64,000 nt of DNA from an uncultured Acidobacteriota bacterium. Its GTDB lineage: Bacteria; Acidobacteriota; Terriglobia; UBA7540. The position numbers were made by a program, and so were the translations under genes. Shown in pieces: positions 1 through 64,000 of this stretch. The notes under the pieces were generated by a model. It saw only the letters and a program-made list of their open reading frames with translations. It did not search any database and had not been told where the DNA came from. Location of the stretch: assembly GCA_963804995.1 (NCBI GenBank), contig CAWDSK010000005.1:160001-224000 (forward strand), given 5' to 3'. Numbering within the stretch: the stretch's first letter is position 1; every line of letters begins with the position of its first letter.

Positions 1-872
1 CCATCCAGCAGACGCAGGAGCAAGACGAAGTACAACAACAGCACTATCAGAGTACCCACAAATCCCTGTTCTTCGGCAAAGGCGGCGAAAATTGAATCGG
101 CGTGGGAGACAGGGATAAATCCCAGCCGGCCCTGCGTCCCATTGCCCATGCCCTTTCCCCAAAAGCCGCCTGACCCGATCGCAATCTTGGTTTGGGTCAC
201 CTGGTAACTGTGGCTTTGGGTGTTTTGCGCAGGGTGTGTGAAAGTCATTAACCGCTCACGCTGGTAGGGTCTGAGAAAGTGCCACCCCACCGGCAAGGCA
301 AGGATTCCCGCCAGGCACAAGACCGCAATCTGCTGCCAGCGTATTCCAGCAAAGAGCACACCCGCGGCAACGATTGGAACGAATGTCAATGCTGTACCCA
401 GATCGGGCTCCAAAGCCACCAGGACAGCCGGTAATCCGGCTAAAATCCCCAGTTTAAACAAATCTCCCCACGTGACTGTCTTCGTCCGCCGGTCGGCGAA
501 ATACGCAGCCACCAATAATATTATAATCAACTTGGCGATTTCTGACACTTGGAAAGTCAAACCACCGCCCAGTATCAGCCACCGCCGGGCGCCGGCAATG
601 GAGTGGCCCGCGACTAGCAGCCCTGCCAGCGTCAGAACAGAAATACCGTAGAGCCACGGGGTTTGCTCCAGAACCATGTGGTAATCAAACCGGCTTGCCA
701 CTAGCGCCAGGATACAACTCAAAACGATCCAGTAAATCTGCTTCTTGTACTGGCCCGCAAGAGGGGAGTGGAGGGTGGTGCTATAAATTTCGATGACGCC
801 GATGACAGCTAAGGCGAGTGCCAGAAGCAACAGGAACCAGTCAATATCGCGAAATCGAAAGGGTCTACTCAA
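1..872 (-). CDS. rodA: Rod shape-determining protein RodA (SEDS family), 3' end outside window
   Basis: Manual translation from TTG at 872: LSRPFRFRDIDWFLLL...GARRWL...FQVSEIAK...EPDLGTA...IAIGSGGFWGKG...HADSIFAAFAEEQGFVG. Directly downstream of PBP2. Absent from the ORF track. Confidence 0.93.
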   Translation of the reverse strand, partial: MSRPFRFRDIDWFLLLLALALAVIGVIEIYSTTLHSPLAGQYKKQIYWIVLSCILALVASRFDYHMVLEQTPWLYGISVLTLAGLLVAGHSIAGARRWLILGGGLTFQVSEIAKLIIILLVAAYFADRRTKTVTWGDLFKLGILAGLPAVLVALEPDLGTALTFVPIVAAGVLFAGIRWQQIAVLCLAGILALPVGWHFLRPYQRERLMTFTHPAQNTQSHSYQVTQTKIAIGSGGFWGKGMGNGTQGRLGFIPVSHADSIFAAFAEEQGFVGTLIVLLLYFVLLLRLLD

Positions 873-887
873 TTCTCAATCCTTCCC

Positions 888-2822
888 TCACCGTCCCGGG
901 CCAGGGTTTGCCTGCTGCGGTACTTGACTTGGCCTTAACTGGCTGAGCACCCGCACCTGGGTCTCCATCTGGTTGCCGGGAGGTTTCGGCCCCTGCTTCT
1001 TATCAAAATACGTCTTGATGACATCCCTCGCAATGGGCACTGCCACGGTCGAGTGTCCGCCCTTGAGGACAAGGGCCGCGACCACGATTTCCGGCCTGTC
1101 GGGCGGTGCATAGCCCACGAACCACGCGTTATTGTTGAATTCTGCATTCTTCGCGGAGGCTTGCAGTTCTGCGCTGACCACCTGCGCCGTGCCGGTCTTG
1201 CCCGCGATCTCGACTTCGGGACAGCGGGCCGCCGCGCCGGTTCCGCCGTCTTCATTCACCACCCCCCACATTCCCGACTTGACCGCCGCCACAGTTTCCG
1301 CACTGAGGGGGAAGTCGTAAGCAGGTTTTTCCGGGGGATCGGCCCCGATGGCCAACAACTGGTCTCGAAACGCCAAATGCGGCCGCTGGAAGCCTCCGCC
1401 CATCGCAATCCCCCCAATCGTATGGGCCAACTGCAGCGGCGTGACGGAAACGGCGCCTTGGCCAATCGCCACGGAAATCGTTTCGCCGGCATACCATTTG
1501 TGCTTGAACACCCTCTCGACCCAGGCAGGCGTGGGAATCAGCCCCGCAGCCTCGCCAGGTAGATCGATGCCGGTCCGCTCCCCCAAGCCCAGGCGGGTGG
1601 CGAAGAAATCAATCTTCTCGATTCCCAGCAGCTTTCCCATGGTGTAGAAGAAAACGTCACAGGACTCACGGATGGCGCGGTGCAGGTCCACCGTGCCGTG
1701 CCCGCGGTGTTTCTCAAACACCCAATCGTGGTAGAGGTGGCCGTAGATGGTAACCGAGCCCGCACATTGCACCGTGTAGTCGGGTTTGATCGTGCCAGTC
1801 TCCAGCGCCGCCGCGGCCATAACGATCTTGAACGTTGAGCCGGGCGCGAGTTGCGCCTGGATGGCCTTGTTCATGAGCGGCTTCATGGGGTCGTGGGTGA
1901 GCTGGTCCCACTCCTTCGGGTCGATGCGCTGGGCAAAATTATTGGGGTCGAACGACGGGTGGCTGACCATGGCCAGCACTTCACCGGTGCGCGGGTCAAG
2001 CGCCACTACGGCGCCCGCCTGCTCGCCCAGGGAGGCCTCCGCCGCCATCTGCAAGTCGAGGTCGATGGTGAGGCGCAGGTCGTTTCCCGGCAGCGCATTG
2101 ATGGTGGTCAGCGAGCCCATTTCCTGCCCGCGGCTGTTCACCACCACGCGCCGCATGCCGTCGTGGCCGGAGAGAATCTGATTGTATTCGCCCTCAATGC
2201 CGAACTTGCCCACCACGTCGCCAGGCCGGTAGGTGGAGCCGGGTTTGGCGATCATCTCCTCAGAAACTTCACCCACGTATCCCAGCATGGCGGCCGCCAC
2301 CTCATGCTTGGGATAGAGTCGCTGTTGGACCTGGATGAGGTCGAGTTCGGGATACTCCAAGCGGTGGGATTCGACGAAAGCAATGTCCTCGAGCGTGGCG
2401 GATTGTTTCAGAAGCAGGGGCTGGAAGCGTGGCAATTTCGCGGAGCGCTCCACGACGTGCTGGAGATCGACGGGGTCAACTTGCAGGCCGCGCGCGATTC
2501 CTGCCACGCGGTCCGGCGCGAGCGTGGCCGACGATTCGCGCATCAGCAGCACGCTGAAGGCGGGGAAGTTGTCTGCCAACACGCGGCCCTGGCGGTCCAG
2601 TATGCGCCCGCGTGGGGCGATGATGGGCAGATTGCGAATGCGGTTGCGCTCCGCCAGGTCCTCATATTCCTGGTGATGACCGATCTGCAGTCGCCAATAC
2701 CCCATCAGCAAGCCCAGGAAGCTTGCAGCAATGGCATACTGAAGGAGGGCAATCTTCCAAGCCGGTGGGCGCTCGTCACTGGGGAATCGAACTTCCATCT
2801 TGCGCATTTCGCCGAGGGCCAA
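888..2822 (-). CDS. mrdA: Penicillin-binding protein 2
   Basis: N-terminal TM helix, APRGRILDR dimerisation motif, SxxK (STFK), SCD and KTG motifs, next to rodA. True start may be a few codons downstream. Confidence 0.93.
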   Translation of the reverse strand: MALGEMRKMEVRFPSDERPPAWKIALLQYAIAASFLGLLMGYWRLQIGHHQEYEDLAERNRIRNLPIIAPRGRILDRQGRVLADNFPAFSVLLMRESSATLAPDRVAGIARGLQVDPVDLQHVVERSAKLPRFQPLLLKQSATLEDIAFVESHRLEYPELDLIQVQQRLYPKHEVAAAMLGYVGEVSEEMIAKPGSTYRPGDVVGKFGIEGEYNQILSGHDGMRRVVVNSRGQEMGSLTTINALPGNDLRLTIDLDLQMAAEASLGEQAGAVVALDPRTGEVLAMVSHPSFDPNNFAQRIDPKEWDQLTHDPMKPLMNKAIQAQLAPGSTFKIVMAAAALETGTIKPDYTVQCAGSVTIYGHLYHDWVFEKHRGHGTVDLHRAIRESCDVFFYTMGKLLGIEKIDFFATRLGLGERTGIDLPGEAAGLIPTPAWVERVFKHKWYAGETISVAIGQGAVSVTPLQLAHTIGGIAMGGGFQRPHLAFRDQLLAIGADPPEKPAYDFPLSAETVAAVKSGMWGVVNEDGGTGAAARCPEVEIAGKTGTAQVVSAELQASAKNAEFNNNAWFVGYAPPDRPEIVVAALVLKGGHSTVAVPIARDVIKTYFDKKQGPKPPGNQMETQVRVLSQLRPSQVPQQANPGPGR

Positions 2823-3131
2823 GATTATTGATACCTGACCTCAGCTTAACTACTCTGTTAACTTGTATGAAGTCGCGCCCCGCCTGCCGCGCGCTTCACC
2901 CAAGCCATGACCGTAGCACACCCCAACGGGCAAAACAAGAAAAGAGCGGGCCGCTGGCTATTTAGGGGCTTCCGGGCTGCCCTGCACTTGGCTTTTCGGT
3001 ATGGTAATTCGCCCTGCGCCGCAGGATCGCAGTCCCCCCTTCTTGCCGGTGGAGGTTCAAGCGGATTAGCCGTGAGAGAGTGCTATGATGGATTGGGGTT
3101 CTTCAACCTGGTTTGGTCTTACTGATTGTCG

Positions 3132-4487
3132 ATGGCGGCTCCGAGCACAGCACAATCCTCACCTCAACCTGCGGCGCGCCTGCCCATGATGATCCGCGCG
3201 CTGCGGCACCGCAATTACCGCCTGTTCTTCAGCGGCCAGATCATTTCGCTGATTGGCACCTGGATGCAGGCCATAGCACAATCGTGGCTTGTTTACAGGC
3301 TCACGGGGTCGTCGTTGCTGCTGGGCCTGGTAGGATTCGCGGGGCAGATTCCGGTTTTCCTCTTCGCACCGTTAGGCGGAGTTTTTGCTGACCGTCACAG
3401 CCGCCACCGCATTGTCATTGCCACGCAAGCCTCCGCCATGATCCTGGCCTTCATCCTTTCCGCCTTGACCCTGCTTCGGCACATCCAGGTCTGGCAGATC
3501 ATGGTGCTGGCCAGTTTGCTGGGCGTCGTGAACGCTTTCGATATTCCCGCCCGCCAGGCGTTTATCGTTGAGATGGTGAGCTCGGAAGATTTGATCAACG
3601 CCATCGCGCTCAATTCCGCCATGTTCAACGGCGCGCGCATTCTGGGTCCCGCGGTGGCCGGCGTGACGGTGGCGGCGATTGGGGAAGGTTGGTGTTTCTT
3701 TGCCAACGGCGTTAGCTACATCGCGGTGATCATCGGCCTGCTGCTCATGGTGGTCACGCCGCGCGAGCGCGCCCGCCGCGTGGCCTCCGGCCTCGAAAGC
3801 GTCCTCGAAGGGTTCCGTTTTGTTTTGCACACGGGGCCCATTCGTGCCTTGCTGCTTCTGCTCGGCCTGGTCAGCGTGACGGGCATGCCTTATGCCGTTC
3901 TGATGCCCATCTTCGCGGACCAGATCCTGCACGGCGGCGCGCGCGGGCTGGGCCTGCTGATGGGAGCAACGGGTGTGGGCGCCCTGGCCGCTACCCTGGT
4001 GATGGCCGCGCGGCGCGAGGTGCATGGTCTGGGCCGCTGGATCATCTTCGCCTCCACGGGCTTTGGCGCCAGCCTGATCCTGTTCTCCTTCTCGCATACC
4101 TTTTGGCTTTCCGTGGTGCTACTGCTGCCGGCGGGCTTCTCAATGCTGTTGCAGATGTCGAGCTCCAACACTCTTATCCAAACCATGGTGCCTGACGCCC
4201 TGCGCGGCCGGGTGATGTCTGTCTACTCGATGATGTTCATGGGCATGGCGCCGTTTGGTGCATTGCTGGCGGGCGCTATCGCCAATCGGGTGGGTGCTCC
4301 CCTCACCGTGGCCATAGGGGGAGCCACCTGCATTGCCGGATCGTTCTTCTTCGGATCGAAATGGCCGGCCCTGCGAGGTGAAGCACGCCGGCTCATTGTG
4401 GCGCAAGGCATGTCGAGCGGCGAGCCCCCTGAAGAGATGACCGGCCAGTTGGACGCCCTGGGCGCCCCGAAGAATGCGGGACCGTAG
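3132..4487 (+). CDS. MFS transporter (MFS_3/DHA3-like)
   Basis: About 12 hydrophobic segments; ALRHRNYRLFFSGQ, GVFADRHSR and DALRGRVMS motifs. Confidence 0.88.
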   Translation: MAAPSTAQSSPQPAARLPMMIRALRHRNYRLFFSGQIISLIGTWMQAIAQSWLVYRLTGSSLLLGLVGFAGQIPVFLFAPLGGVFADRHSRHRIVIATQASAMILAFILSALTLLRHIQVWQIMVLASLLGVVNAFDIPARQAFIVEMVSSEDLINAIALNSAMFNGARILGPAVAGVTVAAIGEGWCFFANGVSYIAVIIGLLLMVVTPRERARRVASGLESVLEGFRFVLHTGPIRALLLLLGLVSVTGMPYAVLMPIFADQILHGGARGLGLLMGATGVGALAATLVMAARREVHGLGRWIIFASTGFGASLILFSFSHTFWLSVVLLLPAGFSMLLQMSSSNTLIQTMVPDALRGRVMSVYSMMFMGMAPFGALLAGAIANRVGAPLTVAIGGATCIAGSFFFGSKWPALRGEARRLIVAQGMSSGEPPEEMTGQLDALGAPKNAGP

Positions 4488-4678
4488 CGCGCCGATGATT
4501 TTTGGCTCGCAAACCGCCCGTCATCATTTAGCCCATGGCGGTAGTGAGAAATGGGGCTCCGCTCTTTCCGAGGAGAGAGGGCTAAGTCGCAATTCTGATT
4601 GGTGAGGAGAGCGCTGGGGCCGAACCCCCGTCCCTATAATCCCTCGTAAGAAATCCCGCCTAACGTGTCAGGCAATCA

Positions 4679-5773
4679 CTACCCGCCGTTCATAGGCACC
4701 GAGACAGGGCTCTTGAGCGTAAAGTCGATTTTGGTTTCGGATGGCACCTTGACCTGCTGACCTTTGGTGGCCACTTGTACGCCGGCGCCGGTGCCCGCGC
4801 CCACGGCGGAGCCGATGGCCGCGCCTTTACCACGGCCCAGCAGTCCGCCCACGAGCGCGCCCAGCACCGCGCCGCCGCCCACGGTTTCCGCAGTGCGCTT
4901 GCCGCGTGAGGCTCCGTGCTGCTCGTAGTACCCGCTCTCCGTGTTGTAGAAGGTGCCGTTAATCGTCAGGCCCGTCAATTCCAGTTGCAGTTCGGACTGG
5001 CCCTCCATGTGACCCGCGCTCTTGGCATTGACCAGGCGCACGCGGGCATCCGCGCCGCGCGCAACCACCACGCGGTCACCCACCACGATGGGCGCATCCA
5101 GGCTGGCGGTGAACACATCACCCGGCCGGTTGCGGCTGGAGTCAATCCCATCGATCATGCGAATGGTCACCACCGTTCCGGACGGTATCGACACGTTTTC
5201 GACTGGTTTAGGAGCCGGCGGTTGCGGAGGTGGCGCCGGGGCCGCCGGCGGATTAGGCTGTGCGACAGGGTTAACCGGGGCTTCAGGAGTTTGGGCGTCC
5301 GCGTAAGCAGCAGGTTGGGGGGTAGCCACTTCCTGGGTACGGGCGGTTCTGGGATGTCGTGCGGGTCGAGATTGCGCCGGGGCGGGTGCTTGGGCCACAG
5401 TTTCCGGCGCTGCAGGCGGGATTTGCGGAGTCTCCGCGGTTTGCGCCGGTTCAGCCACCGGAGCGGCGGTTTGAGAGCTGAGCGCCAGCATGTTCAGCAC
5501 GCTCTTCACGCCTTCTTCTTGCGTGGCAATCCGCTCCACGGCAGCCCTTTCCAGGTCCGTCCCTACCGTCCCCGTTAACGTGACGATCCCGCGCTGCGAC
5601 TCAACACGAATGTCGCGCGTCTTCAGGATAGGATCACCAAAAAGCTTGGCCTGGATGCCGGTGGTAATGGCCTTGTCGTCGCTCAACTACAACATCTTGA
5701 AAGTGTTACAAGCTCCGAGAAACAAGCCCCCCGCAATGATCAGAATCGCAAATCGGAGTTGTGACCTGTACAT
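4679..5773 (-). CDS. BON-domain lipoprotein with Pro/Ala linker and glycine-zipper C-terminus; in-frame TAG at 5687-5689
   Basis: BON domain (SDDKAITTGIQAKL...GIVTLTGTV...GVKSVLN). An in-frame upstream ATG at 5773 encodes a signal peptide with an LGAC lipobox, separated from the BON domain by one TAG. Confidence 0.75.
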
Positions 5774-5854
5774 AGTCCCTTCACCCCACTGGGAATTGTG
5801 CTCCCTCATGGTCGTTTGATTCTATCCTAAAAGGATAGGATGCACGTTATTGAC

Positions 5855-6020
5855 CGCTCCCCTCCTCAGATGAGGAGGGGTGGCGCGCCGAGCCCCGATA
5901 GCGCGTTCTTTCCAAATTGATCATCGGGGCCGAGCGACGGGGTGGTCTGAGGTCGTGTGGGTGGACTGAAATCCTGGGGGAAAAACTCTCGTCCTGAACT
6001 CACAAGCGTAACCACCCCAG
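5855..6020. repeat. Palindromic intergenic element (CTCCCCTCCTCAGATGAGGAGGGG / ACCACCCC family)
   Basis: Hairpin; an inverted copy is present at 16360-16500. Confidence 0.7.
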
Positions 6021-6049
6021 ATTCTCGCTTACGAATCCCCCCAAGCATA

Positions 6050-6320
6050 GCAAGTGTAGCGCGGACCTCCGCTGTTGAGGTCCGCGGTTCTTCCTGTGCC
6101 ATTTGATCGGATGTGTCGTGGAAATCGGCCGCCCATATTGGGGGGGGGTGCGGGTGTTTCAAACCAAGCAAGTGTAGCGCGGACCTCCGTTGTTGAGGTC
6201 CGCGGTTCTTCCTGTGCCATTTGATCGGATGTGTCGTGGAAATCGGCCGCCCGTATTGGGGGGAGGCGGGTGTTTCATACGAAGTGCCGCGGACCCCAAA
6301 GGTGGGCGACCGCGCGACAA
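6050..6320. repeat. Tandem GTAG-type REP-like units (about 120 bp)
   Basis: GTAGCGCGGACCTCCG-TGTTGAGGTCCGCGGTTCTTCCTGTGCCAT occurs twice, followed by an inverted partner GCCGCGGACCCCAAAGGTGGGCGACCGCGC. Confidence 0.8.
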
Positions 6321-6374
6321 GACAGGCAGGCTGGCACAGACCCAGCCTGCCGTTTGCCTTCCTCCGAGGCTCGC

Positions 6375-7749
6375 CTAGCTGATCAGTCCCTCGTGAACCT
6401 TGGTCACAGCCTTGACGACGTCGTCCAGGTCGGCGTCGCTCCATTTCGGACCGATATACAGGCTGGCATAACGGGCCTTCACGTTCGAGCGCTCGCGGGC
6501 AACACTCAGCCCCATATTGCATGGCCTTTCCCCTGGGGGTATTGAACGACGGCCATTGCGGATGGGGTGCTACCTTGTCAGCGATGTAACCCATGGTGGG
6601 CAGATTAATCGTGCCCAGGATCCCGACATCCATCGGTACGTTTTCAGCCTTCATGGCTTTGATGAATTGGTCACGTAATTCGGTGGTGGGCAGCAGCAGA
6701 TCAAGGCTGATGTTGAGGTCTCCTCCCGGATTGTTGCTGGGCCGCAGCTTGAGGCCGGGGAGATCCTTGATTTTTTCGGTCACGTATTGGTGCATGCGTC
6801 GATGGTTGGCGATCGCGGTTTCAAGCTTGCGAACTTGGGCGCACAGAACCGCCCCCGTCTCTTCATTCATGCGGTAGTTGAGACCGACCAGCGTTTCCGG
6901 CTTACCGTCGCCGCGTCGGTGTTCGCTCATGCCCAGGGCGGGCCGGAACGTGGGCCTCACCCCTCCCAGATCGTGGAACCGGATGGCTCGTTCGTAGAGC
7001 GCTTTATCATTGGTGATGACGCAGCCGCCTTCTCCGGAGGTCATCATTTTGGCGGTTTGGAAACTGAAGATTCCGATGTCCCCCATGGTGCCGGTGTGTT
7101 TGCCCTTGTAACTTGCCCCAATGGCCTCCGCTGAATCTTCCAGCACCTTCAGGTTATGCTCGCGCGCGATGGCCAGGATTTTGTCGATATTCGCCACGGT
7201 GCCGGAAAGGTGCGATGGGATGACCACTTTGGTCTGGGGAGTGATCTTCCTTTTCAGGTCTTCGGGATCCATGGCGAAGGTCTCGTCAATTTCGCAGAAC
7301 ACGGGCAAGGCCCCGGTCATGATGATCACGTTGTAATCGGAGTGCCACGTTTCGGCGGGTAGGATGACCTCGTCGCCCGGTCCCACGCCCAGAGCGTTAA
7401 TGGCGACGTGCAGCGCGGCGGTTCCGGAAGTCACCCCCAGCGCATACTTGACGCCCATGAATTTGGCAAATTCCTCTTCGAAGGTCTTGGCCTTTTGCGG
7501 CTGGCTGAACCCGTAGAAGCGGAACAAACTCCGGGTCTCAACGGCTTCATCCAATTCCCGTTTTTCCTCAGCGCCAATGAAATTAGCCCCTTCGTAATTC
7601 GTGGTCAGGGGCGTGGCACGGACGGGTGTTCCGCCGTTGATGGCCAGGCGCGGAGCAGCCGCGCCCGCTAACAGGGGAGCTGAGGCGGCCGCGGTAACGG
7701 CAGTAAGAAATCCCCGCCGGCTGATTCCTGACATTTCATCCTTGGTCAT
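6375..7749 (-). CDS. DegT/DnrJ/EryC1/StrS PLP aminotransferase with Tat-like signal; +1 frameshift at about 6485
   Basis: SRRGFL; TSGTAAL, EDSAEA and FSFQTAKMMTSGEGG motifs. Removing one base at ACGTTCGA (6481-6488) restores a normal end (...ARYASLYIGPKWSDADLDDVVKAVTKVHEGLIS, stop at 6375). Confidence 0.85.
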
Positions 7750-7874
7750 AACATTTTCCTCCAGAGTTGACAGTCTGATCAAAAGGACCAGGGCCCAGGC
7801 TAGCTCCCAGCCCCACCCCCTCCTGATGCCCGAATTCTATCACAATAGTTGACCGTTGGCAGGCTGGCGCAGAT

Positions 7875-7966
7875 TCCGGTGCTGTCCTAATTTAAACGTA
7901 ACGCCCCGATGCATCGGGGCTCAATGCCGGCTGGAAGCCAGCGCTACATCTGAAATTAGGACAGCA
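7875..7966. mobile_element. MITE-like element with TGCTGTCCTAATTT terminal inverted repeats
   Basis: Inverted ends at 7880-7893 and 7953-7966. The right 41 bp recurs exactly at 11415-11455. Confidence 0.65.
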
Positions 7967-8137
7967 TCCAGATTCCCGTCCGTCGGGGTCTGCGATGTCC
8001 CGAAGGGACGTGTAAGCATGTATGCCGTTATGATTGCGTACCCTCGCCAAATATTGAACAAACGGGACTCAGGACCGTTGCGTTTCCAAGTTGCTAGGTG
8101 TACCTTACTTTTCATCAGGTAGTCACAAATCGAAACT

Positions 8138-11100
8138 TTGGATAATCGGCACCATCGTCGTCCAAGCCGAGCGAAGGTGCTGACCGCTGTGCGCAGGAGG
8201 AGGTCCCAAATGAGCTTCCCGTTTACCCGCAGAGCTTCTCAGAACCGCCCGCGGTTGTCCGCTCTTTTTCTCGTGCCACTAATGATGCTTATCGTCGCAC
8301 CCCTGCTGTTACAGGCACAGGTTCCCCAAGTCGCATCGGTAAAAGTCACGGCAACTCCCCAGGGCGCCAAGGCAACCACTTCGCTTGACCCTGCCAAGGC
8401 TGCCTTTCACCCTTCGCGCGTCCTGGTTCGTTTCCGTAACGGGACCGATTTCATGCCGGGTTCCCCGGCGGCAATACACCTCGGCGGGCATGCCAATGTG
8501 TATCGCGTCGATAACCCGCCCGGCCTCTCGGTCGAGAAAGTCCTTGCGCACTACCGGGCCAATCCCAACGTGGTTTACGCCGAGGAAGACTTTCGGGTCG
8601 AGGCCATCAACACCATTCCTAATGACACGCTCTGGGCCCAACAATGGGATATGGTGAAAATTGCCGCCCCGGCGGCCTGGGACCTCCAGACCAACTCGAG
8701 TGATGTGGTGGTCGCCATCATCGACACCGGCATCGATTACACTCACCCGGACTTGGCAGCCAATATTTACACCGTGGCCTCTGCGGTGGTCGGCTACACC
8801 TGCATCGGCGGATCCTGCGTGGCGGGTGGCTTGGATGATTTCGGGCACGGCACACATGTGGCAGGTACGATCAGCGCAGTGGGCAACAATGGCGTGGGTA
8901 TCGCCGGAATCAACTGGGCGGTCAAATTGCTCTCCCTGAAGTTTCTGGATTCGAATGGAAGCGGCTATATCTCGGACGCGGTGCTGGCCTTTAATCTGGT
9001 GGCCCAGCTCAAGAGTTCCGGAGTGAACATCCGGGTAACCAGCAACTCCTGGGGGGGCGGTGGTTTTGACCAGTCGCTCAAGGACGCCATGTCGGCGGTC
9101 GAAGCCTTGGGCATCGTAAACGTCTGCGCCGCCGGCAATAGCGCGGTGAACGCGGACTTCTCCCCCATGTACCCGGCAGCCTACGACAACCGGGGCATCA
9201 TCTCCGTGCTGGCGTCCGACTCGAATGACTTGGGCGCCTACTTCACCAACTACGGGCTGGCCAGCGTGGATATCGCCGCGCCGGGTGTGAACACGCTCTC
9301 CACCGTGCCCACGGGGAGCTGCACGCTGTGCGATCCCAGTGGCTACACATTATTGTCTGGCACCTCCATGGCCACACCCCATGTCTCCGGGGTCGTTGCG
9401 GCGCTCTTGCATCGCAATCCCACGCTCACGGCAGACCTGGCGCGCGACGAAATCCTGGATCCCGGAAGTTACGACACCCTGACGGATCCATTGGCCATGA
9501 GCACGTCCACGGGCGGCCGCCTGAATTTCTATAAGGCCATCACCAATACTTCATTTCTGACCAATCCTCATCTGAACAATTTCCCCACCTTGACCATGGG
9601 CCCGAATGTTTTTGCTTCCGCGAGCGAGGCAGTGAGTCTGACCGCCACCGGGAGCGACCCGGACGGCGATCCACTTCGTTATGCCTGGGGCAAGTCAACG
9701 AGCACGGGCACGCAATGGCTGTTCGGTTGGATGTTGGGGAACATCTTTCCCGCACCGTCCGGTTCAGGAGCCTCGTTCAATGCTCCTTATATAGATCGGA
9801 CCGCCACGGTACCCTACGGCGCCTCCGTGGCCGACGGGCGAGGCGGTGGAGCGAGCGGGCAGGCTTTTGTCACGGTGTCTCCCGAGACTAACCCCGGATC
9901 GCCACCCTCAGGGAGCCTCACGCTTTCCTCGAACAGCATCGCTGTCGGGGGCAATGTCACCGTGAACTTCCCGGTCACTGATTCCAAGGGCGGCCCCTTA
10001 CCGTGGGACATGTGGGCCTCAGGGTTGTATGGCGCCAGCGGCTGGTGCTGTTTTACAGGTTCGTCGTCCTCCATTACCTTCAGCAGCGCCGGGGTCTATC
10101 GAATCGGGGTTCAAGCCATCGACCAGGAATTGAATCTTTCCACCCGCCCCACCGCCGTAGTTTCGGTGGGAGGAGCCACCGGCACCCCGCCTATCGCCGC
10201 GGCCACGGTGGACAAGTTGAGTGGTCCGGTCCCTTTGACCGTGAACTTCGACATGAGTGGAAGCACGGACCCGGATGGCACCATTTCGTATTACTACTTC
10301 ATTTGCGGAGGGACGGGGTTTGCCACTGGATCGACCAGCCCGAAAGGCAGTTGCACATATACCACTCCGGGCGCCTATTGGAATGAGCTGGAAGTTCAGG
10401 ATAACAGCGGGTACGTCGACATTATCTCGGTGTATACGGTGGCCACCCCGGTGGGGGGAGGTGATACCACGCCGCCCACGGTCTCGATTACCAGTCCCGG
10501 TAATGGCGCGAGCGTGTTCGGCACCACCGCGATTAGCGCGAACGCCTCGGATGACCCCGGCGGCAGCGGCGTCAAAGAAGTCGACTTCTATCTGGATACC
10601 ACGACCTTGCTCGGCACCGCTACCTCAGGCTCCCCCTATACGATCAACTGGGATACTTCCAGCGTCACACCCGGAGCGCATACGCTTACTGCCAAAGCTA
10701 CAGACTTTGCCGGGAACACCGGCACTTCCTCGAGTGTCAGTATCACCGTTACGAATTTCACAATCGGGGTCTCGCCGACCAGCGCCTCCGTGAACCAGGG
10801 TCTGGGCACCACAACGAAAGCCACCGTAACTCCACTCAACGGTTTTAATGGAATTGTCACCTTCAGCGTAACCGGGGCGCCGGCGGGTTTGACGACTGGC
10901 TTCAGCCCGGCCACGGTCACGGGCTCCGGCAGTTCTACGTTGACGCTGACCGCCACCGCCGTCGCGGCGGGAGTTTACCCGTTGACGGTTACGGGCTCAA
11001 GCGGAACGCTTACGCACTCGGCAACATTCACGCTGACCGTTAAGCTGGGTGGCGCGCTCTCCGTGACGGCGAGTCCCGCCTCCATCAAGGTCAGCCGCTC

Positions 11101-11374
11101 AACCAGCCCGTCCGTCACGACTACCATCAAGGTGACTAGCTCGAGCGGTTTCCTGGGCCCCGTCACGCTCACAGCCAGCGGCCTGCCTGGCGGCGCCACC
11201 GCCAGCTTCACTCCAACCAGTGTGAATGTGGCGCCGGGAAGCCCGGGCAGTTCGACCCTGAAGGTAACCGTCAGCTCAAAAACGAAAATTGGGAACTCAA
11301 GCCTCACTGTGACGGCGAAAAGCAATGGAGGACCACAAGCGCAAACGAAGCTGACGCTGCAAGTTACTAAGTAA
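8138..11374 (+). CDS. Secreted S8 (subtilisin-like) serine peptidase with PKD/Ig-like C-terminal domains
   Basis: Catalytic triad motifs IIDTG, HGTHVAG and GTSMATPHV; oxyanion AAGN; PKD-like SDPDG/STDPDG and Big-like DTTPPTVSITSP. Start may be ATG 8210. Confidence 0.92.
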   Translation: MDNRHHRRPSRAKVLTAVRRRRSQMSFPFTRRASQNRPRLSALFLVPLMMLIVAPLLLQAQVPQVASVKVTATPQGAKATTSLDPAKAAFHPSRVLVRFRNGTDFMPGSPAAIHLGGHANVYRVDNPPGLSVEKVLAHYRANPNVVYAEEDFRVEAINTIPNDTLWAQQWDMVKIAAPAAWDLQTNSSDVVVAIIDTGIDYTHPDLAANIYTVASAVVGYTCIGGSCVAGGLDDFGHGTHVAGTISAVGNNGVGIAGINWAVKLLSLKFLDSNGSGYISDAVLAFNLVAQLKSSGVNIRVTSNSWGGGGFDQSLKDAMSAVEALGIVNVCAAGNSAVNADFSPMYPAAYDNRGIISVLASDSNDLGAYFTNYGLASVDIAAPGVNTLSTVPTGSCTLCDPSGYTLLSGTSMATPHVSGVVAALLHRNPTLTADLARDEILDPGSYDTLTDPLAMSTSTGGRLNFYKAITNTSFLTNPHLNNFPTLTMGPNVFASASEAVSLTATGSDPDGDPLRYAWGKSTSTGTQWLFGWMLGNIFPAPSGSGASFNAPYIDRTATVPYGASVADGRGGGASGQAFVTVSPETNPGSPPSGSLTLSSNSIAVGGNVTVNFPVTDSKGGPLPWDMWASGLYGASGWCCFTGSSSSITFSSAGVYRIGVQAIDQELNLSTRPTAVVSVGGATGTPPIAAATVDKLSGPVPLTVNFDMSGSTDPDGTISYYYFICGGTGFATGSTSPKGSCTYTTPGAYWNELEVQDNSGYVDIISVYTVATPVGGGDTTPPTVSITSPGNGASVFGTTAISANASDDPGGSGVKEVDFYLDTTTLLGTATSGSPYTINWDTSSVTPGAHTLTAKATDFAGNTGTSSSVSITVTNFTIGVSPTSASVNQGLGTTTKATVTPLNGFNGIVTFSVTGAPAGLTTGFSPATVTGSGSSTLTLTATAVAAGVYPLTVTGSSGTLTHSATFTLTVKLGGALSVTASPASIKVSRSTSPSVTTTIKVTSSSGFLGPVTLTASGLPGGATASFTPTSVNVAPGSPGSSTLKVTVSSKTKIGNSSLTVTAKSNGGPQAQTKLTLQVTK

Positions 11375-11670
11375 CCCCCATACCTCCCGGGAGCGCTCCT
11401 AACTTGAACGTGGCGCCGGCTGGAAGCCAGCGCTACATCTGAAATTAGGACAGCACCGGATTGCTCCGTGAGTTGATTTTTCGCGGATGAACACCTATCA
11501 TCCTCTCGACTGCGTTCCCAGGGGGAGGTTATCCCTCACGCAGGGGTCGGTTCGATCATTGTGGTTTGCGCCCTATCGCTCAGCATTCTTAAAAGCGTCC
11601 TACTACCCACCGACCCAAAACCCCGGGACACGATTGCCTCGCCACGATCGCCACAGAGAGGATTGGTTTT

Positions 11671-11868
11671 ATGCCCGCTGAAGGTTCTGAATTTGAAGTG
11701 GGGACTTATATTTGCCCTAATACCCAGACTGAGGTAACGCTCAAGCAGTCTCGCTCGCTGGCCTTTGTCAGGTGGCCGATCGTCGTGGAAAAGTGCGCAG
11801 CTTGTGGAAAGGCGCACGAACTTGAATCCACCAACGTCATGCATCAGCCGATTTACGGCCGGGAATAA
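11671..11868 (+). CDS. Small hypothetical protein, possible Zn binder (CP...CAACGKAH)
   Basis: GAGGA RBS upstream, Cys/His pattern, 65 aa. Confidence 0.55.
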   Translation: MPAEGSEFEVGTYICPNTQTEVTLKQSRSLAFVRWPIVVEKCAACGKAHELESTNVMHQPIYGRE

Positions 11869-11880
11869 ACTCCAGGCACA

Positions 11881-12107
11881 CTAGTGTCCTGAGTCAGAAG
11901 TTCGCTGATGATTCGAGAACCCCCTCCCCCCGGCCCCTCTCCCCCAAAGGGGCGAGGGGGGAGTTTGTTTGAGTTTACTGCCCTCGCCCCCTTGGGGGAG
12001 AGGGTGGCCCGCCGCCGGCGTTTTCATCAGCCGGGGCGGGACGGGTGAGGGGGTCGCCCTGGAACCCAGTGAGACTTTGTCAGCGAACTTCTGACTCAGG
12101 ACACTAG
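11881..12107. mobile_element. MITE with 28-bp perfect TIRs ending in CTAG, enclosing CCCCTC/GAGGGG hairpin repeats
   Basis: CTAGTGTCCTGAGTCAGAAGTTCGCTGA at 11881-11908 and its reverse complement at 12080-12107. Confidence 0.8.
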
Positions 12108-12255
12108 AGCCTCGCAGCCAAGGGATCATTGTGCGCTCAATCCTCCGGTGTGGCGGGGGTATCGTGGGTTGCGATGAAGAGGGGCTTGGTAAGGTTTGCA
12201 GGTCAGGGGCTCGATAAGTTGTCGGCCCCCGACCCACAAGCTCAAAAACATCCGA

Positions 12256-13518
12256 TCAGGGATACAGTCCGCGCAACCTGGTGGCCTCAGCAACTCGGCT
12301 GATGCCCAACATGTTGGCAGCGGTGCGCATACTCTGCTTGCGCTCCAGGTGAATCTTCAACACTTCCGCGAAGCTGGTCTTCATGACCCGCTCCAGACGG
12401 TTGTAAACATCCTGCGCCTCCCAGAACAGGTGCTGTTCGTCCTGCACCCACTCAAAGTAGGAGACCGTCACGCCACCGGCATTGCAGAGAATGTCAGGGA
12501 TCACGAAGATCCCGTTTTTCTCCAGAATGGCGTCGCCTGCGGGCGTGACCGGTCCATTGGCCGCCTCGCCGACGATCTTGGCTTTCACAGCCCCGGCATT
12601 GTGCTCGTCAATCGCGTTTTCGAGCGCAGCAGGAATCAGGATTTCGCAGTCCAGGGCGAACAATTGCTTCGGGCTGATGGCCTCGGCCCCGGGGAATCCC
12701 ACCACGCTGCCCGTCGTCTCTTTGAACGCGATCAGCTTGGTGACATCCATGCCATTGGTATTAAGAACGCAGCCGCGGGAATCATTGGCTGCGATGACCT
12801 TTGCCCCGTTGTCGAACAACAATTGCGCCGCGATGGTGCCGGCATTACCGAAGCCTTGCACGACCACCCTCGCGCCCTTGACGGGGATCTTGAGGTGCTC
12901 GGCCGCACTCACGACCGTGTAGTACACCCCGCGACCCGTCGCCTCATTTCGCCCCAGAGAGCCGCCTAAAGCAATCGGCTTTCCTGTAACGACGCCGGAG
13001 ACCGGATAGCCCTTGGTCATGCTGTAAGTGTCCATGATCCAGGCCATGATCTGCGAGTTCGTGTAGACATCCGGAGCCGGGATGTCTCGCTCCGGGCCAA
13101 TGAGCGGCAGGATGGCACTCGCATAACGCCGAGTGAGGTGCTCGATTTCAGTCAGAGACATCTCTTTGGGATTGCAAGTCACGCCACCCTTGCCACCACC
13201 GAAGGGAATGTTGACCACAGCGCACTTCCAAGTCATCCAAGTGGCCAAGGCTTTCACTTCATCAAGGGTAACGCCAGGATGATAGCGGATTCCTCCTTTG
13301 GCTGGGCCCCGCGAGGTGCTGTGCTGGACCCGATAGCCCACAAACCTTTGAATCTTGCCGTTGTCCATCCGAACGGGCAGATTGACTTCCAGGATTCGTT
13401 CCGGATACTTCACCATGTTACGAATACTCTCGTCTAGTTCCAGTGCCTCCGCCGCGAGATCGAAATTCTCCATGGCGGAGTCGTACGCAGTCTTGACAGT
13501 TTCAGTTAAGACACCCAT
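12256..13518 (-). CDS. gdhA: Glu/Leu/Phe/Val dehydrogenase (glutamate dehydrogenase)
   Basis: GPAKGGIRY, GGGKGG, DIPAPDV, QGFGNAG, EAANGP and NAGGVTVSYFEW motifs. Confidence 0.93.
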   Translation of the reverse strand: MGVLTETVKTAYDSAMENFDLAAEALELDESIRNMVKYPERILEVNLPVRMDNGKIQRFVGYRVQHSTSRGPAKGGIRYHPGVTLDEVKALATWMTWKCAVVNIPFGGGKGGVTCNPKEMSLTEIEHLTRRYASAILPLIGPERDIPAPDVYTNSQIMAWIMDTYSMTKGYPVSGVVTGKPIALGGSLGRNEATGRGVYYTVVSAAEHLKIPVKGARVVVQGFGNAGTIAAQLLFDNGAKVIAANDSRGCVLNTNGMDVTKLIAFKETTGSVVGFPGAEAISPKQLFALDCEILIPAALENAIDEHNAGAVKAKIVGEAANGPVTPAGDAILEKNGIFVIPDILCNAGGVTVSYFEWVQDEQHLFWEAQDVYNRLERVMKTSFAEVLKIHLERKQSMRTAANMLGISRVAEATRLRGLYP

Positions 13519-13838
13519 TTCCAACACCCCCTATTCGCGAGGAACGTTCTAAAATCCAGACGGAGTATGGAGCAAATTGAAGACCAAGGCAACGACCACC
13601 CGTCAGATATGACATAAAGTCCTATAAGCCACTTTGTTCATTTTGAGACGTTAAAACCGGCAACTTTGTCACTTTTGGAGGCTCGGGGTGGGGTCTGGGT
13701 GGCATATGAATTGCTCCAACAGAGCGCCGGGCCTAGACAGATGCGAAGGTTGCCGTTCGCAGACGCGCTCCACACCCGACTTACGCACTGGGTGGGTATT
13801 AGCGCGCAGCGAAAAGGCGGTTTCAGGGAGGGAAAAGC

Positions 13839-16190
13839 GTGGATCCTCAGACTCCGAATCAGGTCAATTCTCAAGCGGAGAAGCCCAAGCCTAAAGTACG
13901 ACTTAACCCCAAAGCGCCCCGCCAGGTGTTGCCGGTGCGTTCACCCGAAGAGCGGGTGAAGGGTTGCGAAGAGGTCTCCCGGGGCTTCCAGATGGAGCAT
14001 GTCCGGATTGAGGCGCTGCGCTGCTTGCAGTGTAAGGACCCCGTCTGCATGAAGACCTGCCCCCTGCACATCGACATCAAGAGTTTCATCGGATTGATGG
14101 CGCAAGGGGATTTCGAAGCGGCCTATCAGAAGATCAGCGAGGAGAGTCCCTTCCCGGGGATTTGTGGCCGGGTGTGCCAGCACGAGTTGTACTGTGAGAA
14201 GGTTTGCTTGCTCGGCAAAAAGCTGGAGCCCGTGGCGATCGGTTCACTCGAGCGCTTTGCGGCGGATTACCACGGGAAGACGGAGTCATCCTCCGCGCCT
14301 GAGGTACCCGCCCCGAATGGCAAGCGCGTCGCCTTGATCGGCAGCGGTCCAGCCTCCTTGATTGCGGCGTATGACCTGGTGAGGAACGGGTACCGCGTGA
14401 CGGTCTTTGAAGCCTTGCACCAACTGGGCGGCGTGTTGGCCTACGGCATCCCGAATTTCCGCCTGCCCCGCGAAATCATCCACGAGGAGATTGACCGGCT
14501 GCGCGCCATGGGCGTGGAGTTCCGCAAAGACGTTATTGTGGGGAAGACTTATTCCGTTGAGGAACTTTTTGCGGAAGGCTTTGAGGCTGTATTCCTCGGC
14601 ACGGGCGCAGGGCTCCCGCATTTGATGCACATTCCGGGCGAAAACCTGATCGGGGTCTATACCGCCAACGAATTCCTGACCCGCCTGAACCTGATGGAGG
14701 CCTTTCGCTTTCCGCAAACCGACACTCCGGTGCGCGTGGGGGGGCGAACCGTGGTGGTGGGCGGTGGGAACTCCGCCATGGACGCCGCCCGGTGGGCGCG
14801 GCGGATGGGCAGTGAGACTACCATCCTGTTCCGGCGTGGGCGTGCCGAATTGCGCGCGCGCCTGGAGGAGATCGAGCATGCCGAAGAAGAAGGCGTGCAC
14901 TTTGAATTTCTGGCGGCGCCCACCCGTTTGTTTGGCGACGAGAAGGGAACCCTGCGCGAGATGGAGTGCATCCGCATGCAGTTGGGCGAAGTCGATGAAT
15001 CCGGCCGGCCCTCACCCGTACCCATGCCGGGCTCGGAGTATCGAGTGCCGGTGGATACGGTGGTCATGGCCATCGGGCAAAGCGCCAACCCGACCGTGCA
15101 GCGCGCCACGCCGCAACTGGTGACCAACCGCGGCAAAATCGTGGTCGACACTGAGGGGCAGACGAGTTTCGCCCGAGTCTTTGCCGGTGGGGACGTGGTG
15201 CGCGGCGGCTCGACCGTGATCCTGGCCATGCGCGATGGGCGTGCGGCCGCGGCGGCAATTCATAACGCTTTGAAGGATCACGACGCCACTGGGGCAACCG
15301 AGGCGGCTACGGCCGAAACATCCGGCGAAGTCCAACCCGCCGTGGTGGAGAATCGCATTCTTGCGAAGCGGCTGATCACTCCGGAAATAGCCTGGTTTGA
15401 GGTTCAGGCCACGGGCATCGCGCGCCACTGGCAGGCCGGCCAATTTGTGATTGTCCGTCCCCGCGCCGACAGTGAGCGCATTCCTCTGACGATTGTGGAT
15501 GGCGATGCAGAGAAGGGAAGCATCGTTTTGGTGGTGCAGGCGGTGGGGAAGACCAGCCGCGTCACGGTTGGGCTCGAGGTGGGCGAGGCTTTCGAAGATT
15601 TGCTGGGTCCTCTGGGCCAAGCCGCCTCGATTGAGAACGTGGGCCACGTGGTCTGCATCGCGGGAGGCGTGGGCGTGGCAGAGTTGTTGCCCGTGGCGCG
15701 CGCGTTCCGGAAAGCCGGCAATCGCGTCACGGCATTGTGCGGAGCGCGTTCGACGGCACAGATCATCCTTGATGCAGAACTCCGCACGGCATGTGATGAA
15801 GTCCAGTGGGCGACTGACGATGGTTCGGCGGGAATGCACGGCACGGTCGTGGACCTGATGCGCGCCTGGAAGTCCGCGCAGTCATCTCCGGTGGGCGCCG
15901 CGCACGTGATTGGACCCATTCCCATGATGCGCGCGGCGGCGGCGCTGACACGCGAGTGGGGTGTGCACACTTTGGCCAGTCTCAATCCCATCATGGTGGA
16001 CGGCACCGGCATGTGCGGCGGCTGCCGCGTCACTGTGGGCGACAAGGTGAAGTTCGCCTGCGTGGACGGCCCGGAATTCGACGCGCACAAAGTGGACTTC
16101 GAGGAATTGACCCGCCGCACTCGCGCCTACCTTGACCAGGAGCGCCAGACGCGCGAGCAGCACGAGTGTCACATTGGGCTCGGATGCTGA
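13839..16190 (+). CDS. Fused GltD-like/NfnB (SudA) and NfnA (SudB/PyrK-like) oxidoreductase
   Basis: N-terminal part: RCLQCKDPVC, CGRVC, GSGPA, GGGNSAMD, FAGGDVVRG. C-terminal part: GQFVIVR, ERIPLTI, GPLG, AGGVG and DGTGMCGGCRV...CVDGPEF 2Fe-2S motif. Confidence 0.88.
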   Translation: MDPQTPNQVNSQAEKPKPKVRLNPKAPRQVLPVRSPEERVKGCEEVSRGFQMEHVRIEALRCLQCKDPVCMKTCPLHIDIKSFIGLMAQGDFEAAYQKISEESPFPGICGRVCQHELYCEKVCLLGKKLEPVAIGSLERFAADYHGKTESSSAPEVPAPNGKRVALIGSGPASLIAAYDLVRNGYRVTVFEALHQLGGVLAYGIPNFRLPREIIHEEIDRLRAMGVEFRKDVIVGKTYSVEELFAEGFEAVFLGTGAGLPHLMHIPGENLIGVYTANEFLTRLNLMEAFRFPQTDTPVRVGGRTVVVGGGNSAMDAARWARRMGSETTILFRRGRAELRARLEEIEHAEEEGVHFEFLAAPTRLFGDEKGTLREMECIRMQLGEVDESGRPSPVPMPGSEYRVPVDTVVMAIGQSANPTVQRATPQLVTNRGKIVVDTEGQTSFARVFAGGDVVRGGSTVILAMRDGRAAAAAIHNALKDHDATGATEAATAETSGEVQPAVVENRILAKRLITPEIAWFEVQATGIARHWQAGQFVIVRPRADSERIPLTIVDGDAEKGSIVLVVQAVGKTSRVTVGLEVGEAFEDLLGPLGQAASIENVGHVVCIAGGVGVAELLPVARAFRKAGNRVTALCGARSTAQIILDAELRTACDEVQWATDDGSAGMHGTVVDLMRAWKSAQSSPVGAAHVIGPIPMMRAAAALTREWGVHTLASLNPIMVDGTGMCGGCRVTVGDKVKFACVDGPEFDAHKVDFEELTRRTRAYLDQERQTREQHECHIGLGC

Positions 16191-16298
16191 TTAAATGCAC
16201 GCGGCCGCGCCACAGGGAAAAATCAGGGGGCGAAAAGCGCGGGCAGTTAGGGAATTTGATGGGACAACAGCCGCTACGGGCCGCGGAGAGCAACAAGC

Positions 16299-16510
16299 CG
16301 CTTTATCTTTTCAGCACCACCGCTTTATCTTTTCAGCACCAGCGCTTTATCTTTTCAGCACCACCCCGGCGCTCAGCGCGCCACCCCTCCTCATCTGAGG
16401 AGGGGAGTTTTAAAGGGGAACTCCCCTCCTGATTCAGGAGGGGTGGCGGTCCGACCGCCGGGGTGGTTACGCGAGCGCCGGAGGCGACGGGGTGGTTACG
16501 CGAGCGCCGT
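16299..16510. repeat. 3x22-bp tandem repeat abutting an ACCACCCC palindromic element with a duplicated right end
   Basis: CGCTTTATCTTTTCAGCACCA(C/G) x3 at 16299-16364; GGGTGGTTACGCGAGCGCCG x2 at the other end. Confidence 0.75.
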
Positions 16511-16525
16511 AGTCTGCCGCCCTCC

Positions 16526-17920
16526 TCACGCATATTTCACGAACCCCGGGTTCAGGATTCCCTGGGGGTCGAACTTCTGCTTGGCGGCCACGACCGTCGC
16601 CCACTTCTCGCCGTAATGAGCCTTCCACGCGGCGTGGTCAAAATTGATCCAACCGGAAAGATAGCGTTTCCCACCCATCATGCTGGCCGCCTGGCTCGCC
16701 CTGTTCATATGCGGCAGCACTTCCTCCACATATTGCTTTTGCACGGCAGGCAGAATCCCGAAGCCCATCAGAAAGTTGCTTGTGGGGCGCATGAAGAGCG
16801 GCACGGATGAGGCTGTCCCGCGCGCCGGCCAGAGCAGGATATGCCCGCCCACCAGCGCCTGCGGGGGCAGGTTAGCCAGCACTTGCGAGATGTACATGGC
16901 GGTCGACTGCCAGGGCAGAACGCACTCCATCCAGGGATGCGCGTAGTCCCAAAACCCTCCGCGTTTCCAAAGCGCAAACAGGTTGTCGAGGCGGGCGAAA
17001 AATTCCAGCAAATCTCCGTCCTCCGTGTGGACGTGTTTGTAGAACTTGAGTCCGGCCAGCTTTTCCGCCGCCTCCTCGGGGGCGAGGCCGTCCTCGACTT
17101 CAACCGTTGCGTGCAGTGGGAAGAACCATTGCGCGAAAGGTACGCGTTGCCCGGCCACTTTTTTGAAACCCTGCGGGCAAGGCGTACACCACGATTCCAG
17201 GTCATCGAAGCGCGCCTCGGTCATCACGGTTTCGAGGTCGCTGAGCAAAGCGGGCAGCTCGTCGTAGATCAGGTAGAAGCTGCGGAAGCGCGGCCGGTGG
17301 CGCCGCACCTTCAGCACCGCCTCGGTGATGACTCCGAACTGGCCCGCACCGGCGCGCACGGCGTCAAAGAGGTCTGCATTCTTCTCGCTCGAACAGCGCA
17401 CGATGTCCCCGCTTCCGGTCACCACTTCCAGCTCCAAACAGTTGTCTGCCTGCGTGCCGTGCCGCCACGAGGCCACGCCCAATCCGCCCATGGAAAGTGT
17501 CCCGCCCACCGTGACGTCGAGATTATTCGTCAAGACCGGGGGTGAGAGGCGCTGCCCTGCGAGGTGCTCCACGAGCTGTCTCCATTTGATTCCCGCCTGC
17601 GTGGTCACCGCGGTCTCTTCAACACGCCGCACCTGGTCGAGCGAAGTTGTGTCGAGCACGATTTGCTCTGAGAGCGACTGCCCTGTCTGCGAGTGCCCAC
17701 CGCCGCGCGTCGATACGGAGAGCCCGTGCCGGGCCGCGAACCTCACCACGCGCGATACGTCTTCCGCCGATTCGGGGCGCACCACGGCCTGCGGCTTGCG
17801 CACCACGATGCGGCCGAAGTCTGTCGCCACGGCTTCGCGCGCGGCGTCGTCGGTCAAGACTTTGCCGGAAATTTCCCGGGCCAGTTCACTCGCCCAACTA
17901 ATGTCTTCTCCTTGTCCCAC
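16526..17920 (-). CDS. FAD-linked oxidase, cytokinin dehydrogenase-like
   Basis: RGGGHS covalent-FAD motif, TVGGTLS, GQFGVIT, HPW and C-terminal FDPQGILNPG. Confidence 0.82.
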   Translation of the reverse strand: MGQGEDISWASELAREISGKVLTDDAAREAVATDFGRIVVRKPQAVVRPESAEDVSRVVRFAARHGLSVSTRGGGHSQTGQSLSEQIVLDTTSLDQVRRVEETAVTTQAGIKWRQLVEHLAGQRLSPPVLTNNLDVTVGGTLSMGGLGVASWRHGTQADNCLELEVVTGSGDIVRCSSEKNADLFDAVRAGAGQFGVITEAVLKVRRHRPRFRSFYLIYDELPALLSDLETVMTEARFDDLESWCTPCPQGFKKVAGQRVPFAQWFFPLHATVEVEDGLAPEEAAEKLAGLKFYKHVHTEDGDLLEFFARLDNLFALWKRGGFWDYAHPWMECVLPWQSTAMYISQVLANLPPQALVGGHILLWPARGTASSVPLFMRPTSNFLMGFGILPAVQKQYVEEVLPHMNRASQAASMMGGKRYLSGWINFDHAAWKAHYGEKWATVVAAKQKFDPQGILNPGFVKYA

Positions 17921-17949
17921 CTAAGCGGGTAGCCAGGGTCAGTGCAGTC

Positions 17950-18120
17950 CTGACCGTGGGCTTTTCTCATGCCATGTCAGCAGGCTGCGCATTCAGAATC
18001 AAAGCAAGAACCCACGGTCAGAAAACCACTGACCGTGGGCTTTTCTCCTGCTATATCGGTAGGCCTATGTCTTCAGAATCAGAGGAAGAACCCAACGGTC
18101 AGAAAACCACTGACCGTGAC
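17950..18120. repeat. Duplicated palindromic repeat
   Basis: TGACCGTGGGCTTTTCTC...CAGAATC...AAGAACCCA(A)CGGTCAGAAAACCACTGACCGTG occurs twice. Confidence 0.7.
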
Positions 18121-18137
18121 CCCCTTCTAAGGTCAAT

Positions 18138-18830
18138 CTACTTTTTCAGTGTGCGCACGTAAGCAATCACGGCGTCCACTAATTGCGGTGGCAGACGATG
18201 CCGGAAGCCGGAGTCATCGATCTCAACAGGAGGCATCGTGCTGGTGCCCTTCGTGATGATCTCCCTCAAGTCCGCGTCCGACTTGCCTTGCACCTCTGCT
18301 GACGTGAGCCTCGGAATGGTAACCTTAAAGAATTTGTCCGCCCTCTCATCACCCTTGCCCGCCGGGCCATGACATCTGCCGCACGTCTGATCGTAAGCCG
18401 CTTTTCCAGAAACCTTGCTGTTATCGTTCAGACCGGAAATTAATAAAATCTCGTAACTGTGGTTTGTCGGGGTGCTGCGCAAAAGGATTCCATCCGACCG
18501 GGGCATCCATACTTCGGAGAGGATGTGGCCGCCACCCGTTTTGTCGAAGACCAGCGTGCCCTCCCGGAGAAATTGGGACGGCCCGCTGAGCCGAGAGACG
18601 ATGGCGGCTACAAACACCTCGCCGCTGGCTGATTGCACTCGGACTCCAGAGCTGACCACTGAAAGAGTATACGTCCCCGCCGGCAGCACCTTCGAACCCA
18701 AGGTAAACTCATAGGGGATTTCGGCCCGCGCCAGGAACTGCCCGAAGGCCGGGGCAACCGCCAAGGATGTGACGAAAATGAAAGCCATGAGCCTTATCGC
18801 CATCGCACTGCGAGTTTTCATTTGTTGCAT
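18138..18830 (-). CDS. Secreted protein: beta-sandwich domain fused to class I cytochrome c
   Basis: Signal peptide; AEIPYEFTLG..LPAGTY domain; CGRCHG heme motif and distal Met (TMPP). Confidence 0.8.
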   Translation of the reverse strand: MQQMKTRSAMAIRLMAFIFVTSLAVAPAFGQFLARAEIPYEFTLGSKVLPAGTYTLSVVSSGVRVQSASGEVFVAAIVSRLSGPSQFLREGTLVFDKTGGGHILSEVWMPRSDGILLRSTPTNHSYEILLISGLNDNSKVSGKAAYDQTCGRCHGPAGKGDERADKFFKVTIPRLTSAEVQGKSDADLREIITKGTSTMPPVEIDDSGFRHRLPPQLVDAVIAYVRTLKK

Positions 18831-18967
18831 ATTGGGGCCCTCCTCCTGTTTTCGTTTGACTGTGCATCATCTGATGAACGTTAGGTCGCGTCAAGCTATT
18901 TGTGTATAAATCGTGTGACCTGCGCAGGCGAATGGGTTGACACCTGACGCTTATTCAGGAAGGGGAG

Positions 18968-19093
18968 GTGTGAAAAAATACCATTTTCACCGCTGAGACG
19001 CTGAGACGCAGAGAAATGACCCTTTGTTTTCAAGCCTCTGCGCCTCCGCGTCTCCGCGGTGAAAGGTTTGATGGGATTTTTTCACAGCTTCTC
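18968..19093. repeat. Palindromic element (TGTGAAA ends, CACCGC-GAGACGCAGAG core)
   Basis: Nested inverted repeats; a related copy lies at 47000-47283. Confidence 0.7.
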
Positions 19094-19625
19094 GTTGAGG
19101 TCTGCGGTTCTTCCTGCACCCATTGAGCGAAAGTGTGTTGGTGAAGTAGCCGCCTGTGGTGGGGATTAGCGGGTTAGTCATAATGAGAGCCGCGGACCCC
19201 AAAACCGGGGGACCGCGCTACGAAACATCTCCGGCCTACGGTTACTGTGCATCATAAGATGGAATTCCATGAGCAAACGTAGCGCAGACCTCCGCCGTTG
19301 AGGTCTGCGGTTCTTCCTGCGCCATCTGAGCGAATGTATCGTGGCGATCTCGTTCGTGTTTGGAGTTTGTAGAATCTTCAAACGAAGAGCCGCGGACCCC
19401 AAAACCGGGGGACCGCGCTACGAAACATCTCCGGCCTACGGTTACTGTGCATCATAAGATGGAATTCCATGAGCAAACGTAGCGCAGACCTCCGCCGTTG
19501 AGGTCTGCGGTTCTTCCTGCGCCATCTGAGCGAATGTATCGTGGCGATCCCGTTCGTGTTTGGAGTTTGTAGAATCTTCAAACGAAGAGCCGCGGACCCC
19601 AAAACCGGGGGACCGCGCTACGAAG
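19094..19625. repeat. 200-bp tandem array of paired GTAG REP-like hairpins
   Basis: GAGCCGCGGACCCCAAAACCGGGGGACCGCGCTACGAA at 19187, 19387 and 19587; same family as 6050-6320. Confidence 0.85.
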
Positions 19626-19671
19626 CATCCGGACCAAAGGGCGGCATAAAGCCCGCTCCCCTGCTCTTTTC

Positions 19672-19701
19672 TTGACTTGCGCTTGACCCAGCCCATAGAA
19701 T
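19672..19701 (+). promoter_or_regulatory. Putative sigma70 promoter of cysS
   Basis: TTGACT-N18-TAGAAT about 30 nt before the ATG. Confidence 0.45.
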
Positions 19702-19732
19702 TGTCCGTTTAGGTACGCAGCGAAACTCCACT

Positions 19733-21248
19733 ATGTCCTTACGCCTCTACAATACGTTGACCCGCCAGATCGATGAGTTCGCGCCGCTCGAAGGCAACAC
19801 GGTACGCATGTACACGTGCGGGCCCACGGTTTACGCCTTCGCGCACATCGGCAACTTCCGCACCTTCATTTTTCAGGATGTCCTTCGCCGCTACCTGAAG
19901 TATGCAGGTTACGAGCTTCGGCACGTCGTCAACCTCACGGACGTTGATGACAACACGATCCGCAATTCCCAGGCGGCGGGGATGCCGCTCCGCGCCTATA
20001 CCGACCAATATATCGACGCTTTCCTGATCGATCGGCAACTCCTCAACCTGGAGGAGCCGGAGTTTCTGGTTCGCGCCACGGACTGCATTCCGGAAATGGT
20101 GCGGCTCATCCAAACCCTTGTGGATAAGGGTGTTGCTTACTCCAGCGAAGGGTCGGTGTATTTTAAGGTTGCCGCCTTCCCGCCTTACGGCCAGTTGACC
20201 CACCTGGATCTTTCCAGCGTGCGCGCCGGCGCCCGCGTGGATACCGATAAATACGATAAGGAAAACGTCCGCGACTTTGTGCTGTGGAAAGCCGCCAAGG
20301 AAGGCGAGCCTTTCTGGGAAACTCCCTTCGGCCCCGGGCGGCCCGGCTGGCACATTGAGTGCTCCGCCATGTCGATGAAGTACCTGGGAGAAACCTTCGA
20401 CATCCACTCCGGCGGAAGCGATCTGATCTTTCCCCACCACGAAAATGAAATCGCGCAGAGCGAGGCGGCCACCGGCAAACCCTTCGTGAAATTCTGGGTG
20501 CACGTTCGAGCACCTGATCGTTAACGGTGAGAGTATGTCGAAATCACTCGGCAACTACTACACCTTGCGCGACCTGATCCAAAAAGGCTATAAGCCCTCG
20601 GCGGTCCGCTATCTTCTGGCCTCAGTGCCTTACCGCAAGCCCCTCAATTTCACTTTTGACGGGCTGCACCAGGCGCAGCAGTCGATCGACCGGCTGCGGA
20701 ATTTTCGCTTCCGCCTGACCAAAGAAAGTTTCCCAGCCGGAGAGAGTTCCGCCCTGCAAAATCGCGCGCGGGAGGCACGGGAGAAATTTGAAGCGGCGCT
20801 CAAAGACAATGTGAATACCGCAGAAGCGCTCGGCGCGATTTTCGATATGGTGCGCGACGGCAATACGGCGATGGACCGTGGGGACTTCCGTGACGGCGAC
20901 CGCGGCGCCTTCCTCGACACGCTCGAACGTTGGGACCGCGTCTTTGCCGTGCTCGACGATAACGACCACGCCAAGCTGGTAAAGTTCGGATTCGTCAAGC
21001 CGGTGGCGGCGGATTCGGGAGCCGGAACCGTCCGGGACGCCACGCCGCTCGAAGCAGGCAACTCTCAGCCGGCCGCGGTCCTGGTCGAAACCTTGGGCGA
21101 TGCGGAAATCGAAGGATTCATTCAGGAGCGTGTTGCCGCCCGGCGCCGGGGCGATTACGCGCGCTCCGACGAGATTCGAACGAACTTGCTTAACGCGGGT
21201 GTTATACTGGAAGATACGAAAGCTGGAACGCGTTGGAAGCGGAAGTAA
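19733..21248 (+). CDS. cysS: Cysteine--tRNA ligase; +1 frameshift at about 20505
   Basis: [24 protein letters not shown] and FPHHENE motifs. Removing one T at 20505/6 joins the two ORFs as [18 protein letters not shown]. Confidence 0.93.
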
Positions 21249-21391
21249 CCATGCGGAACCTGCAACATAGTCTTCCGTCATTGGCTCGGCCCAACCTTTT
21301 TGGGGGCGACTAATTCTCTCCGCTGTCTCCTCACCGAAGGACCTGGAACCTGGCATGAACGCTGCCCGATGCAGCGGAGAGGAGAGATTTC

Positions 21392-22730
21392 ATGGAAACC
21401 AAACTGCCACACATTACGACGCCTCTTCCCGGGCCCGAAGCCCAGAAGATTCTGGCGCTCGATAAGCAGTACGTTTCGCCATCCTATACACGTGATTATC
21501 CCCTGGTCGCCAAGCGCGGGCAGGGCGCGATTGTCGAGGACGTGGACGGCAATTACTTCCTGGACTTCGCCGCCGGCATCGCCGTGGTCTCAACCGGACA
21601 CTGCCACCCCGATGTGGTGCGGGTGATCCAGAAGCAGGCCGAAACCCTGATCCATATGTCGGGGACGGATTTCTATTACCCGCTTCTGGCGCAATTGGGC
21701 GAGAAGCTGGCGCAGATCACGCCGGGGAAATTCCCCAAGCGTGTGGCCTTCGGCAACTCCGGCGCGGAAGCCATCGAAGCGGCCATGAAGATTGCGCGCT
21801 TCCACACCAAGCGCCACCGCTTCATCGCTTTTCTGGGCGGATTCCACGGCCGGACGATGGGGGCGCTTTCACTCACCGCCAGCAAGACGGCGCAGCGGCG
21901 GGGATTCGGCCCGCTCGTGCCGGGTGTCGTGCACGTGCCTTTTGCCAATCCCTATCGCTGCCCCTCCGGGCACCGCGCTCCGGAATGTGTGTGCGATTGC
22001 ATCTGCTCGGACCATATCGAACGGCAACTGTTTAAGACCACCGTCCCACCCGATGAAGTCGCGGCCATCGTGGTTGAGCCCATCCAGGGCGAAGGCGGTT
22101 ACGTCGTTCCGCCCCCGGGGTTCCTCGACAACCTGCGGCGGCTGGCCGATAAGTACGGAATCCTGCTGATCTTCGATGAAGTGCAATGCGGCATGGGACG
22201 GACCGGCAAAATGTGGGCGTGCGAACACTTTGGTGTCGTGCCTGACATCCTGGTTGCGGCCAAGGGCCTGGCCTCCGGCATGCCGCTGGGTGTGACCGTG
22301 GCGCGCGCCGACCTGATGGATTGGGGACCGGGCGCGCATGCCTCAACCTTCGGGGGCAACCCGATCGCCTGCGCCGCGGCGCTGGAGACGATTCGCCTGG
22401 TGGAAGAGAAGTACATGCTGAATGCCGCCCGCCAGGGCGAGTACATCATGGGCAGACTCGCCGATTGGCCCCATAAGCATCGCATCGTGGGCCAAGTGCG
22501 CGGCCGCGGATTGATGATTGGAATCGAACTGGTCAAGAGCCAGGAGAGCCGTGAGCCGAATCCGGAGGCGCGCGGCAAGGTGATTGAGCGAGCCTTCCAA
22601 CAGGGTTTGCTGGTGCTCGGGTGCGGCGAAAGCACGATCCGGCTGATGCCGCCGTTGGTGATCGATCGGGATCAGGCGGATTTTGCGGTCGAACGTCCTG
22701 GATCGCTCCATCGCGGAAGTGGAACACTGA
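21392..22730 (+). CDS. Class III aminotransferase (acetylornithine/4-aminobutyrate family); +1 frameshift at about 22692 near the C-terminus
   Basis: NSGAEA, FHGRT, EPIQGEGG, DEVQCGMGRTG, AKGL and STFGGNP motifs. The corrected end reads FAVDVLDRSIAEVEH*. Confidence 0.88.
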
Positions 22731-22731
22731 A

Positions 22732-22846
22732 GTAGCGGCGAGTTTACCTCGCCATATTGCGGTCGTAGCGGCGAGTTTACCTCGCCATACGGCGGTCGTA
22801 GCGGCGAGTTTACCTCGCCATATGGCGGCGGTTAAGCCGCCTCTAC
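22732..22846. repeat. 3x33-bp GTAG REP-like tandem plus inverted partner
   Basis: GTAGCGGCGAGTTTACCTCGCCATA at 22732, 22765 and 22798, then ATGGCGGCGGTTAAGCCGCCTCTAC. Confidence 0.85.
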
Positions 22847-22877
22847 AACCAGCAGCACCACCGAAAGGCACGGCACG

Positions 22878-23342
22878 TTGAGCATCCTGGTGCAGGTCAT
22901 GTATCGTGCGCTGGTGTGGAAAGAACGCCAGCGGGCACGCTACGCCCCGCCACACCCGGCAGCTCCCCTGAGCGAGGCGGAGCATCTTAAGACCGGGGCG
23001 CGGGGCGAGACTCTGGCCTACTGGTATTTACGGCAAGCAGGTTATGCCATCGTGGCACGGAATCGCCGGGCCCGCTCCGGCGCCGGTGAAATCGACGTAA
23101 TCGGTTGGGATGGGCCGGTACTGTCTTTCGTGGAAATCAAGACGCGGATGACCGACCTGGCTGGCCCGCCCGAGGCTGCGGTCAATAAACCGAAACAAAA
23201 ACGTATTGCCAAGGCTGCCAAGGAATACATGCGGCGCATGGGGCCTAAGCCAGTCAGCTACCGGTTTGATATTGCCAGCGTCGCCTGGGATACGGGGGCG
23301 GGCTTGCAGGTTCGACTTATCAAGGACGCCTTTAAAGCATAA
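22878..23342 (+). CDS. YraN family (UPF0102) protein
   Basis: GARGE.LA, GEIDVI, FVEIKTR and YRFDI motifs. Confidence 0.88.
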   Translation: MSILVQVMYRALVWKERQRARYAPPHPAAPLSEAEHLKTGARGETLAYWYLRQAGYAIVARNRRARSGAGEIDVIGWDGPVLSFVEIKTRMTDLAGPPEAAVNKPKQKRIAKAAKEYMRRMGPKPVSYRFDIASVAWDTGAGLQVRLIKDAFKA

Positions 23343-23381
23343 GGCGAGGGAATAGGGGATAGGGAATACGGAAAAGGAGTA

Positions 23382-24401
23382 ATGACTTTGCCCGAACTTA
23401 GAAAAGATCCGGTCACAGGCCGCTGGGTTATTATCGCCACGGACCGGGCGAAACGGCCATCGGATTTTGTGCGTGATAAGGTGCAGATTCGGGGAGGCAG
23501 CTTCTGCCCCTTCTGCTACAACAATGAATCGAAGACCCCTCCGGAAATCCTCGCCTACCGGAGCGATGGCAGCCGGCCCAATGGTCCCGGGTGGTCGCTG
23601 CGCGTGGTGGCGAATAAATTTCCGGCCCTGGGAATCGAAGGCTCGCTGAACCGCCAGGGCGAAGGCCTCTACGACAAGATGAATGGCATCGGCGCGCATG
23701 AGGTCATCATCGAAACACCCAACCACAATCTGACCCTCGCCACCCTGCCGGCGCGCCAGATTGAGGACGTGCTTTGGGCTTATCGCGACCGCATTATCGA
23801 TTTGAAAAAGGACCGCCGCTTCAAGTACATCCTGATTTTCAAAAACCATGGCGATGCCGCGGGCGCGTCGCTGGAACATACGCACTCGCAACTGATCGCG
23901 CTGCCCGTGGTCCCCAAGCGGGTGACCGAGGAAGTGGCGGGCGCTCGCGACCATTTCAATTTCAAGGAACGCTGCATCTTTTGCGACATCATCCGGCAGG
24001 AAATCGACAGTAAAGTCCGGGTGATTTCTGAGAATGACGGCTTTCTGGCCATGGCGCCGTTCGCTCCGCGCTTCCCCTTCGAGATGTGGATCATTCCCAA
24101 AACCCATCAGTGCGCCTTCGAGGAATCGCAGAAGCGGGAGTTTGAGCAACTCGCGCCCATGCTCAGGGATATGCTGGCGCGCCTGGACCGGGTGCTGGAC
24201 TTCCCGGCGTATAACTACATCGTCCACACCTCGCCGATTGGGGAATCCGCCGAGGACTATTACCATTGGCACATGGAAATTATGCCCAAGCTCACCAAGG
24301 TGGCCGGATTCGAATGGGGAACGGGATTCTATATCAACCCCACGCCGCCGGAAGAGTCGGCAAAGTTCCTGCGTGAAGCCGCCATGCCCGTCAGCGTCTA
24401 G
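23382..24401 (+). CDS. galT: Galactose-1-phosphate uridylyltransferase
   Basis: ELRKDP...RAKRP, CPFC, NKFPAL and GASLEHTHSQ motifs. Confidence 0.92.
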   Translation: MTLPELRKDPVTGRWVIIATDRAKRPSDFVRDKVQIRGGSFCPFCYNNESKTPPEILAYRSDGSRPNGPGWSLRVVANKFPALGIEGSLNRQGEGLYDKMNGIGAHEVIIETPNHNLTLATLPARQIEDVLWAYRDRIIDLKKDRRFKYILIFKNHGDAAGASLEHTHSQLIALPVVPKRVTEEVAGARDHFNFKERCIFCDIIRQEIDSKVRVISENDGFLAMAPFAPRFPFEMWIIPKTHQCAFEESQKREFEQLAPMLRDMLARLDRVLDFPAYNYIVHTSPIGESAEDYYHWHMEIMPKLTKVAGFEWGTGFYINPTPPEESAKFLREAAMPVSV

Positions 24402-24550
24402 AGGTTTTCAGGGGGAAGAATCTTCCTGCCCTTGTCCCAGATGTGCGGCTCCGCGGGGCATAGCGCGCCAGGTCCCACCAAAAGAAGGGGGAACCCCACA
24501 AAATCCACCCCCGGAAATCGAGCCAAAATTTCAAGGGTGCGGCGCTACCC

Positions 24551-24790
24551 ATGGACTTGGAACTCCAGGTCGAATGCTATGCCGGTTATCGCGCCGACGA
24601 GCGTCCATTGCGTTTCAACTTCGTCGGGAAAACAGATGCAGCGAAGTATGAAATCAGTGAAGTCCTGGATCAGTGGTATGGAGTAGGATACCGTTGCTTC
24701 AAGGTTCGTACCGAGGATGGAAACATCTATATCCTCCGCCATCAGGAAGACACTGACCGCTGGCTTCTCGATTCTTTTCGGCGCGCTTGA
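24551..24790 (+). CDS. Conserved small hypothetical protein
   Basis: Protein-like composition (ECYAGYRADERP...DQWYG...FKV...YILR). Confidence 0.7.
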   Translation: MDLELQVECYAGYRADERPLRFNFVGKTDAAKYEISEVLDQWYGVGYRCFKVRTEDGNIYILRHQEDTDRWLLDSFRRA

Positions 24791-24948
24791 TCGAGAATCC
24801 ATCCATCCTCACTTGTTGATTCGCTTCGTATGAAGCAACCTCTGCTCACAAAACCGCGTCATGACATGTAGAGAAGAAATGTTCAAACAGCAGAAAGCCT
24901 TTTAGACCGTGGCCTCACCTAACCTGATGGGGAGCACGCCGGGACGAT

Positions 24949-25917
24949 ATGCAGAAAGGTGAGAGCATCATCTCCATTGCGCTGGCTGCAGTCGTATTCT
25001 TCGCCATCCTTGCCATCCAGCGTAGATGGAATCCCGCCAACCTGAAGGACGTCGCGAGTTCCGCGGAGGACTTCATCCTGACCACCACGGGCATCCGTGG
25101 CCAGGTTCCAGACATCGCCGGTTACGAAAGAGTCAAGACCTTCACGCTGGGGGATTATCGTGCCGGCCTGTACCGCGCCACGCCCGCGCCGTTGGTCTTC
25201 GCCTCGGGCCGCCTGGTGATTTACGACCGCGACGCCAAGCCGGTCTACTCCCAAGAGACTCTTGAAGGCTCGAAGGAACCCTGGACGGCTCTCTACGATT
25301 TCTCCGGCCGCCATGGACTCAGCGTGGCCGGCAGCCGGACGCGCCCCGACTACACTCGTGATCTTACCGGTGAGGGAATGCGGGAGATCGTCATCGGTCA
25401 GTATTCCGGCGGAGACCATTGCTGCACAGTGGCCACCATCATCACCCTGGGCCCTCATGCCGTCACCACCATCGGCCGCATCGATGGGCTCGATGGACTG
25501 CCTTTCGAGGGGTTGGAGGTTCGCAAGCTCAATAAAGATGCGAGCTGGGAATGCATCGCGCACCGCCCCTATGTGACAACCTGCGGCTCACATGGTGATG
25601 CCGCCGATGTGATCTCCATTTACGCTTTCGGGAATGGGCGCTACTCGGATCAGACAGCAAAGTTCGGTGACTACCTGCTGGAAGTGCTTCGCCAAAATCT
25701 GATGAAATGGCGGCAGGAAAAAAGCCGCAGCTTGAATCTCCTGCAAACATTGGCCATCAACTACGCCGCGCTTGGCCAGAGGGATGAGGGGAAACGCTTC
25801 TTTGCCTTGAACCTGAACCAGTTCATACCAGATCTTCAGAAGCAGGGCGTAGACCTCAATGCTTGCCAGGAAAGCCTGGAAGATCTTGTAGACCGCGTGC
25901 CCGCCGTGGGCCCGTAG
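24949..25917 (+). CDS. Membrane-anchored hypothetical protein
   Basis: N-terminal TM helix; DLTGEG..EIVI and SGGDHCC motifs; 322 aa. Confidence 0.75.
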   Translation: MQKGESIISIALAAVVFFAILAIQRRWNPANLKDVASSAEDFILTTTGIRGQVPDIAGYERVKTFTLGDYRAGLYRATPAPLVFASGRLVIYDRDAKPVYSQETLEGSKEPWTALYDFSGRHGLSVAGSRTRPDYTRDLTGEGMREIVIGQYSGGDHCCTVATIITLGPHAVTTIGRIDGLDGLPFEGLEVRKLNKDASWECIAHRPYVTTCGSHGDAADVISIYAFGNGRYSDQTAKFGDYLLEVLRQNLMKWRQEKSRSLNLLQTLAINYAALGQRDEGKRFFALNLNQFIPDLQKQGVDLNACQESLEDLVDRVPAVGP

Positions 25918-25958
25918 GCTCATTTTGGATTTGCGATTTTGGGTTGAGGAGGGTAAGA

Positions 25959-26206
25959 CCCCAATTATGGTTTTTGATTTCCGAGAATTCTCAAACGACA
26001 ACGTGACCCCTCACCCGTCCCGCCCCGGCTGATGACAACGCCGGCGGCGGTCCACCCTCTCCCCTCGGAGAGGGCTAGGCACCGTATATCCCACCCTTCT
26101 CCCAGGGGAGAAGGTGGCCGACGTAGGAGGACGGATGAGGGGTTACTTCCACGCGCGGGACGTCGGAACAATTTACAACTTATAAATTCAAAAACCATTA
26201 TTGGGG
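25959..26206. mobile_element. MITE-like element (ATGGTTTTTGA TIRs) containing the CCCCTCACCCGTCCCGCCCCGGCTG repeat
   Basis: Imperfect TIRs of about 22 bp; the internal repeat recurs near 12000, 34810, 58720 and 63144. Confidence 0.72.
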
Positions 26207-26253
26207 CGGATTTTGTTGGGCGGAGTCGCGCCTTAATCCAAAATCCAAAATTA

Positions 26254-27555
26254 TCACAGCACCGCTTCATCCCAATTTTCCAAAGTCTTCTTGATCTTCC
26301 CCATGAATTGTTCCGCTACTGCTCCATCCACCACGCGGTGATCATAGGAAATCGAAAGGTAGACCATGTGCCGGATGGCGATGGCGTCATCGCGGACCAC
26401 CGGACGCTTTTCGATCGCACCCACGCCCAGGATCGCCACCTGGGGTTGATGGATGATGGGCAGACCGAACAACCCGCCGAAGCCGCCTGGATTGGTAATG
26501 GTGAAGGTGCCGCCCTGCACGTCGTCCACACTCAGGTGCTTCGACCGCGCACGGTCGGCCAGGTCCTGAACGGCACGTGCCAATCCCAGAAAATTCTTCT
26601 CATCGGCCCGTTTGATAACCGGCACGATCAAGCCGTTATCCAGGGCCACAGCGATGCCGATATTCACGTCGCGTTTGTAGACAATGTTGGTTCCATCCAC
26701 GGAAGAATTAATGATCGGGGCTTCCTTGATGGCCTCCACCGCGGCCCGGACGAAGAAAGGCGTGAAAGTCAGTTTGAGGCCGTTGCGCTCTTCGAATTCT
26801 TTCTTGAAGCGCTCGCGGATAGCCACTACGCGCGTCATTTCAACTTCAATCACCGTGTAAACATGTGCCGAAGTGTGCTTACTCGTCACCATGTGCTCGG
26901 CGATCTGACGGCGCATGGGGGTCATGGATACTACCTGCGTCGCCCCCGTGAAGGTTATCTGTGGTGGAGCAACCTTCTGTGCCTCCGCTGCCGGTGAGGG
27001 AGCCGCGGCCGGTGGAGCGGGTGCGACTCCCCCGCCCGAGTTCTGCCGCTCGATGAAATCCAGGATGTCTTTCTTGCTAACCCTGCCTCCCAATCCCGTT
27101 CCTTTCACCTGACTTAAATTGACGTTGTGCTCACGTGCAATGCGTCGCACCAAAGGCGAGGTCCGGATATCCTCCGCCTCGCCACCTTCTTGTTCCTCGG
27201 CCGCAGGAGGGGCAGCAGGTGACGGTGCCGCGGATGTGGGGGGAGCCGGCGGAGCAGCAACGGGAACAGCCTCTGGCCTGGCGGTGGGGGCTGGCGCTGG
27301 AGCCGCAACCGCGGCGCCGTCGCCATCGATCACCGCTACCACCGCGTTCACGGCCACGGTTTCGTTTTCGCTGACGAGGATCTTGGTCAGGATTCCTGCC
27401 GCGGGTGAAGGGATCTCCGCATCGACCTTGTCGGTCGAGATCTCAAACAACGGCTCGTCGCGTTCGATGCGCTCACCGACCTTCTTCATCCATTTGGTGA
27501 TCGTTCCTTCCGCAATACTCTCCCCCATCTGGGGCATGATGACATTCGTGGGCAT
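26254..27555 (-). CDS. 2-oxoacid dehydrogenase E2 (dihydrolipoamide acyltransferase)
   Basis: Lipoyl domain ISTDKV, E3-binding GTGLGGRVSKKD, catalytic DHRVVDG. Confidence 0.92.
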   Translation of the reverse strand: MPTNVIMPQMGESIAEGTITKWMKKVGERIERDEPLFEISTDKVDAEIPSPAAGILTKILVSENETVAVNAVVAVIDGDGAAVAAPAPAPTARPEAVPVAAPPAPPTSAAPSPAAPPAAEEQEGGEAEDIRTSPLVRRIAREHNVNLSQVKGTGLGGRVSKKDILDFIERQNSGGGVAPAPPAAAPSPAAEAQKVAPPQITFTGATQVVSMTPMRRQIAEHMVTSKHTSAHVYTVIEVEMTRVVAIRERFKKEFEERNGLKLTFTPFFVRAAVEAIKEAPIINSSVDGTNIVYKRDVNIGIAVALDNGLIVPVIKRADEKNFLGLARAVQDLADRARSKHLSVDDVQGGTFTITNPGGFGGLFGLPIIHQPQVAILGVGAIEKRPVVRDDAIAIRHMVYLSISYDHRVVDGAVAEQFMGKIKKTLENWDEAVL

Positions 27556-27668
27556 CGTTAACCTCATTGAGCGATTGAGTGACTGAGCGATTGAGCCATG
27601 CAAAGGGCGTTAGTTGCCGCTTCGCAAAGCAAACCTGTAGTCACTAAATCACTCCATCACCAAATATC

Positions 27669-28643
27669 TTAATAACTCGCCAACTTCCTCGCCGCCTCTA
27701 CCACCTTCTGCGCGTTAGGCAGGAAGTATTCTTCGAGCGGCGGCGAGAAGGGCACAGGTGTGTCAGGCGCGGTAACCCGCACGATGGGGCCATCCAGGTC
27801 CTCAAAAGCCTTCTCTGCTATCACAGCCGCAAGTTCGCCCGCCATGCCGCCGGTGCGCGTGTCCTCGTGCAGCAGGATTACCTTGCCGCACTTGCGCACG
27901 CTGGCCAGCACTGCCTCTTCATCGTAGGGCAGCAGGCTGCGGAGGTCAACGACCTCGAGTGACAGCCCCTCTTTCTCCAGTTCGAGCGCGGCGTCGAGCG
28001 CAGTCCAGACCATGGCGCCGTAAGTTATCACGGCAATGTCTGTGCCGGGGCGGCGCACTGCAGCCTTGCCGATGGGCACCACATAATCCCCGTCCGGAAT
28101 TTCTTCCTTGATGCGCCGGTAAAGGAATTTGTGCTCGTAAAAGATCACCGGGTTGTCATCGCGGATGGCGGCTTTCATCAATCCCTTGGCGTCGTATGCT
28201 GTCGCGGGCGCCACCACCTTCAGGCCCGGCGTATGCACGAACCACATCTCGTTTGACTGTGAGTGATAGGGCCCGCCATGAACGCCTGCGCCGGAGGGCC
28301 CACGGATGACGATCGGCACCGCCGGACCCCAGCGGTAATGAATCTTCGCCGCCATGTTCACAATCTGGTTAAAGCCGCTGGCAATGAAATCCATGAACTG
28401 CATTTCGACCACCGGCCGCATGCCCATCAACGCCGCACCGGTGGCCGCGCCCACGATGGCTGATTCCGCGATCGGCGTGTCGATCACGCGCTCCGCACCG
28501 AATTTCTCAAGCATGCCGGCCGTCACCTTGAAGGCGCCGCCGTACACCCCAATATCTTCGCCCATCACGAAGACCGAGGGATCGCGTTCCATCTCCTCCC
28601 AGATGCCCTGGCGAAGGGCTTCGAGGTAGGTCACTTGCGGCAT
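27669..28643 (-). CDS. 2-oxoacid dehydrogenase E1 beta subunit
   Basis: GEDIG, DTPIAES, HSQS and VDLRSL motifs. Confidence 0.92.
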   Translation of the reverse strand: MPQVTYLEALRQGIWEEMERDPSVFVMGEDIGVYGGAFKVTAGMLEKFGAERVIDTPIAESAIVGAATGAALMGMRPVVEMQFMDFIASGFNQIVNMAAKIHYRWGPAVPIVIRGPSGAGVHGGPYHSQSNEMWFVHTPGLKVVAPATAYDAKGLMKAAIRDDNPVIFYEHKFLYRRIKEEIPDGDYVVPIGKAAVRRPGTDIAVITYGAMVWTALDAALELEKEGLSLEVVDLRSLLPYDEEAVLASVRKCGKVILLHEDTRTGGMAGELAAVIAEKAFEDLDGPIVRVTAPDTPVPFSPPLEEYFLPNAQKVVEAARKLASY

Positions 28644-28811
28644 GATTTCATCGCTCCTGATTTGACCGATTCAATCATCGGGCCATCGGTTCGCTGAGTG
28701 ATTAGACGGCTTGGCATTTGATTGATCTGAAGGCACGTAGAATTTCGGCATTTGTTCATTCGCCCCATGACCAAATCAGTCGATGAATCAATCACCCGAT
28801 GGCCAGATGGC

Positions 28812-29840
28812 TCAATTCCTTTTCCACCAACAATTCGGCTCGCAGTAAACTCCCTCCACCGCATCTTCTCCACGAGGGAAAGGCCGAGCCTCGGCGTTGG
28901 CAATGGCAGCGTCGATTTCGTCGCGAACCTGCCGGTCGACCTCATCAATCTGCTTCCGCGTCAGGATCTTCTTGGCGAGCAGGTGCTTTTCGAGTCGCAG
29001 GATGGGATCCTTCTTTGCCCAGGCCAGTTTCAGTTTCTCCGGCACATATTCCGCAGCGTCGTGAGCAGAATGACCCGTCATGCGGAACGAGACGCATTCA
29101 AGAAAACTGGGACCTTTGCCGGCCCGGGCGCGCGCGATGGCTCGCCCGACGGCATCGTATACGGCCAGCACGTCACAGCCATCTACCTGCTCGCCCGGCA
29201 TCCCGTAAGCAGGGCCGCGCACCGCCAGCGACTTCACCGCATATTGCATGTCAGTCGGGGTCGAATAAGCGTACTGATTGTTGTTGCAGATAAAAATCAC
29301 CGGCAGCTTCATGACCGCGGCAAAGTTCATGGCTTCATGAACGTCACCCAGGCTGGTGGTCCCCTCTCCAAAATGCACAAGGGCCACGTTTCCCTGGCCT
29401 CGTTGCTTCAGGACCAACCCCACCCCGCAGGCCACCGGCGCGGTTGCGCCCAGCGGCGAGATGATGGGAATAATGCCGAGCTTCATATCTCCGATGTGAA
29501 TGGTGTTATCGCGGCCGCGATTGGGCGAGTCGGCGCGCCCCAGCCAGTTCGCAAAGATATCGGCAAGCGGAAACCCACGAATCACAAAAACAGAAAGATC
29601 GCGGTGGCAGGGCAGAGTCACGTCCCCCGCGCCCATCGCCATCGCCGCGCCCACGCCAATCGCTTCCTGCCCGCGCCCCACATAGACTCCGCCCACAATC
29701 TTGCCTTGCCGGTAGAGCACCTGCTCGATGCGCCAATCCGACTCCCGCGTGAGCTTGAGGTAGTAGAGCATGCGCTCAAGCGTCACAGCATCAGGCTTCG
29801 TACTGGGTTTCGACTTTTTCGCGAGCGTTGTACTCTTCAT
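28812..29840 (-). CDS. 2-oxoacid dehydrogenase E1 alpha subunit
   Basis: GQEA, TPP motif GEG...HEAMN...NNQY, and RMTGHS. Confidence 0.92.
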   Translation of the reverse strand: MKSTTLAKKSKPSTKPDAVTLERMLYYLKLTRESDWRIEQVLYRQGKIVGGVYVGRGQEAIGVGAAMAMGAGDVTLPCHRDLSVFVIRGFPLADIFANWLGRADSPNRGRDNTIHIGDMKLGIIPIISPLGATAPVACGVGLVLKQRGQGNVALVHFGEGTTSLGDVHEAMNFAAVMKLPVIFICNNNQYAYSTPTDMQYAVKSLAVRGPAYGMPGEQVDGCDVLAVYDAVGRAIARARAGKGPSFLECVSFRMTGHSAHDAAEYVPEKLKLAWAKKDPILRLEKHLLAKKILTRKQIDEVDRQVRDEIDAAIANAEARPFPRGEDAVEGVYCEPNCWWKRN

Positions 29841-30505
29841 CTCAAACTTCTCAACTCTTCGACCGCTCGCACATCCAGCCCGAACACCTGGCCAAAATGC
29901 TCAACCACCCGCTCAGTGACCGTATTCATTTCTACCGGCTTGCCCAGGAGTTTCGCGAGTGACGTCACGCCTTTGTCGCGCAGGCCGCAGGGGACAATCC
30001 ATTCGAAGTACCGCAGGTCGGTATTCACATTGAACGCGAAGCCGTGCGAAGTAACCCAGCGCGACAGATGCACGCCCATCGCCGCCAGCTTGTCGTTTCC
30101 GACCCAGACACCCGGCGCGCCCGGCGAGCGCCCAGATTCAATGCCGAAATCGTGAGCGGTGCGAATCAGGACTTCCTCGAGCGAGCGCATGTACCAGGAA
30201 ATATCCCGTCGATGCCGGGTGAGGTCGAGGATGGGGTAACCCACCAACTGGCCGGGGCCGTGATAGGTCACATCGCCGCCGCGGTCAGTTTCAAAAACTT
30301 CGGCGCCGCGCGAGGCCAGCCACTCCACCGACACCAGCAGATTCTCGTGCCGGGCGTTGCGGCCCAGCGTGTAGACAGGCGGGTGCTCGAGCAGCAAAAG
30401 TGTGTCGGGGATCTCGTCCAACTTGCGCTGCGCGACTTTAACCCTTTGCAGCTCGATCGCCTCCGCGTAATCCACCAGCCCGAGTTGTTCGACTTGGAGA
30501 ATCAT
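29837..30505 (-). CDS. lipB: Lipoyl(octanoyl) transferase
   Basis: EHPPVYTLG, RGGDVTYHGPGQ, HGFAFN and IVPCG motifs. Confidence 0.94.
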   Translation of the reverse strand: MILQVEQLGLVDYAEAIELQRVKVAQRKLDEIPDTLLLLEHPPVYTLGRNARHENLLVSVEWLASRGAEVFETDRGGDVTYHGPGQLVGYPILDLTRHRRDISWYMRSLEEVLIRTAHDFGIESGRSPGAPGVWVGNDKLAAMGVHLSRWVTSHGFAFNVNTDLRYFEWIVPCGLRDKGVTSLAKLLGKPVEMNTVTERVVEHFGQVFGLDVRAVEELRSLR

Positions 30506-30635
30506 GGGAAGAAGGTGTCAGGCGCCAGGGTGAAGTGTAAAGGGTAAAGTGTAAAGGATGAAGTCTTTTACACTTCACCCTTTACACCTTACCCTTTTCT
30601 TTGGCCCCTGACACCTGGTACCTGACACCTAGTTC

Positions 30636-32051
30636 TTAGATGTGTATCGGCCAATCCACTGCCGCGTGCGCCGCCTCACCCATGGCTTCGGCGAGCGTCG
30701 GGTGCGCGTGGATGGTATGGGCGATGTCGTCGACCGTGCCTTCCAGGCGCATGGCCATCACGGCTTCGGCGATGGTTTCCGTGGCGCGCGGCCCGATGAT
30801 GTGCACGCCCAAAATCTCACCATACTGCTCGTCACTCACCACTTTGACGAAGCCCTCGCGCGCGCCCAGGATCGTTGCCTTGCTGACGGCCGCGTACGGA
30901 AACTTTCCGATCTTCACCTTGTGACCAGCCTCGCGCGCCTGCCGCTCCGTCATTCCCACGCTGGCGATTTCCGGCTCGGTGTAAGTGCAATTGGGAATTT
31001 GCCGATGGTTGATGGGCTCCGCCTGCTTGCCTGCCGCATGGGTTACCGCCACGATACCTTCCATGGAGGCCACGTGGGCCAGCAGCGGGCTATTGGCGAC
31101 GATGTCACCGATGGCGTAGACTCCCGGCTCATCCGTCTGCATGAAGCCATTCGTCTTCACGAAGCCACGCTCGAGCTTCACGCGCGTCTTGTCCAGACCA
31201 ATGTTCGCCGTGTTGGGGGCGCGGCCCACCGCCACCAGGCAGGTTTCAGCTTCCAGGATCTGCGGCTTGCCATCGCCTACCGTGTATTCCACCGTAATGC
31301 CGTTTGCAACCCTCGTGACCTTGGCAACTTTCGCCTGCGTCACGATGGCAATGCCCTGGTGCTTGAAGGACTTTTCGAGCTCCGCGGAAATCTCTTCGTC
31401 CTCCAGCGGCACCGCTCGCGGCAGCATTTCGAGCACGGTCACCTTGGTCCCGAAGCGCTCGAAGATGGAGGCGAACTCTACGCCCACCGCGCCCGCGCCG
31501 ATAATCACCATCGATTGCGGAATCCCCGGCAGGCTCAGGATTTCCTTATTGGTCAGAATTGTTTTCCCGTCCGGTTCGAGACCCGGCAACATGCGGGCTT
31601 CCGAGCCCGTGGCCAGCACGATATTCTTTGCCGTGATTACCTCGGTGGCGCCCTTGGGATCCGTCACACTGATTTTGCCGGGGCCGGATATTTTCGCGAA
31701 GCCGCGCGGCATATCGACGTGATTCTTCTTGAGCAGGAATTCCACGCCCTTCGCAAGCTTGGTCACCACTTTCGACTTGCGCGCCAGAATCGCCTGCCAG
31801 TCAAGGGAAAACTCTTTGCAATTAATACCGAATTCCTTGGCGTTCTTGAAGTAATCGTAAACGTCCGCATTGAGCAGCAGGTCTTTGGTCGGAATGCAGC
31901 CGACATGCAGACACGTGCCGCCATACTTGTCGTCCTTCTCAACGATCGCGGTCTTCATGCCCAACTGCCCGGAGCGAATCGCCGCCACGTACCCACCGGG
32001 GCCACTGCCAATCACCACCACGTCGTACTTGGGAGCTTCTGCCAAGACCAC
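30636..32051 (-). CDS. lpdA: Dihydrolipoyl dehydrogenase
   Basis: GSGPGG, GGTCLHVGCIPTK and HAHPTLAE motifs. Confidence 0.95.
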   Translation of the reverse strand: MVLAEAPKYDVVVIGSGPGGYVAAIRSGQLGMKTAIVEKDDKYGGTCLHVGCIPTKDLLLNADVYDYFKNAKEFGINCKEFSLDWQAILARKSKVVTKLAKGVEFLLKKNHVDMPRGFAKISGPGKISVTDPKGATEVITAKNIVLATGSEARMLPGLEPDGKTILTNKEILSLPGIPQSMVIIGAGAVGVEFASIFERFGTKVTVLEMLPRAVPLEDEEISAELEKSFKHQGIAIVTQAKVAKVTRVANGITVEYTVGDGKPQILEAETCLVAVGRAPNTANIGLDKTRVKLERGFVKTNGFMQTDEPGVYAIGDIVANSPLLAHVASMEGIVAVTHAAGKQAEPINHRQIPNCTYTEPEIASVGMTERQAREAGHKVKIGKFPYAAVSKATILGAREGFVKVVSDEQYGEILGVHIIGPRATETIAEAVMAMRLEGTVDDIAHTIHAHPTLAEAMGEAAHAAVDWPIHI

Positions 32052-32076
32052 ACCTCCAAGTGAAGTCTCACACCTC

Positions 32077-32224
32077 TAGCTGGCTGATTGAAAAAGGCGT
32101 AGAGGCGGCGGAGTTTATCCCGATCTTATTGGGACGCCGCCATCAGGCATTGAAAACGTAAGAGACATGGCGGGGTAAACCCGCCGCTACCTCCCCCCGA
32201 ACGACTCTTCCACCAGCCTCCTAG
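32077..32224. mobile_element. CTAG-bounded MITE-like element containing GTAG REP-like hairpins
   Basis: CTAGCTGGCTGATTGAAAAAG ... CTCTTCCACCAGCCTCCTAG imperfect inverted ends; internal GTAGAGGCGGCG / CCGCCGCTAC related to the 22732 family. Confidence 0.55.
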
Positions 32225-32426
32225 GGTATTGGATGTTTGGAACCGCAAATAGTAATGTTACATTACGAGAAATAGCCGCACAAGCGCAGGAGGAAATCCG
32301 CCGGCAAGGGCATGCTGTAGGGCGATGGCTTGCCGTTCACTCCACTTCGCTTGGCCACCGCATGACCGGGGTAGGGCAAGCCCTACCCCTACATCGCATC
32401 GTAAAGCTGGACCGGAAGCGGAGTGT

Positions 32427-32597
32427 TCACGCTCGGAGATTCGCCCCGCACTTCCTGCACTGGGATCGTCTTCGTGCGTTGAGCGTTTGGCAGGAAGAAC
32501 AAGTAACGTACATCGCGCGCGCGAACCAGTGCGTGATGAGGGCGCTAAAACCGAGAATACCGACCACCAAGGCAATCCCCAGCAGTGTTTGGCCCAC
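32427..32597 (-). CDS. 56-aa membrane-anchored zinc-ribbon protein
   Basis: MGQTLLGIALVVGILGFSALITHWFARAMYVTCSSCQTLNARRRSQCRKCGANLRA; GTG start 5 nt after the eda stop; absent from the ORF track. Confidence 0.7.
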   Translation of the reverse strand: MGQTLLGIALVVGILGFSALITHWFARAMYVTCSSCQTLNARRRSQCRKCGANLRA

Positions 32598-32602
32598 GGT
32601 AT

Positions 32603-33268
32603 TTACTTTCCCAGGGCAGCCCGCGCCGTGCGCACAACCTCCAGGTACTTGCGAGCGTTGGCGGAGATGACGTCCAGCTTGCCTTCGCGCAGGGCCTTGG
32701 CATCCACAAGTTCACCGCCCACGGCGACCGCGGCTGCGCCTGCCTTGATGAATTCAGGAGCCGTCTCAAGATTCACGCCGCCGGTGGGCACAAATTCAAT
32801 TTGCGGGAACGGTCCCTTGAGCGCCTTGATGTATTTGGGGCCGCCCACGGGTCCGCACGGGAAAATCTTCACAAGGTCCGCGCCCCCCTGCCAGGCGGTG
32901 ACGATTTCCGTGGGCGTCAGGGCGCCGGGCATGCAAGGCTTGCTGTAGCGCTGCGCTACTTCAATGGTCTTCATATTGAGCGAAGGCGTGACGATGAACT
33001 CCGCTCCCGCCAGCAGCGCGGCACGGCAGGTTTCCGGATCGAGAATCGTTCCTGCCCCCAGCAACACCTTGTCGCCGAATTGATCGGCCACTTTCTCCAT
33101 CACCTGGATGGCGTGGGGAACGGTCATGGTAATTTCAAGGATGCCGATATTTCCCTCGATGATGGCTTCAGCCGCGCGTAGAGCGTCTTCCGGCGAAGAA
33201 GCGCGCACGATCGGCACCAGGCCGATTTCGCGAATCCGTGCGAGGGATTTTTCTTTTGACCAAGACAT
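32603..33268 (-). CDS. eda: KHG/KDPG aldolase
   Basis: LEIT, GAGTI, TPTEI, VKIFP and PTGGV motifs. Confidence 0.92.
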   Translation of the reverse strand: MSWSKEKSLARIREIGLVPIVRASSPEDALRAAEAIIEGNIGILEITMTVPHAIQVMEKVADQFGDKVLLGAGTILDPETCRAALLAGAEFIVTPSLNMKTIEVAQRYSKPCMPGALTPTEIVTAWQGGADLVKIFPCGPVGGPKYIKALKGPFPQIEFVPTGGVNLETAPEFIKAGAAAVAVGGELVDAKALREGKLDVISANARKYLEVVRTARAALGK

Positions 33269-33388
33269 GGAATTCTCCTTTGTTAGATTGCGGGTGACAA
33301 GGTCGAAACTCGAAAATCGAAATTCGAAACTCGCCACCTATAGATCAAATTTCGAGTTTCGAGTTTCGATTTTCGCCTTTTCCTTCCC

Positions 33389-34423
33389 CTACCGAGCGAC
33401 GCGAAGACTCGCGCCCTTGAGCAGGCCCTCAACTTCCGCAAGCGTGGCCCAGTTGAAATCGCTCGGCATTGAATGTTTCAGCGCGCTAAAGGCGTTACCG
33501 TAACGGACCGCGGCATCGTAGGAACCCTTCGCCAACCGTCCATAGATGAAACCGGCGCTGAAGGAGTCGCCGCCGCCCAGGCGGTCCACAATCTCCAGTT
33601 CGTACTTCACATCGTCGTAGAACTTGCCGTCCGCATAAGCGATGGCGGTCCAAGTGTTGCGCCAAACCAGCGGGTTCTCACGCAAAGTAATGGCCACGGC
33701 CTGGAAGTGGAATTTTTCCTGCAGCCGCTGCGCGACTTCTTTGTACGACTCGGCGGAGACTTGCTTGAACCCTTTCTCGTCCGTCTTTCCCTCCGCCTTG
33801 ATTTTGAAGACCACACTCGTATCCTCTTCCGTCGTGATCAGGACGTCGACGTGTTCCATCAGGGGTTCCTGCACCGCCTGGGCCTTTTCCGGAGACCATA
33901 ATTTTCCGCGGTAGTTCAGGTCGTAGCTGACGGTCAGGCCCGCGCGCTTCGCGGCTTTCAAGGCTTCGAGCGTCACCGCCGCCGCGGAATCACTCAGCGC
34001 CGGGGTGATACCACTGGTGTGAAACCAGCGCGCGCCCTCCATCGCTTTCTGCCAATTCACCTGGCCCGGTTGGATGGCGCTGATGGCGGAATTCCGGCGG
34101 TCGTAGAGCACCGAACTGGCGCGGGGCGCCGCGCCGAACTCTACGAAGTAGAGACCCATACGGGCCTCGGAGTCAGCAGCCCAAAGCAGGTGCGAGGTGT
34201 CGACGCCGGCTTGGCGCGCCCGGTTTTCTGTGAGGCGTCCCAGGGGATTCTTCGGCAAGCGCGAAATCCAGGCGCTCGTCAAGCCCAGGCGCGCCACCCC
34301 TACGGCCACGTTCAACTCTCCCCCGCCGACTTGCACGTCCAGGGAGGCGGCCTGCTCCAGCCGCTGGAAGTGAGGCGGAGATAGGCGCATCATGGCTTCA
34401 CCGAAAGTGATAACGTCAGGCAT
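33389..34423 (-). CDS. kdgK: PfkB sugar kinase, 2-keto-3-deoxygluconate kinase-like
   Basis: FGEAMMRL, GGELNVA, YDLNYR and DRLGGGDSF motifs; adjacent to eda. Confidence 0.85.
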   Translation of the reverse strand: MPDVITFGEAMMRLSPPHFQRLEQAASLDVQVGGGELNVAVGVARLGLTSAWISRLPKNPLGRLTENRARQAGVDTSHLLWAADSEARMGLYFVEFGAAPRASSVLYDRRNSAISAIQPGQVNWQKAMEGARWFHTSGITPALSDSAAAVTLEALKAAKRAGLTVSYDLNYRGKLWSPEKAQAVQEPLMEHVDVLITTEEDTSVVFKIKAEGKTDEKGFKQVSAESYKEVAQRLQEKFHFQAVAITLRENPLVWRNTWTAIAYADGKFYDDVKYELEIVDRLGGGDSFSAGFIYGRLAKGSYDAAVRYGNAFSALKHSMPSDFNWATLAEVEGLLKGASLRVAR

Positions 34424-34762
34424 AGACACGAACCTTTCTGACCCAATTGGCAACCGCTCACTATAGGATGTTCCGGCGAAAATTGCAGCCCATTTTCGCT
34501 TCGGCCCGGCGGCGCCTTCATCAAAAAGTTGGGCGCTATTTGTGTGGCGAAATGAAATTCTGTGGCGCGGCCGCCGTTCTTGACATTGCACTTAGCTACA
34601 GCATACATTGGCTGTTTAGCGTTCTGAGACGGGTCTTTAGCGCGTATTTCTCCCCAGGCGTCTGGAAGGACGGGGCACGTGTCCCAACGCGTCGGGAGCC
34701 CCGTCGTTACCAGTGTAGTGGGTCTCAAATCGTGGTGCGTATGATGTTGTAGCGTTGAGCTT

Positions 34763-34945
34763 ATGGTTTTTGAATTCCTAACATGTGGAATTCTCAAACT
34801 TCCACGAGACCCCTCACCCGTCCCGCCCCGGCTGGTGAGAACGCCGGCGGCGGTCCACCCTCTCCCCTCGGAGAGGGCTAGTAAATCCCAGCCTTCTCCC
34901 AGGGGAGAAGGTGGCCGACGTAGGAGGTCGGATGAGGGGTTACTT
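34763..34945. repeat. Copy of the CCCCTCACCCGTCCCGCCCCGGCTG element with a left TIR
   Basis: Near-identical to 25965-26150. Confidence 0.8.
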
Positions 34946-35026
34946 CCACGCACAGGTCGGCGCTACAAGCACCGATATCTGTGACGCACTAAACTAGGAT
35001 TTGCAGTCTAGGGAGCATGAACCCCC

Positions 35027-35887
35027 ATGGCGGATGAGCTGACACGGACCATCCTGGACAACATCGTCTCTTCGCGCCGGCGGGCGCTGGACGAAACCCG
35101 GTTGGCCATCCCCCTGGAGCGTTTGCAGGTTGCAGCCGAGGCACGCCAGGAACGGCGCGATTTTGCCGCTGCCATCGCCTCCGGCGCCGCGCCCGCGGGC
35201 TTGCGGGTGATTGCCGAACTCAAACGCGCTTCACCTTCGCGGGGACTCTTGCGGCAGCAATACCGCCGTCGTGAAATCGCCCTCGGGTACGCGGCGGCAG
35301 GAGCGGCGGCGCTTTCCGTGCTGACGGAGGAACAGTATTTTCTGGGCTCCCTCCAGGACTTAACCGAGGCGCGCCAGGCCGTGGAGCTTCCCGCTTTGCG
35401 CAAAGACTTTATCCTGGAGAGTTACCAGGTCTATGAGTCTGTCGCGGCGGGGGCGGACGCTCTCCTGCTGATTGTGGCCGTGTTACAGGACCGCGACCTG
35501 GGAAACCTGCTCGAACTCAGCAGGCAGTTACGGATCGACGCGCTGGTGGAAGTCCATACGGAACTCGATCTTGAGCGGGCGCTGGCCGCAGGCGCGCGGA
35601 TTATCGGGGTGAATAATCGCAATCTGAAGACCCTGGAAGTCAACCTGGACACCTCCTTTCAGTTGCGAGAGAAAATTCCGGCCGGGTGCATCACGATCAG
35701 TGAAAGTGGGATCAAGACTGCCGCAGACCTTAAGGCTCTCTCCAAGGTGGGCTTTGACGCGGTGCTGATCGGCGAGCGCCTGATGGGGGAGCCGGACCCG
35801 GGCCAGGCCCTGCACCGATTGCTGGCTGGGTTTGCAGGGGAGCCCGTCTTGCTCGAAAATCGAAATTCGAAACTCGAAACTCGCTGA
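35027..35887 (+). CDS. trpC: Indole-3-glycerol phosphate synthase
   Basis: IAELKRASPSRG, SVLTE, LRKDF, GVNNRNL and SESGI motifs. The last residues are encoded by heptamer repeats. Confidence 0.95.
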   Translation: MADELTRTILDNIVSSRRRALDETRLAIPLERLQVAAEARQERRDFAAAIASGAAPAGLRVIAELKRASPSRGLLRQQYRRREIALGYAAAGAAALSVLTEEQYFLGSLQDLTEARQAVELPALRKDFILESYQVYESVAAGADALLLIVAVLQDRDLGNLLELSRQLRIDALVEVHTELDLERALAAGARIIGVNNRNLKTLEVNLDTSFQLREKIPAGCITISESGIKTAADLKALSKVGFDAVLIGERLMGEPDPGQALHRLLAGFAGEPVLLENRNSKLETR

Positions 35888-35952
35888 CCAGCCCGCCTTC
35901 GTAAGCCGGGGGCGAATTTCAAGTTTCGAATTTCGAGTTTCGAATCGAAGAG

Positions 35953-36597
35953 ATGCCGACACGCGTAAAGATTTGCGGGGTGACGCGCCTGGAAGACGCC
36001 GAGCTTGCCATCGAACTGGGAGCCGCGGCGCTGGGCTTTAATTTCTATCCGCCTTCGCCGCGGTATATCCCGCCGGCCTTCGCGCAGGAGATCATATTGA
36101 AGCTGCCGCCTCTGGTGGTGGCAGTAGGCGTCTTCGCGAACGAGATCAACGACAACCATGTGGCGGGCGTCGCGGAGGAAGCGGGCGTCACCGCAGTGCA
36201 GTTACACGGCCCGGATTTTCCGTCGCTCGACGGCGTTTTGACAAGTTTCAGGCTGATTCGAGCGGTGGCAGTCGGCGCTGGATTCCAAGCTGAGTCCTTG
36301 CGGGATTTGCGGGCCGACGCATTTCTGCTGGATGCCTTCGACACCAAACTTCTGGGTGGAACGGGTAAGCCCTTCGATTGGAACCTGGCTCGCGAGGCGA
36401 AGCAGTTCGGGACGATTATCCTGGCGGGTGGATTAAACCCCGAAAACGTGGCGCAAGCCATCCGGGAGGTGCGGCCCTTTGCGGTAGACGTGGCCAGCGG
36501 CGTGGAAGCCACACCCGGAGTCAAGGATGCGAACAAGCTGCGAGCCTTTTTCCGAGAGGTTGAGAGTGCGGATCGATCCTTCGAACATGCCAACTGA
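35953..36597 (+). CDS. trpF: Phosphoribosylanthranilate isomerase
   Basis: VKICG, QLHG, GGTG, LAGGL and DVASGVE motifs. Confidence 0.95.
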
Positions 36598-37786
36598 ACC
36601 CCAAACCGGACCGGACGCGCGCGGGCGTTTTGGCGAATTCGGCGGCCGCTACGTGCCGGAAACGCTGATGCACCCTGTCGAAGAGCTCGAAGCGGCTTAC
36701 CACGCAGCACGCAGCGATCCCGCGTTTCAGGCGGAACTCGCGCATCTGCTCAAGAACTTTGCGGGCCGGCCGACGCCTCTCTTTCCTGCCCGGCGGCTGA
36801 CTGAACGCTTGGGCGGGGCTGAGATTTATCTGAAGCGCGAGGATCTGCTCCACACCGGCGCGCACAAAATCAACAACTGCCTCGGACAAGGACTGCTCGC
36901 GAAGCGCATGGGCAAAACGCGCTTGGTGGCGGAGACCGGCGCAGGGCAGCATGGCGTGGCGACGGCCACGGTGGCGGCGCTGCTGGGGCTCGAATGCGTG
37001 GTGTACATGGGCGAGGAAGACATGGCGCGCCAGGCGCCCAACGTCTTCCGCATGCGCCTGCTCGGCACGCAGGTGGTATCCGTCTCCTCGGGCTCGAAAA
37101 CCCTCAAGGACGCGATCAACGAGGGCATGCGCGACTGGGTGACGAACGTCCACAATACTCACTACCTGATGGGCTCGGTCCTGGGCCCGCATCCCTACCC
37201 CATGATGGTTCGCGATTTTCATAGGATTATCGGCCAGGAAGCGCGGCAACAGATTCTGGAACAGGCGGGAAGACTCCCCGATTTGCTTTGCGCGTGCGTG
37301 GGTGGGGGGAGTAACTCCATCGGGTTGTTTTACGATTTCATTCCTGACGCGAGCGTCCAGATGGTCGGCGTGGAAGCCGGCGGGCGAAGCCTTGACCTCG
37401 GTGAGCATGCGGCCCGCTTCGCTGGTGGCAAGCCCGGGGTGCTGCACGGCTCGTACACCTATGTCCTTCAGACGGAGGATGGCCTGATCTCAAATACGCA
37501 CTCGGTTTCCGCCGGGCTCGACTATCCCGCCGTAGGGCCGGAGCATGCCGCGCTGCATCGCCAGGGGCGCGTCAAGTACACCCATGTGAGCGACCAGGAA
37601 GCGCTGGAAGCGGCGCGCACGCTCTCGCACGTGGAGGGAATTATCCCTGCGCTGGAATCAGCCCACGCGGTCGCGGAGGTCATCAAGCGCGCGCCCGGGA
37701 TGTCTCGCGACAAGATCGTCGTGGTAAATCTTTCGGGCCGCGGCGACAAAGATTTGGGGATATTTCAATCGGCCGGAATTCTCTGA
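36587..37786 (+). CDS. trpB: Tryptophan synthase beta chain
   Basis: [23 protein letters not shown] and LSGRGDKD motifs. Confidence 0.96.
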
Positions 37787-37913
37787 GGGGGGATTTTTGA
37801 AAGTGGATAGAGGGCTAATGTCCGCGCTAGGGGGCTATGGGGCGACAGGGGGGTGCACCGAGCTATCGGACAGAAGGTCCTAAACGGGAAATCATCAGTC
37901 AAAATGACCGAAG

Positions 37914-38732
37914 ATGCCTCACCAACCTACAACGCGCATTGCCGACCGGTTTCGCGACCTGCGATCCAAAAACGCCAAAGGACTAATTGTCTATTTAACC
38001 GCGGGCGATCCCACTTTGGACGCTACGGGGGAACTCCTGGTGGCGCTCGATCGGGCGGGAGCGGATGTGATCGAGCTGGGCGTGCCTTTTTCCGATCCTA
38101 TGGCCGATGGTCCGGTGATCCAACGCGCCTCGGAGCGGGCCCTCAGCTCCGGCACGACGCTGCGTAAAATCCTGGAGCGCTTCCCGAGTTGGCGCCAGGC
38201 GGTGCGCGCGCCGATGATCCTGTTCAGCTACTTCAATCCGATTCTTCAATACGGGCTGGAGAAATTTGCCATAACCGCTGCCGGGGTGGGAGTGGATGGC
38301 GTGCTGGTTGTCGACCTCAGCCCGGAGGAAGCCGGTGATTATGTCAACACCCTGCAGGGGCAGGGCCTCGACACGATTTTTCTTGCTTCCCCCACCTCTC
38401 CGGATGCACGTTTGGAGCGTGCGGCAAAGCTTTCTTCGGGCTTCTTCTATCTCGTTTCGCGCACCGGGGTGACGGGCGAGCGCAGCGAGATTGCCTCGAG
38501 CGTGCGCCCGCTGGTGGAGCGCGCGCGGCGGATCACCTCCTTGCCGCTAGCCGTGGGATTTGGAATCTCCAGCGCGGCGCAGGTTCGCCAGGTCCAGCAA
38601 GACGCCGACGCTGCGGTGGTGGGCAGCGCGGTGGTGCACGCCATTGAAGAACGCTATTCCCAGGCAGGAGCGGCGGCGATTGAAGAGTTCGTACGCGGGC
38701 TCAAAGCAGGGACGGAGGGGAAACCTGAATGA
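37914..38732 (+). CDS. trpA: Tryptophan synthase alpha chain
   Basis: AGDP, ELGVPFSDPMADGPVIQ, GVTG and GFGIS motifs. Confidence 0.96.
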   Translation: MPHQPTTRIADRFRDLRSKNAKGLIVYLTAGDPTLDATGELLVALDRAGADVIELGVPFSDPMADGPVIQRASERALSSGTTLRKILERFPSWRQAVRAPMILFSYFNPILQYGLEKFAITAAGVGVDGVLVVDLSPEEAGDYVNTLQGQGLDTIFLASPTSPDARLERAAKLSSGFFYLVSRTGVTGERSEIASSVRPLVERARRITSLPLAVGFGISSAAQVRQVQQDADAAVVGSAVVHAIEERYSQAGAAAIEEFVRGLKAGTEGKPE

Positions 38733-39022
38733 GCGATCTCGAAGGCTGGCGAAAGCGCATCGATGAAATCGACCAGCAACTGCTGAAACTTTTGAACGAG
38801 CGGTCCCAATGCGCCCTGGAGATCGGCCATCTCAAGAAGGGCCTCCATATGCCCGCCTGGCAACCGCAGCGCGAGGCTGAGATCCTGCACAATGTGGTGA
38901 GCGCGAATGGCGGCCCCCTGGATGACGCCGCCATCCGCCGCCTGTTTGAGCGCATTATTGATGAAGCGCGTTCGCTCGAGCGCCATTCGATGGACAACGA
39001 AGATTCCGCCGGGAAGGGGTGA
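38729..39022 (+). CDS. Chorismate mutase (AroQ type)
   Basis: R.RIDEID..LLKLLNER...IG..K...REAEIL pattern; ATGA-coupled to trpA. Confidence 0.9.
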   Translation: MSDLEGWRKRIDEIDQQLLKLLNERSQCALEIGHLKKGLHMPAWQPQREAEILHNVVSANGGPLDDAAIRRLFERIIDEARSLERHSMDNEDSAGKG

Positions 39023-39028
39023 TGCCAC

Positions 39029-40045
39029 ATGGTGGTCGTAATGCAGGAAGGTGCGACAGAGGATGAAATCCAGTTCGTCATCAATAAACTGATGAATATG
39101 GGATTTGATATCCACCGCTCCACGGGCGCACGCCACACGGTGCTGGGGGCGGTGGGCGCCAAAATTGATTTCGATATCCGCGACATCGAGGTGCTCGGTG
39201 GGGTCGAGGAAGTGGTGCGCATTTCGGCGCCCTATAAGCTTGCCAGCCGGCATTTCCGGCCGGAGGGTTCCCGCATCCCCCTGGGCCGGGACGTGGTCGT
39301 GGGGGGCGAAGAGGTGGTGGTCATGGCCGGCCCCTGCAGCGTGGAAAGCGCCGCGCAGATGGAGGCCATTGCCGCGTACGTCGCTGAACAAGGAGCGCGG
39401 GTACTGCGCGGCGGGGCCTTTAAGCCCCGCACCTCGCCGTATAGTTTCCAGGGGATGGGCCTGGAGGGATTGGAACTTCTGCGCCGCGCCGCTGACCAGC
39501 ACGGTCTCCTGGTGATTTCTGAGGTGATGGACCAAACCCAGATCCCCATGATGCTCGATTACGTGGACGTGCTCCAGGTGGGGGCGCGCAACATGCAGAA
39601 TTTCAATCTGCTCAAGGAACTCGGCAAGGTTGCAAGACCCGTTCTGCTGAAACGGGGAATCTCCGCCACCATCGAGGAATTATTGCTCTCCGCCGAATAC
39701 ATCATGGCGGGAGGGAACTACAACGTGGTGCTGTGCGAGCGCGGCATTCGCACCTTCGATAGCTATTTGCGCAACACCCTGGATATCGCCGCCATCCCGG
39801 TCATCCAGAAGCTCTCGCACCTGCCCATCGTCGTTGACCCCTCGCATGGGACGGGGCGGCGGGATAAAGTCGCTCCCATGGCGCGCGCCGCTCTGGCCGC
39901 CGGGGCCGACGGCCTGCTGATCGAAGTCCACAACAATCCTGACATGGCGCTGAGCGACGGCGCGCAATCGCTATATCCCGAACAGTTTGCGCAACTGATG
40001 AAGGAATTGCGGATGATCGCACCCGCCGTGGGAAGGAAGATATGA
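39029..40045 (+). CDS. aroF: DAHP synthase (type I beta) with N-terminal regulatory domain
   Basis: [29 protein letters not shown] and DPSHGTG motifs. Confidence 0.94.
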
Positions 40046-40082
40046 GGGCGTGTAAAGGGGCCTGAAGGGTTATGAAGGGTTG

Positions 40083-40100
40083 GGTAGTGGTACAGTTTGA
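40083..40100. mobile_element. Putative terminal inverted repeat of an IS1-like element
   Basis: GGTAGTGGTACAGTTTGA begins like IS1-family GGTRRTG ends and lies downstream of the transposase remnant, at the GC-content drop. Confidence 0.45.
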
Positions 40101-40194
40101 AGGTTGATAGGAAAGGTTTGGCATATTTATTGCTTGTGACTTTATTGGTGGTACTATTGACTTGTAGTTAGCATGTCGGCATACTGTCGCAGCT

Positions 40195-40491
40195 ATGGCT
40201 AAAAATCCACGTCTCGCAAAGTCGGTGTCCTCGCAGCTTCCAGCACCTATTAATCCGCGCGGCATCCAAAGTGTTTATTGTAATAACATGGAGATTCAAT
40301 TTTCTTCGATAGATGCCCGCATAACCTTCAATGAGATAATTGCTGACCATGGAATAATTACCGTTGAGAGGCGAGCCCACATTGTAATGCCTCTCCAGCA
40401 CGTAGGGCCGATGGTGCAAGCGCTAACTACTGCTATGGCCCAAGCGCAAGGTAAGATTAAAGAACAATCCAAACAAGCGGCAAAGAAGTGA
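40195..40491 (+). CDS. DUF3467-like small protein
   Basis: VYCNN...DARITF...AHIVMPLQH...L pattern. Confidence 0.65.
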   Translation: MAKNPRLAKSVSSQLPAPINPRGIQSVYCNNMEIQFSSIDARITFNEIIADHGIITVERRAHIVMPLQHVGPMVQALTTAMAQAQGKIKEQSKQAAKK

Positions 40492-40874
40492 GCCGAAGAT
40501 CTCGCCCGCCCCTCATATTTAGTACGACCGACTGCTACGGCAACCTTGTCACACTATCCGAGGATACGTGGAATACCCACGTAACCATCGAACATCCCGA
40601 GATGGCAGGATTGGAGACGGTCGTGCAGCAAACGGTTGAAGAACCATTCGAAATTCGAGTGAGTGCTTTTAGCGATACTGGTGTGGCTTTTGTATCTACT
40701 CCTGGAGCCGGTTCTCATGCTGAAGGAATTAGAGTTCTAGTTAATTATGCCGATGTAGTGTATGAGAAGGGATCGACATCTGGGAAAATACAAACCGCTT
40801 ACCCTATTGATGTCATCAAATATGGTAGACCACAACTCGGTCGCGTGATCTACAGGAAGGGAGGTCGCAAGTGA
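40488..40874 (+). CDS. Putative RelE/barnase-fold-like toxin or nuclease (WxxHxxxxHPEM)
   Basis: TWNTHVTIEHPEM and terminal IQTAY strand; GTGA-coupled to both neighbours. Confidence 0.55.
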   Translation: MSRRSRPPLIFSTTDCYGNLVTLSEDTWNTHVTIEHPEMAGLETVVQQTVEEPFEIRVSAFSDTGVAFVSTPGAGSHAEGIRVLVNYADVVYEKGSTSGKIQTAYPIDVIKYGRPQLGRVIYRKGGRK

Positions 40875-41113
40875 AAGCATCTTACGATAAAGACGCTGAC
40901 GTGCTGTACATCACTTTCGAGCAGCTCCCTGCTAAGCAATATATTTACGTGGAGAATGAGAACGGAGATATTTTACGATTGAATAAAAAGAGCAAGCGTG
41001 TCGTCGGTTGCACGATACCATTTTTCTCTAAGCGCGCGACCCAAAAAAAGTTGAGTATCCCTGAGATCGGGCATGTCCCATTCAATGAGCTGGCAAAAGC
41101 GCTGCTTCCTTAG
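40871..41113 (+). CDS. DUF2283 domain protein (putative antitoxin)
   Basis: YDKDADVLYITF...GDILRL...VVGCTI pattern. Confidence 0.8.
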   Translation: MKASYDKDADVLYITFEQLPAKQYIYVENENGDILRLNKKSKRVVGCTIPFFSKRATQKKLSIPEIGHVPFNELAKALLP

Positions 41114-41376
41114 CTACAAATCGCTCTTAACATTTCCTCGATTGTCCACACGTGGTCTGTAATTCCTGATTCCATTGCAGGCGTAACCCGCAAGGTCTGG
41201 TGAACCCGGCAAAAGTTGTAATGCATGTAGTGAGTCGCTACCGCGTAGGCGTGGTTCTCAACTTTCTTTGAGAACCCGTTCGTCAGGCGCGTGAACCGAC
41301 GCATCCCCATTCGCATGGTGAGGGTTTGGCGCTCGACAAAGCTGTGGGGGATGTGGGCGGCATCGGGGTTGCCCAT
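41110..41376 (-). pseudogene. C-terminal fragment of an IS1-like DDE transposase
   Basis: VERQ.LTMRMGMRRFTRLTNGFSKK.ENH...YNFCRVHQTLRVTPAM..GITDHVW; the N-terminus is absent. Confidence 0.8.
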
Positions 41377-41413
41377 GTTTCGTCTGTCCGGGCTTTCAAA
41401 ACGTGGGCGCACC

Positions 41414-41728
41414 TCACGGCTTGTTTGCAAGCGCTTTTTCCACTGCGACCGGGTTTCGATCAATCACCGTCAAGTAGGCACGTACGGCGCTTTCTGGCCG
41501 CCTGCGTCCTTGCTCCCATTCCTGGAGCGAGCGGGAGCTCACAGCGTAGCGCCGCGAGAATTCCGCTTGCGACAAGCCCAACTTGGACCGGATTGCCCTG
41601 ACGTCGACATCCTCAGGAACCTCAACGTAGCGCATGGGAAGGGCCGTCCGTCCCTCCACGTGGTCCACAACTTCTTTCATGGCGGCGATCAAACGCTTGC
41701 CCACTTTGGAGTGCTTGGTTTTGGTCAT
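41414..41728 (-). CDS. XRE-family HTH antitoxin (HigA-like)
   Basis: DVRAIRSKLGLSQAEFS...LQEWEQGRRRP. Confidence 0.85.
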   Translation of the reverse strand: MTKTKHSKVGKRLIAAMKEVVDHVEGRTALPMRYVEVPEDVDVRAIRSKLGLSQAEFSRRYAVSSRSLQEWEQGRRRPESAVRAYLTVIDRNPVAVEKALANKP

Positions 41729-41816
41729 TGCCCACCCCTCAAACGATTTACTAACTCCTTCAATTGATGCTTGTCCGTTTCTCATAGCCGCTGGTGTAGG
41801 CAATTGCGGCACTCAT
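41725..41816 (-). pseudogene. Internally deleted RelE/HigB-like toxin
   Basis: MSAAIAYTSGYEKR is joined out of frame to TDKHQLKELVNRLRGGQ*, whose stop overlaps the antitoxin start (ATGA). Confidence 0.55.
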
Positions 41817-41822
41817 GCTCGG

Positions 41823-41851
41823 ATTATACGGCGTTGACGGACAACGGTCAA
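41823..41851 (-). promoter_or_regulatory. Sigma70 promoter with palindromic operator for the TA operon
   Basis: TTGACC-N17-TATAAT containing TTGAC...GTCAA and CGTTG-N5-CAACG inverted repeats. Confidence 0.75.
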
Positions 41852-42023
41852 GCGCGAGGAGAGAAAGGGCGTCAGGGGCGGAGAGAAAGCGGGTAGCGCG
41901 AGGTAGCGTAGTTCAGCTTCCTCCGCGGCCCTTAACATGGCAACAACGTTTTCCGACATTCAAATACCAGTTAATGCCCGAGGGAAAAGCCGCAGACGAA
42001 GCTAAACGGCGGCTACGTCTGCG

Positions 42024-42968
42024 CTACCCCGCTGTTAAAGTACAATTCTCAATCTTCAGGTTTTTGAATTCGACCCGATCGTGCCAATGCGCAAAACCTA
42101 GCCTCCCTCTAAATCGCGTTTTGCCAATGTCGCAACTGAAACTCATCACCCTTCTGTCATCAATCAAAAATGCACAATCTTTACCCTTCTTTTCAATCGT
42201 AAAGGAATACCAGCGACCAGCTTGCGGCCCAAGCCATGAGATCGACTGTTGACCTCGTTCCCGTTGGAGGTCATCAGTCATGTAGTCTTGTCGAACCCCG
42301 CCGGAAAAGTACAAGATCATTGAGTCCCCGACTATGGTGTCAATTTCATTGGTATCCGATGTATGGGCTACGACACGCGCCTGAAATGTTATTCGAGCGT
42401 TTTGAGGGATCAGGCCTCGCCACAAAACAGTACCCTCAACCTTGCCCGTGATCCAGTTATTCCCAATTTCCCAATTTGCTGTGTTGTTTGGAGGCACCTC
42501 CCAATTATCACGGATCACCCAGCCAGCGCTCGATGCTACATCCGTGACTCGGAAGTTCGTTGGATTCTCGTTCGTGTCTTTGACAGACGCACCCCGTGTG
42601 TCCGCTGTCGAAACCTCCGTCTGCGTATCATTAATTCGGGAAATGACTGGCCTCAGGAGAAAAACCAGCAGTTTTATGTAGAGCCATTCGTAAGCAAAGA
42701 GAACTACGCGCAGCAGGAATGATCGTGTCCAGTACCCAAGCATGAGAACCAAGCAACCTATAATGTAAGGGCGACACCGAATAAGCAGGGCAATTCCTGG
42801 GCTCAGTATGCTTGGAAATTTGTTTAGCGTTTCCGGCTTAAGGGGGCCAATGACCGTGAAGACAGTCGCAATGACGGTGAAGATAGCCGCAATGGCAGTA
42901 AAGGCAGCTACAACCCAGGGTAGCCATCCTGGAGGATTGTTCCACGAATTCCTTTGGGCGTCTGGCAT
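42024..42968 (-). CDS. Hypothetical membrane protein with a C-terminal concanavalin-like (DUF1080-like) domain
   Basis: N-terminal TM helices; C-terminal WYSFTI...GRLGFAHW...VEFKNLKI; low GC. Confidence 0.6.
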   Translation of the reverse strand: MPDAQRNSWNNPPGWLPWVVAAFTAIAAIFTVIATVFTVIGPLKPETLNKFPSILSPGIALLIRCRPYIIGCLVLMLGYWTRSFLLRVVLFAYEWLYIKLLVFLLRPVISRINDTQTEVSTADTRGASVKDTNENPTNFRVTDVASSAGWVIRDNWEVPPNNTANWEIGNNWITGKVEGTVLWRGLIPQNARITFQARVVAHTSDTNEIDTIVGDSMILYFSGGVRQDYMTDDLQRERGQQSISWLGPQAGRWYSFTIEKKGKDCAFLIDDRRVMSFSCDIGKTRFRGRLGFAHWHDRVEFKNLKIENCTLTAG

Positions 42969-43154
42969 AACGTGTTCCTAAATCGACTGAGATATATACC
43001 CAAGAACTACTACTGGTTTCCGTTTTTCCTCCGGGATGTTAGCACTTTTGGCTACAAAGAGAGAATGAATTGGATTGCCAGCTACCCGCATTTCGAGGAT
43101 TGAAAAAGGTCGAAGGAAGAGGACAAAAACAAGGCAAACAAAAGAAACAAAAGG

Positions 43155-43275
43155 GTGGCTGGCGCAGACACGTAGTTCAGTGTCTGCGTTTCTCGAAGTC
43201 CCGATCTGAACAATCTCAAAATACAGGTCCCTTCGGGATCGCAGACTGCAACAGGCAGCAGTCTGCGCCAGCCTC
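43155..43275. repeat. Inverted pair of REP-like hairpins
   Basis: GGCTGGCGCAGACAC...GTGTCTGCG and CGCAGACTGC...GCAGTCTGCGCCAGCC. Confidence 0.65.
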
Positions 43276-43308
43276 GATCGTTTCCGGGGCGACGGTAAGC
43301 AAAATTCT

Positions 43309-43662
43309 TCAAAGAGAAGTCTGCCAGTTTATGACCTCCAGGAGTACTGCACAGGATGTCCGCGGCCCCCACACAGTGTTTTTCAATCCCCAATAGTAAA
43401 AATGGTTTCTCCCTCCGTCAGGCCGCACCTCGGAGGTATTGTTACCGGGTCCAGAGTACAAAATTATAGTATCTCCGGCTTTCACGGGACGTGGTCCGAA
43501 CCAATATGCCGCCCTGAGACCGGCCTGCACGCGTCCCATCAGAGATCGTACGCTAAGAAGTACTGCGTAATAGGAAAGATCGGTATCAGCTAGAGCTTCG
43601 ATATGCAGCCGCTCCCGGTTCGCAATGCCACGATCAGCGATAGTAACAATGTTGAGATTCAT
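43309..43662 (-). CDS. Hypothetical beta-rich protein (lamin-tail-like)
   Basis: MNLNIVTIADRG..NRERL...YWF....VKAGDTIILYSG.G...FYYWG...VW; ATGA-coupled to the upstream gene. Confidence 0.65.
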   Translation of the reverse strand: MNLNIVTIADRGIANRERLHIEALADTDLSYYAVLLSVRSLMGRVQAGLRAAYWFGPRPVKAGDTIILYSGPGNNTSEVRPDGGRNHFYYWGLKNTVWGPRTSCAVLLEVINWQTSL

Positions 43663-44150
43663 CTTCTGAACAGTCTCGCGACGACCGCACCGATGACAAG
43701 TAGAGAGCCAACTATCATACAAACCGCGATTTTCGCTGTCTTGTCCGACAACCATGGTGCGAGTCCGATGAGTAGGCTTCCAATCGTGAGCCCGGCTCCA
43801 ATAATGATGTCGAACGCGTTCTGCGTTTTGAGTTTTTCTTCTAATATTGCGGCTCGCTTGTCAGCTTCGTGAAACCGCTCCACGTATCCCGTCAAACTCT
43901 CACATTCATTATCGGCTCGATCTAACTGGTCTAGTAAGAGCTTCTGTACCCCAGAATTCCCAAGCTCTGTTTCTGTGAGCTGTCGTCTGAGGTTTTGGAA
44001 TGCCTGCCTTCCTCCAGTCGCCGCAATTGTCGTTTGAGTGGCCACGACCTCACTAACCGACACCTCGATTCCCGGTGCATGGGTTGCCTGATCTTCGGCT
44101 AATTGGCCTTCTTTCGGAGTGTTCCCTGGCGTCAAAGGCTCTGGGCTCAT
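43659..44150 (-). CDS. Hypothetical coiled-coil protein with two C-terminal TM helices
   Basis: Heptad-rich central region followed by two hydrophobic segments. Confidence 0.7.
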   Translation of the reverse strand: MSPEPLTPGNTPKEGQLAEDQATHAPGIEVSVSEVVATQTTIAATGGRQAFQNLRRQLTETELGNSGVQKLLLDQLDRADNECESLTGYVERFHEADKRAAILEEKLKTQNAFDIIIGAGLTIGSLLIGLAPWLSDKTAKIAVCMIVGSLLVIGAVVARLFRR

Positions 44151-44334
44151 ACGCACCCTCAGAATCCCGATCTAGAAGCGTATCAGTATACACCCGTGAC
44201 AATTGGCACCAGTGTGATATTGGAAAAGCAAACCCCCAATTGACCGCATTTTCATCCCGAAGATTTCCACCGAACATAGGAATCCGGGACAGGCACGATA
44301 TTTCCTATTTCTTGTGGCCATCCTTCAGGGTTCT

Positions 44335-44425
44335 GAGCCCCGAAGGGGCGAAATAACAAAGCCCAGGCCAACGGCCTGGGTCAACGGGACCCCAACCGAT
44401 ACCCGAGCCCTGAAGGGGCGGAACA
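44335..44425. repeat. REP-like cluster (AGCCC(C/T)GAAGGGGCG, CCCAGGCC..GGCCTGGG)
   Basis: Same hairpin family, in inverted orientation, as the 121-bp array units. Confidence 0.7.
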
Positions 44426-44426
44426 A

Positions 44427-44490
44427 TCAATCCCACACGTACCGCTCGTCGTAGGCAATGCCGTGCGCGTCCAACAGCTTCTGGAATTCC
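44427..44490 (-). pseudogene. C-terminal remnant of an IS200-like (Y1/RAYT-type) transposase
   Basis: EFQKLLDAHGIAYDERYVWD* resembles the C-terminus of IS200-like TnpA proteins. Confidence 0.65.
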
Positions 44491-44607
44491 GCTGGCCACG
44501 TGGTGGTGGATTTATTGTTTCACCACCAAGGCACAAAAAAGGACCTCCTCGAAAATTCACTGTCTGTCTTGGTTTGTTAGTGGTGATGAACTTGGGGTTG
44601 CGAAAGC

Positions 44608-45328
44608 GATTGCGGCATGGGGGAATAGGTATCCCGCCCTTTCAGGGCTGGCGGCAAAATTTGGGGTAATCTAAACCCAGGCCTTCAGCCTGGGCTTTGG
44701 AATTTCGCCCCTTTGGGGCTAAGGGGGAGATTGCGGCGTGAGGGAACACCTATCCCGCCCTTTCAGGGCTGGCGGCAAAATTTGGGGTAATCTAAACCCA
44801 GGCCTTCAGCCTGGGCTTTGGAATTTCGCCCCTTTGGGGCTAAGGGGGAGATTGCGGCATGGGGGAATAGGTATCCCGCCCTTTCAGGGCTGGCGGCAAG
44901 ATTTGGGGGTAATCTAAACCCAGGCCTTCAGCCTGGGCTTTGGAATTTCGCCCCTTTGGGGCTAAGGGGGAGATTGCGGCATGGGGGAACACCTATCCCG
45001 CCCTTTCAGGGCTGGCGGCGAAATTTGGGGTAATCTAAACCCAGGCCTTCAGCCTGGGCTTTGGAATTTCGCCCCTTTGGGGCTAAGGGGGAGATTGCGG
45101 CATGGGGGAATAGGTATCCCGCCCTTTCAGGGCTGGCGGCAAAATTTGGGGTAATCTAAACCCAGGCCTTCAGCCTGGGCTTTGGAATTTCGCCCCTTTG
45201 GGGCTAAGGGGGAGATTGCGGCATGGGGGAACACCTATCCCGCCCTTTCAGGGCTGGCGGCGAAATTTGGGGTAATCTAAACCCAGGCCTTCAGCCTGGG
45301 CTTTGGAATTTCGCCCCTTTGGGGCTGA
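44608..45328. repeat. Six-unit 121-bp tandem array of REP-like hairpins, alternating A/B variants
   Basis: Unit starts at 44608, 44729, 44850, 44972, 45093 and 45214; GAA-TAGGT-ATCCC alternates with GAA-CACCT-ATCCC. Confidence 0.92.
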
Positions 45329-46003
45329 GCGGGTAGCGCACAGGTGCGCGTGTTGTGCGTTCCCGTGTGGCCCTTCCCCGCGCGCTCACGCGAACCAGCA
45401 GCCGGGCACCAAAAGACAGTGGCTACTGGCGCGTGACGGGAGAACCGGGGAACGGGACACGGGATTCGGGATACGGGAGCAAATCCAGGGCTCGGGAAGT
45501 AGAGTGGCGAGTGACGAGTCGACAGGCCGACTCCCGAGTCCCGTTTCCCGTCCTTGGCCCCCTCGCAGTGCCCCCGACACTCCCCCGCTTCGTTTATCGG
45601 CGGTTTTTGGGGATGAGATGAGGATTTTCCCTGGCGGGGCGGAAAGCAGCAGCTTCGCCCCGTACCGGGCGGTACGGGGCTTCGCGGCCGCACTCCAAAG
45701 CGCCTGCGGCGCAAGTGACCCCTCATCCGGCCCGCGGTGGCTCAACCCTACCGAGAGCCTCGTCGGTGGCCAGTTCGACGTTTCCTCTTCGGTTAAGCAA
45801 GCGTAGCGCGGACCTGGTCTTTTAGGTCCGCGGCTTTTCGTGCCTGCCAGACGCGAATTAAAATCTCAATGCTGCGGGCGTTTATTAGCAGGCCGTACTA
45901 TGCTATGGTGCAAAGCTGTCTCCTTTCGTAAAATACATACTTGCATTTCGCGTTTCGAATTTCGCGTTTCGAGTTTCGAATTTCGACTTATGATGGTTCC
46001 CGA

Positions 46004-46897
46004 GTGGATTCCTTGGACAACGTAATTTCAGAACCTCTATTTCGGCGTGTGGCGATAGTCGGCCTGGGCCTGCTGGGAGGTTCGTGGGGTCTGGCGCTCA
46101 AAAAGATTGGCTTCACTGGCCACATCGTGGGCTATGCCAGGCGCGCCGAGACGCGCGAAACGGCTCTCAGCGAGGGCGCGATTGACGAAGTATTCGCTGA
46201 TGTAACCGAAGCCGTGCGCGGCGCCGACCTGGTGATCCTGGCGACGCCGGTCGCGGTGATTCTCGATCACCTCCCACGCCTTGAACCGCATCTGTCCCCG
46301 CGGGCGCTCATCACGGATGTGGGCAGCACCAAGCGGCGGATATGCGAACGGGCGGCGGAGCTTTATACCCACGGGGCGCTGTTTCTGGGCGGGCATCCGA
46401 TGGCGGGTAAGGAGCGCTCGGGAATTGCGAACGCTGACGCGCGGATTTTTGAAAATGCCCGTTACGTGCTGACGCCGGCTAAGCCGGAAGATCTTGACGA
46501 CGACCGCGTGCAGGCGTTTCGCGCGCTCGTGACGGCCATCGGGGCGCGTCCGCTCACGAGCGATCCGGCCACCCATGACCTGGCCGTCGCGTATCTTTCC
46601 CATCTCCCCCAATTGCTCTCCTCGAGCCTGGCCAGCCTGATTGAGGAGAAGCACACGGCTGGCGACCTGTCTCTGGAATTGGCGGCCACGGGATTCCGAG
46701 ACATGACTCGCCTGGCCGAGAGCCCTTACTCCATCTGGCGCGACATTTGCCTGACTAACATTGAGAATATTCAGGTGGCGCTGGAAGCGTTGACTCAGAA
46801 ATTGGAGTCGATGAAGCTGCACTTGAGTGACCGTGAACTTGAGCGGGAGTTCCATCAGGCCTCGCGTTTGCGTGATAAGCTGCGTGCGATCGGCTAA
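46004..46897 (+). CDS. tyrA: Prephenate/arogenate dehydrogenase
   Basis: GLGLLGGS, TDVGSTK, GGHPMAGKE, HD..VA..SHLPQ and GFRDMTRLA motifs. Confidence 0.92.
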   Translation: MDSLDNVISEPLFRRVAIVGLGLLGGSWGLALKKIGFTGHIVGYARRAETRETALSEGAIDEVFADVTEAVRGADLVILATPVAVILDHLPRLEPHLSPRALITDVGSTKRRICERAAELYTHGALFLGGHPMAGKERSGIANADARIFENARYVLTPAKPEDLDDDRVQAFRALVTAIGARPLTSDPATHDLAVAYLSHLPQLLSSSLASLIEEKHTAGDLSLELAATGFRDMTRLAESPYSIWRDICLTNIENIQVALEALTQKLESMKLHLSDRELEREFHQASRLRDKLRAIG

Positions 46898-46999
46898 TGC
46901 CACAGCCGGCACCCACGGGTAGTGACTCATTTTGATGTGCCACGGCCGACCTGCCCCGATGCATCGGGGTCTTGGCCGTGACTGGACACGCGCGGGAGA

Positions 47000-47283
47000 A
47001 GCTGTGAAAGAATCCCCGCATAACTTTCACCGCAGAGGCGCGAAGGCGCAGAGGTCTGAAAACGAAGAGGCATTTCTCTGCGTCTCAGCGTCTCTGCTAT
47101 GAAAATGCACGTGCCAAAGGCACCTTGGAGTGCGGCGGCTCGACGCCGCCTTGAATTTACGCCGAGGACGATGACGAAGGCGGCGTCGAGCCGCCGCACT
47201 CCAAGGTGCTTCGCACATTTTCATGTACAGTGGCGAGCCGAAGTCTCATGGGAATCTGCGGTGAAAATTGCATTCTTTCACAC
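47000..47283. repeat. Nested palindromic elements
   Basis: Outer TGTGAAAGAAT...ATTCTTTCACA; inner TTGGAGTGCGGCGGCTCGACGCCGCC inverted pair. Confidence 0.75.
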
Positions 47284-47383
47284 CTTCGGACGCCCGTGGC
47301 ACTTCGAAATGCGTCACCACTCACCCTCGTGATCCTCACCTATGAATCCCTGGCGGAGTCATTCCGTGAGGGAGGGAGGCAGG

Positions 47384-47893
47384 ATGATACTAAAACAGGT
47401 TTTCGAAATTCTCGCCACCACGCCGGAGAAGCTGAAGCGCGAGGTATCTTCTCTTTCGCAACGAGGGATGCAAACGCGTCCCGCGCCCAATAAGTGGTCC
47501 GTCCAGGAGGTTCTGGCGCATTTGAATGACCTGGAAGAGATCGGTATGCGCGCCCGCGTGGCGGCGATGGTTGAACAGGATGGGCCGATTCTCAACTCAA
47601 TCGATCCCGACGCACGGGCCGTGGAAATGCGTTACCAGAGCCGAGACGCCAGGAAAAGTCTCGCAAGTTTCACGCGCCAGCGCCGGGCAAATTTGAAGTG
47701 GCTGAAGAAACTTCGCCCCGACCAATTGCGCTGCAAGGGCACGCACCCGAAGGTCGGGGAAATCACGGTAGAAGAACTGGTCACGGAATGGGCGTTTCAC
47801 GACCTGAGTCACTTGCGACAGATTCTGGAAATCAAGCGCTATGCCCTCTACCCGCGAATTGGGAACATGCGAGCCTTCTACCAATTGAGCTGA
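47384..47893 (+). CDS. DinB family protein
   Basis: WSVQEVLAHL and HDLSHLRQI His motifs. Confidence 0.85.
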   Translation: MILKQVFEILATTPEKLKREVSSLSQRGMQTRPAPNKWSVQEVLAHLNDLEEIGMRARVAAMVEQDGPILNSIDPDARAVEMRYQSRDARKSLASFTRQRRANLKWLKKLRPDQLRCKGTHPKVGEITVEELVTEWAFHDLSHLRQILEIKRYALYPRIGNMRAFYQLS

Positions 47894-47981
47894 GTCAGGG
47901 GTCGATGGCAAACAGGACCCACGGCGTGCAAAGAGTTCGAGCCGGCCACGCTTCATTAGAGACGTGGCGCCGGGAGGTTTC

Positions 47982-48692
47982 TTGAACAAGATATATCCGA
48001 ATGCCGAAGCGGCGCTTGCCGACCTGCCCGACGGGGCAACGATCATGGTGGGAGGGTTCGGGCTCTGCGGAATCCCTGAGAATCTCATCGAGGCTGTACG
48101 CCTGAAGGGCACGCGCGATCTCACGGTCATCAGCAACAACGCGGGAGTGGACGGCCTGGGGGTGGGGCGGTGGCTCGACAACCGGCAAATCAAGAAGATC
48201 ATCGCCACCTACGTGGGAGAGAACAAACTGTTCGAGGAGCTGGTTCTGAAGGGAAATCTGGAAGCCACTCTGGTTCCGCAAGGAACTTTCTCAGAGCGCA
48301 TCCGCGCGGGTGGCGCCGGGATCGCGGGATTCTTCACGCCCACTGGCGTGGGGACGGTGGTTGCGGAAGGCAAAGAAGAACGGGAATTTGAGGGACGAAG
48401 GTACTTGCTCGAGCGCGGCCTCGTTGCCGACTTCGCTCTGATCAAGGCCTGGAAAGGTGACCGTTGGGGGAACTTGATTTACCGGAAGACGGCGCGGAAT
48501 TTCAATCCCCTGATGGCAACGGCGGCGAAGGTAACGATCGCGGAAGTGGAAGAACTGGTCGAACCTGGCGAGCTCAATCCTGACGCGATTATCACGCCGG
48601 GCATTTTTGTGAAGCGGATTCTCCAAGGGACGAATTACGCGAAGCATATTGAGCGACGGACGGTGCGAAAGCGAGCTAATGGACAAACGTGA
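47982..48692 (+). CDS. 3-oxoacid CoA-transferase subunit A
   Basis: [18 protein letters not shown] and [15 protein letters not shown] motifs. Confidence 0.93.
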
Positions 48693-49332
48693 AATCATTG
48701 TGCGGCGAGTGGCGCAGGAGCTGAAGGACGGCTACTACGTAAACCTGGGCATCGGCATGCCGACGCTGGTTGCAAACTACGTGCCGCCGGGCATCGAGGT
48801 TGTGCTGCAATCGGAGAATGGCATGTTGGGCATCGGCCCCTTTCCCTGGGAAGGAGAAGAAGACGCGGACCTGATCAACGCCGGCAAGGAAACGGTCTCG
48901 GAACTTGCCGGGACGTTGTATTTCTCCAGTGCTGATTCGTTCGGGATGATTCGCGGCGGCCACATCGACTTGACCGTCCTAGGTGCGATGGAAGTCGACG
49001 AGCAGGGAAGCCTGGCGAATTGGATGATCCCCGGGAAGATGGTGAAGGGAATGGGCGGCGCCATGGACCTGGTGGCGGGCGCCAAACGCGTGATTGTCGC
49101 GATGGAACACACCACGAAGACCCGCCAGTCGAAGATCCTGAAAAAATGCACGCTGCCTCTGACCGGCGAAAGAGTGGTTCACACGATCGTCACAGAATTG
49201 GCGTACATCGACGTCACCCCCAGCGGCTTGCTGCTGAAAGAGGTTGCTCCGGGGATGACCCCCGAGGCCGTGCAACAACTCACCGAGCCAACACTCAGGA
49301 TCGATCCGAACCTCCGGGTGTTTTCGAGCTGA
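48679..49332 (+). CDS. 3-oxoacid CoA-transferase subunit B
   Basis: NLGIGMP, QSENG and GMGGAMDL motifs. Confidence 0.93.
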
Positions 49333-49338
49333 GGATAT

Positions 49339-49656
49339 ATGCAAGTTGATAGCATTGTCATAGTCAGCCTCATCTCTCCCAAGGAAAAAGTGTGGGGCCA
49401 ACTTCTGCTCCTGGAATCAAAGGGTGTCACGGTGCGCGGTGTCGAAATCGATGCCTTTGACGATTTTATCCGGCAGGTCGTCAAGCAGGAGGAGACCGCC
49501 GTGGGCCTGAACACTATTTTCTTTCCCATGCACCGGGTGGAGCGGATCGCTCTCGATGAGCCCAGCGGGTCGATCCCTTCACTGGCCCAGCGCTTTCACT
49601 CCAAAGTGGGATTAACCATCCAAGAATATCTCGGCATCGACGTCCCCCAAGTATGA
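49339..49656 (+). CDS. Conserved hypothetical protein
   Basis: GAGGA RBS; PKEKVWG...FFPMHRVERI; co-oriented with the CoA-transferase genes. Confidence 0.75.
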   Translation: MQVDSIVIVSLISPKEKVWGQLLLLESKGVTVRGVEIDAFDDFIRQVVKQEETAVGLNTIFFPMHRVERIALDEPSGSIPSLAQRFHSKVGLTIQEYLGIDVPQV

Positions 49657-49865
49657 GTCGCGTCAACATCGCCCGCCGGGGCCCTGCCACTGCCGTCCTC
49701 GGACGTCGCCCAGCTCCCTGCCGCTCCCCACTTTCGAAGCAGTTGAGATCAAGCGTTGTGGATTCTTCCGTTCATTTCGAGTAAAATCGATTTCCTAGCC
49801 GGGGCGGTTTCATCTCCGGCCTAGGGGCTTGCACCAAAACCAATTTATCGATCGAGGAGTAGTTA

Positions 49866-51728
49866 ATGCCTTTCTCTCTGTTCAGGCGCAAGGGAAAATC
49901 CAATGATGAACAAACCCGCGGGGCTGTTAGCGCAGAAGCTTGGAAGGCTCAAGCGCCTCCAGCGGACGGCGGCAGGCTGATTGTCCTCACCGCCCCGCTG
50001 ACGGAGACCATTGACCATGCCGGATACTTCATCCAGATGGCGCTGGCCTCGCTGCCAACTTGGATGGAGTTTGTGATTAACAACAAATACCCCTCGTGGC
50101 GCCACGTGGAGCGGCATCCTGACGGTTCGGCGCTTACCATGCCGGCGGGGGTGCGGCTGGTTGAGCGCTCGCTGCTTCGCGAATTCAGCCCCGACCAAGT
50201 CGTAGCCTGCTATCCCGATGACCTGGAAAAGTTCGTTGGACCCAATACCCGTGTGGTCTCAGTCTCCACGCACAACCCGCTGGGCGTGACCTTCGCCGCG
50301 GGTGTTTACACTTCGATGTTCGGGTCGTCGAAGGAACCCATCAACTCCCATTACGCCAAGATGGTGTTTGCCAAGATCAAGGCCAGCCCCTACCGCCAGA
50401 ACTTCAAAGTCATCGTGGGAGGGTCCGGCGGGTGGCAGATCAGCAACACCAACAGTTACGAAGCCCTGAGCGTGGACTGCGTCGTGGAAGGCAGGAGCGA
50501 GCCCGAGGAGTGCACCGAACTCTTCCGCCGGGCCATTCGCGGCGAAGATTTGCCCCGGGAGGTTACGATCGCGCACCCGGCGCGGCGCGAGGGCATTCTC
50601 GTCCCCGAAAAACGCACCACGTTCGGAGTGGTTGAAATGACCACCGGCTGCGGCCGCCGCTGTCAATTCTGCGTGCCCGACCTGAATCCGCAGATCGATG
50701 TGCCGAAAGAAAAGATCATGAGGGCGGTGCGGGCGAATGCCCGGGAGGGCAACCCGCAAATATCGCTCGCCACCGAAGACATGTTCATCTGGGGGCAAGT
50801 GGGGACCGACACGCCTTTCTTTTTCCCCAATCGGGAGGCCCTGCTGGACCTCTACTCCGAGATCATCCATACGCCGGGCATCACGCACCATGTGCTCAGT
50901 CATGCGACGGTCGCTCCCTTCGTGGTCGACCCACTGCTGATCAAGAAACTCTCGGAGATCCTGGTGCCCAAGAGTCCCATTCGCCTGCGCATGAGCACGC
51001 ATCCGGAGAAGCGGGCCTTGTCGCCTCTCGTTGGACTCGAGACCGGATCAGTGCGAATGGCCAAGCGCATCATGCCCAGCAAGGCGGTGCCCTTCCCCAT
51101 TGACCATTGGCCCAGCGTGGTGCTGGAAGGTTTGCGTGTCGCTAATGAGAACAACTGGTTCCCGACCATGACCCTGATGGTGGGGAACCCCGGCGAGACG
51201 GACGAAGATTCCCGAGCCACGCTCGACCTGCTTTACGAAATCAAGCGCCGCGGGCTCTTCGCTGTCTTGATTCCTTCCATCTTCACGCCCCTGCACGACA
51301 CGCGCATGGAAAAACAGAAAGGCGTGAGTGAGACTCGCAATCTCACACCTCTGCAATGGCAAGTCATCATGAAGTGCTGGCAGATGGATCTCGGTCCCAT
51401 TTCGCATACCTGGTGGGCGCCGCTGATGTGGAAAGCGGGCGCCTTCGTGACTTGGCTCCTAAAGCTCCGGCGCACCAATGGGCCGAATTTCACCTGGCCG
51501 CTCATCCTGTTCGCAGGAGTGATCCCCGAAAAGATCCTGGCGAAAATGGGCAAGATCTATGTTGGGCAGCCCCTGAAGACCAAGAACCGGAAGGAGCTGC
51601 TCGCCACCCTGAAGGAACACTACTGGCAATTTCTCCGTGCCGATAACGGCGACATGCCCGGGGATTCCACGCCGGCTGTGAACATCCCCAGAGGCGCGGC
51701 TGAAGAAGGAATGGAAGTGCTGGCGTAA
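49866..51728 (+). CDS. Radical SAM protein (B12-binding-domain type)
   Basis: CGRRCQFC, VIVGGSG, GLETGS and GNPGET motifs. Confidence 0.85.
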   Translation: MPFSLFRRKGKSNDEQTRGAVSAEAWKAQAPPADGGRLIVLTAPLTETIDHAGYFIQMALASLPTWMEFVINNKYPSWRHVERHPDGSALTMPAGVRLVERSLLREFSPDQVVACYPDDLEKFVGPNTRVVSVSTHNPLGVTFAAGVYTSMFGSSKEPINSHYAKMVFAKIKASPYRQNFKVIVGGSGGWQISNTNSYEALSVDCVVEGRSEPEECTELFRRAIRGEDLPREVTIAHPARREGILVPEKRTTFGVVEMTTGCGRRCQFCVPDLNPQIDVPKEKIMRAVRANAREGNPQISLATEDMFIWGQVGTDTPFFFPNREALLDLYSEIIHTPGITHHVLSHATVAPFVVDPLLIKKLSEILVPKSPIRLRMSTHPEKRALSPLVGLETGSVRMAKRIMPSKAVPFPIDHWPSVVLEGLRVANENNWFPTMTLMVGNPGETDEDSRATLDLLYEIKRRGLFAVLIPSIFTPLHDTRMEKQKGVSETRNLTPLQWQVIMKCWQMDLGPISHTWWAPLMWKAGAFVTWLLKLRRTNGPNFTWPLILFAGVIPEKILAKMGKIYVGQPLKTKNRKELLATLKEHYWQFLRADNGDMPGDSTPAVNIPRGAAEEGMEVLA

Positions 51729-51986
51729 ACGAAAGCGGGGGGAAGGAAAGAGCCGTCGGCGCCGGCAGCAATGGTTTACCCCCACCTACGCAGCCTTGGG
51801 TTTGGCGCTGTATCCGAAGTCGTGCGTCATCCCAATTCCGCCTAAATCTCGCCCGGATTTCTCACCAGGCCATACCATCTTCTTTGAGCGGCCGGAAGGG
51901 CGGGGCTTCAGCCCCACCCTTCCAAACCCACTGCGCATCTTAGGGGACTCTTTGAGCCGGAGCATGGTAGTATATTACCGGTTGAC

Positions 51987-54900
51987 ATGACTGCCTGTTT
52001 TCCCGCGCGTATGAGGCGCCTGCGGTTCCGCAGTGCTTCAATCGCAATAATCGGTTTCGCCGCTTGGCTGACGCTCTGGGTGCCGGGGGGAGTCCTACGC
52101 GCCGCGCCGGCCGAGGGGGACGCGGACAAGGCAGTTATTCTCTTTGACAGCCTGGCCGAACCCCACGCCGAATCGTACATTCATGCCCTCTTCCTGAAAA
52201 ACCTGCTGACCCACTTCGGTCTCGAGGGAGACCTCATCCCGGTCAACGTGTATAAGCGGGGGCAATTGGCCGGCTACCGGGCGGGTTTCTTGATCGCCTC
52301 GACACTCGGCGCACAGATTCCGTCTGCCGTGCTCGCTGACGTGCTGGCGACTGACCGGCCTTTCGCCTGGATGGGCGGACATATCGATCAACTCCTCGAA
52401 ATCCCGGAAGCGCGCCGCCGTTTCGGCTTCAGCTTTGTCGAATATCGCACCGACCTCGATTACAGACACGTTGAGTACAAGGATACCCTCCTGGCCAAAC
52501 CGGAGCCGGACCTGAACATCGTGTCGATTACGAACCCGAAAGTCGCCCAGGTGGTGGCGACCGCCCTCAATCAGAAAAAAGTTTCGAATCCGTACGTAGT
52601 GAAGAGTGGCCACTTCTGGTACTTTGCCGACCGGCCGCTTTCCTACATGTCGGAAGGAACCCGCTACCTGGTGGTGTGTGACCTGCTCCATGACATCCTG
52701 GGCATCGACCACCCCGCCGAACAACGCGCCCTGGTACGCATCGAAGACGTGAGCGTGGACGACGATCCCGATGACCTCGTCAAGATTGCGGACATGCTCA
52801 AAAGCCGGCATGTGCCCTTTCAGATAGCCATCATCCCGATCTTCCGCGACCCCGCGCATTCGCTGGAGATCCGCCTGGGGGACCGCAAAGCGACCGTGGC
52901 GGCGATCCAGGCCATGGTGGCTCGCGGTGGGACGCCGGTCATGCACGGAACCACCCATCAGGTCCATGGGCTGAGCGGAGATGAGTACGAGTTCTGGGAT
53001 GAGCTGGGCGATCGGCCCGTGGGGGCCGACTCGGCGGAATTCGTGCGACGTCGGTTGCGGCAAGGCTTGAATGAGTTTTTCGCAAACGGAATCTATCCGG
53101 TCGCCTATGAGGTCCCGCACTACGCGGCGTCTGAGATCGACTACCGCACCCTGGGCCAAACGTTCTCGCTATTTTACGATCGCCCCATGGTGGTACCCGA
53201 CGCCACGACTCAACAGCTTGTGCCCTACCCCGTCGTGGATGGGTACGGCCGTCACATCATTCCGGAAGACATGGGATATCTTCCCGAAGACGATCCCGAC
53301 CCAGAAAAGTTGATCCGTTACGCCCACAGCCTGCGGGTGGTGCGCGATGGGATCGCCTCCTTCTACTTCCACCCGTTTCTGAACCAGAAGCTTCTGGAGC
53401 GAATCGTCCAAGGGGTTACCGAACAGGGCTATCACTTTGTTTCCTTGCGCGAGTTCGGCGGCACGGTTGACTTTGACGGGCTCTACGCGGTTCGTACGGC
53501 TACGGGGAATGTCCGCCTGTCCCCCCAGGATGAGTATTGGCGGGTGCAACAATTCGATGCCGGCGGCAGGTTGGTACGGACCGATCTATCGCCTGCGAGA
53601 ATGAAAGGCCCGGTTGATGTGGCGGTCGAGGTGCCGCCGGGCGGGTATACGGCCGTTGATTGCCTGCGCCAGTTGCCACGCGAACCTGAGCGCGCCACGA
53701 CTTGGCTCGAGCGGCTGCGGTTGTGGTGGAGCGGTGGACCGCCGCCCCCTCCTGCGCCCTCCACCGTGGTTCGCGACAAGTTCTCCGGGCCTCCCGTTGC
53801 TTGGCTCCTTTGGTTGGACAAACCCTCCCCCGGCGCGGGATTCAACCAGGAGAGTTACAAGACGGTGCTTGAGGCTTTGGGGTACCAGGTGCAGGTTGTA
53901 AAGAGCACCAAGTTCACCAGCCCACCGAGGGCCAGGGACGTGCTGCTGGTCATACCTCACGCCGTAGGGGCGCGGCTACCGGACGCGCGGCAAAAGCAGA
54001 TTGCGCAGTATCTCATGTCAGGCGGTGAAGTGCTTGCCGACCGGCAGCAGCCTTGGCTCGAAAAGGCCGGGTTTGCATTCCCAGGCGGCCAGATGGTGAT
54101 TACTTCCGTCACCGATTCTGAACACGCGGAAATGAAGTTGACCTGGCGGCCCGAGGAACGCATCGCGCGGTTTACGGCGCCGGAGGGCGCCCGGGAATTG
54201 ATGACCGATACGGAAAGCGGCCAACCGCTGGCGGTATCCGGTTCCGCCGGGGCAGGCCACTATCTGTACCTCGCAGCGGCGCTCGATAATCACACCAAAG
54301 ACGGCACCAGCCACTATCCCTATTTCCCGGAATACCTCAGCACCACGTTCGGCGTCAGCACCCCCCTGCGCAACACGCGCCTGGACGTTTACTTCGATCC
54401 CAGCTATCGCCCCGGCGCCGACTTCAACCGGCTGGCCACCATCTGGCGCCGCTCCGGCATCAGCACGATTCATGTCGCCGCGTGGTTGTCCACGCGCCAG
54501 TGGCCGTTTCCCTATGAAGAATTCATCCGCGACTGCCACCGCAATGGCATCGCGGTCTACGCCTGGTTCGTCTTCCCGGCCGTGGATAAGGTGGTGCCGA
54601 TCAGTAAGGGTACGATGTGGGATGAGCATCCGGAATGGCGGGAGAAAACTGCGGCCGGCACCGACGGCCAAGTCGGCTGGCGATACTTGATGAATTTCCA
54701 GGATCCCGACTGCTTCCAGGCAGCGATGGATTGGATGAAAGGCATCCTTAATCAGAGCGATTGGGATGGCGTCAATATCGCGGAATTGAACTTCGATGCC
54801 GACTTCAAGGATTACCTGCGCCCGGACAAGTTTGTTCCCATGAACGACATTGTGCGCGCGGACTTTAAGAAGAAAGCCGGCTTTGACCCCATCCAGTTAT

Positions 54901-56012
54901 TCCGGCCCGGCTCCCCCCACTACTACAAAACTGACCCGGCCGGGTTTGCTGCCTTCGAACATTACCGCGAAGACATCGTGATGGATTGGCACCGGCGCGT
55001 GCTGGGGGAAATCGAGCCCCTGCGCAAGCAGCACGGCTGGGAAGTCATCGTCACCGCGCTCGATAGCCTGCACGACAACTACGTAAAGCCTGCGCTGGGC
55101 ATGGACTCGCGCCGCCTGGTGGGCTTGATGAACGAATTCCCGTTCACCCTCCAGATCGAGGATCCCGCGCGCTTTTGGATGGCGCCCCCCGACCGCTACC
55201 AGCGTTTCGCTGCCACCTATCGAAAATTGATCCCCGATCCGCGCCGCCTGATGTTTGACGTCAATGTGGTCCCCGATCGGGATTTGAAGGGCACTTTCCT
55301 GCCCTCGTTCACAGCTACGGGCACGGAGTTGGCGCTGACGGTTGCCAGCGCCGCTTCTGTCGCGGGGCGGGTAGCGGTGTATTCGGAGCACACCGTGCCG
55401 CCCCAGGATTGGGATCTTATCCAGGTGGTGTTAACCCATCAGGCCTCGATCACCCCGGAGCGCAACGGCGTGGAGGTCAACACCCGCACCTCCCTACTCT
55501 TCACCCCCGCGGACGATCCTCTTTATTACGTCGACGGCCGCCTCTGGCCCGCTTTTTCTGCGGACGGCGTGGTGCTGCCCAGGGGACGGCACTCCATCTC
55601 CCCCAAACAGGATTGGTGGCGCTTCCTTCACACCGACGAATTCCAAGCGCGCATTGTGAATAGCTCCGCGGATCTGCTCGACGCCCAGGCTGACGCCACC
55701 AACCTGAAGTTCCATTATTGGTCGCCGGGCCGGGCGGTCATCACTTTCGATCAGCAGCCGCGTGATATCCTGGTGGATGGCGCCTCCCAGACCTTGCCCA
55801 CCGAGCGCAACCTCCGCAACTGGGCGGTGGTTTTCCCTTCCGGTGACCACCACGTTCTGGTTATCACAAATACCAAAGCCGGGGTGGCCGTGAATGTGGT
55901 AGGCTGGGCTTCTTCCTGGGCCATCGGCGCTTTCGGCATCCTGGTGACGGCCCTCATGGTGATTGTCTACTTGCAACTGCGCCTGGAGCGAATTATAAAA
56001 CGTAATGGATAG
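51987..56012 (+). CDS. Large periplasmic DUF2334 polysaccharide deacetylase fused to a glycoside-hydrolase-like domain, with C-terminal TM anchor
   Basis: Signal peptide; RIEDV, MHGTTHQ, PHY and FYFHPF deacetylase motifs; later CHRNGIAVYAW...HPEW...WDGVNIAE TIM-barrel-like region. Confidence 0.75.
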   Translation: MTACFPARMRRLRFRSASIAIIGFAAWLTLWVPGGVLRAAPAEGDADKAVILFDSLAEPHAESYIHALFLKNLLTHFGLEGDLIPVNVYKRGQLAGYRAGFLIASTLGAQIPSAVLADVLATDRPFAWMGGHIDQLLEIPEARRRFGFSFVEYRTDLDYRHVEYKDTLLAKPEPDLNIVSITNPKVAQVVATALNQKKVSNPYVVKSGHFWYFADRPLSYMSEGTRYLVVCDLLHDILGIDHPAEQRALVRIEDVSVDDDPDDLVKIADMLKSRHVPFQIAIIPIFRDPAHSLEIRLGDRKATVAAIQAMVARGGTPVMHGTTHQVHGLSGDEYEFWDELGDRPVGADSAEFVRRRLRQGLNEFFANGIYPVAYEVPHYAASEIDYRTLGQTFSLFYDRPMVVPDATTQQLVPYPVVDGYGRHIIPEDMGYLPEDDPDPEKLIRYAHSLRVVRDGIASFYFHPFLNQKLLERIVQGVTEQGYHFVSLREFGGTVDFDGLYAVRTATGNVRLSPQDEYWRVQQFDAGGRLVRTDLSPARMKGPVDVAVEVPPGGYTAVDCLRQLPREPERATTWLERLRLWWSGGPPPPPAPSTVVRDKFSGPPVAWLLWLDKPSPGAGFNQESYKTVLEALGYQVQVVKSTKFTSPPRARDVLLVIPHAVGARLPDARQKQIAQYLMSGGEVLADRQQPWLEKAGFAFPGGQMVITSVTDSEHAEMKLTWRPEERIARFTAPEGARELMTDTESGQPLAVSGSAGAGHYLYLAAALDNHTKDGTSHYPYFPEYLSTTFGVSTPLRNTRLDVYFDPSYRPGADFNRLATIWRRSGISTIHVAAWLSTRQWPFPYEEFIRDCHRNGIAVYAWFVFPAVDKVVPISKGTMWDEHPEWREKTAAGTDGQVGWRYLMNFQDPDCFQAAMDWMKGILNQSDWDGVNIAELNFDADFKDYLRPDKFVPMNDIVRADFKKKAGFDPIQLFRPGSPHYYKTDPAGFAAFEHYREDIVMDWHRRVLGEIEPLRKQHGWEVIVTALDSLHDNYVKPALGMDSRRLVGLMNEFPFTLQIEDPARFWMAPPDRYQRFAATYRKLIPDPRRLMFDVNVVPDRDLKGTFLPSFTATGTELALTVASAASVAGRVAVYSEHTVPPQDWDLIQVVLTHQASITPERNGVEVNTRTSLLFTPADDPLYYVDGRLWPAFSADGVVLPRGRHSISPKQDWWRFLHTDEFQARIVNSSADLLDAQADATNLKFHYWSPGRAVITFDQQPRDILVDGASQTLPTERNLRNWAVVFPSGDHHVLVITNTKAGVAVNVVGWASSWAIGAFGILVTALMVIVYLQLRLERIIKRNG

Positions 56013-56018
56013 AATCAT

Positions 56019-57287
56019 ATGCCTTACTCTAGTTGGGTCATCGACGGCTTCTTTGTCGCCACTGTTGCCCTGATCTGGTTCATGCTGGGGTACCAGTCCG
56101 TGCTCTTTTTCCTCGGGCACGGTTATTACCGGCGCACTCGCAAAGTTGCGCTGAAGACGCCGCAGCTCCCCGATTCCGAGCTGCCTTGCATCTCCGTGCT
56201 GGTGCCCTGCCACAATGAAGGGCGGGTTATCGCGCACACGATTCGCGCCCTCCAAAACCTGGTCTACCCGCCCGAAAAAATCGAGTTCCTCCTCATCAAC
56301 GATGGCAGCACGGACAACACCGCGCAGGTCATCCGCAGCTTCGCCGCCGATCCCCGCGTCCGCCTGCTGGACGTGCCTCCTAACCTCAGTGCCCGGGGCA
56401 AAGCCAGTGCGCTCAACTATGCCTTGACTCAGGCGCGCTATCCGGTCCTGTCCATTTATGATGCCGACAACCTTCCAGAGCCCACCGCCATTCGTACCCT
56501 GGCTTCAGAACTGGTGCGTCACCCGGAGCTGGCCGCCGCCGTGGGCATGTACCGCGCTTGGAACCGCCGCCGCGCCCTGCTGACCCGCTTCATCAACATC
56601 GAGGGCATCGGCTTCCAGTGGATTCTCCAGGCCGGCCGCTGGATGATGATGCGCCTCACCTTCCTGCCGGGCACAAACTACGTCATTCATAAGGCCATCA
56701 TCGAAAAACTTGGAGGCTGGGATGAGCAGGCCCTGACCGAGGATTCTGAACTGACCGTGCGCATTTATCAGGCGGGGTACGCCGTCCAGTTTGTTCCTAC
56801 CTCCGTCAGTTGGGAACAGGAACCGGAATCTTTCCTGAACTGGTTTCGGCAGCGCCGCCGCTGGGTGCGGGGCTTCAACTACGTGATGGTGAAACATTCC
56901 GCGGGGCTGCTGCGCACCCGCCCGCGTCGCGTGGCGTTTGAAATCCTCTCCTCGCACTTGTTGTACTACTTCTTCTTCCTGGCCGTCGTCATCTCCGATA
57001 TCCTCTTCGTTCTCTGCCTCTCACACCTCATCGTCATCAACGTGCCCGGACCTTACAGCATTGTGTGGATTCTTGCCTACGCCACGTTTGTCCTGGAGCT
57101 CGTGATCGCGCTCTCCTGTGAGCGCGGCGAAGATTCCATGCTCAATATTCTGTTGACCGTCCTCATGTACTTCACCTATTGCCAGCTTTGGATTCCCGTG
57201 GTGGCGGCGGCCTTCTACGATGACTTCATCATTCATCGCGAGATGAAATGGGCGAAGACGGAACGCTATCAGGTGGATCCGGCGTGA
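56019..57287 (+). CDS. Processive GT2 glycosyltransferase (YdaM/IcaA-like)
   Basis: DGSTD, GKASALN, YDAD, LTED and QRRRW motifs with TM helices. Confidence 0.9.
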   Translation: MPYSSWVIDGFFVATVALIWFMLGYQSVLFFLGHGYYRRTRKVALKTPQLPDSELPCISVLVPCHNEGRVIAHTIRALQNLVYPPEKIEFLLINDGSTDNTAQVIRSFAADPRVRLLDVPPNLSARGKASALNYALTQARYPVLSIYDADNLPEPTAIRTLASELVRHPELAAAVGMYRAWNRRRALLTRFINIEGIGFQWILQAGRWMMMRLTFLPGTNYVIHKAIIEKLGGWDEQALTEDSELTVRIYQAGYAVQFVPTSVSWEQEPESFLNWFRQRRRWVRGFNYVMVKHSAGLLRTRPRRVAFEILSSHLLYYFFFLAVVISDILFVLCLSHLIVINVPGPYSIVWILAYATFVLELVIALSCERGEDSMLNILLTVLMYFTYCQLWIPVVAAAFYDDFIIHREMKWAKTERYQVDPA

Positions 57288-57289
57288 GG

Positions 57290-57410
57290 GATTTTAGATT
57301 TTGGATTTTCGATTTTAGATTTCAAATTTTCGATTTTAGATTTTCGGTTTTGAATTTCCGATTTTGGATTCTCGATTTTGAATCTTGAATTTTAAATCTT
57401 GAATTAAAAA
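57290..57410. repeat. Heptamer tandem array (ATTTT(A/C/G)G)
   Basis: About 16 degenerate 7-bp units. Confidence 0.85.
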
Positions 57411-57493
57411 GTACCCCAGTTGGCTGGAGCAGCCCCCTGACCATTTGATTCTGCCCCCGCCTACCCATCCGCTGCCTCTCGGAAACTCATCCC

Positions 57494-58627
57494 ATGAGTC
57501 ATAAACGCTTTCACGTTCTCGTGGTCTTCGGCACGCGTCCGGAAGCCATCAAGCTTGCCCCGGTCATCCATGAACTCCGGCGCGCGCGAAGCCAGTTCAA
57601 GACCAGCATCTGCATCAGCTCCCAGCACCGGGATTTGCTGGAGCCGATTCTGCGCTGGTTTCGCATCCCGGTGGATTACGATCTGGACGTCATGCGTCCC
57701 GATCAGGAATTGTGCGGGCTGTCGGCGCGCATTCTGGAGAGGTTTCACGACGTGCTCACGCGCTGCCGGCCGGACCTGGTTCTGGTGCAGGGAGACACCA
57801 CCACGGTCATGACGGCCGGCCTGGCGGCCTTCTATCATCGCGTCCCCGTGGGCCATGTGGAAGCGGGGCTGCGCACGCTCAACCGCTATTCACCCTTCCC
57901 TGAGGAGATCAACCGCCGCTTGGCCTCGCATCTCGCTGACCTGCACTTTGCGCCCACCCCGTGGGCTCGAAGCAATCTTCTGAAGGAAGGCATTGCGCGT
58001 AGAAGTATTTACGTTACGGGCAATACCGTCGTCGACGCGTTTCTGGAGACGCGCACGCGGGTGGTCCGCCATCCTCCGGCTCTTTCTGAACTTTCGGACC
58101 TCAAGCTGGGGACGCGGAAGCTGATCGTGGTGACCACCCATCGCCGTGAGAACTTTGGGCCCGGCCTCGCCAATATCTGCAAGGCGTTGCGCCGCCTGGC
58201 AACCGAGCGCGACGACATCGAGATCGTTCTCCCCGTTCATCCCAACCCCAACGTGCAGTCGGTGGTGCGGCCGCTGCTGGGCGGAATCGACCGCATCCAC
58301 TTGATCCAACCCATGGAGTATCCGCAATTCGTGCGCCTCTTGAGCTCGGCCTACCTGGCGCTTACCGACTCGGGCGGTATCCAGGAGGAAATGCCGTCCC
58401 TGGGACGGCCGGTCCTGGTGATGCGCGAGAAAACGGAACGCCCGGAAGGCGTGCAGGCAGGCGTGTGCAAGCTGGTCGGAACTTCGACGGAAGTGATTGT
58501 ACGCACCGTCAAGCAGTTGCTCGACGACCCCAAGGCCTACGCCCAATTTTCAAAACGCCGCAGCCCCTTCGGCGATGGCAAAGCCGCCCGGAAAATCGTA
58601 GCCACGCTCAAGAAACTTTACACCTGA
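57494..58627 (+). CDS. wecB: UDP-N-acetylglucosamine 2-epimerase (non-hydrolysing)
   Basis: FGTRPEAIK, QGDT, HVEAGLR, HRREN and TDSGGIQEE motifs. Confidence 0.95.
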   Translation: MSHKRFHVLVVFGTRPEAIKLAPVIHELRRARSQFKTSICISSQHRDLLEPILRWFRIPVDYDLDVMRPDQELCGLSARILERFHDVLTRCRPDLVLVQGDTTTVMTAGLAAFYHRVPVGHVEAGLRTLNRYSPFPEEINRRLASHLADLHFAPTPWARSNLLKEGIARRSIYVTGNTVVDAFLETRTRVVRHPPALSELSDLKLGTRKLIVVTTHRRENFGPGLANICKALRRLATERDDIEIVLPVHPNPNVQSVVRPLLGGIDRIHLIQPMEYPQFVRLLSSAYLALTDSGGIQEEMPSLGRPVLVMREKTERPEGVQAGVCKLVGTSTEVIVRTVKQLLDDPKAYAQFSKRRSPFGDGKAARKIVATLKKLYT

Positions 58628-58843
58628 GCCCCCGCGGCAATAATTTCCGCTGATTTCTCACCAGCCCAGGCTTTTTCTAATAAGCCACCCGAAGCAGCGG
58701 GATAGAATTGGAATTCATAGCCCTCTCCGAGGGGAGAGGGTGGACCGCCGCCGGCGCTTTCATCAGCCGGGGCGGGCCGGGTGAGGGGTCACTTCATCAC
58801 CAGACGTGGGGGGTGGAGGTCGAGCTCCGCATTGCGCGCTCTC

Positions 58844-58961
58844 CTAGGAGTGTGTCGGAAATAATAATTCGTCAACGAAGAATCAACAACTTACAGACAC
58901 TCGAATCTCGCTAAGTTATTAATTCTACGTACAACGAAATCTATCTCCGACAGGCTCCTAG
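58844..58961. mobile_element. CTAG-bounded MITE-like element
   Basis: CTAGGAGTGTGTCGGA ... TCCGACAGGCTCCTAG imperfect TIRs. Confidence 0.65.
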
Positions 58962-59060
58962 CCAGTCTTCGCAGGCCCACGACTTTGTGTCAATGTGGGA
59001 CTGTCCCATATGTTGCGCCACGCGAGGCGTAGCGACCGTAGTCCCACCAATTTCCCACCT

Positions 59061-61880
59061 TCAGCGTTTTCCCCCCTGACATTTTGTTATGTGCGCCATC
59101 CCGCCCTTCTCGCTGCCTTCTGCTTTCCGCTTTCTGCCTTCCGCCTTCTGCCTTCCGCCTTCTGCCTTCTGCCTACTGTTCTTTCCAAAGTGCGCGGCGG
59201 GTTCGAAAGCTTTCTCAAGCGCCTGCCGGTAAGCTTCCACGTCGTAGCCCCTCCAACCTTCCCACAGAGTCCAGGCGCGCACGCGATCGTCGATGAATGT
59301 GGAGTCCGCATCGGTGATGATGAATTCGATGTTCTCACCCGGGCGCAACTTCACACCCGCGCGGTCCAGTTGCCGGGCGGCGATGGCGGTCACGCTGTTC
59401 TTCTGGTAGCTGGCGGGAGCTTTGGTAAGGCGTTTGCGAATGACCAGTTCTTCCGGAGCTACGCTACCATCCACGAGGCGCGCCACGTATTTTGCGTAGA
59501 CTTCCCGAGCCTCGCAGAGTTTGGCGCAATAGGTTGTGAAGTCGCGCGCCTCCGCCAAAATCGTCAGCACCTCAAGCTGCATCCTCGAGACCAGCGGCGG
59601 CGTGTCGTGCCGGCGGCATTCCAGCCCGCGCACTTTCAGCTCGCCCGCCTCCGACACGCAGAAAAAGCGGTTGGGCACCGGGATTTCCGCGCACTGCTTG
59701 GAAGGCAGGAAGACAACGTAGCGATAGACGGCCTCAAGCGCCAAGGGCAGGCCGGTGATTTGTTCGATTTCCTGCGCGAGCCGCAGATAGTCCGCGCGGC
59801 TGGGGACTGGGGGCTGGGGAACAGCCGAAACTCGAAAATCGAAATTCGAAACTCGCGAGGCAGTTACCGAATTTCGAGTTTCGGCCTTTTCGTAATCTCT
59901 GATTTTCGATTGCTGATTGTCGATTGAACCCGTCAATAATCGACCATCGTCAATCGTCAATGGAAAGCGAGTTTCGAATTTCGAATTTCGAGTTTCGGCT
60001 TTTTCGCAATTGCCGACTCCTGACTCCTCACTCCTAACTCCTGCCCCCTGCACATAGAGCGAATCCACCAGCGCATGCAGCACGCGGTAGCCTCGCTGCT
60101 CCGCCACCTCTTTCGCCACCAGCAATTTTTCCCGCGCCAAGGCATTGATGGCCTCGTGCGCTTCGATTTTCCCAAAGCGCGCGTTTTTGTAGCCGGTGTA
60201 CCCGAAGCAACAAACCAGCAGCCACTTCAGCACGTCGCGCCGCTGTTTACAGGCTGCGGGGTTCGGGATACGGGCTACGGGACACGGGATACGGGGTTCG
60301 GGATACGGGGTTCTGGAATCGGGAATCGGGATACTGGACACAAGATGTGGAGTTTGGGATTCTGAATTCGTGGTCCGGGGCTCGGGATTCGAAGTGGGAG
60401 AGGGGAGATTTGCCACAGAACTTTCTCCCTGCATCCTGAAACCTGGAGCCCCAATTCCGAATCCCGAATTCCGAGCCTTCAGCCCCGCAGGTTGGATTTC
60501 CAACCCCGCATCCCGTATCCCGTATCCCGTGTCCCGTGTCCCGGCCTCCGTATTCCGTGCCCCGTATCCCGTGTCCCGTATCTCCTTGTACTTTCGCCGC
60601 TTGGCGATGAGGCGCTCAACCACCCGGCTGGTGATGCCGCGATGCTGCTGGCAGACGCGATAGCCGAGTTCCGGCACGCGCGGCGCCTGCGGGCAGCACG
60701 GACAGTTCACCGTTTCCGGCGAAATATTGAAGCGCGCCATGATGCTGGGGAACTCGCTGACGAAATCCAGTTCCGCCACGTTTTCAAAGAAGCCGAGGCG
60801 CGGAGGAAAGACCAACCCGCCGCGGTCCGCAATCAGCAGCTCATCCGGGAACTTGGGGCTTTCCGGCTCCGCCTTTTGCGCCGGGATCAGCACTCCGTCC
60901 CGCCAGGCGAGTTCCATCTGCATATAGGAAATTCCCGTGCCCGGGGTGGTGCGGCAGGCGTATTGAACCGGCAATTTCGTGATCCGCACCAGTTCCCACA
61001 GGCCTTCCTGCTGGCACTGGTCGGCGCCAAAGGAATTCTGCGTGTCGATGTGCAGCCGCCCGAACAAGGTCGTGGTGCTGTCCTTGAACAGGATGCGCCC
61101 GTAGCTCATGTAACTGCGCGAACGCGTGCTCGCGACCGGCACCTGATCGCGATTCAAGGGCAGGTGGATGTGGCGCCGCTGGGCTTGCCGCAGCAAACTC
61201 GGCAGCAGGACGGAATCACCCCATTCGGTCACCAGCACGTCCGGGTCGTGGACGCGCAGCAGGCGCTCGAAAGTCGCCGCGACGGGTTGCTCAGAATCAT
61301 CCAGCACCTGCCAGTTGTCTTCGATGGCAACCTCCACAGCGCCGTGCCGCCCGTGCCGCGGATTGACGTCAGAGAGCCCTTCCAGGCGCATCCGCATGGT
61401 TCGGACGGGTGGCCGCTCGTAGTCGGTCCGCCACTCATCGTCGCGGCAGTCGATGGCCTGGATCTCACCCGCGGCATTCGCCTCAATCTCCACTTGCGCC
61501 AGGGGGAAAAGATTTTTCCCCCAACAGTACATCGGCGCCAGCATCAGGTCAGAGTCGTACAGGATCAGGTCGCTATCGAAGCGGCGGACGAAGCGCGCCA
61601 GCGGCGCGAACAGTGTGGGATGGTGCGCGGACACCTGGAGCACCCGCAGCGGTTGCCGGTCCCAGATGTTCTGCCGCTCCGTCAGTTGGCAGCTCACCCG
61701 AGCGCGGGCCGGGAGCGTTTCCGCCAGACGCGCCAGTTGCCCTTCCGGTCCCTGCACGTAAAAGCAGGGGAGGAAAGCGCTGTCAATCAGCCGGCGGCGC
61801 CTCTGGTTCGGCTCGATAAGCCACAGCACCATCCCCTGCGGGCAGGGGTAAAGGTTGAGAATCCATCCACTGAGTCTCAA
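59061..61880 (-). CDS. Family B DNA polymerase, PolB2-like, with in-frame repeat insertions
   Basis: Motif A LDFVSEFPSI..FNISPET; motif B LKWLLVCCFGYTGY; motif C HALVDSLYV; KVRGLECRRHDTP; degenerate exonuclease region. Confidence 0.88.
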   Translation of the reverse strand: MRLSGWILNLYPCPQGMVLWLIEPNQRRRRLIDSAFLPCFYVQGPEGQLARLAETLPARARVSCQLTERQNIWDRQPLRVLQVSAHHPTLFAPLARFVRRFDSDLILYDSDLMLAPMYCWGKNLFPLAQVEIEANAAGEIQAIDCRDDEWRTDYERPPVRTMRMRLEGLSDVNPRHGRHGAVEVAIEDNWQVLDDSEQPVAATFERLLRVHDPDVLVTEWGDSVLLPSLLRQAQRRHIHLPLNRDQVPVASTRSRSYMSYGRILFKDSTTTLFGRLHIDTQNSFGADQCQQEGLWELVRITKLPVQYACRTTPGTGISYMQMELAWRDGVLIPAQKAEPESPKFPDELLIADRGGLVFPPRLGFFENVAELDFVSEFPSIMARFNISPETVNCPCCPQAPRVPELGYRVCQQHRGITSRVVERLIAKRRKYKEIRDTGYGARNTEAGTRDTGYGIRDAGLEIQPAGLKARNSGFGIGAPGFRMQGESSVANLPSPTSNPEPRTTNSESQTPHLVSSIPIPDSRTPYPEPRIPCPVARIPNPAACKQRRDVLKWLLVCCFGYTGYKNARFGKIEAHEAINALAREKLLVAKEVAEQRGYRVLHALVDSLYVQGAGVRSEESGVGNCEKAETRNSKFETRFPLTIDDGRLLTGSIDNQQSKIRDYEKAETRNSVTASRVSNFDFRVSAVPQPPVPSRADYLRLAQEIEQITGLPLALEAVYRYVVFLPSKQCAEIPVPNRFFCVSEAGELKVRGLECRRHDTPPLVSRMQLEVLTILAEARDFTTYCAKLCEAREVYAKYVARLVDGSVAPEELVIRKRLTKAPASYQKNSVTAIAARQLDRAGVKLRPGENIEFIITDADSTFIDDRVRAWTLWEGWRGYDVEAYRQALEKAFEPAAHFGKNSRQKAEGGRQKAEGRKRKAEGSEKGGMAHITKCQGGKR

Positions 61881-62130
61881 GGTTTATTCCTAACGCCGCC
61901 TCGATTTTGCGCAGCCGGATTTCGTGGTCCAGCTCCACGGCCACGTGAATGCCGTGCATCGCGTCCACGGGAAAGTGATAGGTGCAAGCCTGCACGTAGA
62001 GGCGCACGCGATTGAACATCGCCTCCAGATACACTTGCTCTTCCTGGCGCAGGGCGCGGCCAAAGCGCTGCTTCCAGGATTGCAATTCCTGTTCGATCAG
62101 GTCACGAAAGGTGGCAACGGTTCGTCCCAT
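61783..62130 (-). CDS. Small helical PolB2-associated protein (arCOG07300-like)
   Basis: MGRTVATFR...W..F.RALR.EE pattern; lies between the RecA-like gene and polB. Confidence 0.75.
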   Translation of the reverse strand: MGRTVATFRDLIEQELQSWKQRFGRALRQEEQVYLEAMFNRVRLYVQACTYHFPVDAMHGIHVAVELDHEIRLRKIEAALGINLETQWMDSQPLPLPAGDGAVAYRAEPEAPPAD

Positions 62131-62270
62131 GGGTCCTCCTTCCAGGGGCTGGGGACTGGGCGTCAGGATCGAAACTCGAAATTCGAAACTCGAAATTCGG
62201 TGTCCCGCTCACGAGTTTGCCCGAGACTCCGTCGGGGCAAGGGGGCGAATTTCGAGTTTCGTCCTTTCCC

Positions 62271-63035
62271 CTAGCCCCCAGTCCCCAGCACCTTGTCCTT
62301 CTGCATCAACCCCAGCCGGCCCTGGGCATCGAGCTGAAACTTCCAAAGTTCGGTCGCGGCCGCGCAGGTCTGGGTGAAAAAGAGCTTGCGGCGCGCGGAC
62401 GGTTGGAAACCGGAGACGGAAGAAAACAGCGCCACCGTCAAAGGTAGCGCAGAGTTTTTGGGACTCTGCGGCGCGTCAGGCCCGAAACTTGAAACTCGAA
62501 ACTCGAAATCCGGCAGCTCGCTCACGATTTTCGAGTTTCGATTTTCGAGTTTCGCCGTTTCCCCAGCACCCAGCCCCCCGTCCCTGCCGGCGAGGACGCA
62601 GCGTCGGAGGTGCCCAAGCGCCTGCCGGAAGGTCGCCTGCGCGTCGGCATCGCGCACGTCCTCATCGAAATAAAGCTCGGGGAAGGCGGTGACCATCAGA
62701 ACCTGGGCGGGAAAGTCCGCCAGAAATTGGGGCACGCGACTGATCAGCTCGGTGAGTTGAAAACAGGTGAAGGCCCGCGCGATCTTGATCTGCCGGCTGA
62801 TTTGCGCAAAGGGGATCCCGCGCTGTTCCGCCAGCCGCGCGATCAGCCGCGGGTTGGCTGAGTTCGCGCCATCGAGAAACAGAATCCGCTTGCCCTCCCG
62901 CGCCAGGCGTGGCAGGAAGTAGTGGCTGAGCCGGGGCGCGTCGTACTCCCCGTGAAAGACCGCCAGGCCCTGCGGCGGCAGATGCCAGGGCTGGGTCAAG
63001 GCAGCCGGCAGCGAAGTTGGCCCCTGCATGAACAT
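62271..63035 (-). CDS. Inactivated RecA/RadA-like (ImuA-like) protein
   Basis: ILFLDGANSANP, IKIARAFTCFQL and LYFDEDV motifs; no intact Walker A. Confidence 0.75.
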   Translation of the reverse strand: MFMQGPTSLPAALTQPWHLPPQGLAVFHGEYDAPRLSHYFLPRLAREGKRILFLDGANSANPRLIARLAEQRGIPFAQISRQIKIARAFTCFQLTELISRVPQFLADFPAQVLMVTAFPELYFDEDVRDADAQATFRQALGHLRRCVLAGRDGGLGAGETAKLENRNSKIVSELPDFEFRVSSFGPDAPQSPKNSALPLTVALFSSVSGFQPSARRKLFFTQTCAAATELWKFQLDAQGRLGLMQKDKVLGTGG

Positions 63036-63064
63036 GACTCTATCCCCCCAATAGAGACGCCCTG

Positions 63065-63093
63065 AGTGTAGGCGAATAAAAAGCGAAAGTCAA
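63065..63093 (-). promoter_or_regulatory. Sigma70 promoter with a LexA-box-like direct repeat in the spacer
   Basis: Minus strand TTGACT-TTCGCTTTTTATTCGCC-TACACT: 17-bp spacer with TTCGC repeated at an 11-bp period. Confidence 0.75.
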
Positions 63094-63143
63094 GTCGATC
63101 GGAAGATCGGCAGTGTCCTAGTTTGGAAAGAAGCCCCAAGTGA

Positions 63144-63385
63144 CCCCTCACCCGTCCCGCCCCGGCTGATGAAGACGCCGGCTGCGGTCCACCCTCTCCC
63201 CTCGGAGAGGGCGGTTACTCAAGGTAAGGTGCGGTGCCGTAGCTACCCTGAGATCATAGCCTTCTCCCCAGGGGTCGCAGATCCGCCGTGGCGGAAGAAG
63301 GTGGCTGACGTAGGAAGCCGGATGAGGGGTTACTTGCACCTGCAGGGCGTCGAAACAATTTGCAACTCATAAATTCAAAAACTAT
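63144..63385. repeat. Copy of the CCCCTCACCCGTCCCGCCCCGGCTG element with a right TIR
   Basis: Matches 26007-26200. Confidence 0.8.
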
Positions 63386-63528
63386 TAGCCCGGCGCTACG
63401 TCAAACTAGGTCACTACCGGAAGATCGGCACACGCGCGAATCATCTGGACGAACTTTCGCTCGCGTGCTAGAAAAGAATTTCGCTTGAGCAAGGCATTTT
63501 TTTGACGAAAGCCGTCAGCTAACGCCTT

Positions 63529-63595
63529 AGCTGATAGCTGAAAGCTGATAGCTGATAGCTGAAAGCTGATAGCTGACGCCTGATAGCTGACCGCT
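63529..63595. repeat. Heptamer tandem array (AGCTGA(T/A/C))
   Basis: About 9 units, preceded by an inverted GTCAGCTA. Confidence 0.85.
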
Positions 63596-63613
63596 AATAA
63601 CAGAAAGGACTCC

Positions 63614-64000
63614 TTGAAACGCATTCTCATCACGAACGACGACGGAATTGGCGCGGTAGGAATCAAAGCCCTGGAGCAGGGTCTGGCGGCGGTGGGTGAA
63701 GTGACGGTGATCGCTCCTGATCAGGAGATGAGCGCCACCAGCCAGTCAATCAGCCTGAACATCCCGCTGCGCTTCCACCGCCATGGCGAGCGGCACTACG
63801 CGGTTACCGGCACGCCCACGGACGCAGTGCTTCTGGGTCTCTACCACATTCTGCCGCAGCGGCCTGACCTGGTGGTTAGCGGCATCAATCCGGGGAGTAA
63901 TCTGGGTGAGAACGTGGCGTACTCCGGCACGGTCGCGGCGGCACTGGAGGGCACGCTGCATGGAGTCCCCTCCTTCGCCATTTCGCTCGCCACGCGCAAG
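63614..64000 (+). CDS. surE: 5'/3'-nucleotidase SurE, 3' end outside window
   Basis: AAAGGA RBS and TTG start; RILITNDDG, GTPTDAV, SGINPGSNLG and YSGTVAAA motifs. Confidence 0.94.
   Translation, partial: MKRILITNDDGIGAVGIKALEQGLAAVGEVTVIAPDQEMSATSQSISLNIPLRFHRHGERHYAVTGTPTDAVLLGLYHILPQRPDLVVSGINPGSNLGENVAYSGTVAAALEGTLHGVPSFAISLATRK

Follow-up and report, generated by a model that had tools for sequence, protein, structure and literature searches.

Two surface loops in the core of a bacterial B-family DNA polymerase carry large inverted arrays of heptamer repeats. The gene, polB2, lies in a stretch of 64,000 nucleotides from an uncultured Acidobacteriota bacterium (hereafter the window). To judge from the gene and its relatives, the observation is real, and the inserts are most likely translated, near-neutral and read through as floppy surface loops of the protein, not cut out. 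For the case as a whole, the explanation that we consider probable is that dispersed elements, derived from a cassette, settled in permissive loops where they are translated and close to neutral, with an SOS operon acting as their collector.

The polB2 gene and its operon

The 939-aa product gave a Pfam DNA_pol_B match in a profile search and carries the catalytic motifs of the family: the D352-R353 motif, D372 in motif A, K552 in motif B and LVD606S in motif C. Its best PDB match, by sequence and by fold, was archaeal PolB, the proximity that defines PolB2 among B-family polymerases, and the predicted structure (mean pLDDT 69.7) matched archaeal PolB folds. Relatives were collected as 79 loci from the best 80 of 378 matches, a ranking that may favour intact genes. 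The titles of most of these loci name Acidobacteriota, Terriglobia or Acidiferrales, and the nearest named relatives of the gene among the matches listed are Terriglobia. In an alignment of 66 PolB2 proteins, from which 22 partial, duplicate or frameshifted loci were excluded, the aspartates of motifs A and C were invariant and motif B was identical in 65; the D(K/R) loop motif ADRGG was present in 64 and HALVDSLY, a DxD motif with its first Asp replaced, in 55. PolB2 is characterized by its gene order, an MGRT arm on PPB2, the D(K/R) motif and an altered DxD (PMC11791011, cited, like the papers below, from its accessible sections). A first, sequence-only reading had spoken of a mutator polymerase and, as far as the class is concerned, this holds: the gene would belong to the mutagenic PolB2 polymerases. 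The host is a soil-type bacterium, and PolB2 is a damage-tolerance DNA polymerase.

The surrounding genes (Table 1) follow the bacterial order iRadA-PPB2-PolB2, with MGRT at the N-terminus of PPB2. By this arrangement polB2 appears to be the third gene of a mutasome operon, iRadA being assigned by position only (its product gave 0 hits in Pfam and 0 in NCBIfam). PPB2 was present in 78 of 84 loci and the iRadA-position gene in 76. The commonest spaced repeat upstream of the operon was TTCGC-N6-TTCGC, with a count of 48 (73 upstream regions were collected). It also occurs upstream of radical-SAM-, DUF72- and DinB-like genes, labelled by eye, and is a candidate SOS (LexA) operator; a GTTC-N7-GTTC box matched 1 of the 73 regions.

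Table 1. Features of the polB2 locus, numbered from the first nucleotide of the window
Feature	Position	Strand	Basis
polB2, 939 aa, B-family DNA polymerase, PolB2 group	59061..61880	minus	ORF call, Pfam, motifs
AGGCAGA-type heptamer array, one-sided, encodes C-terminal RQKAEG tail	59115..59178	minus	
Insert 2, palm loop following motif C, residues 612-699	59784..60047	minus	orthologue alignment, TRF, folding
Insert 1, fingertip loop, residues 434-547	60240..60581	minus	orthologue alignment, TRF, folding
PPB2, 115 aa, start MGRT, PolB2 partner	61783..62130	minus	MGRT motif and gene order (PMC11791011, accessible sections)
GAAACTC-family hairpin and CCCCAGT array, intergenic between iRadA and PPB2, overlaps iRadA stop	62169..62289	unstranded	
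iRadA-position gene, 254 aa	62271..63035	minus	identity from operon position
GAAACTC/GAGTTTC hairpin, in frame within iRadA	62483..62554	minus	
TTCGC-N6-TTCGC direct repeat, conserved, by TTGACT -35-like hexamer	63072..63087	minus	
TAGCTGA heptamer array, intergenic, upstream of surE; stop-rich family	63528..63590	unstranded	

Two repeat-coded loops in the polymerase core

The first reading had noticed a palindromic insert of GGGATAC-type heptamers before motif B. It is present, and alignment with insert-free orthologues, which the same reading had proposed, fixed the junctions of both inserts and redrew the variable region of this one to the limits in Table 1. Insert 1 encodes 114 aa at a site where insert-free orthologues have 15-16 (net about +98). 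Its GGGATAC, GGGACAC and GGGATTC units face GTATCCC-type units, with a unique centre between them, and TRF placed arrays at 60248-60338, 60449-60474 and 60505-60582. The arms span 116 nt with 72% complementarity, and the RNA hairpin has a z of -8.9, with 0 of 100 dinucleotide shuffles as stable. Site 1 aligns to the turn between two finger helices, the fingertip, of P. abyssi PolB; the PolB fingertip is variable and split-tolerant, and is a hot spot for insertions in phage polymerases (PMC3061061).

Insert 2 encodes 88 aa at a site with 10 aa in insert-free orthologues (net +78). It had been described as three heptamer families nested as inverted pairs. The nesting is confirmed, with four families of which only two are truly paired by inversion: within a GAAACTC/GAGTTTC stem lie a further, third array of GAAACTC units and the GATTGAC/AATCGAC hairpin. 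Outside this stem, the GGAGTCA and CCCCAGT arrays are not complementary to each other, and their pairing is limited to about 6 bp (TRF arrays at 59800-59820, 59826-59855, 59899-59926, 59938-59961, 59968-59997 and 60015-60043). Its arms are of 42 nt with 90% complementarity, and its hairpin has a z of -5.1, with 0 of 200 dinucleotide shuffles as stable. In the predicted model, residues 441-534 of insert 1 and 615-689 of insert 2 have pLDDT below 50, a value that stems partly from the lack of aligned homologues there, and intact core elements lie on either side of each.

The array said to encode the RQKAEG tail also exists; its bounds move from 59100-59180 to those of Table 1, it is one-sided, and it lies past the last invariant residue of PolB2 (A891). 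About 64 similar loci occur elsewhere in the genome.

Insertion sites in relatives

Many PolB2 orthologues are insert-free at these loops. Others fill the same two loops with different repeats, the longest reaching 133 aa at site 1 and 93 aa at site 2. The loops are hypervariable, and protein sequence conserved among orthologues, the finding that would have spoken against repeat insertion, was looked for at both inserts and seen at neither. We counted an insert as expanded when it exceeded the insert-free loop by 21 nt or more and took each sequence once, which gave 64 distinct expanded inserts; many of the loci are kin, so that these counts are not counts of independent events. On the core tree, site 1 appears to be expanded in several separate places, as in L082, whose 104-aa loop stands beside 16-aa sisters.

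Hairpin character is maintained while the insert sequence is replaced: among inserts of at least 120 nt, 45 of 53 fold with a z under -2. A period-7 array is absent from 25 of the 64, several of these being other palindromes, which suggests that the two loops are general sinks for hairpin elements. Two further permissive sites were found in relatives, after residues 138 and 290, making four insertion-tolerant sites in PolB2. iRadA has one more; at the site of its hairpin, relatives have other heptamer families or none.

Reading frame and stop codons

Both inserts had been described as stop-free and in frame, and the 939-aa ORF bears this out. Among relatives, 62 of the 64 distinct expanded inserts keep the frame (48/49 at site 1, 14/15 at site 2). 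Their 3,706 codons contain 0 stops in the coding frame, and the sense frames +1 and +2 contain 62 and 100. Intergenic heptamer clusters have 0.040 stops per codon, and for clusters of at least 150 bp 48 of 372 frames are stop-free. Since 7 and 3 have no common factor, an array presents the same set of codons in each of its three frames, and the gap in stops therefore reflects selection. These sequences indicate that out-of-frame and stop-bearing versions have been purged by selection. The PolB2 core remains under purifying selection, with a median dN/dS of 0.154 in the clade with long inserts (36 pairs) and 0.142 in insert-free pairs (10).

These values bear on whether the locus is a decaying pseudogene or an assembly artefact. 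The sources are metagenome-assembled, and no public run matched half of the words of the stretch. Against this, the same sites are filled in many independent assemblies, the core has a dN/dS of about 0.15 and keeps its catalytic residues, and a decaying gene would accumulate stops. Such a reading is already largely refuted, and we find it scarcely credible.

The same data weigh on the proposal, made at first sight, of an intron-like excision or bypass, in which the hairpins would be excised with rejoining, or skipped by the ribosome, to give an insert-free polymerase. The insert hairpins are indeed very stable, and a related 23S rRNA design is excised by RNase III, with heptamers at the cut in the Coxiella IVS; that excision, however, gives fragmented RNA whose ends are not rejoined (PMC4990558). 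Removal would also relax selection on frame and stops, yet 62 of 64 inserts, of unrelated sequence, keep both. Part of each native loop has given way to repeat-coded residues, and clean excision would therefore leave fewer residues than orthologues have: without the repeat body, the fingertip keeps about 6 of its 15-16 residues and the palm loop 6-7 of its 10, and both are then shorter than in any insert-free orthologue. Insert junctions are not conserved, group I/II structure and freedom of frame are likewise not seen, and an Rfam search returned 5 weak matches, none of them near its gathering score and none to an intron family. We therefore hold removal or bypass to be highly improbable. The frame and stop evidence speaks for loops that are translated and tolerated, more than for splicing or for a switch that turns the gene on and off, as far as sequences can tell. 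Among the public runs listed none was of RNA, and four DNA runs, searched at 80% likeness, returned relatives' contigs and repeat cross-matches only, with no listed piece spanning the stretch. The suggestion of selected disordered loops survives in part: disorder fits the model, and selection is seen on frame and stops, with none shown for the sequence of the loops.

An intein was also considered and was rejected by eye, since neither the residues at the splice junctions nor the sequence between them is conserved.

Slippage and expression

An on/off switch had been suggested in a precise form: gain or loss of a single heptamer would shift the frame and toggle the mutator polymerase within a population. 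Insert lengths differ greatly among relatives, and the frameshift interval of one out-of-frame insert (L106) holds a perfect 4-copy AGATTCA run, its length of 302 fitting 309 minus one unit; either a unit lost from this run or a single-base error could explain it. But unconstrained lengths would leave about one third of the inserts in frame, where 62 of 64 are found. Few units repeat perfectly in a row: such runs have a median of 2.2 units and a maximum of 4.7, and the longest in the degenerate arrays of inserts 1 and 2 are of 3.0 and 2.9 units. In L089 the shift falls at a 6-base unit, and is thus a single-base loss, and 5 other loci of the 79 shift frame outside the inserts, by errors or decay that could explain L106 too. 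Contingency loci have long perfect tracts and frequent out-of-frame alleles; here the tracts are degenerate and 2 of 64 inserts are out of frame. Slippage can, from what these alleles suggest, inactivate polB2 now and then, but no sign of a programmed switch was seen, and we regard phase variation as very unlikely.

The operon ties for the densest 5-kb window of the genome, with 6 heptamer clusters (3 loci reach 6 among 7,512 windows), and it holds 3 of the genome's 26 gene-internal clusters. One way to account for this would be a regulatory dampening in which the inserts are translated and their stems reduce the output of the mutasome by acting as sites of RNase III cleavage or of ribosome stalling, the operon retaining or gathering them for this reason. 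The persistence of the hairpin shape while sequences are swapped would agree with it, as would the reported preference of intragenic REPs for replication and repair genes (PMC3733652). On the other hand many orthologues have no insert at all, the hairpin shape is general to the elements (an inverted pair is found in 117 of 605 clusters), and relaxed selection on a repressed accessory operon accounts for the excess with no function. We judge dampening to be distinctly unlikely.

Heptamer repeats in the genome and PF05635 cassettes

Among the tandem repeats of the genome, those of period 7 form the largest class (1,215 rows). The genome-wide survey of in-frame inserts that had been called for was run on clusters: of 605 heptamer clusters, 454 lie between genes, 125 extend over a gene end and 26 are gene-internal, approximate counts that rely on a crude purpose-made gene caller (6,335 genes, 77% coding). 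In a scan of 17 proteins, the hosts of gene-internal clusters proved to include methionyl-tRNA synthetase, class II ribonucleotide reductase, a HemD-HemE fusion, BacA and Mfd. About 48 and 79 other loci match the arms of inserts 1 and 2, and the centres of both inserts are unique; the best genomic matches are 67-81% identical and cover the heptamer arms only.

Two ideas were dropped at this stage. Unit families that encode stops made up 15 of 40 gene-internal rows and 308 of 661 intergenic rows, too weak a trend to speak of their exclusion from genes. PolB2 as the maker of the repeats was rejected on a crude presence/absence proxy across genomes: G017, G018 and G021 (84-96% complete) gave no polymerase match and 129-176 first-look repeat candidates, and G026, G028, G029 and G037 have the polymerase gene and 2-8 candidates.

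The genome has 15 matches to PF05635, a four-helix-bundle family (label checked on two proteins), and an array of 7- or 8-base units lies no more than 250 bp from each of the 15 genes. Inverted array pairs bracket 11 of the 15, against 11 of 1,144 small genes, a control that contains several of the same PF05635 genes. The GGGATAC family, present in insert 1, brackets two of these PF05635 genes, and the GAAACTC family, present in insert 2, brackets a third. In the genomes of the same genus that were searched, PF05635 was found in 24 of 24, with 2-21 matches each. At the best PF05635 locus of each of 30 genomes, arrays were present in 28, on both sides in 23 and inverted in 16, and the units differ. 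The inserts in polB2 enclose no PF05635 gene, and neither a remnant nor a full cassette was seen in or near polB2 in the loci searched; the descent from a cassette therefore rests on shared unit families and layout. On these grounds we infer that the inserts derive from an IVS-like cassette, in which inverted heptamer arrays surround a PF05635 gene, and represent forms of it that have no gene. Alternatively, the arrays may be ordinary repeats that gather around PF05635 genes.

The probable course of events would then be the following. Dispersed heptamer-hairpin elements of the lineage would have inserted into the PolB2 core at its two most permissive surface loops, and the mRNA would be translated straight through them to give two disordered loops rich in Pro, Ser, Gly and Arg and presumably close to neutral. 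New elements may enter or recombine into existing hairpins, which would generate the nested, family-swapping structure, and slippage may trim or extend the hairpin arms. A repressed, dispensable SOS operon could accumulate more such elements than other genes.

Relation to known elements

The inserts had been likened to Rickettsia palindromic elements (RPE) and to cyanobacterial heptamers, and in-frame insertion into loops supports the likeness. The original work on RPE is reportedly that of Ogata et al. RPE and intragenic REPs are dispersed palindromes that lie in frame in conserved genes, often in DNA synthesis and repair genes, towards which intragenic REPs are biased; there are sometimes two per gene, and they are read as an extra peptide (PMC3733652). 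Here too the inserts are palindromic, dispersed and in frame at positions where orthologues have none. The RPE and REP families, in contrast, are each conserved in sequence and end in GTAG or CGTC (PMC3733652); the inserts in polB2 are nested mosaics of many degenerate heptamer families, of up to 133 aa, are swapped at the same site between close relatives, whose families differ, and have no single conserved sequence or defined length and ends. No GTAG or CGTC terminal tag was seen by eye at the ends of the polB2 inserts. They thus appear to be RPE- or intragenic-REP-like in action, a variant with a heptamer-mosaic sequence. Additional file 3 of PMC3733652 lists intragenic cases and may bear on their novelty.

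By composition, the inserts can be assigned to the heptamer class of long SSRs (STRR type), the genome having a period-7 excess that is mainly intergenic. Members of this class are the cyanobacterial STRR, GGGAATC in Xanthomonas (PMC4692102) and TAACTGA in Beggiatoaceae (PMC4679880). They share 7-base units, a mostly intergenic location, frequent facing inverted pairs and an occasional presence in ORFs, one case being a surface loop of an RNA polymerase subunit-like protein. The coding cases in the accessible sections of the published work are of a few units, mostly at protein ends, whereas in polB2 two catalytic motifs are flanked by about 190 repeat-coded residues and, in this genome, the arrays are linked to genes of the PF05635 family.

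The full cassettes of this genome share with ORF-bearing IVS (S23p/PF05635) a stem-around-gene layout with heptamers in the stem; in the Coxiella 23S IVS, a four-helix-bundle gene lies within an inverted stem that has heptamers where RNase III cuts (PMC4990558). Unlike these, the polB2 inserts have no ORF, are in mRNA and not in rRNA, and must be read through. PF05635 resembles Avd, a retroelement accessory protein (PMC10053308). The locus resembles the PolB2 mutasome in gene order, MGRT, D(K/R), altered DxD and candidate SOS control, and differs in its large repeat-derived loops, of which the accessible sections of PMC11791011 make no mention. A literature search, covering main texts and few subscription papers, found no description of heptamer hairpins in acidobacterial genes nor of heptamer-flanked PF05635 (four-helix-bundle) cassettes outside rRNA; the link between heptamer arrays and PF05635 cassettes is apparently unpublished.

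Borgs offer another case of repeats in coding sequence. Their coding repeat units are reportedly multiples of three. Like the inserts, Borg repeats evolve fast, lie inside ORFs and give disordered segments, but they are direct repeats in archaeal elements, in contrast to inverted heptamer mosaics in a bacterial chromosome (PMC9879509).

Implications

The more dramatic readings, splicing and a mutator switch, are not supported. A wider reading, which we find unlikely, would make the inserts non-autonomous members of an undescribed mobile class, and adds to this homing, targeting of or retention in the operon, a damper and an effect on fidelity. If it is true, the class would be made of inverted heptamer arrays, usually around an Avd-like four-helix-bundle gene; its elements would home into existing hairpins, probably via an RNA step, and would target, or persist in, SOS-induced mutasome operons. 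The stems would be RNase III-sensitive dampers, the 100-residue fingertip loop may change the fidelity of the mutator, and the long-noted excess of 7-base repeats in bacteria would be accounted for.

With translated, near-neutral loops as the preferred reading, the locus is a natural experiment: about 190 repeat-coded residues stand beside two catalytic motifs of a core that is still under purifying selection, with 64 inserts to compare. It maps the four insertion-tolerant sites of PolB2 and shows a route by which non-coding repeats may become protein loops. Bacterial heptamer repeats, hitherto unexplained, are moreover tied to a single gene family, and the question of their origin can thereby be put to the test.

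Insertion sites in PolB2 and REP-like palindromes

Two further insertion-tolerant sites were found in PolB2, one after residue 138 (occupied in the loci L032, L105, L039 and L041) and one after residue 290 (occupied in L096, L032 and L035). The hairpins that occupy them are REP-like or built of heptamers and measure at most 63 aa. The mutasome operon is itself flanked by two REP-like palindrome copies lying in opposite orientations (Table). Palindromes that by eye are of the same kind occur in frame at site 1, the fingertip loop before motif B, in L041, L042 and L105. The window also contains four long tandem arrays, which are probably clustered REP-type units.

L047 and L048 share one record title, as do L046 and L098; two polB2 loci under a single title suggest duplicated operons or mixed bins.

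Table. Coordinates of repeats, motifs and genes
Feature	Position	Detail
REP-like palindromes	window 58720-58790 and 63140-63215	CCCTCTCC...GGAGAGGG...GGGTGAGGGG
Tandem array	window 6049-6284	118 bp x 2
Tandem array	window 17950-18118	79 bp x 2.1
Tandem array	window 19186-19629	200 bp x 2.2
Tandem array	window 44608-45333	121 bp x 6
Putative exopolysaccharide cluster	window 51987-58627	
TTCGC-N6-TTCGC	window 63072-63087; G000 C4:191816, C6:125238, C3:622073, C5:137884	AT-rich spacer
Heptamer hot spot (L111)	G000:C5:301200-304600	6 clusters in 5 kb
Small bracketed gene	G000:C1:265687-266088	inverted octamers CGCAGAGA/TCTCTGCG

Heptamer arrays and cassettes elsewhere in the genome

A second heptamer hot spot was detected in the source genome (G000), with clusters in frame within a glucosaminidase domain and in two genes having no Pfam match; one insert reaches ~120 aa. 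At L114, L118 and L123, a PF05635 gene or fragment directly adjoins three genes that have heptamer arrays inside or near them (metG, bacA and a Memo-AMMECR1 fusion). The small gene bracketed by octamers, which we take to belong to the GxxExxY family from inspection by eye, would represent a second cargo family in the cassette layout of the PF05635 genes.

Neighbouring genes and a candidate LexA box

The putative exopolysaccharide cluster encodes a DUF2334 protein of 1,341 aa, a family 2 glycosyltransferase and a UDP-GlcNAc 2-epimerase. Several repair-type genes are preceded by TTCGC-N6-TTCGC, a motif that is a candidate for the LexA box of Terriglobia.

Follow-up and report, generated by a model that had tools for sequence, protein, structure and literature searches.

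The window analysed here, a 64,000-nt stretch of the genome of an uncultured Acidobacteriota bacterium, carries an iRadA-PPB2-PolB2 operon. It likely encodes an error-prone polymerase for damage tolerance that LexA represses and that takes the place of the absent ImuA-ImuB-DnaE2 system. This reading draws on gene order, motifs, tree position, the sharing and conservation of a promoter box and near exclusion with DnaE2, on a predicted docking of PolB2 with iRadA, and, for the steps that follow damage, on the protein families involved.

Operon organization and polymerase family

The genes lie on one strand in the order iRadA-PPB2-PolB2, which is identical in 26 of 26 related loci (Table 1). A sequence-only reading of this DNA had described such a three-gene set, and the minus-strand open reading frames, the MGRT start and the KWLLVCCFGY and HALVDS motifs are all present. 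The first gene had been called RecA-like without a Walker A motif. The Walker A pattern is absent, but the protein is RadA/Rad51-like rather than RecA-like, its profile matches at E < 0.001 being RadA, Rad51, DMC1 and RadB (best E 8.5e-17). PPB2 residues G2, R3, T4, R25 and L27 are invariant in all 13 bacterial and archaeal rows compared. Judged by its sequence, the operon is intact and archaeal in origin. A composite mobile element bounded by 75-nt inverted repeats (58720-58794 and 63138-63212) was ruled out, as the repeat has 220 long copies genome-wide and the surE gene adjoining the operon is kept in seven genus relatives (within the fetched DNA). The public sequencing runs holding this genome are 11 DNA runs, in which it has small shares, with no RNA run listed.

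Table 1 Features of the PolB2 operon and its promoter (window positions, except lexA).
Feature	Position	Strand	Remarks
iRadA	62271-63035	-	254 aa; RadA/Rad51 fold, no N-terminal domain, no Walker A
PPB2 (arCOG07300 type)	61783-62130	-	115 aa; N-terminal MGRT arm
PolB2 (group G2) polymerase	59061-61880	-	939 aa; TTG start overlaps PPB2 tail
-35 hexamer TTGACT (predicted)	63088-63093	-	TTGAC kept at same place in most related operons
-10 hexamer TACACT (predicted)	63065-63070	-	17 nt from -35
Likely LexA operator; direct repeat of 11-bp period that fills the promoter spacer	63071-63088	-	Matrix rank, lexA promoter, conservation
lexA	C3:409825-410544		Box in promoter spacer
Heptamer-repeat hairpin insert, in frame in iRadA	62448-62600	-	About 50 aa; fold z -4.2
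Heptamer hairpin, iRadA-PPB2 spacer	62131-62295	-	Overlaps last iRadA codons; fold z -6.8
Nested inverted heptamer-repeat insert, fingers tip of PolB2	60240-60585	-	About 100 added aa; z -10.8; pLDDT <50 at 447-527
Nested inverted heptamer-repeat insert just after catalytic Asp	59785-60045	-	About 78 added aa; z -6.0; pLDDT <50 at 623-684
Unpaired heptamer array forming polymerase C-terminal tail	59115-59178	-	No hairpin signal, z -0.1

PolB2 carries motif A (DFVSEFPS), a DR loop (ADRGG), motif B (KWLLVCCFGY, residue 552) and motif C (HALVDS, residue 602). Motif C aligns to the YGDTDS motif in E. coli Pol II; it has lost the first Asp of DxD and kept the second, and D352 and D606 are invariant in 133 of 133 rows of the alignment. 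The exonuclease motifs appear altered or deleted relative to Pol II, bearing out the degenerate exonuclease region noticed earlier. Family scores favour NF004416 (378 bits) over the Pol II family NF004421 (54 bits) in NCBIfam. In trees without Sulfolobales sequences, whose archaeal B2 labels we assigned from motif and gene context, the bacterial clade is nested inside archaeal PolB2s (SH-aLRT 98-100), two separate PolB2 lineages are found within the class, and a bacteria-plus-Pol II clade is rejected by the AU test (p=4.9e-6). The motif filter dropped 6 of 44 planned rows from the first tree, and three were restored in a later one. The earlier assignment to archaeal-type PolB2 therefore stands, while a Pol II or phage origin is ruled out by family scores and trees. 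Unlike E. coli Pol II (group G1), which is marked by YGDTDS, an active exonuclease and its place in the Pol II clade, the polymerase here appears to lack all three features. Seven matches in a phage collection comprised four Leptospira phage records with a polymerase in the same bacterial PolB2 clade, two Pol II-like sequences and one weak hit; scanning viral contigs with a Pol II query gave no match.

The predicted fold of the polymerase has archaeal PolBs as its first structural matches and a core with pLDDT >90 for 652 of 939 residues; a single-sequence fold with pLDDT 35 was set aside. Complex prediction pairs PolB2 with iRadA at a score of 0.82, against 0.00 for the best control; in a benchmark, 116 of 157 solved complexes attained the score mark, as did 2 of 215 mismatched pairs. 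The predicted interface joins PolB2 335-349, the loop before D(K/R), to iRadA 83-97, with at least 90% of contacts recurring between runs and a pLDDT of 73 for the partner. Two features count against the reading: the Phe-x-x-Ala-like docking motif of most PolB2s is PKFP here, and no clear beta-clamp motif was seen at either C-terminus.

A promoter box shared with lexA and imuA

The promoter TTGACT-N17-TACACT with a TTCGC-N6-TTCGC spacer is present as the sequence-only reading described it, the full spacer being TTCGC-TTTTTA-TTCGC-C. The hexamers alone are weak evidence, since a promoter scan returned 2 promoter-like sites versus 1.2 in shuffles. The raw genome count of TTCGC-N6-TTCGC (81, versus 27-71 at other spacings) carries no weight, since 39 of these copies, counted by eye, belong to one repeated element. 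The operon box ranks first in a genome-wide matrix scan, a rank partly built in because the matrix was trained on five sites chosen with this very pattern.

The box is present before 40 of 41 related operons with upstream DNA (24/25 and 16/16), relative G032 having none. The lexA promoter of the genome under study has the same box at the same spacer position. It also precedes lexA in 29 of 30 near relatives, the one exception having 42 nt of upstream sequence, and among 20 more distant relatives 17 have it with a score of at least 17 bits. It was found ahead of imuA at 10 of the 13 loci for which upstream DNA was available and at all 3 of a further set. Additional high-ranking sites lie upstream of DUF72, Rv2578c-type radical SAM, mrfA-mrfB and a DinB-family gene. 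No box precedes recA (0 of 30 loci), nor uvrA, uvrB, recN, dinB or the second lexA-like gene of the genome under study, so the regulon is small. A spread over lexA, recA and uvrA, which the earlier reading had proposed to look for, is thus seen at the lexA promoter and not at the other two. The box before the operon is likely a site for LexA, the DNA-damage repressor, and the sites together outline a small putative LexA regulon of Terriglobia that is focused on damage tolerance and does not include recA and uvr.

In Acidobacterium capsulatum, the LexA box is reportedly GTTC-N7-GTTC and recA is said to be induced without a box. The alphaproteobacterial LexA motif is likewise GTTC-N7-GTTC (PMC3323433), and the sequence-only reading had identified the box with this type. 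The 11-bp-period direct repeat and the TTC core are common to all of them, but the letters differ: the consensus over 99 collected sites is DTTCGCYTTTTDTTCGCC, where only 12/99 and 15/99 sites have a G at the respective 'G' positions.

Distribution against ImuA-ImuB-DnaE2

Among 301 genomes of the class, DnaE2 was found in 3 of 63 with PolB2 versus 177 of 238 without it, a count in which related genomes are not independent, drafts predominate and DnaE2 was scored on only two candidates per genome. By family, the corresponding figures are 3/32 versus 14/22 (f1), 0/6 versus 19/22 (f4) and 0/12 versus 30/44 (f7). Both kinds of genome occur within at least eight genera, and two separate PolB2 lineages of the class show the same near-exclusion. 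The genome under study, at 7.5 Mb, has one DnaE and one Y-family gene, with no DnaE2 and no ImuB in the operon. The exclusion has exceptions: in genus g36, three genomes carry both operons intact, and G022 and G023 combine PolB2 with a PolY-DnaE cassette, found on short contigs.

ImuA-ImuB-DnaE2 likewise pairs a RecA/RadA-fold helper with a polymerase that lacks proofreading, and within the same genus its genes follow the same box. However, its polymerase is of the C family with an inactive Y-family scaffold, its proteins are unrelated to the PolB2 set, and imuABC loci lie at another chromosomal site with neither surE nor wecB adjoining. The analogy with ImuA-ImuB-DnaE2 that had been proposed is strengthened by the box on imuABC operons and the near mutual exclusion, neither of which we found in print. 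From the sequences, the two operons likely do the same job, and we lean towards the view that the PolB2 complex is a drop-in substitute, repeatedly swapped with ImuA-ImuB-DnaE2 under one LexA operator in the class. Such a near either-or distribution is a natural experiment, suggesting that B-family and C-family mutators are interchangeable.

Relation to known systems

The supposition that this operon type was uncharacterised in bacteria did not survive a literature search. Bacterial iRadA-PPB2-PolB2 operons next to lexA were reported by Makarova et al. 2014 (PMC4104785), and Timinskas et al. 2025 (PMC11791011) modelled the bacterial operon as a mutasome, with Acidobacteriota and Terriglobia entries, one Terriglobia entry in the supplement having HALVDSLYV. 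The operon here shares with their type 1a PolB2 (G2) mutasome the gene order, MGRT arm, D(K/R) loop, lost first motif-C Asp, decayed exonuclease, predicted PolB2-iRadA interface and lexA link. It differs in that lexA is not adjacent. Further features of the operon here are its operator sequence, the near exclusion between it and ImuABC, a docking motif of the form PKxP and the large inserts of heptamer repeats; in the main text of PMC11791011, the terms 'promoter', 'binding site', 'DnaE2' and 'ImuB' never occur. Our search found no bench test of a bacterial PolB2, which is so far a predicted mutasome; the box as defined here makes the predicted LexA control directly testable by binding and induction. 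Sulfolobus islandicus Dpo2 (PMC8764526, PMC7390963) belongs to the same group by motifs and archaeal PolB2 tree rows, and has no proofreading. Dpo2 is archaeal and experimentally tested, whereas the operon here is apparently LexA-controlled, and its damage-inducible role is one that we infer.

Proposed mechanism and alternatives

Going by the families involved, DNA damage would activate RecA, whereupon LexA would cleave itself and vacate the -35/-10 spacer. PolB2 would dock on iRadA through the predicted loop (residues 335-349), and a PolB2-iRadA-PPB2(3) complex without proofreading may then extend mismatched primer ends past lesions, by analogy with Sulfolobus Dpo2. Base insertion beforehand would probably fall to the replicase or to DinB, the sole Y-family polymerase, whose gene has no box.

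A LexA-controlled operon might instead serve mostly error-free gap filling or fork restart, with the exclusion of DnaE2 reflecting lineage history or genome size. Dpo2 is reported to be highly accurate on undamaged DNA (PMC8764526), DnaE2 is reported to favour large genomes (PMC12926913), and three genomes keep both systems. However, the exclusion recurs in f1, f4 and f7, in genera with both kinds of genome and in two separate PolB2 lineages, the 7.5-Mb genome under study has no DnaE2, and the PolB2 exonuclease is decayed, which makes this account quite improbable. That another regulator or an alternative sigma factor binds the box is more doubtful still. Its departure from GTTC-N7-GTTC at the first base would fit such a factor, as would the box-free recA, uvr and second lexA-like genes, but the box is part of lexA promoters throughout the class, precedes imuABC operons and fills the spacer of sigma-70-like hexamers, as expected of a repressor site.

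It is equally hard to credit that the operon is decaying in this genus, with repeat inserts marking relaxed selection on a protein no longer functional. One insert does start a few residues past the catalytic Asp, polB2 loci of G013 and G014 are frameshifted, and only a remnant is left in G024. Against this, 34 of 36 length changes preserve the reading frame (6 of 27 loci could not be parsed), whereas chance would give one in three, the N-terminal half of the polymerase is 75-85% identical within the genus, the promoter and box are kept, and the inserts lie outside the confident fold. A working, LexA-repressed damage-tolerance polymerase therefore remains the reading that we prefer.

Heptamer-repeat inserts

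The inserts, absent from the sequence-only reading, add about 190 in-frame residues to the polymerase, predicted to be disordered, and about 50 to iRadA; G016 has a natural orthologue of the polymerase free of inserts. With 9 of the 39 arrays inside ORFs of at least 400 aa, a share that also speaks for the decay account, polB2 is the genome's top in-frame sink for heptamer-repeat hairpins, which we did not find in print. Across the genus, polB2 holds 76 arrays in 35 kb and imuA, imuB, dnaE2, recA, lexA and ppb2 none; the iRadA count was left out because cross-matches to polB2 inserts inflate 5 of 13 loci. The idea that SOS mutator genes in general accumulate hairpins was ruled out (0 arrays in 5 imuA, 5 imuB and 4 dnaE2), and PolB2 as the maker of the repeats is unsupported, as polB2-free G017, G018, G021 and G028 gave as many matches. 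RNA- or protein-level splicing of the inserts is unlikely because the frame is kept.

Most likely, the hairpins are selfish repeats piling up in three tolerant loops and translated as disordered loops, and they illustrate the amount of foreign sequence that a polymerase can accommodate next to its active site. A joint reading, in which PolB2 was swapped in under the LexA operator and the genus kept the in-frame mRNA hairpins as a brake on the mutator (through cleavable stems or slowed translation), is speculative and rather unlikely; if true, it would explain why the arrays occur in polB2 and in none of the six other genes. Heptamer repeats of Xanthomonas (GGGAATC) and Nostoc (GGGGA(C/T)T) are likewise 7-bp tandem units, often in inverted pairs (PMC4692102).

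Operon content and polymerase family

The sequence-only reading described three genes, among them a small MGRT protein and a polymerase with KWLLVCCFGY and HALVDS, behind a TTGACT-N17-TACACT promoter; ORF calls and a motif check recovered them all, on the minus strand (see table). The first gene does lack Walker A, as described, but is not RecA-like, since its profile matches are RadA, Rad51, DMC1 and RadB. The polB2 start lies 250 nt beyond that of PPB2, an offset found in most relatives, and residues 1-10 of PolB2 have a pLDDT of 98 in the AlphaFold model. PolB2 also carries DFVSEFPS and ADRGG. It is the only PolB in the genome, alongside one DnaE and one Y-family gene, and its close homologues (71% identity) are labelled Terriglobia.

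Operon features and neighbouring elements in window coordinates.
Feature	Position	Strand or orientation	Description
First gene (iRadA)	62271-63035	minus	ORF, 254 aa, without Walker A
PPB2	61783-62130	minus	ORF, 115 aa, MGRT start
PolB2 polymerase	59061-61880	minus	ORF, 939 aa, TTG start within PPB2 tail
Promoter TTGACT-N17-TACACT	63093-63065	minus	predicted
REP-like repeat, 75 nt, pair flanking operon	58720-58794 and 63138-63212	inverted	220 long copies in genome
Polysaccharide-type cluster downstream of operon	51987-58627		1341-aa ORF, family 2 glycosyltransferase, wecB
Repeated unit	44608-45333		six copies of 121-nt unit, 95% identity

With the NF004416 model PolB2 scored 378 bits, and a Pol II model gave 54. 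In two quick trees (38 and 26 rows; SH-aLRT support only, archaeal PolB2 labels our own, Sulfolobales Dpo2 left out), it fell in a bacterial clade nested among archaeal PolB2s, with Bathyarchaeia and Nitrososphaerota rows alongside, and stood apart from Pol II, T4 gp43 and PolB3-type rows, in keeping with the archaeal-type assignment first proposed. A topology forcing the bacterial sequences together with Pol II was rejected (AU p=4.9e-6). Haloarchaeal matches show the gene order cdc6, hypothetical, small hypothetical, polB, and the small hypothetical protein can be aligned to PPB2. Four Leptospira phage records with a PolB2-clade polymerase were matched as well; one of them (L153:2147-5403) has two small ORFs upstream.

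The AlphaFold model of PolB2, built from 133 sequences, reached pLDDT >=90 at 652/939 residues, and archaeal PolBs were the first matches in a fold search. A contact between PolB2 (residues 100-433) and iRadA is predicted with a score of 0.82, and the highest-scoring of three controls gave 0.00; the mark applied to such scores is reached by 116/157 solved complexes and 2/215 mismatched pairs. At least 90% of contacts agreed between runs, with a partner pLDDT of 73, and the predicted interface places PolB2 335-349 against iRadA 83-97. This is the contact described in Timinskas 2025 (PMC11791011), although the usual FKxA is PKFP here.

LexA-type box and candidate regulon

The box that fills the operon's promoter spacer, a likely LexA operator, also fills that of lexA at C3:409626. 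A genome scan with a matrix from five other sites ranked the operon site first (29.7 bits), a rank that is partly circular because those five were picked with the finding's own pattern. Nine sites exceeded 25 bits, followed by a gap; genes behind the top boxes comprise lexA, DUF72, Rv2578c-type radical SAM, mrfA-mrfB, DinB-family, dCTP deaminase and DNA methylase genes. The box precedes related operons with upstream DNA (24/25 and 16/16), 29/30 near lexA genes and, at >=17 bits, 17/20 distant ones. Of recA, lexA and uvrA, where the sequence-only reading proposed to look for the motif, only lexA has it: none of 30 recA genes had it upstream (the top score was 13.2 bits, and the 95th percentile of random windows is 11.0), nor did uvrA, uvrB, recN or dinB in this genome. 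Across 99 sites the consensus reads DTTCGCYTTTTDTTCGCC; with its 11-bp period it is related to the alphaproteobacterial GTTC-N7-GTTC (PMC3323433).

Three half-sites in a row form two overlapping boxes (C1:630418-630445) upstream of a 931-aa restriction-modification-type N6 DNA methylase, possibly an SOS-controlled defence gene. The dCTP deaminase box (C5:1252005, 28.7 bits) is followed by that gene and a GNAT/ASCH-like gene, and adjoins an IrrE-like peptidase gene. A 25-bit box (C6:385328) lies between a 692-aa ORF lacking a Pfam match and an opposite-strand HD-domain gene, and a weaker one (C5:1154138, 20.7 bits) 164 nt upstream of a 506-aa ORF, transposase-like by eye. The region upstream of a second LexA-like gene (C6:1048739-1049350) has no box.

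Near exclusion with ImuABC and proposed role

Among 301 class genomes (>=90% complete; DnaE2 called by the NF004225 cut-off), PolB2 occurs in 63 and DnaE2 in 180. DnaE2 was present in 3/63 PolB2 genomes versus 177/238 without PolB2, a contrast whose P values are overstated since related genomes are not independent. The pattern recurs within families (with versus without PolB2: f1, 3/32 versus 14/22; f4, 0/6 versus 19/22; f7, 0/12 versus 30/44), and at least eight genera contain both PolB2 genomes and DnaE2 genomes. Sixteen of 17 PolB2 matches examined in this sample had iRadA, PPB2 and the box; the other was cut by a contig end. The same box precedes imuABC at 10/13 loci with upstream DNA, one further locus having a weak box and two none. 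As an exception, three genomes of one genus (g36) carry both operons intact, each with the box. Two PolB2 genomes (loci L117 and L118; 6% contaminated) also have, on short contigs, a lexA-polY-dnaE cassette and an open frame fusing a PolY part to DnaE. We did not find this exclusion in the literature searched, in a word check of the Timinskas 2025 main text or in passages of PMC12926913; the supplements of that last paper may bear on it.

We infer binding, induction and activity, and consider it quite probable that the operon encodes a damage-induced stand-in for ImuABC. LexA would repress the operon until DNA damage lifted repression; proofreading-less PolB2, with iRadA and PPB2, would then extend primer ends beyond lesions, doing the work of ImuABC. 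The operator and the either-or pattern make this bacterial role directly testable.

The system itself is of a kind already predicted in print and not, as initially supposed, uncharacterised in bacteria, because bacterial versions appear in Makarova 2014 (PMC4104785), with the three genes beside lexA, and in Timinskas 2025 (PMC11791011), where a five-chain PolB2 mutasome is modelled for archaea and bacteria. Among the matches listed, the latter's supplement contains Acidobacteriota as well as an entry from Terriglobia that carries HALVDSLYV. Three further papers repeat the mutasome account (PMC12926913), treat Dpo2 as an extender polymerase (PMC8764526) and report its inducibility (PMC7390963), the last also covered in the introduction of Timinskas 2025.

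Heptamer-repeat inserts

Two nested inverted arrays of 7-bp repeats, one at the fingers tip and one shortly after the catalytic Asp, add ~190 residues to PolB2 relative to plain orthologues. Each array folds much more stably than shuffled sequence (z -10.8 at the fingers tip, -6.0 after the Asp), and both inserts are disordered in the structure model. Insert length ranges among homologues from none to >150 residues, with 34/36 length changes in frame. The genome holds 974 period-7 arrays. Their concentration in polB2 is marked: of 39 arrays within ORFs >=400 aa, 9 are in this gene. Fourteen polB2 orthologues of the genus contain 76 arrays in 35 kb, and ppb2, imuA, imuB, dnaE2, recA and lexA of the same genus contain none. 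Nine of 15 four-helix-bundle (PF05635) genes lie between inverted heptamer arrays, three have them on one side and three have none. Such a layout has in part been described for Xanthomonas and Nostoc (PMC4692102). The simplest reading is tolerant loops with nested growth on an ancestral seed; the inserts may also have a regulatory role.

Other features

In a related genome (L128:982-1620) a polB2 remnant alone is left beside wecB and a glycosyltransferase, apparently through internal deletion. The recN (C3:4087-5782) and dnaE (C7:34136-37622) genes are each broken into two frames, probably by assembly indels. Further duplications in the window measure 118, 200 and 79 nt.
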